64,000 bases of DNA, from the NCBI RefSeq assembly GCF_009914755.1, contig NC_060935.1; one strand, given 5' to 3'. The first letter of the stretch is position 1. Each line of letters begins with the position of its first letter. Source of the DNA: the human T2T-CHM13v2.0 reference genome, Homo sapiens. Under the pieces are notes generated by a model. It saw only the letters and a program-made list of their open reading frames with translations. It was not told the DNA's origin and made no database searches. A program made the position numbers and the translations under genes. This document shows positions 1 through 64,000 of this stretch, one piece after another.

Positions 1-1750
1 GGGACTGCAGGTGTGAGCCACCATGTACAGCATATAATCATATTTTCATTTTCCAAATCTGGCAGCCCTAGATGGCAAGCCTGTGGAAGTGCACCTAGCA
101 CTGAGCAAATGCTCACTAAGCATTAGATGTTATGTTCCCTTATTATTCCCTTCGGGATTGAATTAATGACTTTGGCATTTGGTTTTGAAAAGATGGTTGC
201 TCTTAGTTCTGGGTCTCCTCAACCATCTGGAGTTAAATTGGGAGAGCCCAGCCACTGTGGTCACGGCGCAATGGAGCATCTCTCCTGGGGCATCTGACCA
301 CATAAGCCCAAGTGATCAAGGACCCACCACCAAGGCCACCTTCACCCGGCTCCACTCCCTCTCACCCTCTGCCTCTCAAACCAATCAATGCCCTTTGTGG
401 GTTACAGACATGGAAGCACAGAAACAAACATGGCTAGAGGGAATTGGCAGTTACTCAGGCCCACTGTGTGGTGGGCCCTGTCCCAGACCCCCCTCGTGTT
501 TTCTCACCGAATCCTCCCAGAAACTCAGTGGGTAAACCTGAGGACACCACCTACAAATTGGGGGTGATAATGCCTCCCAAACTCATAGAATTGTGAAGAG
601 GAAACGAGAAGATGAAAGTGAAGGCCATGAGCATGGGGTAGAAGATTGATATCTTTCTTTTTTCTCTTCTGCTTTTCTATTTTGATCTCCACTTTATCAA
701 TGCAAAAACTGACTTGTCCAGGGCTGTGCCGCTTGTAAATAGGGGAAGTGACTGAACACAGGCTGTGTCCTTCCCACGACACCACGCTACTCTTAAAGCT
801 GCATCCCCAGTTTTTGGTCTCACCTCCCCTGGTTCCTGGTGCCCTGCTGGCCTCTGACACTCTTATTCTTCCAAGCTGCACTCTCCTTCACAGAAGGTAC
901 CTCTTCCTCCAGGAAGCCCTCAAACCAGCACAAGGCTGAACACACAGCTGGAGAAAAGGACAGCATGGGCAGAGGATGCCCTTGGCTCACTGCCCTTCTC
1001 ACTCCTCCATGGGCCCAGCCTCCCTGGGGGTCCATTTCCCTTCCCTGGAATCAGCCAAGCACTGAGGGCTGGGTCATCTCCCAGCAAGCTCACCCTCTAA
1101 TAAGCCAGCAGGCCACATTTTGTTCTCCTTAAATAAATCTTATAGAAACATTTAAATGTTTATTTCACTCATAGATTCTCAGGAATGCACAATAGTTTTC
1201 CTAACCGCCTGGGCACAGGGATAAATATAGGCCAGTGTCATAGATGGGAATATTAGCTTCCTTTCCCCAGAGTCACATGGCTAGGCCCAGGCTAGGAAAC
1301 TGTAAGGAACACCCCCAGCCCCAGCTCCAGCCCACTCCAGCTCAGGCAGGCATGGGGGGTTTAGATCCTGTAGATGGGCGCTGGCAGACAGCCCAGGAGA
1401 GGAGGACCCTGCTGGAAGGCAATGTGGGCTAGTGAAGAAGTCGGGTAGGCCTAGACCACAATCCCACCTGGGTGACCTTGGGCAAGTTACTAGTTACTAA
1501 ACTTCTCTTTCATGGTCTAAAACATTACATAGAGCTAATAATCACTATTCTCTAGGCTTGTTTTAAGTATTAAATGAGAGAAAGCAATAATAATGACGGT
1601 GAAAGTGGTGGTGGTGGGTGCGTGCTGTGAGACTGTATCCCCAGATCCCTGTCTTGTAGCCTGGAGGGCAAACAGGGACTGCCTTGGTAGAGAGGAGATC
1701 CAGCAGCAAAAGCAGCCAGTGCTCTTACAACAGGATAAAAGGACTCTCTG

Positions 1751-2067
1751 GGCCGGGCACGGTGGCTCACGCCTGTAATCCCAGCACTTTGGGAGGCCGA
1801 GGCATGGCCTCGGTGGATCACAAGGTCAGGAGATCGAGACCATCTTGGCTAACACAGTGAAACCCCGTCTCTACTAAAAATACAAAAGCAAAATTAGCGG
1901 GGCATGGTGGCGGGCACCTGTAGTCCCAGCTACTCGGGAAGCTGAGGCGGGAGAATGGCGTGAACCCAGGAGGCGGAGCTTACAGTGAGCCTGATCGTGC
2001 CACTGCACTCCTCCAGCCTGGGCGACAGAGTGAGACTCCGTCTCAAAAAAAAAAAAAAAAAAAAAAA
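1751..2067 (+). mobile_element. Alu, full length (AluY-like)
   Basis: Dimeric Alu, long A tail, TSD AAAAGGACTCTCTG (1737-1750 / 2064-2077). Confidence 0.95.
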
Positions 2068-2344
2068 GGACTCTCTGGGGACTTGAAAGAAAATGATTAT
2101 CCCAGCGGCAAGTCCTAGGGGCACAGGAGAGAGCAGAAGTGCCTCTGCTGAGTTCTGCTGGACATGGGGCTCCTCCCTGCCAAGCATAGAGGGCCAGTTC
2201 CCTGGCTCCCCAAAGGCTCCCCGGTGTCTGCCCTATAGGCCCTCCCTTGCACCAAGGGCCTGCTCTGCCTCTGGTGGATCCTCTTTCCTGCCATTGTCCA
2301 TTTATTTCTAGAAGTCAGATATAAAGAACAACTGCCTTGTTCAT

Positions 2345-2562
2345 CACTGTTTTTACTCTCATGCCAACAGACTCTGGGAGTGTGGAAAAGCACACAATAT
2401 ATGTTAGCTTTATTCCAAGGAGAGTAACTCAGCTAGTCGTTCATCCGTCATATCTACTATCCTCCCTTCCTTCCTCCCTTCCTAACACTACTCCACCCTC
2501 CATTTCTTCTGCCTTTTAATGCAGTCATTTAGTCATCTAGCCAGCCAATTATCTACCCAACC
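2345..2562 (+). repeat. Dispersed direct duplication, copy 1 (~218 bp)
   Basis: Aligns end to end with 5105-5320. Confidence 0.95.
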
Positions 2563-5104
2563 TATCACAACACAATCAAGCATCCATCCACCTTTCCATC
2601 CATCCATCCCTCCCTCCCTCCCTAAGCTCCGACCGCATGCTGGAGCCTATGCTTATGGGTGGAGATACACATGTGAAAGGCACAGTCTGTGGCCCGCAAG
2701 TAGCTCACACATAGCCTGATGTGTGGAGACAGAAAAACAAAGAACAGCAATCTGTTTCATTGCTCACAATAGGAACTAAGGGAAAACAATTTTTATATGC
2801 ATTTCCGACTGTCTGTAACCGTCAACATTTCTAAAACACTTTCTGCCTTGTTTTAGGCACTTCCACGCTAAATTCTCACAGCTCTTACCCTGTGACCAGA
2901 ACCACTAGAGGCCAGCCTGGTGGAACTGTCCTCTTGAGCTCTTTTTTATAATGATGGAGCATCAAGCACCTGTTTCCCATGCATGGGGCCTCTGGTGTCC
3001 TAGCTAGGGCCAGGAAAGGAAGGAAAACCTGGCAGGATGACATCAGTGGGAAACTTGAGTTTGAATCTCTATTTGACCACAGCACAGCTAGGTGATCTTT
3101 GACAATTACATAAACTCTCAGAGACTCCATTTCTTCATCTAAAAAATAGAGATAATAATATCTACCTTGGAGGGATTAGACCACATACCAGGTGCCCAGT
3201 AGTTGCTACCATTATCTTGTATACCAGATACTAATATTTTATTGATAATTTATTTTAAATTATTTTATTGAAGGCCTTAATTGAGGCTGTTCTTGCAAAG
3301 GATGTGATGAGATAAGTAGAAATGAACTCAGAGAAGATGAATTCAAAATCCTCGATGGGAGCATCCAAGTACTTCCTGGTTTCTGGTGAGTATAGTGCCC
3401 TTACCTGCCTGTTTTCTCATCTATAAAGTGGGATAGCCATCATGCCTGTGTCTTGGAGTTGTCGTGAGGTTGCTATGTGTAAAGTGCCTAGAGCAGTGCC
3501 TGGCACATGGGAGGTACCGTATGAGGGTTCTCACTGGGGAAGCTGGGGGGCAGGGGGATCCCTACTCTACACAGTCCTTACCAGGTTCCAAGTGTTTTAC
3601 ATGCTTTATCTGGTTCCTCTTCATCTCATTCCTGACAGATAATTGATCCTTTGGGTCATACACCTTTTCTCTAGTCGGGCAGCACACGGTTCCCAAGGAG
3701 TTTCCAGGGAGGTACAGGCAGAACCTCTCTGTTGGCCAGTGAGGACAGGGCTTGAACAGCCAAAAGGAGTCAAATGGATAGAGAAGCTGGCAATCTGCCT
3801 TCAGCAGTAAAGTATATGGCTAAACTCGAGATATTCCCATAGACAGCGCAGAACAAGTCTCCTCCAGGTCCTGATGGGAGAAGGCCGTGGGAGAACACAA
3901 GAGCAAATTGGATCTGACAGAACTGGCATTTGGTAGTAAATCTACCAGGAAGTGAGCTTCCTGAGAGCAGGACCTTAGTTAGTTAATGCTCAATAAACAT
4001 TTATTGAGCAAATTCAATAAACATTGACTGAGTAAATGTACTTCAATTCCTCGATTCCATATTTATTGAGTGCCTACCATGTGTATGTGAATAATCATCC
4101 CTTGCCTCTGTGCTCAAACTCTATTGCATATAATGGGGTATTTTTGGAATAGAAATAGGAAAACAATTAATTATAGCCCATTTCCTCAGCTTACAACCAT
4201 GAGACAGTGGAATCCGGGCCTTGCTATTTCCCTATTATGTGATTTTCAGCAACTGGCTTAACCTTTCCAAGCCTCAGTATCCTGATCTGTGAAATGTGCA
4301 TAGTCATCACTACCATGTACGACTGCGTTCTGAAGGTTAAATGCTAGAAAACACTAGGAACCTGTGTGTTAGTTTCTTTCCCTTCATCTGGATAAGATAC
4401 CTAACTGCTCTAAATTCGCACTTTCATGGGGGTGACTCTCTCTGCTCTGTCTACCTCACAGTGGTTTTGCACTTGCAATGTCATTGCACTTGCAGTGACA
4501 CATGTGGAAACTTTTTGCAAACCGTTTTGTGCTATAGGGACTGAGCGCCTATTGTGAGCTAAGTACTTTGCTCATCACTTTATATATATTATTCCGGTAA
4601 TTAAAGTCAAGCTGCCTGGGTTTGAATTTAGCCTCAACCACTTCCTTAGCTATGTCACCCACTGCACATTACTTTTCTGTGCTTAAATTCTTTATCTGTT
4701 ACTGGAAATACTAATAGTTTTCCCAGGAGTATTGCGAGAATTAAATGAGATAATGTAACATATAAAACAAGCCTAATATGGTACCTGGCACATAGTAAGT
4801 TCTCCATAAAGGTTAGCTGTTGTTAGTGGCTATTCCTATAACTCTTAGTTTCTAGATGAGGAAACTGGGGCAAGGAATAATGAGGAATCACTTATCCAAG
4901 GTAGCAGTCAAGGATGTGAAGCCCAAGTTCTTCCTGCTCTGCCATGCTGCTTATACCTTACGTTTCTATGAGCCTTTCCTGTACCTTCTGGAACTCCCTG
5001 GCTGCTTGGTCATCCTCCTCTTCTTAAAGGACAGACAGGTTGGCTCTGAGCCCAGCCCACTGACTGAGGGTGTAAGCCAGGATAGGCCTCCTACAACCCT
5101 TGTC

Positions 5105-5320
5105 CACTGTTTTTACTCTCATGCCAACAGACTTTGGGAGTGTGGAAAAACACAGTATGTGTTAGCTTTATTCCAAGGAGAGTAACTCAGCTAGTCATTC
5201 ATCCATCATATCTACTATCCTCCCTTCCTTCCTCCCTTCCTAACATTAGCCCTCCCTCCATTTCTTCTGCCCTTTAGTGCAGTCATTTAATCATCTAGCC
5301 AGCCAATTATCTACCCAACC
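5105..5320 (+). repeat. Dispersed direct duplication, copy 2 (~216 bp)
   Basis: About 13 substitutions and one 2-nt indel relative to 2345-2562 (hand count). Confidence 0.95.
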
Positions 5321-5738
5321 CCAGATTTGTTATGGTGGCACTTACATCAGTCCCTATTTCTGAGCCAAAACAGGAGGAAGGCCAGCACCTCCATAGCCAG
5401 AGGTTCTAGGTGCTCCACAAGCAGATCCCTTCCTATAAGGGCCACACAAACAAGACTGCTTCTCCAGAGCACACTCCAACCACATCTCAGTTACTTAAAA
5501 GTTACGGGAGGGGAGGGGTGCAGATGCCACTCATCAGTGGAGTGCTGCAGTGACCTTAAGTCACAAGAGCTACTGCGTAACAGGGCTGAGCATCCATGTC
5601 TGCCTAGAGCATCAACGAATGAAACACAAAGTGGATGCTCGGAGAGACCCAGAGTGCCTCATGCATGTGGCCTAAACCAGGCAATAGCATGGTGGCCTGT
5701 GTTTCTAGGAGTTAACGTGCCCTTCCCCTTCCTCAATG

Positions 5739-5851
5739 TGTCCATGTCCCTTCCTCATTCTCCTTCAGCTAAGCAATCAGACAGCCCACTCAAGTTAAAG
5801 TTGGGCTGTTTGATTACCTGACTGAAGGAGAATGAGGAAGGGACATAGACA
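5739..5851. repeat. Inverted repeat, 50-bp arms, 13-nt spacer
   Basis: 5739-5788 vs reverse complement of 5802-5851: 44/50 identical. Confidence 0.95.
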
Positions 5852-6939
5852 GGCATGTGACATGCAGCTTTGGTTGCTGGCCCCACGAGCTTGTGCTCCT
5901 GAGGGGCTGGCAGGCAGAAGGGGTTTGGTGGTGCTTTGGCATTCCCCTGACAGCGAGCTCTGAAGTTGGCCCTTCTGAGGTGAGTGGCTTTGGGAACACA
6001 GGACAACGTACTGTTGGCCCAGGTCCCAGAGCTCTCACTGAGGACCCAGGGGCAGTAACAGTGCTCAGTGCGGGTATGGACTAAGCATGGGCTTTGGGGT
6101 CAGGCTGCCTGGGCCCAGATCCTGGGCCTGCCACTTATGAGCTGTATGACCTTGGAGGAAGGTAGTTAATTTCTTTGTGCCTCAGTTTCCTCAGCTATGA
6201 AATGGGAATGATAATACCTACCGTAAGGCTAATTATATGTTAAATGAGTTAATATGGTAGACGAGTATCTGGCACAGGGTTAGCTATTATTATTAAGTGG
6301 CTTTGTGTGCAGCGGAGGTAGGGGAACAGGGGAGGTGGTAGCTGGGTGCTGGAATGGGTGATATGAAGAGGTGAAGTCTGCTTATGAGTTCACACTGACC
6401 TGCCCCTGGGGGCTTCTAAAACCCTTTGGAGGAGGATGGGAGTTGTTCAGGTGGAAGCTAGAGCCGGTGAAAATTGGGCTCTTACAGCTAACGTGAGCCT
6501 CTTTGTACCCTCAGGTTTACAAGGCACTTCAGAGGATGCTGCACTGTCCGGGTGAGTCAGCTTCCTACTGTGGCTGCTGGTCACAGTCCAGGAACTCATC
6601 TAGGCCTAGGTAAGATTGCATCTGGAGCCTGGGGCCAGGTCTGGGGCCCTACAGTAAGGCGGAGATGGGCTGGTATGTGTCCTGAGCGGAGGTTAGGAAG
6701 GCTCTGAACACTGTCATGGGAGCAAAGACTGAAGAAACTAGAAAAAAAGAGACTCTGAGAAGACTCAGAACTGCCTTTCTGCATCTGTAGGATTTCACCC
6801 CACTATAGGTTGTATGGAGGGCAGAACCGAGGGAGAGTCTTGGGGGAGGCAGATTCCAGCTTGACCAGGACAGAGCTGGCCAACCAGTGCACAGGCTTCC
6901 TTGGGAGGCGGTGAGCTTTTCATTATAGAAATATTCCTA

Positions 6940-7251
<312 letters not shown>

Positions 7252-10200
7252 CTACAGATTCCTAAGACCTACCTCAAGAGATTCCAATTCAGTAGGTCTT
7301 GGATGGCTGAGGAATCTGGTGTTCAAAAAATTCCCAGGGTGACTGAGTGGGGCTCACGTTATAGAGAGCTTTGCCTGCCTGGGCGGAGCTTAGGTGTGAC
7401 CTGGGATTCTTCTAGCACTGGCAGTCTGTGATTCTGTGGTCCCCTCAGGTCCCAGGCTTGTGTTCTGACAGCTTCTATTCCTGCTAGAACCCCTTGGCTA
7501 CAAACTCTTCCCTTTGAGTCTCTCCCTGTTCAAGGGCCAATGCAGAAAACCCCACTCAGGACATAGCCTTACAAAGTGCATTGTTGGGGGGCTTTTTGTG
7601 GTATTTGATTGCAGCTTCTGATTAAGGACCTGAAGAGTACGTCTGTCTGTGCATGCCTGTGTATCTGCGTGTGTGTCTGTGTGTGTGTATGCGTGTGTAC
7701 GTGCAGAAAGAGAAACAGGATCTAGTCCTACAGATTTTGTGTTTGTGTGTGAGAAGGCCTCGGCTAGTGCTCATGCCAGTGATGGGAAATAGGGGCTGGG
7801 ACCTGAGGAATCACAACTAGGGCTGGACCCCGGGGAGCTGTAAACTTAGAAGGATGCTCTGTTCTTTGCCTGCTTCACAGACTGGGAATTCAGGCAGGAT
7901 TGGGACTTCCAGCCGAGTCATCCTGGCCAACCCCGCTTCCTTGGCTGCCTGGCCTCGGATGCTCCCAGGGACTCAGGTTCCAGCCCCCTGAAGGCTCCAG
8001 GCCAGCTCCTGAGGCCTGACCCTCCCGAGGCCGTGACTACCTGAGAAACCCAATGTGGGTGGTCTGGTGGGTGCAATAGTGGGAGAAGCACTTTACTCAC
8101 CATGCCTGGTTGCCTTCTGAAAAGCTTTGAAATGTCCAGGGCGTGGCAGTAAGGGAAGAGGGTAAAAGAAAGTTGAGTTTGATGTGGCCTTTGGTTGGGG
8201 GGGTCTGAACTGCCCCAGCTTCATGGTCCCTCAGGCTATAGAAGGCACTTGAGGGCTGGGCTGAACAGGCAGAGTCTAGGAGGCAGCAACTAACCCTTGT
8301 ACTGGGTAACACGTAAGAAACCAGCAGCACAGCAAAGTTAACAGACTTGGTCTCAAAGTTTCTTGGCCAAGACAAGGTCTCTTGACCAGAATGTAGAGGA
8401 GCTGGGATTGAAGCCCAGCTTGGTATGACTGCACAGTTTACATTCTTAAATCCTGTGCTAGGTATCCTCCCTGATAGGACCTGGGCTTCTCGGCTCCCGG
8501 CTCCCCTGAATTCCTGCTGGCCTTCCTAACCATCACAGCTTCAAAATGCATATAGGTACAGTGCCATTAGGTTGGCATGATGAATTTCTAGAGGTTGCCA
8601 CAATGGGGGGAGGGTTCCATGAGCTTGCCTGCCACAAAGTTGAGAGTAAGCGATCCCTGATTGGCTAGTGGGAGCTCCAAATTCCAGTTCCCCACAAGTT
8701 CAGTCTCCCTGTGACCCTGAGCCAGAACCAGACTCTTATTAAATAACGGATGGTCTCTGAAGGCCCTTCAAGTGCCATGATTCTCTCTGTGCCCATGGGA
8801 AATCAAGACTATAGAGAGAATGTTTGCAGGTACTGATAGCTTCTGCATTATTGGGGCCCAGCAGAAGGACCCATGAGGGAAGAATGCATGAGTGAACATT
8901 ATTTTTACAAATGGGTAGATTCTTAGTGAATATTCTCATGTTATGATTACATTTGTTTTCTTACACATTACAACTCTGGGAACTTAAATAACAAACACTT
9001 TAAAAAGAATGGCCCTTTGGATCTCCATATCCCAAACCCATGGGATCAAGATGTTGTAGAACTTGGCAGTCTTGTGGGTGGGGAGATGCCCTTCCCTTGA
9101 ATGTCTAAGTGACAGGTGTCTATGTTGTCTTGTTTTATGTTTCCTGAGGATATACTCTGAAAGAACTTTTAATTATAAAGCATTGTAAGCAGGAAGAATT
9201 TAATATAAAAGCCTGTCTTCACTGACAGCAGGGGTGCATCTTTGCTGATCTTTTATTATCTTATATTTTAGGAATGCTTTTAGTCTTGGGGCAGCTGTTT
9301 GGGGGAGTTGCCCAGGATTTAAGAGCTACATTTTGCCTGAGAATCTGATTCAAGGGTACTACCATTGTTAGTAAAGTAGAAGGGGCCAGGGATGGCCATT
9401 TTCAGAGGAGTCCAGGGCGAGGAAATAGGGATGCTAAGGAGACAGAGGCCAAGAAAGTCATGGCCTGAGGGTCTGGAAGCAGTCGCATTTGAATGCAGTT
9501 GTGAGTGTTTTGTCTCTCCTTTCCTTAATCCCCAAGCTTTTGGAACTTGGCACCCTCAGCAGCAGGACCCACTATTTCCCAGAATGGGGGCCTGGACTTG
9601 ATAAAACCCTGGGCTGGGCTGCCTGAGGCTGAAGGGCTAGGGGGTTGGCCCACTGTCACTTAGACATTCAAGGGAAGGACAACCCCCTCACCCCTAAGGC
9701 TGCCAAGTTCTGCAACATCTTAATCCGATGAGCTTGGGATATGCAGATACAAAGGGCCATTCTTTTCTAAGTGTTTACTATCTAAGTTCCCAGAGTCGTA
9801 ATGTGTCAGAAAACAAATGCCATCATAACATGAAAATATTCACTAAGAATCTGCCCTTTTGTAAAAATAATGCTCCACTTATAGATTCTTCCCTCACTTA
9901 AAAAGCGTCTATCCCACCTGGCTCAGGTCAGTTTGGATGACTGTCCGATATAACAGGACAATACCATTTCAATGCAAATCAACTGCAAAGTTCATGAAGT
10001 CAAAGAAAACAGTGATGGAGAATTTTACATGCAAGGTCTTTGACCAAGGAGATCAGATAGAGCTTATCAATTAAGTGAAGAAAATACGACGAGGATGATG
10101 CTCAAATAGGTTCTTCAAAAGGGAATAATTTGAATATCGAGGGACTGAAAGAGATCCTTGGGGAAATGGATGAAGCCCTTAAGTATTAAACAGACGTAGA

Positions 10201-10892
10201 CTCTTAATTAGGTGCTGTAAAGTAAAATGTGAAGAGCGAGTTACTATGTGAACAGATCACTTTGCTGGTATAATAAATAAATATACCCAAACCAAAATCA
10301 ACATTTTATTCTTTCTTCAATCTGAAAATTAGCACATAACCTATATTTTGTAATCTGTATAGCTAAAAATAGCTTGTTTTGAATGCCTCATTTGTACAAT
10401 AAAAATCTTGATGTCTCTTTAAATTAATCTGCTTTCATCATTTCCTTTCTATAATAAAATTTCACTGAAAACCTTTTTTGCTATTTACTATACAATTTTG
10501 ATCTCCATTTTAAGTGGATTCACTTTAAGTGGCCTTTTCTCGTGCCCACTCACCTGACATAAGAGGTTCTCAGTGCTAATGGTTCTCATATAAGTCCTTC
10601 TCCGGTTTCAGAGGGAGCCTGCATGGTTTGTGGTTTGACTTCTGAGGCCTCAGTCAGACACAGCCTAGATGGTTGGTTCTATACCCAGAATATTTGGGGC
10701 CTCGGTCAATTCAAACCAACTCAGAGTAATTGATTCCTCAGTATGGAAGCCACACACCTTCTCCAGGTACCCACTGCAACCTACATGAGCTGTCAGCAAA
10801 CCCTCTGGCCAGCCTAAAAGCTGTGGCCTCAGCCCAGGGTGCTTGGCTTGGCCCCCAGCCAGGCTAGCTGAGGGCAGGGAGGGGGCACTTAC

Positions 10893-11050
10893 TTGGCCGG
10901 CAGGGCTCTGGGCTGCCTGTGGCTCTCCGGGGGGCTCCTCGTCCTCGGGAATGTGGGGCATGGCAGCCTCCTGCTGGGAGTGGCCACGTGTGCCCGGAAC
11001 CTCCGCTGCGTCAGCCCCAAAGATGCTCCAAGAGGCCTGGGCTCCACAGG
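10893..11050 (-). CDS. IRAG1: IRAG1/MRVI1 coding exon 2 (158 nt; [53 protein letters not shown])
   Basis: Acceptor GTCTCCCCAG|CC at 11051/11050, donor CAA|GTAAGT at 10893/10892; 67+158=225 nt = 75 codons, phase 0. Peptide recognised as IRAG1. Confidence 0.95.
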
Positions 11051-11090
11051 CTGGGGAGACGCCAAAAGGACAAGTCAAATCCATTCCCAT
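10893..11090 (-). CDS. IRAG1: IRAG1 alternative N-terminus [13 protein letters not shown]... from 5'-extended exon 2
   Basis: In-frame ATG at 11090 within ORF 10665..11174(-); [10 protein letters not shown](I/V)SPACGAQ recalled as a human IRAG1 isoform start; upstream acceptor CCCTCTCCTAG|CC at 11181/11180. Confidence 0.8.
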
Positions 11091-13979
11091 CCCTGTCCCA
11101 AGCTGGGTTCCATTTCCCGGAGCCACAAGCCACAGTGAGAGCCGGCTTGAGTTTGCATCAACACCGGAGGTCAAACCAGGCTAGGAGAGGGCATTTGGAA
11201 TTTCATTTCCTCCGGCTCTCTGGCTTTGTTTACAAAGTCAGAGGTGACCTTAGAGATTTTGCATCTAATTTGGTCTTTACAGTAAACACAGCTATCCCAG
11301 AAGGGAGAAATGTGCTTCGAACTCCTCAAAGCTGTAGCTAATGGAAGATACTCCATTGAGATCAGATTGGCAGTTGTTTACCACTTACTGAGCACCTACT
11401 GGGTGCCAGGCCCTGTCCTAGGAGCATCACCATCATCTGATTGAATCCTCAAGATGACCTCTGATGTAGGCATTAATATTCCCATTTTACAGATGAGAGA
11501 ACCGCCCCAGAGAGTGAAAGTCACTTGCCCCAAATCATACAGAGAACCAATAATTTGAACCCAGATCTTCCTGATTTTGAGGCTGGGGCTTTTTCTGCTA
11601 TACTACACAGTGTTCCTCAGCCATGTGGATGGGGAGTAAGAGGTGCTGTTTCCTGACTTCCTCCCTGACACCTCCCCTCATGCTCTTCTGACCCTCAGCA
11701 CAGGCTCTCTCATTTGAGTTCAGCCCTTATGGGGACTACACCAGCCCTACTAAAACCTGGGGGCTCAGGCAGGGTGAATTCCATGTGCCCTGTGCCCACC
11801 CCTGGCAACCTTAGATTGACTCCCAGAAGCCAGGCTATCCCTTCCCCATGGTGCAGCAGCCTGGGGGCACTGGGGTCCCAGTGCTGATTGGGACTGCAAT
11901 CAGCATAATCTCATCCACCTCCCACAGTGACTGGCTCAGGGATAGACAATGGACCCAGCCTACATCGATGAGCTTAAAGTAGTGTTCTAGGTCCAGATGC
12001 TTTCTCCTGCTCTGAGTGGTGGAGTGTGAAGATATGAGACCTGGTGCTACGGACACTATTTTGCTTCCATGAGGAAAGCCAGACAGAATCTAAATGATAC
12101 ACACAGAGGAGGGCAGAGCGAAGGGACCTGCAGAGAAACAGAACTGGAGCCCTGATTAAAGTGTGCCTGAAGCCTGAACACTTTCTGGACTAGCTGGTTA
12201 CATGAACAATTAAGCCTCTTGGTGTTGAAATCACTTTGTGTTGGGTTTTTGTTCCTTGTAACTGAAAACATGCTCCACTACTCTTTCGTGCTTCTTGTCT
12301 GTCAAGATGCCTAGGAGTATGATCCTGCCAACAGACCTGAGCCAATGGGTCTAGCTCCTCTGCTTCCTCTTAGAAGAGGAGACTAGCAATGCCAGGTTTC
12401 CATAGGGAAAGGCAGGATAGCAATGTAGAAAGAACACAGGCTTTGGAACCAGATATCTCGGTGTGAGTCCTCACTTTGCCACTCACTGGCTATGTGGCCT
12501 TGGAAAGTAGGCTTCATCTCTGAGTCCCAGTTTTCTTGTCAAAACAGATAAGAATGCCTCCCAAGCAGGATGCTCCAAGGATGAAACACACTCAGTTCAC
12601 AGTAGTTCCCACAGAGGCCACCTGCACGGGGGTCTGCAGCCCAGGAAGCTTGGCCGAAGCTCCAAGGGCTCTGCCTGGCCTCTCCCCATCCTTAAACTCC
12701 CTCCTTCTTTTATTAGTGGGGTGGGCAATACCTTCAGGAATCTATAGAACTAACAACTGGCCTGGTTCTGCAACTTTTAGAGATTCCCTGAAGGAGCTGC
12801 TCCACTGCACAGTAGATTAAGACCACCATGCAGATAACATAGTGAGGTGACCTTTGGCTGATGGGACATGGTGGGTGGGGGTGGAGATGAAGGACACTGT
12901 CATTTACTGAGCACCAACTGTGTTCCAGGTCCTCTGGAAGGTACTGCTGACTGCTGGAGGCTGTAGGAGGAAGAACCGGAAAGCCCTGCCACCTCCCATA
13001 ATACTTGGTGTTCTTCCTGTCCTTCAGAAAGGGCTCGGAAAGCCCCTAGAGTCAGGGCGCTGGAGAAAAGGCCTGAGCTGCCATCAGCCCAGCTCTGACA
13101 GACCCCCCCAGCCAACACACATACCTCTAGACTCCTGGACTGAGCTCCTTGAGCTAGGCAAGGTGTCAGATTCATCCTAGGTACCCAAAAGATTCAGCAA
13201 AGAATGATTGTTGATTTATGTTTAAAGAACTAGGGACTTTTAGCCCCAGGATTGGTCAAGGTGACCACCATCTTGATTGCTGTCTTTCTCTGCAATGAAC
13301 AAGTTAGCCCACACAGCTCTGGAACAGTTAGGGTGACCCCTACTGGTCACCTCAAGAAATCTCAAGTAGACCATCCATAGAGTCATCCATTCTTTCACTG
13401 CCAAAATTTTACACCTACTCTACCAGGCCTGTGCAAGGGGCTGGTGACATAAAGATAATCTTGGCCTTCAAGGAACATAGAGCCCAGTGGTAGGAGACGC
13501 TGGAGAACAGTATAATGGGGTAAATATTTTGAAAGTGAGAAGTTGCAGGACCCCAGAAAAGGGTTACCTGTGGGAATTGGGATGGTGGGACATGATTTTA
13601 GCAAATATTTCACATTACAAATGTTTGAGCTGAGCCGTGAACACAAATGCTGAGTGGAATTTCTTGGAACAGATTAGCTGGGTGTCTAGTGGGGAAGATA
13701 AGACAGGATGGGGAGAAGCCACATTGGACAGACTTCACCTGGCTCTTGGGAATGAGAACTACGGGGCCAGGGCATGCTGTCTGTGTCTTCCATGCCAAAT
13801 TCTTACTGTATGAATAAACTGAGCATCAGGTTCACCCAAAGGTGAGCTCTGTGATTAATTTCTATCATCTTTACTTGGATTTCAGCAGCAGTGGCATCAG
13901 TGGTGCTGGGTAAAGTATTTGGTAACAGGGGTTGAGGGTAGCAAAAGACTAGCCACAAACCCTGATTCTACTAAAGGAA

Positions 13980-14510
13980 GTTGGCTACATCTCATAGGAA
14001 ACCTTTTAAAATTATGTGTGACGTATGTACAGGTCCAGGCTGTCTTAACAGGGGCATGGTTTCTAAAACATGGGAGGTGACTATTCCACTTTTCTTTTGT
14101 CTTAATCTACACAAAGTATATTGTGCTCTGCCTGTTAAGAAGGATTTAGACAAATTGGGACATGTTTTGAACCTGGGAAGCAGGAAGCAAGGAGAACAAA
14201 AATTTGTGTTTAAAGAACTAGAGAACTTTAGCCCGGAGAAGAGGAAGTGCAGGGAGAAATAAAAATCTCTTCTCAGATGTTTGGAAAGCATTCATGTGGT
14301 TTTACTGTCCCCAAAGAATAGATGTCATAACTAATGACTGAAAGGTCAGATGAAGGCAAGGGACGACCTTCTAGTGGTTGGAACCACCTGAAGATGAAAC
14401 AGGCTGTTCTTTAAGGTAGTGAGTCCCCATTCCTTGGAGCGTTCTCGTAAAGCCTGGGACAAGGGTCACAGGATTCCTAACCACTTCAGGGGCCTTTTCT
14501 AACCCTGGGA
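13980..14510 (+). mobile_element. L3/CR1-like 3' fragment
   Basis: TTTAGCCCGGAGAAGAGGAAG...GGTAGTGAGTCCCCATTCCTTGGAG...CCTTTTCTAACCCTG pattern. Confidence 0.55.
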
Positions 14511-17487
14511 GTCCCTGAAATCCTGGACTCTTTTTAGCTACAACAAACTGAAAGACCTGACGATTCCATCCCAGGACTCTGGGATTATGGTCTGAAGTCT
14601 CATGAGAAATACCTCATTTTTTAACCCTCTACTTTCTTCCTCCACCTCCCTCTCTTCCAAGAAGAGCTTAAGTCAGTCCCTGTGACAGAAAGCAAAATAG
14701 AACAAATGAGTTAAGTCAGATGTCAGCTGCCACAACATAAAAGTAGAGTGGATGCTTGCTGAGGCCCCACTCTTGACAAGATGGAACCCCAGGCTCCTCA
14801 GGGGAGCCCCAGCAGCCCTGCCTGCAGGGGCCATTCCCACGCTGCTCCTGCCCTGTTTGCTGTCTCTCCCATCCATTATTATAAACTCGCTGCTTAAAAT
14901 AGCAAGGTAAAAGGAGAGTCCCTGCCCCAGGGTGACATCTGGGTTCTGCTGGAGCTTGTGGGCACACGGACCTCACATCCATCACTGCAAAGTTTAGAAT
15001 ATAATCTCCAGGAAGTGCTGATCTAGAGCACCAACCCATAAAAGGAAAAAATATTTAGTAATGTTTGGTCTCCAAGCTGTTCCTTCTTTAACCCATTTTC
15101 AGGGCCCTTCTTGCTGCCTCTCCAGTCTGGTTCGGAAAGGGTTAGGTAGGCCAGTGCCAAGAGCTAATCAGCTTTCATGACTCTACTCATTCTGCCTCCA
15201 GCTAGTGCCTAACTAGAACCTGGCCCATTTTACAGGCTGGGAAACTGAGGTGCAGAAACGGAAACAACTTGACTGGTTCAGCTACCCTTGTATCTGGTGC
15301 AAATCTTCCAAGAGACTCTGCTGGGATAACTATCCAGTAATTTGTGCAACTGAAGAGGCTAGAAGTTCCTAAACCATATTTAAATATTTTATCTGCCCCT
15401 GCTCATGAAAGAAAACAAACTAATATGCTTTTGTTCATGCTTTCATTCTTCAGCTACTTCTAAGTCGCCTACTGAGCATCGGACACTATGCTAAATGTAT
15501 TTCAAGTGCTATTTTCTTTAACCCCCATGAGATAGGTTTTATTATTTCCATTTAATATATTAAGGATCTAGGGCTCAGAGAGGTTCCGCAACCTGCTCAA
15601 GATCACACAGCTAGTAAGTAGCTGGTGAAGGGCTATAATCCAGGCTAGTCTGACTCCTAGGCCCGCCATCTTTCCTCTCTTCCACTCTGGCTTCTTCACC
15701 AGGAGTTCTGCTTGAGTGTGGCAGAAAAGACTAGCACGGGGGCCCTGCCTCCCAGGGGAGGGCTGGAGTGAGTACTCCCAGTGAGGCTAAGGATGGTGGG
15801 AGGCAGAGGGGAGGAAACAGGACCTACACTTCGGTTGTCGGGCCGGGGTCTTATGAGGGCTAAAGAGTGGCCTACAGTTGAGCCTGCATGTCCTCTGGTA
15901 GGTGGTAGCAGCAGGTGGAGGACGCGGAGGCCGGCCCTGCCTTGTAGGCTTCAAAGGCCTTACTGTATCCCAGAAAGTATAGAGCCATCATCGGGACGCA
16001 CGGTTCAGGAACAGAATTTACAGAGACTATCTCTTTCAGTGCTGTCAGCAGCCCTGTGAGATGGGGAGAGTAAGTACTATTATTATTAACATTAAAGTTA
16101 GACCCATGTTACAGATGAGGAAACAGAGGCCCAGAGACTTGCCCAATGTCATCGCTCATGAATGGCAGTGCTGGGAATTCACCGAATCTGGGTCTGATGC
16201 TCCCCTTCCTTGCAGGGCCAAGCCTGTTCTCGGCAGGCAGCAGCAGCCTCTCATCATGGCGCCAAAGATGCCTCTCCCAGAGCCTTGCAACCTGCCTAGG
16301 AGAGACCAAACTCCTCTCTGAAACCACAGTATCCCAGGAGCACAGCCCGTAAGCTAAGCGGCTCTCAGATTCTCTCTGTGAATCTTTGAGCATTGAGGGA
16401 AGAGCCAAGAAGCCCTTTCGGGAAACCATGGGTTAACCTAGCCTCCACTGACCTTTCTGGAGTGACTCAGTATTCTCAGAAGGGAGTTTTTTTGTTCTTC
16501 CAGCTTTGAATTTTTGCTTTCATTTTAGCAGCACAAAGAATGTGAAAGAGATTAGGTTGCTATTAATACCACGGGTCTATCTCTAGATGGACAACTGATG
16601 GGGGGAATTGTTGGGGGTGACTGCACGTGGAGCTCTCTTAGCCCTTCTGCAAATCCAGAGGGTGATGGAGGGACACTGAGAACTCACCAGTCTTACCCCT
16701 GCACCCATTTTTACCAATGGGGAACCGAGGCCCAGAGGGGCAGGCATGTGACCAAGGCCACACCTATGAGTGAGGGGCAGAGTCAGAAAAGTCCCCAGAG
16801 CACCCATGCCCCGAGCCCGGCTGCATGTGGCAGCTTTCTGACTTTTCATTTTGACGGTTTTGCTCATAGTAAAGGGTAAGCCATTGTGTCTGTGCTGTGA
16901 AAGCAGGCGTCCTTCGGCAGTGACTCGTCATTGTTCTTGCTCTCATGCTCTCATGGTCACTCTCGCAGGAGAGAGGATGCTCCCCACAGGAGATCTGCTG
17001 AAAGTGCTGGGAGGTGCCTCTGGGGGTCCCCTGGGCCTGGCCAACTGCAGAGCTGGGTTCCGCGACTCCACAAGTGAGCCAGATGGGAAGCCTGCCTTGG
17101 GAAAGCCCCATCCTGCTTCCTAACCTTGGCCTGCTCACGGGGCTTTGTTGCTTGGCAGATTCCGTTCTAATCCTTCCTCTGCCTCTCCCTTGCTGGATAA
17201 ATCTCCCCTGGCCTCAGTTCCCTCATTTGAAAATGGAGGTAATAGCACCCACCTTTTAGCGTTGTTGTAACGATTAAATCAGGAAATACATGCAAGGTGC
17301 TGGTACATAGAGTCCACTCAGTGCCCTCGCCATTCTCCAAACAGGGCAGCTGAGTTCTCTAAGCATGCACAGCATCAACAAAACCAAGCCAAGGCTCAGA
17401 GAGACTCTGGTGTTCATCCTAGTGGCTCAGAGCTCCCAGATTTGTCTCCTGCAAGTAAAAGAGACTCAGTCCTGGTCTTTGCTGTGG

Positions 17488-17950
17488 ACAGTCCCAGGTC
17501 TGTGCTGGGCTTGCCCCATGTCTGTGCTGTGCTCAGTCCCAGGTCCGTGCTGTGGTCAGTCCCAGGTCTGTGCTGTGGTCAGTCCCAGGTCAGTGCTGTG
17601 GTCAGTCCCAGGTCTGTGCTGTGGTCAGTCCCAGGTCCGTGCTGTGCTTGCCCCGTGTCTGTGCTGTGCTCAGTCCTAGGTCTGTGCTGTGGTTACCCCA
17701 TGTCTGTGCTGTGCTCACCCCATGTCTGTGCCGTGCTCAGTCCTAGGTCTGTGCTGTGGTTACCCCATGTCTGTGCTGTGCTCACCCCATGTCTGTGCTG
17801 TGCTCAGTCCCAGGTCTGTGCTATGGCTGCCCAAGGTCTGTGCTGTGGCTGCCCAACGTCTGTGCTGTGCTCAGTCCCAGGTCTGTGCTGTGCTTGCCCC
17901 AGATCTGTGCTGTGCTTAGTCCCAGGTCTGGGCTGTGCTCAGTCCCAGGT
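17488..17950. repeat. Minisatellite (VNTR), mixed 22/23-bp units, ~20 copies
   Basis: Core GTCTGTGCTGTG repeated with variants CAGTCCCAG / TTACCCCAT / TCACCCCAT / CTGCCCAAG. Confidence 0.95.
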
Positions 17951-19013
17951 TGGTCTGGTTTCAAAGCCCCAGTTCTTTCCACTATCCCTGTACTCATGAT
18001 GACTCCCCCAAAACAGAGGTTTTTGTTCCACAGGTGAGACATGAGGCCTAGTGTGGAATCCCTCCTGGAAGAGAGCCAGCCACAGTGTCTGGCCAAGTAG
18101 GTATTTGTGCTGTGCTGAACAAGTGGGTAAGTGAGTGACTGAAGGGGGTACAGCCACCCCCCAGTGTGTGGTGGAAGCCCCAGGATTCTCTCCTGAAAGT
18201 GGATCTAGATTGAAGGGAATTGTGCAGGAGCAGGAATGGTGAAGGGCGGAGATGCAGGGAGAAAGCCTCGGTGGCAACAGAAAAGGGAGGATGAGGAAGT
18301 GGAAGTCACTTCCCCCAAGACTGTGTCCCCTAAACAAAGTCACGTTTCGGGAGGCTGGCCCTGAGAACCCCGACAATCCTGGGGTTTGCACCTCTGTGGG
18401 AAACCTTCTTAGGGCCCGATTTTCTCCAGCCCTGCTCTCCGCTCCTGTGGAGCTCGTATAGGCTTTGTTGGCTGGGGGTGCCCTGGGAAGGAGCCAGCAC
18501 CTGCTCAGACCAATGACAGGAAATAAGCCTAAACATCTCCCCAGGTTTCCTTTCCAGCTTGTTCACTTCAGGAATTCTTTTTTTAAAAATAGGTCCACTT
18601 GAAAAAATTTTTTCTTCTTCAAAATATGTACAATTGCTCAATCGGAGGCAGTTCAAAGGCACCGAGAATAGCAGCAAAGTATCTGAGCCTCCCATTTAGC
18701 GCCTAGCAGATATAAATCTTGCCCAGTTCTGTTTGTTCCAGGCTGCTCAGCAGCCTCTTCCCTGAGTCACTCACTCAAGAGTGACATGAGTCATCATCCT
18801 GGGGTCAAGGACCACACGACATTCTGGGTCTGTGAGATCCCATAAAGGGCAGGGCACCGAGGGGTCTCCAGGAAGACATGGAGGATCAGGAACTGTCTCC
18901 TAGGCCCTAGGCTTGGCTCTGCCTCCCCACATGGGTGACTTTAGAGAGTCACTAAGCCTGAGAAGTAGGTGGATTTCTGGGCCCTTCTAACTTGTACTTT
19001 GGAGGAATCTCTT

Positions 19014-19428
19014 TAGTGGTGCACAGGAGCCTGCTTGTTCCAGCTCATAAGAGTCTAATGTAATTTTCAAGAATTCTGTGAACTGGTGGTTAAACACAGA
19101 CATTATTAAAAAATAAATTACATGAACTCACATTAAACAAAAAGGAGATAAATACTCAAAATAACTGCTTTTTAATTATTTTACTACATTTTACTATTAT
19201 CTATGCTCTTCTGAAGATTTATTTCTATTGTCTCTGCATAGCGGAAACTATATAATGATTTGCTACTGCCCATCTCTTCTCAGTTCCATGATCAGTGAGG
19301 GTGAGTTAGTAGCTTGCCATTGGTCATAGTGGGAGTATCTATACCATGGAAATTGGCAAACACTATGTACATATCAGGGCCTTTTCCCCCCAGAGAGCTG
19401 GCCGTGGAACATTGCCAGCACACCACTG
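19014..19428. mobile_element. MER63-like hAT DNA transposon
   Basis: Imperfect TIRs TAGTGGTGCACAGG ... CCAGCACACCACTG. Confidence 0.65.
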
Positions 19429-20247
19429 AGCTACTCAGCCCCAGGCTCCCTGATTCTTGCTCCTACCAGGGTGCAGAAGGAACACAGATGACTTTAATAT
19501 CACCCCAAGATAGCACAGTTATGGAGACTTCATTGCCAATTGTCTTTGGACAACTTTTCCCAAGTGGACCATGAATCCCTTATCCTCAACACATCCCTGA
19601 CAGAGCTCATTGTTTCTTTCCCTCCCCAGCCCACTCCTCCTGTGCCCCAGAGAATGGCACTCAAGCTACAAACCTAGAAGTCACCGTGACTCCTTCATTT
19701 CTGTCACCCTCCACATTCAATTAGATGACTCTGAGTCCCATCAATCCTAGTTCAGAAATGCCCTTCCTCCCATCCCTGGCACCCCTGCCCATGGCTCTGT
19801 GTGACCTGAGTCACTGCAACAGCCTCATTTGTCTCCTTACCTCTGGCCTGGTCCCTTCCAATGACCCTCCATAATGATACCAGAGCAGTCTGTCTGAAAC
19901 ACAAATTGGATCATCCTTCCCCTTCATAAACTCCTTGAGGATTGATTCCCTTTTACCATGGGGGGGGCCAGTTCTGAGTCAAGCTCCTAGCCCCTCTCTC
20001 GAGGCTGATCCCCTCTTTCAACCTTTGTACACCTTATGCCCCAACCACAGTGGACCAAAAGCCAACCTCCAAACATGCCCTGCTTTTTTACACCCTTTGC
20101 ATACATCCTCCTCCTTATACTTGGGCTGCCTTCTGTCCTCCTTCTATACTTTATGGGTTCCTACTTGTCCTCCAAGACCCAGTTCACATATCTCCTCCTT
20201 CATAAACCCATTCCTCCTCTTCACCTCAGGAAAAGTTACTCCCTTCC

Positions 20248-20760
20248 TGTAGTAGTTTCCTACTGCGTCTGTACCAAATTTCCACATATTTGGTGGCTTA
20301 AAACTGCACAAATTCATTATCTTACAATTCTTGAGGTCAGAAGTTCAAAATCCATCTCAGCAGGCTAAAGTCTAAGCATCAGCAGGGCTGTGCTTCTTCA
20401 GGAGGCTCTAGGGGAGAATCCATTTCCTGCCATTTCCAGCTTTAGAGGCTGCCTACATTCGTTGGCTGGTGACCCTTTTTTCTCCATCCTCAAAGCCAGC
20501 AGAGTCGCTGGCATCTTTTCTCCCCTCTGATCTCTGCTTCCCCCTTCACATTTCCTTCTCCTCTGACTTTCACCGTCCTGCCTCCTTATAAGAACTCATG
20601 ATTACATTGAACCCGCTCAGTTAATCCAGGGTAATCTCCATCTAAGTATTCCCAATTTAATCATATCTGCAAAGGCCCTTTTGCCATTTAAGGTAACATC
20701 TTCATAGGTTCCTGGGTTAGGATGTAGACATCTTGGGGAGGGGGGAGTATTCAGCCTACT
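20248..20760 (-). mobile_element. MLT1 (MaLR) solo LTR (MLT1C/D-like)
   Basis: GGTGGCTTAAAA...GGAGGCTCTAGGGGAGAATCC...AAGGTAACATC pattern. Confidence 0.75.
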
Positions 20761-20994
20761 GCCCTATCCTCCCAGGGTACTTTGCCCAGAACTCAACCCA
20801 ACTAGAATTTGAACATCTCAAGAGCAGAGACTCTGCCTTATTCATAGCTTTATGAATATTCTTATAATATTCATATTTTTATGACCTGCCTCCAGTACAG
20901 GGTCAAACACAGAATAGGCATTCACTAAATGTTTATTGAGTTAATAAATGAATGACACCGTATTTCTAAAAAGCAGAGAAGAAGGTTTTACATA

Positions 20995-21133
20995 GGCTGG
21001 GTGCAGTTGCCCATGCCTGTAATCCCAGGGCTTTGGGAGATCAAGGCGGGTGGATCACTTGAAGTCAGGAGTTCAAGACCAGCCTGGCCAACATGGTGAA
21101 ACCCCATCTCTACTAAAAATACAAAACTTAGCC
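20995..21133 (+). mobile_element. Alu left arm only (3'-truncated AluS-like)
   Basis: Matches Alu through the middle A-rich linker then stops abruptly. Confidence 0.88.
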
Positions 21134-23996
21134 ATCATCTGGGTTGCTATATAAGCAAGTGGGTGGCCTTGCCTGCCCTCATTCTCATTGAGCTTCCCCA
21201 GGTTAATGGCCAAGTTTTTCTCTCTCTCGATGATGTACCTGGGTTTCATGTCTTCTCTGCCACACAGATGTGCAAATTTCTCCCATAGTATTCTACAACT
21301 AAAACCTCACAAAAGGCCAGGGCCTCCTTCTCTGACACCTTCATGCTTCTGTTCTGCCATCCAGGAGTAATTTGCAAAGTGAGTTTTCAGATTAACTTAT
21401 CAATGGCTCTTCTAGCTTTAACCTAAGCCTAACAGAAGACCACAGAGCAGCCCCACCAGCCCCTCTGGCTCCGCTTGGAATGCTGACCAAAGCATTTCCT
21501 CAAACAGTTGGTTATGTGCGTTCAAATGCGGCAGCACCCTCGTGTCTGCTGCTGTGGTACTCTGGAACCACCTCCTTCCTGACAGAGCAGAGCCGGGAGG
21601 CTTTGCAAGGTGATCATTGCCTTTAAACCCAGACCTGGACTCATGGCTTGATTCCTGCTCCAGCAAAGGCACAGACTCTGGTATTAGGGGTCCTGGCAAT
21701 CCAGCACCTGGGATTGCCCATTCCCATGAAGCAGGCCTCTGGGAAATGTACCTTATTTCAGGTAGAAGGCAGGAGGCACTGTACCCACTTGATGGGATCG
21801 CACTAGGCCTTGATGGCCTTGGTTCTTTCAGAAGCCAACATGTGGGCTGAATCTGAGCCAACGGCCTCTTCCTTGGATCTCCCGGCCTCTGAACCTGAAG
21901 ATGCCCTTTTCTTAGGATGGGAGCAAGGATGGATAAAGGCAAGCTGGTGTTTTGTCCAGGCCCAGAGATCTGTCAAGGGCCATCTAGACCACCAGGAACC
22001 AGAAGAGGCACCCTATTGCCTTGGATTCTTTAGAAACTTTGTTCCAAATAAAAATAAAGCTTCCTTGACTTGGCAACACCACAGCCCAATAAATAAATAA
22101 ATAAGCAAAAAAAGAAAAGAAAATTAACACCCAGTTCCCAGTGTGCCTCTCTCATTCAGTTCCTCCTACTTCTCCATCATCTCCCCTTCCCTTCCTAGTT
22201 TTCTTCTAGGAAGAGGTCATCAGGGTCTATTAGGAACCTGTAGGAATACATATAGGAATATAGGAATATATGTAGGAACTGGTTTGGGAAAGTCAGAAGG
22301 AAAAGATGGCCTCCATGGTGCCTGCCTAAATCATTCACCCATTCTAGAAAAGCTTGTTGAGTGCTTCCTATGTGTTAGGTACTGTGCTGGGCACTGGGGC
22401 TCTGGGGTGTGTCCTCCAAGGCCACCTCCTCCAGGAAGGCTTCCCTGACCTCTCCTGGAAGCTATATTCTCCTCTGGTCTATGACAGCACTGTGTGGCTA
22501 TCCCAATCTGCCAAGCAGTGGTTTCTGTTTCTCATTTGCAAAGCCTGAGGGCAGATAGCTTTCTTTTGTAACACAGGTACAGAGAAAGTTCTCAATACCT
22601 GGTGGATCTCTTCTTTTGAAAGCAAGGACTCTAGGAATCAAGCCTCACTTTTCACATGGCCTACTACACACCCAGCACAATGTAGATACGCTAGCTCTTG
22701 AACCATCTCAGGTCTGTGAGAAAGGAATTACTTGTCCATTTTACAGATGAGGAAATGGAGCCTTAGACAAGCAAAGTGACTCGCTCTAGGTCACACAGTC
22801 AGAAGGCAGAGTCAGGATTAAACACTGGGTCTCCTCTGCCCAAAATGGGATGTTTGGCTCTTCCTTAGAGAGAGCTTATTCCTATGCTTCTCTAATCTTA
22901 GCAAAGGCAGAACAAGGGTATTAGGAGATGTTTTTTGATAGGGCAGTGCTCTTGATCATTCTAGATCCCAGCTCTTCCTCAGGGCCAGCACAGCCAACAA
23001 GAACAACAGCAGCCGAGACGCAGCCCCTCTCCGAGGAACTGGAAGTCCTTCTCACGGCATCCCCTGGGGTAGACAGGAAGCAGCTGCGACTGTGATCATC
23101 TAAGACCAGCAGGAGAGAGTGTTCTTCCCTGCTGGGATGGAGCACCCCAGCTCAGGTCCCCGCCTCCTGTTCATCTCCACTCTGGGAATCCCAGTTCTCC
23201 AAAGCCATGGAAATAGGCCCAATAACCTTGGGCTGGGCTGCTGGGCAAAGTCTGGTGTAAAGCATGCTACAGAAAGCTACAGCAGGATTGAGATAGGGGT
23301 TCAGGGACAGGGCCTTGTGGGGAGTGAAGAGCAGACTGCCATGCTAACTGCCTGTGTAGGAATGAGTTCCTTCACCATTCAGGCCTCAGTCTCTCCATCT
23401 CAATAGTAAAGGCTGGGCTAACTTGCCAGCCTGAGCCCTGCTTTCTGCCCCATGAGTTCAAGTTCACGTTGCCTATTGAAAGCAGTCACACAGTAGGAAG
23501 TTAGGGGCCTTCCTGGCATCCCAGGGCTGGAAGCAGCCATCACATCCCCCTGATCACAGTGATTGGCTGGAGGGTGAGCATGTGAGCTGACAAGAACCAA
23601 TGAGATGCAAGAAGACATTACTGGGCATCCTGGGAAAGCCATCCTTAACTGCAGCCTTGAGTTCCAGAGGGTGAAAGCAGAATCCCTCTTAAGATGATGA
23701 AGAAGAACTTGTCTAAGGATGGAATCAATGTGAGACAGAGCACAGCTAAGAGCCAGAAAGAAACTAGGTCCTGAGGCTATCTTCTCAGATCCTGATCAAG
23801 CCATGCCTGATATCCCCAGCCTTTTCTGTTTTGAGAACCAATGAATACCCCTTTTTTCTTAAGCTGGCTTGTACGAGCTTTTTCGGCACTTGCAATAAAG
23901 AGTTCCAACTGGTGCAAACAGCCTATCCTTTATAATGCTGCCTGTGGGGACTTTCTTGGCACCAAGTCTTCTCTCACCTCTCTACTCTGCTGCTTA

Positions 23997-24029
23997 CCTA
24001 ACCCTAACCCTAACCCTAACCCTAACCCT
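23997..24029. repeat. Short interstitial telomeric repeat (TAACCC)5
   Basis: CCTAACCCTAACCCTAACCCTAACCCTAACCCT. Confidence 0.92.
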
Positions 24030-27000
24030 GAGAGTTTAAGCTGGGAACTCAGATCTAGAGTTGATGAGCTTACCCTAAGTTATTCCCTAACTTAGAATAT
24101 CACCATGCCCTTTTCCTCAGAACCTGTTCCTCTTTCTGCATTCCCTGCTACCATTGGTGGGCCCAGCATCTGGCCAGAAACCCCAGCCCAAACACAGAAC
24201 CTTCTCCCACCTCTCCAGGATGCCTGTCCCCACTTCTTTTTACTAATACACACATCTAAACTGTTAGGGCTCCAGAGGAGTGACTCGGTTTGACCAACCT
24301 CCATGTTCCTGCCTAGACGATAGACTGGTACACACCAAGATATGTTTGTTGAGTCAAATTTCAACCTTCAAATGATTTTCAAACATCATTACTTCCTGGG
24401 GGCGACCACTCCACCTACCTATCCCTCAGCTCAGAGCTGGATAGGCTCTCACTCTCAACCCTCCCCAGAAGAGCAGACCCCAAGACCGGGACAATGATTG
24501 GCTGTGTGAACAGGCTCGCAGCCCTGTGCTTGGAACCCCAGCACCAGAGTTTAGGGTGGAGACTCCCATGTGCAGGACAGGAAGGAAGCTCACACCTTGC
24601 CGACTGAGGCCAGCAGCAGGGTGGGAGCAGCTGTGGATCTTGGCCAGGGTCTTTTTTTCACCAATAGACTCTGAGCTGAACTGCAGGATGGTGGGTGTGT
24701 ACACAAGAAGACACGTGATAAAGTAAAAGTGAGCAGTCCCTTGGTTATCCAGATGTATGCAAACAGCTGCATTAGCTGAGTCTTTAGACCCAAGTTGAGA
24801 ACAGGTTATGGTGAACAGTGATATGCAATGGCAGGGGTGGGTGGAAGCCGGGAGGGTAGAGCCTGGGAATGGCTCTCCCAACAGCAAGCTTTGGTGATTA
24901 GAGGCCCATGTATTTCAAGGTCCTACTGCTTAAATGGGCATGTGCAACTGTGACTGCCTAATGATATGAGATTGGAAGTAACCATAGAGAATTTCTCCGC
25001 AGGGGAGTCATTTTTCCACCATGGAGAGGTGGGGATGGTCTGGGAGTAATTCTGAGGCATTAGCAGGAGAGAAACTGACATTTATTGTACCAGGTGCTCT
25101 ACCTGACTCTTTACATCCTTTATCTTATCCAGTCCTTACAACAGCCCTGCATGGTATGATTATTCCCATCTTACAGGTGAGAAAATTGAAGCTCAGAAAG
25201 GTGAAGTAATTTGTTTCAGACATCACAATTACTAAGTAATGTTAACAGGGTTTGAGCTCAGGGGAGCCTGACTCCAAGCCCAGGGTTCTGCTCAGTATAC
25301 CATAATGAAGGCTTCTAGGTCAATACAGAGCCAGGCGACAGCAGCAGCAACAACTTCAACCAAAAATGAAATGCTAACACAGGACCAGAAGAGGTTTTTC
25401 TGGCTAAGGCTTCACCAGTTTGTCATCGTGGAGAAGGTAGCATCCCTAACAATCAGATTTACCTATGTTCTTTGTTAACCTGCAGTTTGTTATACATGCA
25501 ATAGCTCTGCTTAAGTTAACTGGTAAATAGCATAGAGTTTATCCAGCGGGTTAAGCTGAGTCATTCTCGTGAAGTATTTTCTTGTTTTTAGAAAAGACTG
25601 AGTAAAGAGAGCTCTGAGGGCAGGTTAAGGCCAGGGACTGCCTGGAGATGCCTCAGCAGTTTTGCTGGAGCTGTTCTGGGCTGTGAGTGGGCAGGCAGGT
25701 GAGCAGACCCCCTTCCTGGCCCAGGTTCCACAAGGAGCATAGGCACTGGGAAATCACTGGGTTTTGGCAGGGTTTTCTTGGATCACACTAGCAACATTAC
25801 CAAGGCCTGAGTGGAGCTCCTGAACCCTGGGGAACATTTTCCTAGGGTGGCCCCCAGGCTCCTTAGGTCGGCTCAGACACCCCTCTTTCCTGTGCCCACA
25901 GTTGGTATTTCCTAGTTATAAAATGATTTTTTCATTAATGCTATGATAGAATGTAGAGGAATGTAGATATTTTTAATATGACAACATATGTTTATAGAAC
26001 AGAAGTTTTTTTTTCGTTTTTTTTTTTTGTTTTTAAAGCACCTAATTTGGAGTCACCCTGGATCCCAGAAGCCCCAAAGTCCTGGGACATTGTTCTCGTG
26101 GCCTTTCATCTCTTTTCCTCTGATCTTCTGGATCCCCTACACAGGGCCCTTCCTCTAGGGTTGGCAGAGTTTGGGAAAAGCAAAGGCCTTCTAGGGCCCT
26201 GGGCTGGAATGCTGGCTGGGGTATGGCTGGCAGGCTTTGTGGTTGGGACTGGTTGGGAGCAGCAGCTCTGCTCTGCTCAGCCTGCAGGTCAGCACTGGAA
26301 GGCCCAAGTTGGGCAGGGGCCCCAGGACAGGAGGGAGGGAGCCGCTACTCAATGCTTTCCTGATATCCTCTTACTGCCTCAGTTACCTCCCAATTCCCTA
26401 CTCATAAAAATCTAGCCATCCTGCAGCCCTATTCATTCTACATGTCCAGATGAGAAAAGCTGATAACCAGAAAATCGACTCCTGGGGTAGGTGGAGGGTG
26501 GTTCTCCTATGAAGTAATCCATCTTCCACACAGCTGGAATTCTAAAACATAGCTGTGGTCGCAGGCCTCCCTCAAGTCAAACATTTCAATGGCTTTCTGT
26601 GTGCTGACTCCCAAGTCTGGCTGCTTACTAAAAGCACCTGAGGTGCTTGATAAAATGAAGATTCCTACACCCTTCTCAGATAGACTGACTCAGAATATCT
26701 GGGAATAGGGCCTGGGAATCTGTATGGCTAAAAGCCCCTAAAGGGGAATCTGATCCAAAGACCAGAGCTGGAGAAGCCCTGGTCCACAGATGAAGTCCAG
26801 TTTCCTGGGCACTCATGCAAAACTTTCTGCTCTGAGACTGCCAAACCTCTCTGTTTTTTCTCCAGCCACTAACACCAAGGTATCCTGCACCCCAGCCTCA
26901 CCTAATGCTCACTTTCCAGAATATTCCACGTGCTATCAAACCTCAGTGTCACTCCCTCTGCCTAGAAGGCCATCCCCCCATCTGTCTCCATGAAAGACCC

Positions 27001-27302
27001 TACTCATCCTTCAGGAGCCACCACATGATTCTCACCAGATTAAACCCTCTGCCCCATTTCCTTTTAGCATTTTAAATTGTTTAGTTGGAAACATAGACTT
27101 TAACCTTCTATTTGCCACTTTCTAGCTCTATGACTTTGGCTGTTGAATTTCAATGTCCTCACAAATTATTATGAAAAATATTCAAATTTGAAAAGTATGT
27201 AAATGTATGTAAATTAGATATACAGTGTCTAGCACAAAATAACTAACAGAATGGTAACTTTTATTATTATTATTCCTATATTATGATGGCATTCCTCTAA
27301 CA

Positions 27303-27519
27303 CAGAGTTCAACAAACTATGGCCTTTGGGCCAAATCTGACCAACTAATGGTTTTTGTAAATAAATTTTTATCAAAATACAGCACAACCATTCATTTGTA
27401 TATTGTCTATGGCTGTTTTCATGCTATGAGGGCAATTGAGTAGTTGAGGCAGACACTCTGACTTATAAAGCCGAAATATGTACTAGCTGCCTTTTTTCAG
27501 AAAAGTTAGCCAACCCTGC
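27303..27519. mobile_element. MER58A-like hAT DNA transposon
   Basis: CAAACTATGGCC...GGGCCAAATCTG...TTTTGTAAATAAA...CCAACCCTG. Confidence 0.75.
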
Positions 27520-29454
27520 TCTAACATAATTGCAATTATTTTTTTATAGTTTCGTCTCCCCTATTTGGCTGAGAGACACTCAAAGATCTTCATGGCAGAC
27601 TCCTGTTCATCCTTTTAAACTAAGTCTTTCTCATCTTTGTATCTCTAACATTTGGTATATAATTAGGGCTTGGTATATGTTAAATTGAAGTGAATAATTC
27701 TTTAACCCAGTTTAAATGCACACATCTCCTGAAAGCCCTGATGGGAAGATGGGGTAAGTGCCAGCAGACCTGGCTCTGAGGCTGCCTCCCTCCTGGCTTC
27801 AGCATCCCACAGTCTCACTGCCTCCCACCACCCAAAACCCAGCACTCTGTGCTTTGCAGCTGTAATATTTCCCCTGATAGAGAGGGGAGGAAGAAGTCCT
27901 TCAAAGGTTAGTATATTCCCATTATCCAAGAGTGTACAAATGGATGGTCTAATGGTCCCCATGGTCCTTACAGGGGGCAATTTGGTGGACCCATTTTTAA
28001 TAAATAAACTAATGGATTGGTATTTTTTCTCTGGAGATCTATATTTTGTTTAGTTTCAACTACCCATGAATTTGCATTCCTGACAAAAGCTCCTTTTGAG
28101 AAGAGAACTAGGATTTCCAAGCAGTGAGACCATTTCTTTGTGAGCTGTTTATGAAACTACTCTGTGACCTTGGGCCAGTCACCCGCCTCTCTGGGCCTAG
28201 CTTTCAGTTTCTGTATAACAACTTCCAGACTTGACTCCCTGGAGTTCTAGCCAGAGGGATGAACCAACTCATGGTGAGTGAAAACAGTGGCCTGGCAACA
28301 GGCAGCTTGACAGAGTGTCTTCCCTCTTCCATGCTGCAGTAGCACATTCCCTGTCCTCCCCAGCAAATACAGCGACTCATTTCTACTGCCTTTTCTTGAG
28401 GCTTAAAGAAGATACTTTAGCCCTAAAGTAGATCTTCAGAAGATAAGAAAATGCCATGGTGTGGAAAACTCTGTGCTGGATGAAGTGGAAACACTCAGCT
28501 CTCCCCCGAGGCCAGATGAAAAGCACATGGATGAAAGCCAAAGTCCATCCCTTCCTTGAGCCTTTGGGAGCAGCAGTCCACCCTCTCTTTCAGAAAGTAG
28601 TTCCCCCCCTTACCCTTCACCCTCCTTGCAGACACCCCCATGGGATAAAATACTGAGCCTGCAGGATCCTGGTTATCTGGGGGCAAATCGGTGTAACTGT
28701 GGATTGAACTGACTTTTATTGATTTCCCAGCAGGTGATTTATAACTGCCTGCTTCCTAAAAGGACTTGTGGCCAGATGGCAATAAAAACACTCAGAGGCC
28801 AAGAGAGTTAAAAATAAATGCTGAAAAAGAGAGCAGAGGAAAGAGGGAGATAGACAGCTGCACTAACCGAGGTGGGATGACTGCTCAGTCTGGATCACAG
28901 GGATGGGAATCTTGCTTTTCAGTTCCTACTGACATAACCAGTTGAGATCAGCAGCACCTTGTTTCTGGCTTTTGCAAGAATTGCAGAGCAAGGAGTAGCT
29001 ACATCTTGAGCTTCCAAAACTAACCCTTAGTCCAACAGAGAACAAAACTGAGTGAGATTTTGCATTTTAGAACTTTATAAAGCTCACTTCACAGAGGGAC
29101 TCCTCATACAACTATGTCACCGTACTGTTTACACAACAGGATCTGGAAGTACTTTAAAGCCGGCAGTGTAAATCAAATTCTAGGTGTTATGTACATGTCT
29201 GAGTCTAATGGCTGGTCATCCACCCTCCTTGACTTGGCTTTAGAGTAGTCCTTAACTAAAACGAGTTCTAGGGTCATGCAAAACCATGCACAAGGATCCT
29301 TTAGCTTAGTGAAAATAGGCAGTGCTTTCTAATTCTGGCCATAGGTCACTGTCATTTGGTGGTCACGGTGAATTGGTTATTTAACAAATTCTGTTTTCAC
29401 TAGTTGCAACTAACCAGAAATCAGATCTCTCAAAGGAAAACCAAGAAGGCTATC

Positions 29455-29860
29455 GCTATGGGCTTAACTGTGCCCCCCAATACTCCTCCTAGTTCTTATG
29501 TCAAAATCCTAACCCCCAGTACATAATAATGTGACTGTATTTGGAGACAGGGCCTTTAAAGAGGTGATTAAGTTTAAATGAGGCCATTAGAATAGACCCT
29601 AATCCAATCTGACTGGTGTCCTTATAAGAAGAGGAAATTTGGATGTAGAGGCACCAAGGATGTGCCTATACAGAAGAAAGACCATATGAGGACACAGAGA
29701 GAAGGTGGCCATCTATAAGCAAGGAGAGAGGCCGCAGAAGAAACCAGACCTGCTGATACCTTGATCTGGGACTTCCTTAGAACTGTTAGAAAATAAATTT
29801 CCATTGTTTAAGCCACCTGGCTTGTGATATTTTAATACAGTAGCTCTGACAATCTAATAT
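29455..29860 (+). mobile_element. MLT1 (MaLR) solo LTR (MLT1A/B-like)
   Basis: GTGACTGTATTTGGAGACAGGGCCTTTAAAGAGGTGATTAAG...AATAAATTTCCATTGTTTAAGCCAC. Confidence 0.8.
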
Positions 29861-30303
29861 AGCTATTGATAGAATCTCTCAGCCATATCAGATTTAAATT
29901 CAAGTCTGTTTCAAACATTTAATCTTTGAAATAGGGATCAATACATTTTGGAGAATAATTGCTTTAGTATTTTTCCAGGCTAACCACAAAACTCCTTTCA
30001 GAACCTTTCTAATGAAATAAAAATTCTCTAGACTAGGTCCCAAGAATTCTACCTTTGAAGAAGTAAAATTATCTCTATTTGCAGGTGATATGATCTTATA
30101 TATGCAAAATCCTGAGGAATCCACTAAAAAACTATTAGGACTAATAAATGAGCTCAGCAAGGCTGCAGGATATATGATTGATATAGTACAATCAATTATA
30201 TTTCTATACATTAGCAATGAACAATCAAAAAATGAAATTAATAAAGCAATTCTATTCACAATAGCATCAAAAGCATAAATACTTAGGAATACACCCAACG
30301 GCT

Positions 30304-30699
<396 letters not shown>

Positions 30700-31874
30700 T
30701 TAAGGCCCTAAATTGTTGGAATGCCATCTCATTCCAATTTCATATGGAAACACAAGGAAGCAACAATAATCAAAACAAACTAAAAAGAAGAAAAAAATTA
30801 TCTACACATCCCAATTGCAAAACTTACTATAAAACTATCGTAATATAGTATGATACTATACACTATACAAGAAGAGACATACACATCAATGCAACAGACT
30901 TGAGAGTTCATACATAAGCCCTTACATTTATAGTTAATTGATTTCAACAAGGATGCCAAGACAATTCGATGGGGAAAGAAGTCTTTTCAACAAATGGTTC
31001 TGGAACAACGGGATAACCACATGTAAAAGAATAAAGTTGGACCTCTTCCTATACCATACACAAAAATTAACTCAAAACATCTAAATGGGAGAGCTATAAC
31101 TATAGAATTCTTAGGTGAAAGCATGTGAGTAAATCTTGGTGTCCTTGGTTTAGACAATGCCTTCTTAGATACAACACCATAAATGCAGGCAACAAAAGAA
31201 AAAGTAAATAAATTGGACTTCATCGCGATACAAAAAATTCTGTATTGAAAGTGATGCTATCAAGGAAGTAAAATGACAACCCACAGAATAGAAAAAAATT
31301 TGCAAATAGCATATCTAATAAAGGACTTGAATAAAGAACTCTTATAATGATAAAAAGACAAGTAATACAATTTTTAAATGGGCAAAATATTTGAATACAC
31401 ATGTCTCCAAAGAATATATGCCAATGACCAATAAGCACATGAACAGATGTTCAACGTCATCAACTATCAGGGAAATACAAATTAAAACAGCAATAAGGTA
31501 CCACTTTACACCCATGAGGGTGGTTAAAATAAAAAAGACAACAGCAAGTGTCGACTAGGATGTGAAGAAACTAGAACCCTTATATATTGCTGGTAGAAAT
31601 GTAAAATGGCGTAACCGCTTTGGAAAACAGCTTAGCAGTTCCTCAAAAGGTTGAACATAGGATTACTGCATGATCTACCAATTCTTCTAGATATGTACCC
31701 AAGAGAAATGAAAATGTATATCCACATAAAAACATGTACACAATGTTCATAGCAGCACTATTTATAATAGCCAAAACATGGAAATAAACTAAATGTCCAT
31801 AAGGTAATTAATGGATGAATAAAATGTGGTATATTCATACAATAGAATCTATTCGGTCATAAAAAGGAATGAAG

Positions 31875-32195
<321 letters not shown>

Positions 32196-35100
32196 TCATG
32201 CTAAAGTATGAAACTTAAAATGAATGAAAGGATGAACTTGAAAATATTATGGTAAGTGAAAGAAGCCAGTCACAAAAAACCATACGTATTATTTTATTTA
32301 TATAAAATGCCCATAATAGAGAAAGCTATAGAGATGGAAGGTAAATTAATGGTTGCTTAGGGCTGAGAGGATGGGGAAATGGGACGTGGCTGTTAATAAG
32401 TGTGGGGTTTCTTTTTGGATGATAAAAATATTCTGGAATTAGTTAGCCATGATGGCTGCACAACTCTCTGAATATACTAAAATCCACTGAATTGTACACT
32501 TTAAGTAGGTGAGTCATATGGCGTGTGGATTATATTTTAACAAAGCTGTTTAAAATTTTTTCTAACTTCCATTAAAAAAAAAAGAGAAGGAAGCTAGCTT
32601 TGGTCCTTAGTGCCTTGTGACCTCTCTGGGCATAGCTTCCTCAAACATAAACATTAGAAATTAAGCTCGATGATTTATAACGTGCCTTCCATCTCTGAAA
32701 TTGCTGAGGATACATAATGTAAGAAAACAGGTTGAGGGAAAGAGATAGATTATGTGTCTAGGATGGGCTCGTGTGAGGAGAAATGAAGGAGGAGGCAACA
32801 ATAAGAAGACTAAGAGAAATAGAGATGAAGGGACAGGGACACGGGCTCAGAGAGACAGACAGAGACATGGAGACAAGACTACACCCCAAAAGAAAGACAG
32901 ACTCACTGGGATGAATGTGCAGATTACTCATCTGTTCTTCCATTTAACAAATATTTACAGAGCGCCTACCAAGTGCCAAGCTCTGTGCAGTAGTAAACCA
33001 GGTAGACCAGGGCACTGAGCTCAGAGGTAAGAGACATAGCAGTAAGCAGGCAATTTGCAAGCAAGCACAGAGAGCGAGAGCTGGGATGCAGTAATTCAAG
33101 ATGCTCCAGAAGTGCACAGATGCAACACACACCCCACACCACACTCCACATGCACAAATGTCCCAAAGGTAGACTCATTTTTGTAGGGAGCGCCATTCCT
33201 CATCTGAGGCATTTAGAGTTCTGCTAGCAAAGACATTCAAATAAACGGGTTTTTACAAGTATGGGCACAAATCGGGGTGACACCTTTCAGTTCTCACCCT
33301 GAAGTCTCTATAAAATGAGGCTGAAGGACAGGATTCATCCCTCACTCCAGAGCTTCCCAGTACTCTTTCCCCCTCATCGGGAGGGACTGGCTTTGGAAAC
33401 AGAGAGGAATGTGACCTATTACAGCCACACCAGCACCACTCCTCTGGGCTTTCAGCTGGAAACTTCCCAGAACACATTTTGTTCCACCCTCCTTCCATCC
33501 CATCCAGACCTGGCGACCTGGCCCAATGAAGGCATCACATGTTGCCCCTTCCCCTGTCTTGTGGCTTCTCTGCTGCTGACAGGCACATGAAAGGGAATTG
33601 AAGCTCAACAGAAAAGTGACTGCTTCCTGCACGGTGTCGGCTCCCTGCCTGACTCAGATTCAGCCAACTCTGAGGAGGGAAGGCAAGGGACGTTTCTGGA
33701 TATCTCTTGCCCGGGTCCCTCTTCTCCTAACTCCAGATTTAGCGAGAGTCCAAGCTACACAATATTCCTGAAATAGCCCCAAGTCACATCCTAAGATGGG
33801 GGTTCATCCCCTCATATGAAGGATTCTCTTTGGAGAAGATGTTGGGGGCTTTGGACGCCGTGCACTGGCACACGAATAGGAAACGCAGAGTGACCCGGAG
33901 CAGGAAGGAATGGGCACCGCCCTGCAGATTCTGGGCAGGCTGCACCAGTGCTGGGCTGGGAAACAGCCCCTGGGCTCCCTGAAGATCTCCCTGGCTGTGC
34001 ACCATTTGGAGCAGCAGTGAATTAATGTGATTCAGGCTCCAAAAATAGTAGCCAGAGCATCTAAAATTGCTTTCCACCCTGGACTGGGCCAGTCCCCTGG
34101 GAATGTCAGCATTTCTAAAATGTCCCCATTCACCCAGAGTGCCTTTGTCAGACCCCAAGTAGAATCTGGGCCACCGTTAAGCTCTCCTGGTTCCGTTGGC
34201 TCCTGCCCGGTTCCCCTCTCCTGTGTGTCACGTGCACTGCCTCCCAAACAGGAAATGCTAATTCATGCCTGCCACTTGCTGTTACCAGGTCCAAGAACTT
34301 TAACCCTGCAAATGGCTTGGAAGGGCAGAAATGGTCCCTTGCAGAAGTGGCCTGGGTGGCTCTCTATCACTGAGTTGGGATTTAATTCCTAACAATGACG
34401 ACTGGGGAAGCAGGTCACCTGAGGAACCCTGAGCCTCTGGTCTGCTGCTGATGCCAAAGGGAGTCATTTCCACAGTGGCTTGTCTTTCTCTGACAAAATT
34501 ATTTGGGGATCTCAGGGAATTTCATCATCATGAAGACTTGTCACTCTAGGCCTACCTCAGTGCTTTTGCACATCCTGTACTCTACGCAGGAAACACCATT
34601 TACGCCCTCTTCCCTGACTGACAAATGCCCCTTCATCCTCTTATTCAGCGCCTTCCTAAGAGTGCTGCGGTCTTTACTAAGTTTGTCTGCAATGAATGCT
34701 CTGGAATGGCCACCTTTGCCCAGGTTACACTCCCATGCCTAGAGATTCACACCCTGCATTCTCCTACCCACTGATCGACCACGACTCTCAGCTGCCTTAT
34801 TCATGGACAGGAGTGAGGCAAGGAACAAGCCTCTCCCCTGCCTCATGGAGGCTGGCCTCCCATCTAACAATTAAATGGCCAGAGTCTGTAACCACTGCAT
34901 GGGGTTCCTGATTTAAATGCAGTTTGGGAATCTCTCTGCCTAGAGAATCGTGATTTGATCTTTGTGATCATGTCCTTTAGTTCTCAGGTTCTTAGCTGTG
35001 ATGCTCGTACTGCCTCTTAGTGGCTTCGCTTTGCCTCCCTAAGAGATTCCAGAAGCGCAGGACACAGAAAGTGATGGAGGAGTGAGGAGGGAGAATGAGT

Positions 35101-36479
35101 TAGTCTACACCTTGGTTTCTCCCTGTGCGGTGGGAGCTAACGGTTTCTCCGTCAGAATGGTTGAGAGGATGGCATGAGATGCGTACATGACTCAGCACAG
35201 TCAGTGCTTTGGGGGGCAGCTGCATTTTCGCCCATGCGGTCCCCAGTCCCCCTTCTTCTGGCGACAGCAGCACATCCATCATACTTGTGCTTGGGATGGG
35301 GGTGGTTGACCCCACTGTGGGATTGGAGCTATGACACTGGACTGGCCCCACAGAATATCCCATGCTCCCAGCTCTGGGTTGTAATTGAGGAATGAGCACG
35401 TGACTCAGACCAGGCCAATACATTCAGTTCGGTGACTTCTGTTGGAACTGTTGGGGGAGTTCCTGCTGCAAGCGTTGCTGAAAGGAGAGGCTGGGAACTG
35501 CAGGTGCCACAGTGCCACCACACAGGAGAGGTCACCTGAGAATACATCTAATGCCAAGGACAGCTGAGAGACAAGGGGATGAGACCGTGGATCCAGCCAT
35601 GTCCGAGATTGCCCTAGAACTCTCAATGATATGATCCAGAACATTCTGCTAATTTGCTAATCTAATTTGAATCCGTTTCTATTCTAGGCAAACCAGAATC
35701 CTGGCAAATGCCAAGCTCAATATGTTTGGAGGTTCACCCTTCCCACGGCCATTGCTCTGGGGCGAGCGGTGTTCCTTGGCCTCTGCAGAGACGATGCCAC
35801 AGCTCATCTCCCTGTCCTCAGTCTCTCGTTCTTCAGTCTTTTACTGCACTGACTGTTCTCAAACACAGGCTTAGAAGATGCCTTGACTCCCCACTGCCTG
35901 GAGATCATGTCCCAACTTCCTCAGATCCACCTGCAAAGCTCTACATCTGACTCTAATTTCCTTTGTGCGTCTCTCCCATGACCTTCCCCTCTGGGTCCAT
36001 GCATACTCTGTGCCCCACCCATATTAACCTCTTCCCCACTCTGAAACGCTCCCTCCACTCTCCCAACCCTGTACTTTTCCTGGGAAGTTCCTCACTTCTT
36101 TCTTACCTACCTGCCAGATCCACAACTACCTTCTCTTCTGAGAAGTCTTCATGGATGGCCCCAGACTGAGTCAATGTCTCCTTCTCCTGAATCAATGTCT
36201 CCCTTGTACATACTGTAGTACCTCTTGGTGTTTATGACTTGAGAGTAATTTATACATTTTTTTTGAGAGCAGGGAGCATGTCTTACTCCTTTCAGGATCC
36301 CCTGGGATCCTTACACAAGATTTGCTCACTCTAGACCCTCCCTGAATTTGCTGACACAAGACCTTGGCTTCCAGCTGACAAACTCTGACTACCCCGTCCC
36401 CTCCCCTCAACCATACTCTAGGAGAGGGGTGCCTAAACTTTGGGTCACATTTCCTCTTCACCAGTAAACTTCTTTTTTA

Positions 36480-37100
36480 AAAAATTATGATAAAATATGT
36501 GTGACATATGATGTATCATTTTAACCATTTTGAAGTGTACAATTCAGTGGCATTAAGCACATTCACAATGCTGTGCACCTATCACCCCTACCTAGTTCCA
36601 GAACTTTTTCATCATCCCAAATGGAAACTCTGTACCCAGTAAGCAGTCACTCCCTGTTCCTCCTTTCTGGCAGGCCCTGCCAACCACGAATCTGCTTTCT
36701 GTCCCTGTGGCTTTAACCGGTTCTGGATAGTTATATGAATGCAACCATACAATATGTGACATTTTCGGTCTAGCTTCTTTCACTTAGATAATGTTTTTGA
36801 GGTTTATCCACATGGTAGCATGTATCCATACTTCATTCCTTTTTATGGCTGAATAATATTCCATCATTATCTATCTCTCTATCTGTCTATCTATCTATCT
36901 ATCATCTATCTGTCTATCCATCCCACATTTTGTTTATTCATTCATCAGGTGATAGACATTCGTGTTGTTTCCTCCTTTTGGCTATTGTGAATAGTGCTGT
37001 TACACTGTGATACAACTTTTGTTTGAACACCTGTTTTCAATTCTTTTGCATATAGACCTAGGACTGGAATTGCTGGGTCATATGGAAATTTTACATTTAC
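36480..37100 (-). mobile_element. L1MB-like 3' fragment containing (TCTA)n at ~36868-36920
   Basis: Typical L1M 3' UTR sequence (GTGTACAATTCAGTGGCATT..., TTTATGGCTGAATAATATTCC). Confidence 0.82.
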
Positions 37101-38861
37101 TGGGAAGCTGCTTATCCTTGCTTTCTCCAAGCCTCAACAACATGCTGGGTCTATTTAACTGCTTTCACGCTGAGAGAGCCCAAGGTTCTTAGAAGGGAGC
37201 GATTTCATCTTGTCGTCTCCTGATGGCAATCCCTAAAGGATGTTCCTAGTTTTTAATACTGCCCTCTTGCTGTTTAGAGCTTTCCTTTGTCTAAGCTATT
37301 TCAGACATATTATTTAATTTATTCCTCACAGAAATACTGTAAGGAGGAAACGATTACGTCTGCTTTTTGATGTGGAGGCTGACAGATTCAGAGGATGAAG
37401 TGATGCGGCAAGGTCACACAGCCATTAGGAGCCCAGCTGAGACTGACCCCAGCCCAGTGCCCTTTCCACGCCACCACAGCGGCCCTCTCTCAATTTGCCT
37501 CTCTTTTCAAAGTCTTTGTAAAATAGCCACCATCTGAAATGTATTCTCAGACCCACCATTGTTTAGAAATGCCCTCTTGGTAGGCAACTGGTTGATGCTG
37601 GCATGGACCTCTGCAAACACTCTACCAGTTGGCACCTCATTTGTAATCGAAGCTTTTTCCTGGGGCAGATTCTGCCTGTACCAAACAGACCAATGTTTAC
37701 CTTTTCTGGGTCTTCTGTCACCTTCTGCAATCCTGGGTTAATGTTCCCTTTTGATGCTGCTATGAGTCTAAATCTGAGTGTGTCCCACAAGCTCAACCTC
37801 AGCTCTCTAAATTTCCTCCCTGTTCTTTTGTTCAACCCAAGGTCAACCCAAGAGCTTCCCCTTCCCTTTCTCAGGAAGAAACTATCCCTTGGACCAAGGG
37901 GTCCCCTGACCTCTTTGGAGTAGAAAAGAGGCACAATGCCCTTCAGCCTGACATGGTGAAGTTGTGTCTATACTGCTCCTTGGAAGCTTCCAATCTTAGT
38001 GTCCTAGTTCTACATGAGACCAGGAGACTGTAGAAATAAGCAAAACAGGCAATGATAACAATAACAACATTCTCTATCCATCAGAAGCATAGAGCTTTTT
38101 AAAAGCATACGATTCAGTGGCATTAGGTACATTCGCAATGTTGTGCACCTACCACCCTTATCTAGTTCCAGAACACTTTCATCATCCCAAATGGAAACTC
38201 TGTACCAATGAAGCAGTCACTCCCTGTTCCCCTTCCCCCCAGGCCCTGGCAACCACAGATCTGGTGCCTGGTGCTTTAGGCATATTTACTCACTCAATCC
38301 CCCAACTGCCCTATGAGGTGGATGCCACTTTGCAGATAAGGAAACTGAAGTTCAATGTGATGCTGTGACCTCCAGAGTCACAGAGCTAATGGGTGGCCAA
38401 ACAGGGATTGAAGCCGTCAGAGCCCATGGCTTCCCCATTCCAGCCCACTGTCTGCCTCTCAGGCAGAAGGTTTGTGAGCTGACCTTGCTCACTGAGAGCT
38501 TTCCTTAGCAGTTCTGCAAGCAGCAAGGACTCTCTAGATGCCACGTGATCCATCCTGTGTCCACCCAAGTAGGAATACCACTAACCACTTATCCCAAAGT
38601 TGTATAGAGTTCTGTACAACTCCAGATCTGGGTGATGTTGTCAGGAGCTCTGAAAAGAAAGCTTATGTGTTTCACTCTATTTGGGAATATCAGCGGGAGA
38701 TAGGTTTCTGTCTTGCAGGACATCTCAGAGCCTTTAAAAGTAAATGTGCAGTATAAATCTGCAAGAAGGGGTGAAAGGATATAATGTTTCCCAAATTTAT
38801 TTGACCATGAAACGTTTTTCCAAGGAGTATCTCAAAGTGTCCTCTTTAAAACTCCACTCTG

Positions 38862-39510
<649 letters not shown>

Positions 39511-41899
39511 CTAAACCCTCTTAGGTTAGAGGGTGTCCAGAGGTGAGAGAGGACAGTAATTATGTCCATTGGCCCTGGAGCTGGGCTGCCCGGGTTCATA
39601 TCCCAGCCCTGCCATGTGACCTTGGGCAAGCTGTTTCATCTTTCTATGCCTCAGTTTCCTCACTTGTAAAACATGGATAATAACAATCTTGTGAATTATG
39701 TAATATAAACTTCTTAGAACAATGCCTTTTGTGACATAGGGCTCACAAACATTCTAATAAGGTCCTTGGGGCCGGGCGGGTTAGAGGGGGCAGTGAGAGG
39801 GATTATGTTACCTATAATGCATAAAACTGTAAAACTCCAGATAATTCATGAAAGATTACACAGATAGCATGGTTTCATTGTCCTCAGGGAGGGTCAGTGA
39901 GTTCCAGTGGGAGGAGAAAGTGCTATGCAGATGGTAGTTAGCTGCTTGATCCATCTTCCTGGGTCTTTTCAAGTTCACCAGGTCTCCTCTACTTAGGGAG
40001 TGCCCGACACCTCCTGGAGGCCCCTCAAATTCTGGTGCCTATGAGTTTCACCACTTCCAAGGAACAGAAATCTTGTCCTTTTGTCACCACCCACTACTCC
40101 TGTAGGGCATACTCATCTGCCCCCAGAGCTGGAGTGCTGGGAGAAGCTGGCCCTGTAGTGTGAGGGCAGAGTGGCCAGGCTCTAGCGGCTGCCTGGACCA
40201 TCATTTCCAATCTGAGCAGTAAATGTCTAACGCATGAGTCAAGTGCCTTGTTAATAAAAAAGAGAATAAATAGGCATTCCCTTTAGCAGTAAATGTTTTT
40301 TTTAAAAATACAACCTTCCATTAACTTTGGACCTGATGCCCATTCTAACTGTCACCAAAGGACTTGAATGGGATTGTAGAAAATAAACAATAACAGCTGA
40401 CTCTTCAAACACACCTGCAGTCCTCCTCCTTGTCACTGACAGTGCCCAGCTGTCAATTATTGCTCTGAGATGGGCTCTATCATGCAACTATTGGGATGAA
40501 TCACTGGGCCCTGTAGGGTGAATGGTTCACAGATGAGGAAAATGAGGACTTGGAAAGAAGATTTGATTTGCTCAAGAGCACAACATGAGTTGAAGGCAGA
40601 ACCAGGCCTACAACTCAGGACCACTGCTTATACGGTCTCTTCATTTCAGCTTAGGAAGTGGCACCAGGGACGGATGCTGGAAGACCTTGACTGCCCTTAA
40701 ACCTGAGAGGTTTCATTCATGCATGCATTTGTTCATTCATTTAATGTATCTACCAAATACCTGCTACAAACTGCCATGGTGCTAGCTTCCCTTAATACCT
40801 TTCTATAAAACCATAATGATCTAACCCTTTTTGAAATCTTATTGTCCCAGCTCTACTCTCTCCCGGCCTGAAAAACTCCAAGTATGAGTTTCTATCTGTT
40901 GATGGGCTGCATGCACTTTGCACCAAGGGCAATATGGCCTTGGCTCTGCCACTTTCTAGCTGTGTAATCCTGAGTGAACTACTCAGCCTCACAAAGTCTC
41001 CATTTTCTCATCAGTAACATAGAGATAATATTATAACCTGTATCACAGGATGCTGCAAAAATATGAGATAATGTATGTAAAGAACTTAACATAGTATTTA
41101 GCTGGTGCTCAATAAATGACAGTAATTTACAGACAGAAATGACAGAAAGTTACAGTAATAAGCACATTATTATTACTCTTGTCATGTGAAACAAGTCTCT
41201 GGAGATTCAGCAAATGGAATCTTCCCCTCTGGGACTCTAAAAAGTCAGGCTCTCTTTGTTCATGTGCCTAAGCAACTTTTGTGCTTTATAAACTATAGGA
41301 ATCGTGATATAGGGACAACTTGCCAAATGTTTTCAGGTCTAATGCAACAGATCCTTGATGTCTATAACCAACCGTATCTTTTTTTCCTTTCTGGGACCAG
41401 CTGGCCTGAGAAATAGTCTTCCTCTAAGTCTGATAAGGTCTGTGAACCCCAGACCTGTTAGGAATGTTGGCTATACATGGAGATAACTGCAAGGAAATGG
41501 GGCTGCCCTCCAATGTATTAACAAGGTTTAAAAAAACCCATAAACAATGGACATGGTTAGTTATCTATGGAAGTAACCCAAGAAATTCTCTGTATATGGG
41601 GTTGCAGAGTTGAGAGGCTTAACAGACATCTCTAGAAGGCAGGACAGAAAGACAACTATAAATAAGTGGGTGATGACATTCTTTGAAGACACTTTTACTT
41701 TAAGCAATTTTCCCTTCTTTAGTAAGAACCCCTATATATGAGGGATGGCTTCCCCATGACCACATTTATACCCCACAATCCTGTCCCCTGGCCATGACTG
41801 ATTGACCCTGATCCAAGCTGGACTTATCAGATTATTTCTTTCAAGAACTTAGAGACCAGGAGCTTCTGGAACCTAGTCATACTGGGCCTGTGGCCTGGG

Positions 41900-43015
41900 C
41901 AGTGATCTTCAGAGTAGAGTATGTCATCCAGGGAATGCAGGATGACTTGGTGGAGTATAGGAAGGAAATTTAAAATAAAAACCTTCAATTTTTAATTAAA
42001 AATAGTAACAAAGTACACTTCCTTAATATTTAATAAACAGATTGGCAGTGGTGCTGGTTCATGTATTGAAAGGCCAGTTATATCCAGTTTGTGAGCTGTT
42101 GTAAGGGGAATTCTACAGTGTTACGGAACTGATGTAGCACCCTCATGTATCCATTTGTTTTTCCTGAAGGGTGACACAGTTTGTGTGTGCCCAAGTAAGT
42201 AGGTTAATAAAACATATTTATCTAGTTTTAACCAAACCTACTATCATAAAATGTGTATGCGGCTTAAAAGGTTTGTGCCAAAAAAAAAAAAAAAGTACAA
42301 TGAAAATACTTCTACTAATAAAGCTAAAAGTAATTCTCAAAAAAAAATTTTACAAAGTAGTGGATAAAACTGAAAATTTAATATAATAATTCAGGAAGTA
42401 AGGATGTCCCTCTTCCACATGAGGTATCTGAGCTGGTTTTCCTCTGCCCTCCTTCCCTTTCTCCCTGCCCTGCCCCCTGGTTCTCTGCTGTGTGCTTCAG
42501 GATGACACCTATGGAATGTATAACTTGGGCTCCTTTGCTTGCAGGCTGAGTTTGGCCAAGGGACCAGTAGGGGATGGGAGGAGAGAGAGGCCTGGGCCTT
42601 TCCTCCCTTGCTCCAGCACCACATCTCTGGCAGTGACTGTGACTCTCCTTAGCTACAGCTCATTCTGGATGGAACCTCTTCCCTGGCTCCAGAGCTCACT
42701 AGCTTCTGGTAATACGATTTTCTTCTCTTTCCCCTTGAAGAAGCACATAGAATCATGACCAAAGAATACTTATTTAGGGAAAGCAGGAAAGTTGTTGACA
42801 CTTTAAAAAAAAAAAAAAGCATGATTTTCAAAATATTATTTCATCTTTCTTGTTCTTTAAAAATTTCTATTTTTATGTTTTATAAAGTAACGCATTAGTA
42901 CAATAGCTCATGAATATGATTTATAATAAAGAAATATACATAAATTGGAGGTGCATGCTAAAAAAATTTTCTCTAAACTAATAAGATGCAACATCCAAAA
43001 AACTTGAAGACCTCT
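41900..43015. mobile_element. Charlie4-like hAT remnant with a nested LTR-like fragment
   Basis: Ends CAGTGATCTTCAGAGT ... ACTTGAAGACC resemble hAT TIRs; family from memory. Confidence 0.45.
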
Positions 43016-43037
43016 CCTGTAGAGAAAAGGCTGGCAA

Positions 43038-43517
43038 ACTATAAATCATGCTGCTATAAAGACACATGCATACGTATGTTTATTGCGGCACTATTCACAA
43101 TAGCAAAGACTTGGAATCAACCCAAATGTCCAACAATGATAGACTGGATTAAGAAAATGTGGCACATATACACCATGGAATACTATGCAGCCTTAAAAAA
43201 TGATGAGTTCATGTCCTTTGTAGGGACATGGATGAAACTGGAAATCATCATTCTCAGTAAACTATTGCAAGGACAAAAAACCAAACACTGCATCTTCTCA
43301 CTCATAGATGGGAATTGAACAATGAGAACACATGGACACAGGAAGGGGAACATCACACTCTGGGGACTGTTGTGGGGTGGGGAGAGCGGGGAGGGAGAGC
43401 ATTAGGAGATATACCTAATGCTAAATGACGAGTTAATGGGTGCAGCACACCAGCATGGCACATGTATACATATGTAACTAACCTGCATATTGTACACATG
43501 TACCCTAAAACTTAAAG

Positions 43518-43564
<47 letters not shown>
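43038..43564 (+). mobile_element. 5'-truncated primate L1 (L1PA3-like): ORF2 C-terminus + 3' UTR + (AAT)14 tail
   Basis: Translates as ...KDTCIRMFIAALFTIAKTWNQPKCPTMIDWIKKMWHIYTMEYY...; perfect TSD AGAGAAAAGGCTGGCAA (43021-43037 / 43565-43581). Confidence 0.95.
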
Positions 43565-43565
<1 letters not shown>

Positions 43566-44064
43566 GAGAAAAGGCTGGCAAGTTCCTGCTGCTGGGATCT
43601 GAAAGCTGCCCTGGGTCCTGCCTTCCTGAGGCATTGCTGGCTACCTACCTTTTCCTTTGATTTTCTCAAATACCTTATAATAAATCCTACTTTCTCTTAA
43701 GTTAGCCAACATAGCCTTCTGAGATCTGGCAATCAAAGAACTTTAACCAATATATAGGTGGGATCTGCAATTTCTTGTGTGCTGGGACAGACTATGTGAA
43801 TATCACATAATAACTACCATTTTATAGAGCATTTTTCTACAGCAAAGAGAAAGGCTTGTCCAAACTTCCCAGAGGAAAGAGGCCCTTCCTGAGCTCTGGA
43901 AGAGTCTCTCTGCTGTAGGCAGAGGTGGCTCATCAGGCCACATCATAGCTTAGGTGACCCACCCCTCAGAACTTTCTGCCTTCTTACCTAAATCTCTATC
44001 TATCAAGCATTTTGGTCATTGGAAAGGGTTTGTCTCCTATCATATACTGGCACATAGACATTCA

Positions 44065-44350
<286 letters not shown>

Positions 44351-44370
44351 ATTAAAAGAATTGTATACTT

Positions 44371-44658
44371 TAGTAATCTCAGTGCTTTAGCAGGCTGAGG
44401 CAAGAGTATCACTTGAGTCCAGGAGTTTGAGACCAGCATGGGCAACATAGCAAGACCCTGTCTCTAAAACAAAAAAACGTTTAAAACATTAGCCAGGTGA
44501 GGTAGTATATGCCTGTAGTCCTAGCTACTTGGGAGGCTGAGGTGGGAGGATCACTTGAGCCAGGGAGGTCAAGGCTGCAAGTCAGCTGTGACTATACCAC
44601 TGCACTCCAGCCCAGGGGTCAGAGTGAGACCCTGCCTCTCTTGAAAAAAAAAAAAAAA
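44371..44658 (+). mobile_element. Alu (AluJ-like), 5'-truncated
   Basis: AluJ diagnostics (GGAGGATCACTTGAGCC, GGTCAAGGCTGCA); flanked by AATTGTATACTT repeats. Confidence 0.88.
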
Positions 44659-46509
44659 TTGTATACTTCAGTCTCTTGTGAGTTTGATTATTGTGAGTCA
44701 GTCTCTACATAAGCAATCAACTAATCAATTCCAGGTCACTAACCAGGCTTAGGGATAGGTCCAGGACTCTAGAACATCCCCAAGGTGATGCTCCTTGGGG
44801 AAGTCTCTTAGAAGCCAACTAGCCAGGTTTATCTTGACAACACCTAGCCTTATCATCATTGCCTTCCAAACTACAACGGGGACCAGTTAGATCTCAGGTG
44901 GGAAACAAGAAAGATGTCTTAGGTAAGAAGCCCAGGAAGACATTACATTCTTTCTACCATACCCATACAAGTCAAAAATATGACAAGAGAGTCCTTGGGG
45001 AAACCTGACCATTTGGGGGCATCCAAAATAGAGGACTCCCATGTGCTCAATATTAATCTGGGCTTCAATAATAATAATTACTTATTGGGTACTTATTCAG
45101 TTATAAGTACTTTAGATCTAGCAATCCATTTCATAGGTAAGGGGACTCAGAGGTTAGATCATTCGCCCACGTCAAACAGTAAGTTGTGGGGCTGGGATTT
45201 GAACAGACTGGGTGACCTCGGCAACATTTACAGACTTTTAGGGCACAAACTTTGGAGAGCCATAGAAAGTGACTCAAGACACACAATGTAGGACATGGCA
45301 TTTCTTGCCAGTAAAAAGCTTGTGATTCTAAATTTGTATTTTTCCTTCTAAATAGAGGAAGGAACTTGTTCATAAACAAGACTAGGAGACCTGATAAAGA
45401 TCATTACATACTGAAAGAAACCAAGAGAAGTGCAAAGTAGAGCAAGCCTAGTGGGGAAGCTGCTCCAGTGCCCTGCCCCGAGAGCTCAGGACCTCAGCTC
45501 TGAGCAGCAGCACTGGGACCTCCAGGGCTTTGTTCTTATGGGGGCAGGAACAAAGGGTCAGGCATTATCACTCTGTCCTGCAGCCAGGTCTATAGGCCAC
45601 AGAGAGATGGAAAGAGATGGGGCTTGGTGGTCTGGTGGTTTTGGTTTGACTCTCATTCTTCTCATACTAGTTACTATCCTCCTTGAATCAGTTTGTTCAC
45701 AAATACCTCCCTTGCATGGCTAAAGTACAGATTTGATGAGATATTGTATAAAATGTGCCTGGCACATACAAACTTGCTCAAACAATGGTAGTTCCTTTCC
45801 CATATATTTTCTCATCTATCTGTAAGAAGTAACCCAGAAGAAAGGAGTTAAGAGATCACTTGCTCCCTGTCTGGAGTTGCCTAAATGAAACTTCTGTGAA
45901 AAAAGGAAAATTCATCGCCGCAGAAACTTCTAGTCAGATGCTTGCCTTGTCTAAGGAAGGACTCTGCATTAAACAAGTTCCCCACCAGGCATCTCTGGAG
46001 AAAAGATGAGGATTGATTAACTGGAAAAGGGAGGAGAGGGGGTGCCCATGGGACCATGTGGCAACCCCTGCAGCCTCGGCCCTGCCTGTCTCTCACTAGG
46101 GCAGGGCACAAGTCTTGCCAGGTGCCCATGGGAGACCAGCCTTGCAAGTGGGCTTTAGCCAGGCCCTCATAGTGGTACCCCAGAGTGCCACGCTCTTCCA
46201 CACCAAGAGAATGGCTATCTGATGGTGAGTTCTGAGAAGTACCTGCATGAATAGCTCAGCCCTCCCTCTTCTGTTTCTCTAGGGAATTAGCTGCTTTCAG
46301 GGGACACACATTCTGCTCTGTTTCTCCAAGCTTTAATATTTAAAGAGCCCTACTTTCCCCAGTGGGCACCCCCTAGGGCTGGGGGATAAATCTGCTCAAT
46401 GCAATATTAGAAAACCTACTTGCCTGTTGATCCAAACACTTTCCAACACCAGCTTCATCAGTCATACGGGTGATATTAGTCTCTGAATTCCCAACAAGCC
46501 TTAAAGCTT

Positions 46510-46692
46510 CAGTGAAGGAAAGAGGTGTTATTTATTGGGCCTCCTTAAAGACTTCACCAGATACAGATGCCCAATCCTCTTGAGAGGAAGTCCACCACTC
46601 TCCTTGCGGTGTTTTTGGAGTTGAGAATAGGACCCAGGACTGTGGATGGTCAGAGCCTCAAACCCAGTGCAGAAGTCTTCTTGATGGAATCT
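46510..46692 (-). other. IRAG1: Candidate alternative terminal exon (intronic polyadenylation) of IRAG1
   Basis: Acceptor CCCCTGTCTGTTCCCCTCCAG|AG at 46693/46692, TGA at 46660-46658 in exon-1 frame, AATAAA at 46536-46531; 3' end approximate. Confidence 0.5.
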
Positions 46693-46833
46693 CTGGAGGG
46701 GAACAGACAGGGGCTAGAAATAATAAGACCTAATGTATACCGAGTGCTAAGAATAGACAGTGGGCTAAGGGATTTAGCTTTGCTTTTTTTTGGGGGGGGG
46801 TGGTATTTAACTTTGTAAAATGGACACTATCAT

Positions 46834-47078
46834 TACAGGTCGAGCATTCCAAATCTGAAAAATCTGAAATCTAAAATGCTCCAAAATGCAAGAATTTCTG
46901 GCCACTGGCAAGACACTCAAAGGAAATGCTCACTGGAGCATTTCAGATTTTGGATTTTTGGATTTGGGATGCTGAACTGGGTAAATATGATGCAAATATT
47001 CCAAAGGCCAAAAAAAAAAAAAGTGAAATCTGAAACACCTGTGGTCCCAAGCATTTTGGTAAGGGATACTGAACCCAT
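46834..47078. mobile_element. Tigger4-like (TcMar) DNA transposon remnant
   Basis: TACAGGTCGAGCATTCC...TCTGAAATCTAAAATGCTCCA / TGGAGCATTTCAGATTTTGGA internal inverted repeats. Confidence 0.75.
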
Positions 47079-49024
47079 ATTACAGGAGAAGAAACTGAAG
47101 CGCCAACAGATTAGGTGCAGCTCAAGGGATACAGCTGGTCAGTGGTGGAGCCACACGGTCACTCCAGGGTCCACACTTTCCATAGGGACACTGTGCTGCC
47201 TCCATTACAAGATGTCATCTCCCCACTGTGATAATAAGGGAAGAGCTGGCCAACACTGAGCCCACCTCCTGACTCAGGGCCCGGGGTTATTTTCACCACA
47301 CCTGTATGAGCAAAGTCAAGAATGTCTTCAGGCTTTCTTCTCCTCCTGATGAGCCAGGAAGCTTGGGCTCTCTGGAAACACCCTCTTGATTTGCTTATCA
47401 GCCACAGAACTCTCTGTGGCCTCTCTGTGTCCCTTCCCTGGTGGCCACTCTGGGAACCACATCCCACCCCTAGAGCCAGGCTGTGTGCAGTGTATAGTCT
47501 CATCCCTCTCAGCCTCTCTCATTGAGCCCATTGGTTCCTAAATTCCTGTTGGTTTTGCTGGGATGACTCAACTTCCCCAACACCCTGCACTCACCAATAC
47601 CTGGATTCCACCAAGTTCATACAACCCGATTTCCACCAAGCCGTGGTGGAATGACCTGACTCATTTATACACTATGCTCACAATTTTTCCCATGCCTGTG
47701 TTTTACCTATGCCTTTATTTACTTAATATTCTTTCATTTGAGTAGCAATGGGCCAGAAAATCAAGACTGAAACCCCGGTTGGCCATTTACTAACTTTGTG
47801 TTGTTAGGCAAGTTTCTTGCCCTCTCTGTGCCCCAGTTTCCTGATCTGTATAAGGAGGACAATGACAGTAACTACTTCAGAGGGTTGCTGTGAGGACTGA
47901 ATGAGCGACTGCAGGTAAAGCATTAGGACAGTGCCTAGCACACGGTACACACTCACCAAGTGTTAGCTACCATTGTCATTACTTTTATTTAAAAGGGAAA
48001 CTTTATATTCCTACCTTAAATGGAAAAAGCAATACCACTTACCACAAATAGAGTTATAAAAATAAATAAAATGAAAACGGTTATTAAACCTTAGCTAAGG
48101 CCTGCTCTCATTTTTTTTAAGAAGGGAAACAAACAGAAAGATGGTGAAGGCATATGAGGCTTAAATGAGGGTGACCAACCTTTTGAATTTGTCCAGGACC
48201 TGTCCCAATTTTAGCACTGGAAGTCCTGCAGCAATTCTCATTCCCGGCTGACCCTGGACAGTCGGTCAACCTACCTCAAATAGAGGCTTTCTCTCCTTCA
48301 TTCAAAGGAATAAAAAGAACTTAAGAAGGAATAATGTTCTTACAATGTGATGTTGTGTGTTTAAGGCTGGGTCAGTATCCCACATACGATCATCTTGCAG
48401 AACAAGCTCACACCTTGGGCCACACCACACAAACCCACCTCTGAGAGCTGAGTCTCCAAATGCTATAAACCTATGGAAGAGCCATCATGTCACATGTGCC
48501 ACTGAGAAAGTCCCCAAAGAAAAATCACATTTGTAAATGCCAAGAAGAGGAACAGTGATTAAATTGTTGCACGGCTAAAATGACTCTATGTTATAAAACC
48601 ATTGAAAAATCATGTTTTGGAGAATCTTTAATGATATGGAAAAAGGATTATATTAGAATGCTCAGTTTTAAAAAGCAGACTAAAAAATAACATATACACT
48701 AAGATCCTAGTTTTACAAAATATAGAGAAATGTAAAGGAAGAAACACACCATAATATAAACAATACTTATCACTGAGGAATGGTATTCTAGAGGGTTTTT
48801 TATTTCTTTATATTTATTTCTGAATTTCTTATTTATATCCACTTCTATATTTTCCAAGAAAGTCTAGCAAAGAACATGCATTACTTTTTTTTCTAGAAAA
48901 AACTGAATAGAAATTACAAATTACAAATAAAAAAGTAATAGGAAGAAAGTAACCAGAGCTGATTAAGCCCAGCCTTAGCAGACTTTTTTTACATGTCTTC
49001 TCCGCTAGGAAAAGTTTTCAGTCT

Positions 49025-49301
49025 GGCCGGGTGCGATGGCTCACGCCTATAATCCCAGACTTTGGGAGGCTGAGGTGGGCTGATCACTTGAGGTCAGGAG
49101 TTCGAGACCAGCCTGGGCAACATGACAAAACTCCATCTTTACTAAAAATGTAAAAATTAGCCAGGCATGGTGGTACTCACCTGTAATCCCAGCTACTTGG
49201 GAGGCTGAGGCATGAGAATTGCTTGAACCCGGGAGGTGGGGTTGCACCACTGCACTCCAGCCTGGGTGACAGTGCGAGACCCTGTCTAAAAAAAAAAAAA
49301 A
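49025..49301 (+). mobile_element. Alu (AluS-like), antisense to IRAG1, with ~17 nt deleted in right arm
   Basis: Alu consensus; GTGAGCCGAGATCGCG segment absent at ~49246. Confidence 0.93.
49181..49285 (-). CDS. IRAG1: Candidate Alu-derived in-frame cassette exon of IRAG1 (105 nt; [35 protein letters not shown])
   Basis: T14-AG|ACAG acceptor, CAG|GTGAGT donor, phase 1-1, no stop codon. Confidence 0.6.
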
Positions 49302-52300
49302 TGTTTCCTGTCCGACCAACTGTCCTCTGCTTTCCACCTCCCTTGGAGAAAGCCCTTGCAGAGAAGGCAGGGCTTGTCCAGGGTCATGGGCGTGAGTTAC
49401 CTCTGCTAAGACTCTGAATTTGAAGGCCCATTTGTGAGGCTGCCCTGGACTGTCGCCTGAACTCAGAGTCTAGCCTCCAAGGTCCACAGGACTAACATGA
49501 TATCCCCTTTCCCTCTATTCGTGATTTTCCTGTGATTTGGACTGTGACACTCAGTAACTGCCCCAGGACCTAAGTTACTAACTAGCGGCAGGGTGACATC
49601 TAATGCAGGAAGCGCCCGCTTTGGACCAAGGTGGCTTGAGCTGGAGTCCACCACCTACCAGCTGTATGCCTCTCTCCTCATCTCTAACATGAGGCTTAAA
49701 TTAAATAACAGATCTAGCACAGATCCTGGCACAAAGTAGAAGCTCAATTAATACCAATTTTCTCCCGTTTCCTTTTACATTCACTACCTGAGAACTCAGC
49801 TCTCCATCTCCCTCCTCTGACTCAGCTCCCCAAGGGGCAGGGGCAGGGCCAGAGTCTGGGGGCCCCAAGCTCTCTTCTCCCTATCTACCCAGGCCTCTGC
49901 TTCTATTCAGTCAGCAAACAATCCCTCTGCTGACCAATAAGCCCCAGAGAGAGCGGCTGAGGGGCAGTCCAGGCTCTGTGAGGTGACCCAGGAGAGGAGG
50001 CAGGGTGAGAGAGGTGGGTAACTTCAGGCCCCCACCTTGTGTTCTTTAGGGTCAAACTAGATGAATCTGATCATCAGGCACATGTACAAAATCAACCCAG
50101 GGCCCTGTGTAACCAGAACCCACTTTATAAGCATTGTGTCCATTTATTCACAGAAACATGATTGAACCTGAGCACTTCGTGTGCTCCCGGCATTCTGGGT
50201 GCTAGACACACAACGGGTGAGGAACGGGATAAGGTCTCCGCCCTTGCAGGGCTCAGTCTGCTCCTCCAGGAGGTGTGGGGTGCTTCTGTCCACCTCTGTT
50301 ACAAAGACTTAGAGGAGAAAGGCAGGGCTTTTTAGAAAGCTGAGGACCCATCACGTATAGTTCAGCCCATCAGTCAAGGAACCTAGCTTCCTCACACAGA
50401 CCCACAGAACTCCTCATCCCCAAACCATGAGCCTCCTCAGCCTCCCAGGGATTCAGTTTCAAGTAGGTTTCACATGGCCCTAACTTCCTCACCCAAGATA
50501 CTATTTAAATTCCCTGCTTTGTCACTTGGTGGCTGGGTGAGCTTGGACGAGTCATTTAACATCCCCTAGCCCCACTGTCCTCACCTGGAGCAGTAAGGTA
50601 AAGATACATCCCCCATGGCATTCTGTGAGGGGCATGTGAAATCCCTCGTGGAAAGCCTCAGATGCACCATGTTGCAAGGGGGCCGGTGATTCCCCCGCTG
50701 CACTCTGACATGGGGTCCCAAGCAGACGGGAGCTGACCATGGAGGTCAAGAGCAGAGCCTCCAGAGACCATGGCCTGGGGCTGAGCATCAGCTGTGCAGC
50801 CTCTCTGTGCTAAAGTGTCCTCCTCTACAAGACCAGGGTGGAAAGAATGACCCCTGCTTTGTAGAGCTGTGGGAGTCATGAGTTACTGTATGGGAAGGGG
50901 AACAGTGTTCAATACATAGTAAGAACCATGTGTTTGCTGTTTATTTTCTTTCAGAAATATATTTATGGGGATAACCAATCATGTAGTAGCAGCTAGCACA
51001 TGGTTATCCCTCCAAGATGATAAAGGATACAGGAATGCCTCCCTTACCTCCAAGCATAAAGATAGGTGCATCCGCTGTGAATATAAACAGCCACCCACCA
51101 AATATGCACGCACACACACACACACACACGCACTATGGAATCATGGACAGTACAAACATGATAATGACAACTGTTTTGTCCATTAGGTCAAAAATCGCAA
51201 GACACAATTGGAGGCAGCATCATACCCTGGCATTCACGTCTGTGTTGAGAGGCATGGGCACTGGAGTTAGAGTCATACAAACTCATACAGGGTTTGAGTC
51301 CTAGCTCCGCTCCATCTTGGTGGAACGACCTTAGGCAAGTCACTTAACCTGAGTTCCCTCCCCCATAGAACTGTTGGGGTAGGGGAGTGCAGGGGGATGG
51401 GCAACTCCACCTGCCTCACTAGCATGTCATCGTCCCTCGGTGGGGGCAATACAATCCTTGGCAGGTCCTGACTCCTTTGGACCCCCAGCCTCACAGTCCC
51501 AGGAAGCTTCCTCCTTTTCCCTGCAAAAGACTCTGCTCAGACCAGATTTACTTCCCTGTGCCACCCCAGTGAGCAGCCTGAAGAGTGTTCAGCAGCTGCC
51601 GAGCTCTGGGAGGCTGGAGTGCTGGCCAGGGGTCCCAGACCCCGGGCTGCTGTTTACTCAAACTGCAGAGCCTCTATAGCCTTTACAACTGTTTCCTGGG
51701 CAGGAGGGAGCAAGACAGCTGGGCCTCTCTCTGGCCTCTGGCTTCCACTGGCTTTTCCTTTGGAAAAAGCCAGTTCAAATGGTGCTCACTCTAGGAATCG
51801 CTTCAACTCGGAGCCCTGGAGGTGAGCAGGGCCGGGCACGGGCCGGGCACATACACCCCCTCTAGGGAGCAGGGAAGGGCACAGGCCAGGGGAAGCTGGA
51901 GACAAAAGAGGAGACAGGGACAGAGATAAAAACAGGGACTGTGACAAGAACACAGGATGGGAAGGGCAGAGACAGAAATAGAGGCAGGCTTAAGGATCTA
52001 GACAGGTCATGCCAGCCCAGGTTCAAGGCAGAGGGGCGTAGGGGGACAGAGAGAGAGACACAGGAAGCACAGAGGGGAGAAAGCTCTGCTTAGCAGACTT
52101 GCCAAAGCTGAAGACCCCACTGTTGCCACAAAGGGGCCCACAGGAAAGCTAGGGGTTGCAATCGCCTGTCAGGACCCACATTTTCACCCTGAGCTGTGCA
52201 CACTTTCCAACGGCAAGCAAAAGGAGCACAATCTAGTTAAGTTAGGACTGGCAAGATTCACTTCTGATTTAAAACTTAAGACAGCAACAATAAAGATACT

Positions 52301-52450
52301 CAGCTGAAATGCCACCCAACAAAGCCAGCTCCCCTGGAAAGTTAAAGTTTAGCACCCCCATCCCAGCACCCTGTACCTTTAAGGAAGAGAAGGTTCCCTC
52401 CGCTTCCCAGCCGAAGAGGCAGGTTATTCTAGGATATAGGGGAGGCTTAC

Positions 52451-52517
52451 CTAAAACTGAGTTATTCTCCTTTCCTCCTCTGGCCAGCCTCCCTTCACTC
52501 TGGGGAGCTTTTACCAT
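52451..52517 (-). CDS. IRAG1: IRAG1/MRVI1 first coding exon (coding part, 67 nt; MVKAPQSEGRLARGGKENNSVL + 1 nt)
   Basis: ATG at 52517 preceded by an in-frame TAA; consensus donor TTAG|GTAAGC at 52451/52450; phase 1 joins exon 2 in frame (G+CC=Ala). Peptide recognised as the IRAG1 long-isoform N-terminus. Confidence 0.92.
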
Positions 52518-52523
52518 TTAAGG
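52514..52523. promoter_or_regulatory. CArG box (SRF consensus) overlapping the IRAG1 start codon
   Basis: CCATTTAAGG = CC(A/T)6GG; function inferred only. Confidence 0.5.
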
Positions 52524-53000
52524 TCAATGTTACATCTGGCTCCGGAGCTCAGAGCCGAGAAGCCTCTGGCTGCAGAACCTCGGCCGCACGCCTCCTCTGA
52601 GAGGGGCTGGGACTTAGAGCCGAGAGCTCCTCTGGGAGCCCCACTCCGGCCTGGCTCGGGGGATAATGGCAGGGAAAGCCGACCAGCTGGCCTCAGGGCT
52701 CAGGGCAGGCTGGGCCTTTGGGGCAGTCGCTCACCCTGGGCCCCTCCGATGGGTATCCACACAGCAGATGGCAGTCCCCATGGCAACTCGTGCCACTGGA
52801 CACTGTCCTGGCCGGACGGGAACAAAGGGACCCTGCAGATCTCCCCACCCGCCTGGAGCCTCCAGCAAGCATGTGAGCCTGGAGAAGACCCTGGGCCAGC
52901 GCCAAGAGAAACTGGGAATGGTTCCTGTCCTGGGGATTCGGGGGCAGGGGCTGCTCCCACTGCGTTAAACTCTTGGGATTGCCAGAGAGAATGGCCTGGG
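52518..53000 (-). promoter_or_regulatory. IRAG1: IRAG1 5' UTR / proximal promoter region (TSS not resolvable from sequence)
   Basis: GC-rich, repeat-free stretch with some retained CpGs directly upstream of the first ATG; no strong CpG island. Confidence 0.55.
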
Positions 53001-53387
53001 AGATTCAGCTACTCCCAGACTTGGCACCAGCCCCAGGGATGTCAACCTTGCTCCTCCATTAAACAGCCTGTGGTCTTAACATCGTGGAGCCTCAGTCTCC
53101 TCATCTCTAAAGTGGAAATAATAATGATAATGCCCGACTCACTAGGTAGTCAGGGGATTAAATGAGATGTTAGTCAAGTGTTTAACACACTGCCAGCATC
53201 TCATAAGAGCTAGATCAGTATGAATGAGCTTCCTGCCCCTGCCCAGGAAATCCATACCCTGTCCATACACACTCTTCACCTGCCTTGGGTATAGGGCCTA
53301 CCCAAGGCCAGGATCATGGAGCTCCAAGCTGGGGGCAAGCCACATGGGGACTTCAGCCCCTTCTGTGGTTAGAGCAGCACAGAGAAA

Positions 53388-53542
53388 CCCTAGGTAAAGT
53401 TGCTAGATAAATTACAGGACACCCATTTAAATTTGGATTTCAGATAAACACAGGACATACTTGTATTAAAGACTGTTATTTATCTGAAATTCAAATTTAA
53501 TTAGTCATCCTCTATTTTTGTTTGATAAATCCGGGAACCCTA
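53388..53542. mobile_element. MER3/MER33-like hAT remnant
   Basis: Inverted repeats TTAAATTTGGATTTCAGATAAA / TTTATCTGAAATTCAAATTTAA. Confidence 0.7.
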
Positions 53543-54298
53543 GCTTTTGGCCATCATTAGCCACCCAGAAAACATTCAGTAGTCATGGTAGAGAGCACTA
53601 GGGATTGGAGCTCCCAGGCCTATGGCCTCAAGCTCTCCTGGCAAACACAGTCCTTATGCTCAGCTCCTGGCCACAGATCAGTTGTGCAGCAGTGGCAGAT
53701 GCTCTCCACTGAGCCTGGCCCACTGAGCCTCCATCCCAGCACCTTCCTCAGGCATGTGGTTCTCAGGAAGTCCTGTCTCTTCTGTGTGGTTGTTGTAAGA
53801 GAGATCACTAACAGGGGTGCAGCGCATGAAGTCCGCTACCCTCATCAATAATTGTTTTTTGTAAATGAAACCAGAGGAGGCTGTCTTGGGTACTAGCCAT
53901 GCTTTCTCTCAAGTGTCCACACCTGTCCACATGGAGGTACAGGCTCCCCCCACAACCCCCGTCCCCCACAAAGCCACATGGTGGTAACTACTAGAATTGC
54001 AAGTATATGGTCTAGAAGGAACTGACCAAACTCTTCAGTGCTGTTTCTCCAACTTCAATGTGCATTAGAACCCCCAAGTGTGAAGCTCCTTGGGTTCCTC
54101 TTTCAGAAATTCTAATTCTATGGATCTGACATAGACCCAGAAATCTGCATTTTAGTGAAGGCCCTTGGGTGATTCTCATGTACTTGGTCCAAGGATCCCA
54201 CATTAGGGAATGTCGCTTCAAAGGTTGATCTTGTGAGTCCAGCAGCAGGCACTACAGGGACAATCAAAATCAGAAGTTGAAATGGAACTTAGGGCTGG

Positions 54299-54299
<1 letters not shown>

Positions 54300-54359
<60 letters not shown>
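54300..54359. repeat. (GT)n(GA)n compound microsatellite
   Basis: ~19 GT followed by ~10 GA units. Confidence 0.97.
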
Positions 54360-56490
54360 TTCAAAATCATATATCATATTGAGTACCTACTATATTCCTA
54401 GCATTAGATTAGATGATTTACATAAAAGCACTCTATCCTCACAAGTGTCTACGCCTTTCCTTCAAAAGGAAACTGAGGCTGGAAGAAGTAAAACAACTTG
54501 CTTGATGTTCCACAGCCAGCAAATAAGTGACAGCACTGAGATGTGAATTCAGGTGGTCTGTCCCTAAAGCTCTGTCCTCTTTATCATGCTGCCTCCGTTT
54601 CAGCCAGGGTTTCTGAACCCAGGGTTCACGGATAACCTTCAGGGGTCTCTGAGCCAACTGAAATTGCATGTAAGCCACTACGTGGTTTATGTTTCTCTTG
54701 GGTAAAGACCCACAGCTTTCACCACACAAAGGCATCACCAAATAACTTTTTAATCATTGCATTAGCAATACCATTTTATAAAACACATGACTTGTCAGTG
54801 TGTAAAAATGGAACAAGTTCTATAGAGGACAACTTAGCACTATCAAGATTATACCCTTTGACCCGATTCCACTTCTAGGAATTTATTCTATAAACACACT
54901 CCCACACTTGGGAAACGACAAACGAACAAGATTATTCATTGCAGCATTATTTACAAAAGCAAAAGGATTGGAAACAACATAAATGTCTAGCAACTGGGGC
55001 CATAACAGAAGATGGAGTGCAGCCACAACAAAGGGTGAGGAAGCTCTTGGTGTACTGATCTGAAAAGATTCCAAGATACATTAAGTAGAAAAACTAAAAT
55101 AACAGTGTCTATCAAATGCTACTATTTGAGTGAAAAAGAGTGTGTGTGTGTGTGTGTGTACATATTGTAATATGTACATATATACACACAAATACATATA
55201 TATACTTGCATTCATGTATACACACAAGTTCATATGTGAGTATGCATATCATCTCTAAAATTAGCACAAGAAATGAATAACATTTAGATTAGTGGCCAAT
55301 GGGGAATAAAACTAAGTGGCTGGGGTAAAGACTGACCATGGTTACACCTTATTGATACATTTAAAGTTTTGAATCATATGAGCAAAACATGTGTTTACAT
55401 TAATAAATAATAACAAAACAAAAGCATTGCTGTAAACAGGGATTTACTCAATTCATCTTCCAGCACTGCTTCCCCCAAGTGTCAAAGGGTATTGTCATGA
55501 TCCTGACTAAAGGTTATTATTTTTTTTTACTTCTTACTTTGGAATAATTATAGATACACAGGAAGTTACAAAAATAGTACAAAGACTCCTACATACCGTT
55601 TACCCAGCTTCCCCAACGGAGACATCTTACATCGGTGTTGTACAGTATATTTCAAAGCCAGGAAATTGGCACTGGGATGCTACTGTTAACTAGACTACAC
55701 ATCTTATCCTAAAGGTTATTTTTAAAAGCATAAATTTCTCACAGCTCACTCATCCATTTAAAAATGCTCATTGGGCACCTTTAGTGTGCCAGACATCATG
55801 TGGGACAATGGGATGTGGCAGGAACACTTCAGACCCATCCCTCCCTTGTGTCAGGTAGACCAGTGAAGGCGATCCCTTTACTCCACTGGGAATAGCGTCA
55901 TGGAGGCCTGGGATCCAGCAACGCACAAGGAGTGCTGACCACAGTTCTAAAAAAGGAACTGTGTCCCTTGCTATCATGGAGTTTCACAGCTTGCCCAAAA
56001 GCTGACTTTTAATCCTTAAAAGAGCATGAGCAATTACTCTGGCTATATTTATCCTTGTTCCTGGAGCCACACAGGGATTTGGCCTCGCTCTCCCAAAATC
56101 TTCAGCTTCTCACTCATTCCCATCAGAGACAGTCATGTGTCCTCCGCCTAAAAGCAGGGGCCCAGCAGAGGCAGACTGGCACATAGCTCGGGGAGGCTCT
56201 CCCAACAGGCCATTTAATCCAAGGCCAGGGAAGAAGTTTTAGAGTCTCAGGCAAAAGACATATCCTTGCACCAAGGGGAGCCAAGCAAGGAAAAACAGCT
56301 TCTTGCCAAGAATGCTGCCAGCTCTGCGATCACTTGCTGGGTTGACTTCACTGGGTGTTTTGACTTCCCTACCCCTTTTAGACTTAGGAACTCTGTGATA
56401 TGCTCAGCACTCAGCCCTGGATGAGTGAGTGAGCAAATAAGAGACCACATCTCTAGGAACTGCACCCAGGCAACAATGACAGGTATCATT

Positions 56491-56566
56491 TACTGAACAT
56501 GGTGCCAGGCACTGTCAGCCACTTTACATACTGAACATGGTGCCCAGCACTGTCAGCCACTTTACA
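56491..56566. repeat. 38-bp tandem duplication (2 copies, 2 mismatches) in a MIR-like remnant
   Basis: TACTGAACATGGTGCC(AG/CA)GCACTGTCAGCCACTTTACA x2. Confidence 0.92.
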
Positions 56567-57380
56567 TATACGGTAGAGTTCATCCTCACCAAATCCATGT
56601 GGTGTGGAGCTTCTCACCCTCACATCCTAGATGGGGAAACAGATGCAGGGCAGTCAAGATGCCTGCCGATGTCTTGCAGGGCATAAACCCAGATCTCTCT
56701 GACTTTAGAATTCCCGGGTGTCAGGTTTGAGACTACAAACTGGGAACACAGGTGTCGCTCCCTGTCCCACAACCCCATTAAAATGATAGCAAAGAACTCC
56801 TTAAAAAGGAATAAATTCTTAGCCACAGAAGAATGGAGGGAGAGGGCAGGCATGAGTGGACATATTTCTGGAAGCTGGGAAGGGCATAGAAGAGAGGTGC
56901 CTAATGAGGCAGGGAGAAGGAAGCTTCGGCCTAGCCCTAGACGACATCTAGAGAGGGAGGTCACCAGCTTTGAAACCCCTGAGAGGCTCTGGACTTGAAA
57001 AGCCAGGTGTGACAAGGACAGGAATGAGTTATGGAGCCAAACAGAGAGGGGATGAATTAAAGTTTATGGGCAGAAGGGACAGAAAGGGAATTAAATCAAG
57101 AAGCTTTTGTACTAGATTTGGACTAGATGCCATCAGGCTAAAGTCAAAAAGAACTATAAACAAATATTGAATAGACTTCTTTTTCATAGACATGTGTATT
57201 AGCAATTCTGAAAATACTTTCTTTGTATTCTAGGGTTGAACAAATTAGTAAATATTGGATAATGAGAGCAAAGTTTCTCACTGTCAAAGGAAGGAGTTAC
57301 AAATATGAAAAAGTAGGGAAAATAGAATAAACTATGCAGTATTGTGTTAGAATTATAGGAACTGGAGTAAACAAGATTGC

Positions 57381-57398
57381 TAGATAGGCAGATAGATG

Positions 57399-57438
<40 letters not shown>

Positions 57439-57443
57439 TAGAT
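57381..57443. repeat. (TAGA)n tetranucleotide STR
   Basis: Direct reading. Confidence 0.95.
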
Positions 57444-57455
57444 GTGTATGTGTAT

Positions 57456-59871
<2,416 letters not shown>

Positions 59872-60212
59872 ATATTCCTGCCAAAGATGCATAACCTGAC
59901 TGTAATCGTGAGGAAAAATCCAAATCCAACAAAACTAGCCTGTACTCTTCAAAAATGTCAATATCACAGGAGACACAAATAGACAGAGCAGTTATTTGAA
60001 AAAAAAAAAGGAGACTAAAGAGACATAACAATTGAATGCAACAAATGATCTGGGATTTTCTTTTGCTCTAAAGGACATCACTGAGACAATTGGCAACTTC
60101 TGAATAAGGTCTGTAGACAGTTCAGGGTCCGGGGTAGGCAGGAGATAGCTAAATAGATAGAAGGATAAAACAAAGTATATATAAAATATCAATATTTGGG
60201 TAATGTGGGTGA

Positions 60213-60569
<357 letters not shown>

Positions 60570-61087
60570 TAAGTCTGAAATTATGGCAAAAAAAGAGGGA
60601 GTTGGAGTCTATAAGACAAATCTCAATATAGACAAGATGTATAGACAAACATCAGTCTCCCCTTTACTCTCACCCCCTCCCCTACCTCTGTAAGCAGAAA
60701 GCAAGTTTGGCAATGAGATATTTGATTTCACAACCCCCAACAACAAGAACAATAGCAGCAGAGGGCTCTTCTCTAAGGAAATTGAATAACTTGGGATAAA
60801 TTAGACCAGCTCCTATGGGAGCTGCTGCTGCCCCTAAGTAAAGAAAGCCCTCTGCAGTCCAGCATTTGGAGGTGGGATGGCAAAACAGAGTGGGCTGAAA
60901 GCGCAGCCCCATCCTCTAAAGCAGAGGTCCTTAACCTTGGCTATATGTTAGGATCACTGCTTTAACTGTTTTCAGAGATGTGGCCCCAGGCATTGGTAAT
61001 TTGCTAAAGTTCTTCAGGTGATTCCAGTACTGGCCACAGCCCTGATGCACCAGTTCTCAAATTGGCTGCACAATGCTTCCCCTAGGG

Positions 61088-61379
61088 ATTGTTTAAAACC
61101 AGTGATCAGCTGGGCTCTGTGACTCACACCTGTAATCTCAGCACTTTGGGAGGCAGGCGAATCATTTGAGGTCAGGAGTTCAAGACCAGCCTGGCCAACA
61201 TGGTGAAACCCAGTTTCTACTAAAAATACAAAAATTAGCCAGGCGTGTGGCAGAAGCCTGTAATCCCAGCTACTCAGGAGCTGAAGCAGGAGAATCGATT
61301 AAATGTGGGAGGCGGAGGTTGCAGTGAGCCGAAATCGCGCCACTGCACTCTAGCCCGGGCGACAGAGCGAGACTCTGTC

Positions 61380-61411
<32 letters not shown>

Positions 61412-61412
61412 A
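61088..61412 (+). mobile_element. Alu (AluS-like) with (CAAT)n tail
   Basis: Dimeric Alu consensus. Confidence 0.92.
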
Positions 61413-62854
61413 CCACTGACGCCTGGGTCCTATCCCCCCATCCCAAAAAAGCTCTGATTAAATTGGCAAGATTTGTGATTTTGGAAAGCCACTCCCTAAC
61501 AGAGAATTACATTAAAGTGGAACAATCCCCACCCTTGAGCAAAGCGAGCCGGCAAAGCAGGCCACCTGTGCACTCAGAGCTAACAGCTCCTCTATTGCTT
61601 CAGTCTTACCTGGGCAGCAAAGGACAACCAGGTATTTAGGAAAGCCCACCTGAAAGGAAAACATAAAACCAAACACAGTCATGCCTCAAGGTCTTTGCAT
61701 TTGCTCTTCCCTCTGTCTGGAATGCTCTTCCTCTAGGTCTCCACATGGCTCACACGCTCACCTTCTTCAGGTCTCTACTCAAACATTGATTCCCAAAGAG
61801 GTGTTGTCTGATCACCTTATTCATGATACGGAGCCCCACCCCTGCCGAGGCAGTCCTATCCTTATTTTCTGTTTTACTTCACAGCACCTGTTACCATCTG
61901 ACAAACTTTATATTCTAATTAATTTATTTATTTGTCTCTCTCTCTCTCTCCCACAGCCTTCCCGATATGAGTTCCATAAGGACTGGGTTTTTGTCTATTT
62001 TGTTAATCTCTCTTTTCCTGGTAACTAGAATAGTGTATGGACATAGTAGGCCTACAATAAATTTAGACTGAAGAAATGAATGAGCAGAAAAATATGGCCA
62101 TGGAGAAAACAAAGATAATCCAGGAAACAGAAGATAATTGTTAAAATAATTCTAACTAGTATCCACAGAAAGATTTTTTAAAAATTGCAATCTAATTTTA
62201 AAAATGAGAACAAAAGAGAACTCTTGGATATCAAGATAATGCCAAAATTAAATTTCCAAAGGTGAGGTGGAAGAATTCCACTGCCATAAAGCAGAACAGA
62301 CAGAAAAAGGGATAGGAAAGAGAAAAAATAAGAGGCATAGAGAACCAAACCAAGGGATCCCAATGAATAGAAATTCCAGGAAAAGAAAAAAAAAAAAAAG
62401 ATAAAGTAGAAGGAAGGACATTATCGAAGAAATAATAGAAATTTCCCCTGGGGCAAAGGACACGAGTCTACAGACTGAAAGAACTCACACGGTGCCTCAC
62501 ACGCAAAAATGAGAAAAGGCGTACACTTGGACATAACGCTGTGGAATTTAGACCAACAAGGAAACAGAGAAGAAACCAAAAACTTCCAGGGAGGAGGTAG
62601 GGGTGGGGGGAGGGGGAACAGGCCACCTGCCAAGGAATGAAAATCAAAGTAGTGTGAGTGAGCTCCTGCAACATCTATCATAGTATAAAGTCAAAGGATA
62701 AAGTCTAAATCTCATAAATCACTTCTATAATTTAGAGTTATGGCAGTAACTATCCAAAGAGACAATTAAAGAGGTCCCCTTGGGATATGTCTGTAATTCA
62801 TACATTATTTATATTATTCATCATTACAGTAGTATCCATCTAAAGACATAGTTA

Positions 62855-63247
<393 letters not shown>

Positions 63248-64000
63248 TTAAAAAGCAATGTGGAGGTATTGCTTTTATTTAAAAATTATTTTAAAAATAA
63301 AAAAAATTAAAATAAGTGCCTAGGTGTTCTTTCCATTAGAAGGAGGCCCTGAGGTAGGCTGGTGGGGAGAAAGAGGGAGCAAAAGGGTCTTGGCATCCTG
63401 ACTGGAGGGAACAGCTACTGGAAACATTGTCATCTACTTTCTGCATTCTGCCCCAAGAGCATGACTTACCCATTCATTCCACAGATATGCACTATGTACA
63501 TACCTTGTGCCTAGGCCTCTGCTAGGCAGGGAGGCTCAGAGGTGGGCAAGATATGGCTCCTGCCCTCCAGGAGGTGATAGTATAAGACTTCAACAAGTCA
63601 GTAACATCCATAATACAAGCTATGTGAAAGTGGTGTGCAAGCTCTGTTGTTGTGCTTACATGAGGTGTTGTTAGTAGAACTATTCTATAAGGAAGAACAC
63701 AGTCAGTACCATGGATGGGCAGTAGTTAGGGATCACTGAGCTTGAACCAAGTGCTGCAGGAGCTCCGAGGAAGAAGTGGAGCATTGGGAAGATTTGCTTT
63801 CTAGTTGACATTTGAGGCAGTTATTAAGTCCAAACAGGTCAAGGTTTCAAAGGATGGAGAGTGGGTCAGGGAGGGTCTTCTTCCCAGGTAAAGAAGTAGT
63901 ACATGCCTAGGTATGGCGAAGTGTTCAGGAATGCAGTAGTAGGGGTTCTGTTTTGGGGCTGGCTGAGTAGGTCAGATAATGAAGGAGCCTTAAACCCCAG

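What the first reader, a model, noticed from the sequence alone, without database searches (positions are those of the whole stretch)
49181..49285. Antisense Alu remodelled into a stop-free, frame-preserving 105-nt IRAG1 cassette exon
Seen: on the minus strand the Alu right arm reads T14-AG|ACAGGGTCTCG...GGGATTACAG|GTGAGT. Three departures from Alu consensus all favour exonisation: TTTGAG became TTTAG (stronger acceptor); the usual GC-type site after ACAG became a perfect GTGAGT donor; and ~17 nt were lost, shortening the usual ~122-nt frameshifting right-arm exon to exactly 105 nt. It is phase 1-1 like intron 1, so exon1(G)+AC=Asp ... Thr+G|CC=Ala inserts 35 aa ([35 protein letters not shown]) without a stop. 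Established: antisense Alu right arms are the main source of primate exonisation. Inference: a primate-specific IRAG1 N-terminal variant. It may already be annotated as a minor transcript.
Basis: partly seen in the sequence, partly recalled or inferred. Interest (0 to 1): 0.8.

Follow-up and report, generated by a model that had tools for sequence, protein, structure and literature searches.

The report
Known Alu-derived alternative exon in IRAG1
A 105-base piece of an old Alu repeat lying backwards in the first intron of human IRAG1 has very good splice signals and an open reading frame, but it is an ordinary case of Alu exonisation and is already listed as an alternative exon in RefSeq.

Summary
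On the minus strand, 49285-49181 is a 105-nt stretch of an antisense Alu right arm. It is preceded by T14-AG and followed by GTGAGT. After the exon-1 ATG (phase 1) it is in frame and stop-free.

Ten other Alu copies in the window serve as controls. None has the TAG acceptor, the GTGAGT donor or the net 17-nt loss. In the whole T2T genome the strict acceptor-plus-donor pattern matches only this locus; a relaxed pattern matches 14 loci, and this one is the only 105-nt case.

The hub's RefSeq table already lists exon 49181-49285 among the "exons of other transcripts", and the selected transcript skips it. So this is an already annotated alternative Alu exon of the textbook kind.

One question stays open. 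The carrying transcript may start at the exon with the ATG, which gives a 35-aa insert in the long IRAG1 form. Or it may start at the ATG-less alternative first exon 52458-52377, which makes the Alu exon 5'UTR with a 6-codon upstream ORF.

A marmoset IRAG1 model carries a 16-aa Alu-derived insert at the same junction, but its orthology is ambiguous. No paper in the searched library mentions this exon. Interest is low.

The parts
49181..49285 (-). 105-nt Alu-derived alternative exon of IRAG1 (antisense Alu right arm)
   Evidence: Sequence read. The same coordinates are listed in the hub's RefSeq table as an exon of a non-selected transcript. It is open in frame offset 2, the frame set by a phase-1 upstream exon.
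49286..49301 (-). Acceptor: uninterrupted T14 (49301-49288), which is the antisense Alu poly(A) tail, followed directly by AG (49287-49286)
   Evidence: TAG at this place is found in 0 of 10 other in-window Alus. A second AG 4 nt further in (exon start 49281) would give a 101-nt exon, a frameshift and a stop inside the Alu.
49175..49180 (-). Donor GTGAGT; with the last three exon bases it matches CAG|GTRAGT at 9 of 9 positions
   Evidence: It is the only GT in the Alu with at least 7 of 9 matches. It is better than IRAG1 exon 1's own donor (7 of 9) and exon 2's donor (8 of 9). GTGAGT is found in 0 of 10 other in-window Alus.
49022..49312 (+). Whole Alu element: left arm, A-rich linker, right arm and A14 tail, with a decayed target-site duplication
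   Evidence: Two Rfam Metazoa_SRP matches. blastn finds other copies in the window at 70-82% identity. Alignment. It differs from the in-window majority at 17.9% of positions and keeps 7 CpG, so it is an old copy. Flanks read.
49241..49242 (.). Site of the net 17-nt loss relative to other Alus
   Evidence: MAFFT alignment: 0 of 10 other copies share the gap. The junction 31-mer is exact only here in the whole genome, with 2 further places at 2 mismatches. GCAA repeats 16 nt apart flank the site in 2 undeleted copies.
49193..49213 (-). ATG plus 5 codons plus TAG inside the Alu exon (frame offset 0); an upstream ORF if the exon is 5'UTR
   Evidence: ATG at 49213 in the join of the alternative first exon, the Alu exon and exon 2. 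Weak start context.
52451..52670 (-). IRAG1 exon 1 of the selected transcript; ATG at 52517-52515 and a 67-nt coding part ending in phase 1
   Evidence: Hub table. The same N-terminus is seen in IRAG1 proteins of many mammals.
52377..52458 (-). Alternative first exon of another RefSeq transcript; it reads through the exon-1 donor to a weaker donor and holds no ATG
   Evidence: Hub table; no ATG; donor matches 5 of 9. If transcription began further upstream, the distance from the ATG to this donor is 141 nt (phase 0). The Alu exon is then read in the frame with the stop.
10893..11050 (-). IRAG1 exon 2, the downstream splice partner; its internal Met codon at 10961-10959 is the likely start of the shorter IRAG1b form
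   Evidence: That Met lies 52 residues after the exon-1 Met. This equals the 911-859 length difference between IRAG1a and IRAG1b given in PMC10298018 (passages).

Best explanation
An old Alu (S/J-like by recalled diagnostic bases) was inserted antisense into IRAG1 intron 1. It has decayed into a cryptic exon that the spliceosome sometimes uses.

Mechanism. In the pre-mRNA, the antisense poly(A) tail is a 14-U polypyrimidine tract that ends directly in UAG. The junction between the right arm and the linker has become CAG|GUGAGU, which fits U1 fully. A net 17-nt loss makes the exon 105 nt.

Consequence. The exon is included as a minor alternative exon between exon 1 and exon 2; the selected transcript skips it. 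After the ATG-bearing exon 1 it adds 35 Alu-encoded residues at residue 22/23. That lies in the part of the protein unique to the long (IRAG1a-type) form and ahead of the mapped PKGI-beta and IP3R contact regions. After the ATG-less alternative first exon it is 5'UTR and adds a 6-codon upstream ORF ahead of the IRAG1b-type start.

Shown here: the anatomy, the frame, the Alu origin, and the rarity of the combination. Taken from the hub table: that it is an annotated exon and that the main transcript skips it. Inferred: low inclusion, probably held down by hnRNP C on the long U tract (recalled from Zarnack 2013; I saw only the start of its abstract), and little or no functional effect.
For: Anatomy and frame.
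Alu identity and orientation.
In-window controls: 0 of 10 other Alus have the TAG acceptor, 0 of 10 have GTGAGT, 0 of 10 have the 17-nt gap. Only 1 of 10 is stop-free in the phase-1 frame, and that copy lies upstream of the gene with a GC donor.
Genome-wide: the donor 20-mer occurs at 131 places. Strict acceptor plus donor occurs at 1 place, this one. The relaxed pattern occurs at 14 places, with a 119-nt span here against 128-138 nt in the other 13.
Annotation: the hub's RefSeq table lists 49181-49285 as an exon of a non-selected transcript.
Literature context (abstract starts in the listing): 'an estimated 2000 human exons' come from Alu (PMC4736476), and more than a thousand Alus overlap annotated coding exons, almost all in alternative transcripts (PMC6924539).
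The encoded peptide is the generic antisense-Alu reading: 767 proteins with E<=0.001 among 5447 candidates. The 120 best listed are mostly unnamed or low-quality primate models, and none is IRAG1.
Against: I saw no transcript, junction-read or peptide data, so use of the exon rests on the hub's annotation line alone.
No human, ape or Old World monkey IRAG1 protein among the cluster representatives carries the insert: 119 of 120 listed have none, and 114 of 115 have none. Isoforms may be hidden inside the 292-member primate cluster P0140, which I could not list.
MRVI1/IRAG1 is absent from the held supplementary text of four Alu-exon papers. Those files are small or may use other identifiers.
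The 14-U tract could equally mean near-complete repression.
Confidence: 0.85

Rival explanations
1. The exon is non-coding in the transcript that carries it. It follows the ATG-less alternative first exon 52458-52377 and lies in the 5'UTR of an mRNA translated from the exon-2 Met (IRAG1b-type). Its only effect is a longer leader with a 6-codon upstream ORF.
For: The hub table lists both odd exons among 'other transcripts'. The alternative first exon has no ATG, and the first ATG in the join lies inside the Alu and stops after 6 codons. The next ATG is the exon-2 Met in the IRAG1 frame, with a better context (G at -3).
The 52-residue offset of that Met equals the published a/b length difference.
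Two of the five other transcripts are excluded as carriers. NM_001098579 uses the numbering of the form that starts in the extended exon 2 (passages). NM_001206880 has the site 5.7 kb upstream of that start in its intron 1 (table row). This exclusion favours neither reading.
Against: Nothing ties the Alu exon to that first exon rather than to exon 1.
The exact phase-1 compatibility and stop-free frame are what a curated coding variant would look like.
A marmoset model places an Alu-derived insert in frame after the exon-1 ATG.
Confidence: 0.45
2. The exon encodes a selected, functional primate-specific 35-aa insert in the IRAG1a N-terminus that changes IRAG1 behaviour in smooth muscle or platelets.
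For: Frame-preserving and stop-free.
Three changes in one copy all favour inclusion, and the combination is unique in the genome under the strict pattern.
A New World monkey model also has an in-frame Alu insert at this junction.
Against: The selected transcript skips it (hub table).
The peptide is the generic Alu reading without any domain.
Chance alone gives roughly one chance in three for the length and two open frames of three.
With more than a million Alus, one such copy is expected, and it was noticed because it is spliced.
There are no proteomic hits in the held supplements, which is weak evidence.
The insert lies outside the mapped PKGI-beta (bovine residues 152-184) and coiled-coil/IP3R regions (passages of PMC10298018).
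Confidence: 0.07
3. Not a real exon: a good-looking cryptic site kept silent in vivo, annotated from a single aberrant cDNA.
For: A 14-U tract is the kind of site reported to be blocked by hnRNP C (recalled).
No paper in the searched library mentions it.
No protein representative carries it.
Against: RefSeq lists it with exact splice-site boundaries.
The donor matches 9 of 9 and the acceptor is the best in the element.
A related exon is modelled in marmoset.
Confidence: 0.06

Closest known systems
Exonised antisense Alu right arms (Lev-Maor et al. 2003 on 3' site choice; Sorek et al. 2004 on 5' site formation; both recalled, not read here)
   Same: Antisense orientation. The poly(A)-tail-derived U tract serves as the polypyrimidine tract. 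The acceptor lies at the first AG after it. The donor lies at the ...ACAG|GC site and is activated by a C-to-T change. The exon is alternative, not constitutive.
   Different: The acceptor here is TAG rather than the usual GAG/CAG pair. The donor carries further changes that make it a full consensus match. A net 17-nt loss turns the usual 122-nt frameshifting segment into 105 nt. These are differences of degree, not of kind.
hnRNP C-repressed Alu exons (Zarnack et al. 2013, PMC3629564; only the abstract start seen, and its held supplement text has no MRVI1)
   Same: A long uninterrupted U tract directly upstream of the Alu acceptor, and a second U-rich stretch in the linker just after the donor.
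   Different: Repression at this locus is untested. This exon is annotated as used in unperturbed cells.
Callithrix jacchus IRAG1 isoform X6 (P0157, 889 aa; a predicted model)
   Same: It starts with the same exon-1 peptide and has an in-frame Alu-derived insert exactly between the exon-1 and exon-2 parts. The insert ends at the same ...ACAG donor position of an antisense right arm.
   Different: The insert is only 16 aa (a 48-nt exon), so the acceptor is internal. Its 15 wholly internal residues match the human Alu at 30462-30506 at 13 of 15 (that copy has a stop in human) and the exon Alu at 49182-49226 at 12 of 15. Orthology with the exon studied here is therefore undecided.
IRAG1a / IRAG1b N-terminal forms (review PMC10298018, passages)
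   Same: Variation confined to the extreme N-terminus and produced at the 5' end of the gene. The downstream Met of exon 2 fits the b form.
   Different: The described forms do not involve an Alu exon. The review passages I saw do not mention one.

Membership tests
Alu exon (exonised antisense Alu right arm) | The sequence is an Alu element | tested here: met
   Two Rfam SRP/Alu-domain matches, E about 1e-11. It aligns over its full length with 10 other Alu copies in the window.
Alu exon (exonised antisense Alu right arm) | Antisense to the host gene | tested here: met
   The Alu is on the + strand. IRAG1 is on the - strand (hub table; exon reading frames).
Alu exon (exonised antisense Alu right arm) | Acceptor made of the tail-derived U tract plus the first AG of the right arm | tested here: met
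   T14-AG at 49301-49286. The aligned position is GAG in 8 of 10 other copies.
Alu exon (exonised antisense Alu right arm) | Donor at the ...ACAG|G(C>T) site at the inner end of the right arm | tested here: met
   CAG|GTGAGT at 49183-49175. The aligned position is GC in 7 of 10 and GT in 3 of 10 other copies.
Alu exon (exonised antisense Alu right arm) | Found in mature transcripts, and alternatively rather than constitutively | not testable with these tools
   Only the hub's RefSeq table speaks to this: the exon is listed for a non-selected transcript and is absent from the selected one. No expression data are on hand.
Frame-preserving coding cassette exon | Length is a multiple of three, with no stop in the frame set by the upstream exon | tested here: met
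   105 nt, open in the phase-1 frame. Use of the second AG would break this.
Frame-preserving coding cassette exon | The same transcript carries the upstream start codon | tested here: inconclusive
   Two possible upstream exons exist, one with and one without the ATG (hub table). No human protein representative with the insert was found, but cluster members could not be listed.
Frame-preserving coding cassette exon | Evidence of translation or of selection on the codons | not testable with these tools
   No Ribo-seq, proteome or primate genome alignment is available. The held supplement texts of PMC4731929 and PMC6924539 do not name the gene.

The most novel reading that the evidence does not exclude
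The 105-nt Alu exon is translated after the exon-1 ATG in some IRAG1-expressing cells. It gives anthropoid primates a long-form IRAG1 with an extra 35-residue (16 in marmoset) N-terminal segment that alters the IRAG1/PKGI-beta/IP3R complex, with the exon's three enabling changes fixed by selection.
Probability: 0.06. Interest if true: 0.35.

Novelty: already known. Interest (0 to 1): 0.1.

Why it matters
It matters little beyond being a tidy worked example. It shows, with internal controls, how few changes turn a silent antisense Alu into a clean, frame-preserving exon: one base at the acceptor, three or four at the donor, and a 17-nt loss. If the exon were translated at useful levels it would be a primate-only change to a protein of the NO/cGMP relaxation pathway. 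Nothing seen here suggests that it is more than a minor isoform.

Tried and rejected
1. Literature. MRVI1 or IRAG1 combined with 'Alu exon', 'exonization' or 'Alu' gave 0, 0, 1, 9 and 0 papers. From their listed titles and abstract openings alone (none was opened), none appears to concern this exon.
2. Supplements. MRVI1 was sought in all four papers and IRAG1 also in the first two. None occurs in the held text of PMC4731929 (5 files), PMC6924539 (1 file), PMC3629564 (2 files) or PMC5115870 (3 files). The files are partial or may use other identifiers, so this is weak evidence.
Supplements that I could not see may list this exon.
4. von Werder 2011, on human IRAG splice variants, is not held. 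It may describe this exon.
5. RefSeq accession search and passages. These only excluded NM_001098579 and NM_001206880 as carriers. The carrier among NM_001100163, NM_001100167 and NM_001206881 stays unknown.
6. Protein search with the exon's own translation. The first try was too short (34 aa). I resent it as the 40-aa in-frame genomic reading. It returned only generic Alu peptides.
7. Protein searches from exon 2 and from the marmoset N-terminus. No human or ape isoform with the insert appears among the representatives.
8. Orthology of the marmoset insert. It stays ambiguous: 13 of 15 against 12 of 15, and no marmoset DNA is on hand.
10. I considered folding the pre-mRNA and modelling the protein. 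I left both out because neither would change the verdict.

Full report
**The sequence.** On the minus strand the window reads an uninterrupted T14 (49301-49288), AG (49287-49286), then 105 nt (49285-49181), then GTGAGT (49180-49175). The coding part of IRAG1 exon 1 runs from the ATG at 52517 to 52451. It is 67 nt long and ends in phase 1. Joined in a script to the 105 nt and to exon 2 (11050 downward), the frame stays open and re-enters exon 2 correctly. Of the exon's own three frames, offset 0 has one stop and offsets 1 and 2 are open.

**What the sequence is.** Rfam's signal-recognition-particle RNA model matches twice on the + strand, at 49026-49141 (E 1.8e-11) and 49160-49290 (E 4.6e-11). 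Both are below its gathering score, which is the usual signature of the two arms of an Alu. The element is therefore antisense to IRAG1. blastn with this copy gave 22 matches in the window. I took the 11 full-length copies, this one included, and aligned them in the IRAG1 sense. I left out two partial copies (20995-21134 and 38874-39084) and the secondary matches.
- This copy differs from the in-window majority at 17.9% of aligned positions and keeps 7 CpG. The two youngest-looking copies differ at 10-12% and keep 16-24 CpG. So this is an old copy.
- Assignment to an S or J subfamily rests on recalled diagnostic bases only.
- A decayed target-site duplication flanks it.

**The three departures** (controls are the 10 other copies).
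- Acceptor. The aligned position reads GAG in 8 of 10, AAG in 1 and no AG in 1. TAG occurs in 0 of 10. The change may be a G-to-T substitution as well as a lost G, because the T run varies in length.
- Donor. GC in 7 of 10 and GT in 3 of 10 (GTGCCC, GTGCGC, GTGCTC). GTGAGT occurs in 0 of 10. With the last three exon bases the site matches CAG|GTRAGT at 9 of 9. It is the only GT in the element with 7 or more matches, and it beats IRAG1's own exon-1 donor (7 of 9) and exon-2 donor (8 of 9).
- Length. The equivalent segment is 122 nt in 4 of 10 and 121-124 nt in 8 of 10. The net 17-nt gap is shared by 0 of 10.
- The gap matters for the frame. Only 1 of 10 other copies is stop-free in the phase-1 frame. 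That copy lies upstream of the gene and has a GAG acceptor and a GC donor.
- In two undeleted copies GCAA occurs twice, 16 nt apart, at the gap. The loss may therefore be one 17-nt event, or a 16-nt slippage plus a 1-nt loss.

**Rarity in the genome.** The window's own genome (T2T-CHM13) could be searched.
- The 31-mer across the gap is exact only here, with two further places at 2 mismatches.
- The donor 20-mer occurs at 131 places.
- The strict pattern (T6-AG-ACAG, 85-115 nt, TTACAG-GTGAGT) occurs at 1 place, this one.
- A relaxed pattern occurs at 14 places. The span is 119 nt here against 128-138 nt in the other 13.
- The tool warns that counts for repeats are lower bounds.
- The combination is truly uncommon. 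But with more than a million Alu copies (recalled figure), one such copy is no surprise, and this one drew attention because it looks like an exon.

**Transcript context.** The hub's RefSeq table lists 49181-49285 exactly, among the exons of non-selected transcripts. The selected transcript splices 52451 directly to 11050. So the exon is annotated and alternative. The table also lists an alternative first exon, 52458-52377, and an extended exon 2 (to 11146).
- The alternative first exon has no ATG. After it, the first ATG lies inside the Alu exon (49213) and stops after 6 codons. The next ATG is the Met in exon 2 (10961), in the IRAG1 frame and in a better context.
- That Met lies 52 residues after the exon-1 Met. 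This equals the 911-859 difference between IRAG1a and IRAG1b in the review PMC10298018 (passages).
- If a transcript began upstream and used the donor at 52377, the Alu exon would be read in the frame with the stop.
- Use of the second AG, 4 nt inside the exon, gives 101 nt and a stop.
- The exon is therefore coding only in the combination of exon 1 (52670-52451), acceptor 49285, and exon 2.
- I could not see which first exon the annotated carrier has. NM_001098579 is excluded: its numbering fits the form that starts in the extended exon 2 (passages of PMC6042724). NM_001206880 is excluded: a table row in PMC9118695 puts a site about 5.7 kb upstream of that start in its intron 1 of 19. Three accessions remain.

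**Protein databases.**
The 120 listed are generic Alu-derived stretches, mostly in unnamed or low-quality primate models. None is IRAG1.
- The exon-2 peptide found 168 proteins among 231 candidates. Of the 120 listed, 119 have no insert between the exon-1 and exon-2 parts.
- The exception is marmoset IRAG1 isoform X6 (P0157). It has a 16-aa Alu-derived insert at exactly this junction, after the exon-1 start.
- Searching with its first 68 residues found 115 proteins among 168 candidates. Only P0157 itself carries the insert.
- The insert's 15 internal residues match the window best at another antisense Alu of the same intron (30462-30506, 13 of 15, with a stop in human), and next at the exon studied here (49182-49226, 12 of 15). 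Orthology is undecided.
- Human isoforms may be hidden in the 292-member primate cluster P0140, which I could not list.

**Literature.** Five searches joining MRVI1 or IRAG1 with Alu terms listed 0, 0, 1, 9 and 0 papers; I judged the ten listed papers from titles and abstract openings only, and none appears to concern this exon. The gene name is absent from the held supplement text of four Alu-exon papers. Abstract starts in the listing give the scale. PMC4736476 estimates that 2000 human exons come from Alu. PMC6924539 says more than a thousand Alus overlap annotated coding exons, almost all in alternative transcripts.

**Verdict.** This is a real-looking, already annotated alternative exon of the best-known kind of primate exon birth. 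The mechanism I commit to (0.85) is as follows. The tail-derived U tract and UAG recruit U2AF. The consensus donor pairs with U1. The exon is included in a minority of transcripts, probably held down by hnRNP C on the 14-U tract (recalled, untested). Its effect is either a 35-residue insert in the dispensable extreme N-terminus of the long form, or a longer leader with a small upstream ORF for the short form. I put the two contexts at about even odds, and a selected function at about 0.06.

**Novelty and interest.** Already known; interest is low.

Noticed in passing
P0157 (Callithrix jacchus IRAG1 isoform X6), residues 23-38; window 30462-30506 and 49182-49226 (-): A marmoset IRAG1 model has a 16-aa Alu-derived in-frame insert at the exon 1/exon 2 junction. 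It matches two different antisense Alus of human intron 1 almost equally well (13 and 12 of 15).
   Followed up: partly
window 30302-30596 (+ strand Alu, read on -): A second antisense Alu in intron 1 has an AAG acceptor after a T-rich run and a CAG|GTGCGC donor, with a 122-nt segment. In human it has stops in the phase-1 frame and is not annotated as an exon.
   Followed up: partly
window 52377-52458 (-): The annotated alternative first exon begins 8 nt before the exon-1 donor and reads through it to a weak donor (AAG|GTACAG, 5 of 9). A start that close to the donor may be why the canonical donor is not used (inference).
   Followed up: partly
window 52530-52535 (-): Exon 1 holds an ATG followed at once by TAA, 18 nt upstream of the main ATG. 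It is a minimal upstream ORF in a weak context. The main ATG itself has T at -3.
   Followed up: no
window 1751-63149: 10 of the 11 full-length Alu copies found in the window lie on the + strand, antisense to IRAG1. Four of the eleven lie upstream of the gene.
   Followed up: no
window 49073-49268: Sub-threshold Rfam matches to the Alu-derived microRNA families mir-1268, mir-1285 and mir-3135 lie inside the same Alu. All are far below their gathering scores and are most likely just Alu similarity.
   Followed up: no
window 11051-11146 (-): The extended form of exon 2 (an alternative first exon) carries its own ATG. This gives the N-terminus seen in many mammalian IRAG1 proteins (43 residues before the exon-2 Met). 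An earlier out-of-frame ATG stops after 12 codons.
   Followed up: no
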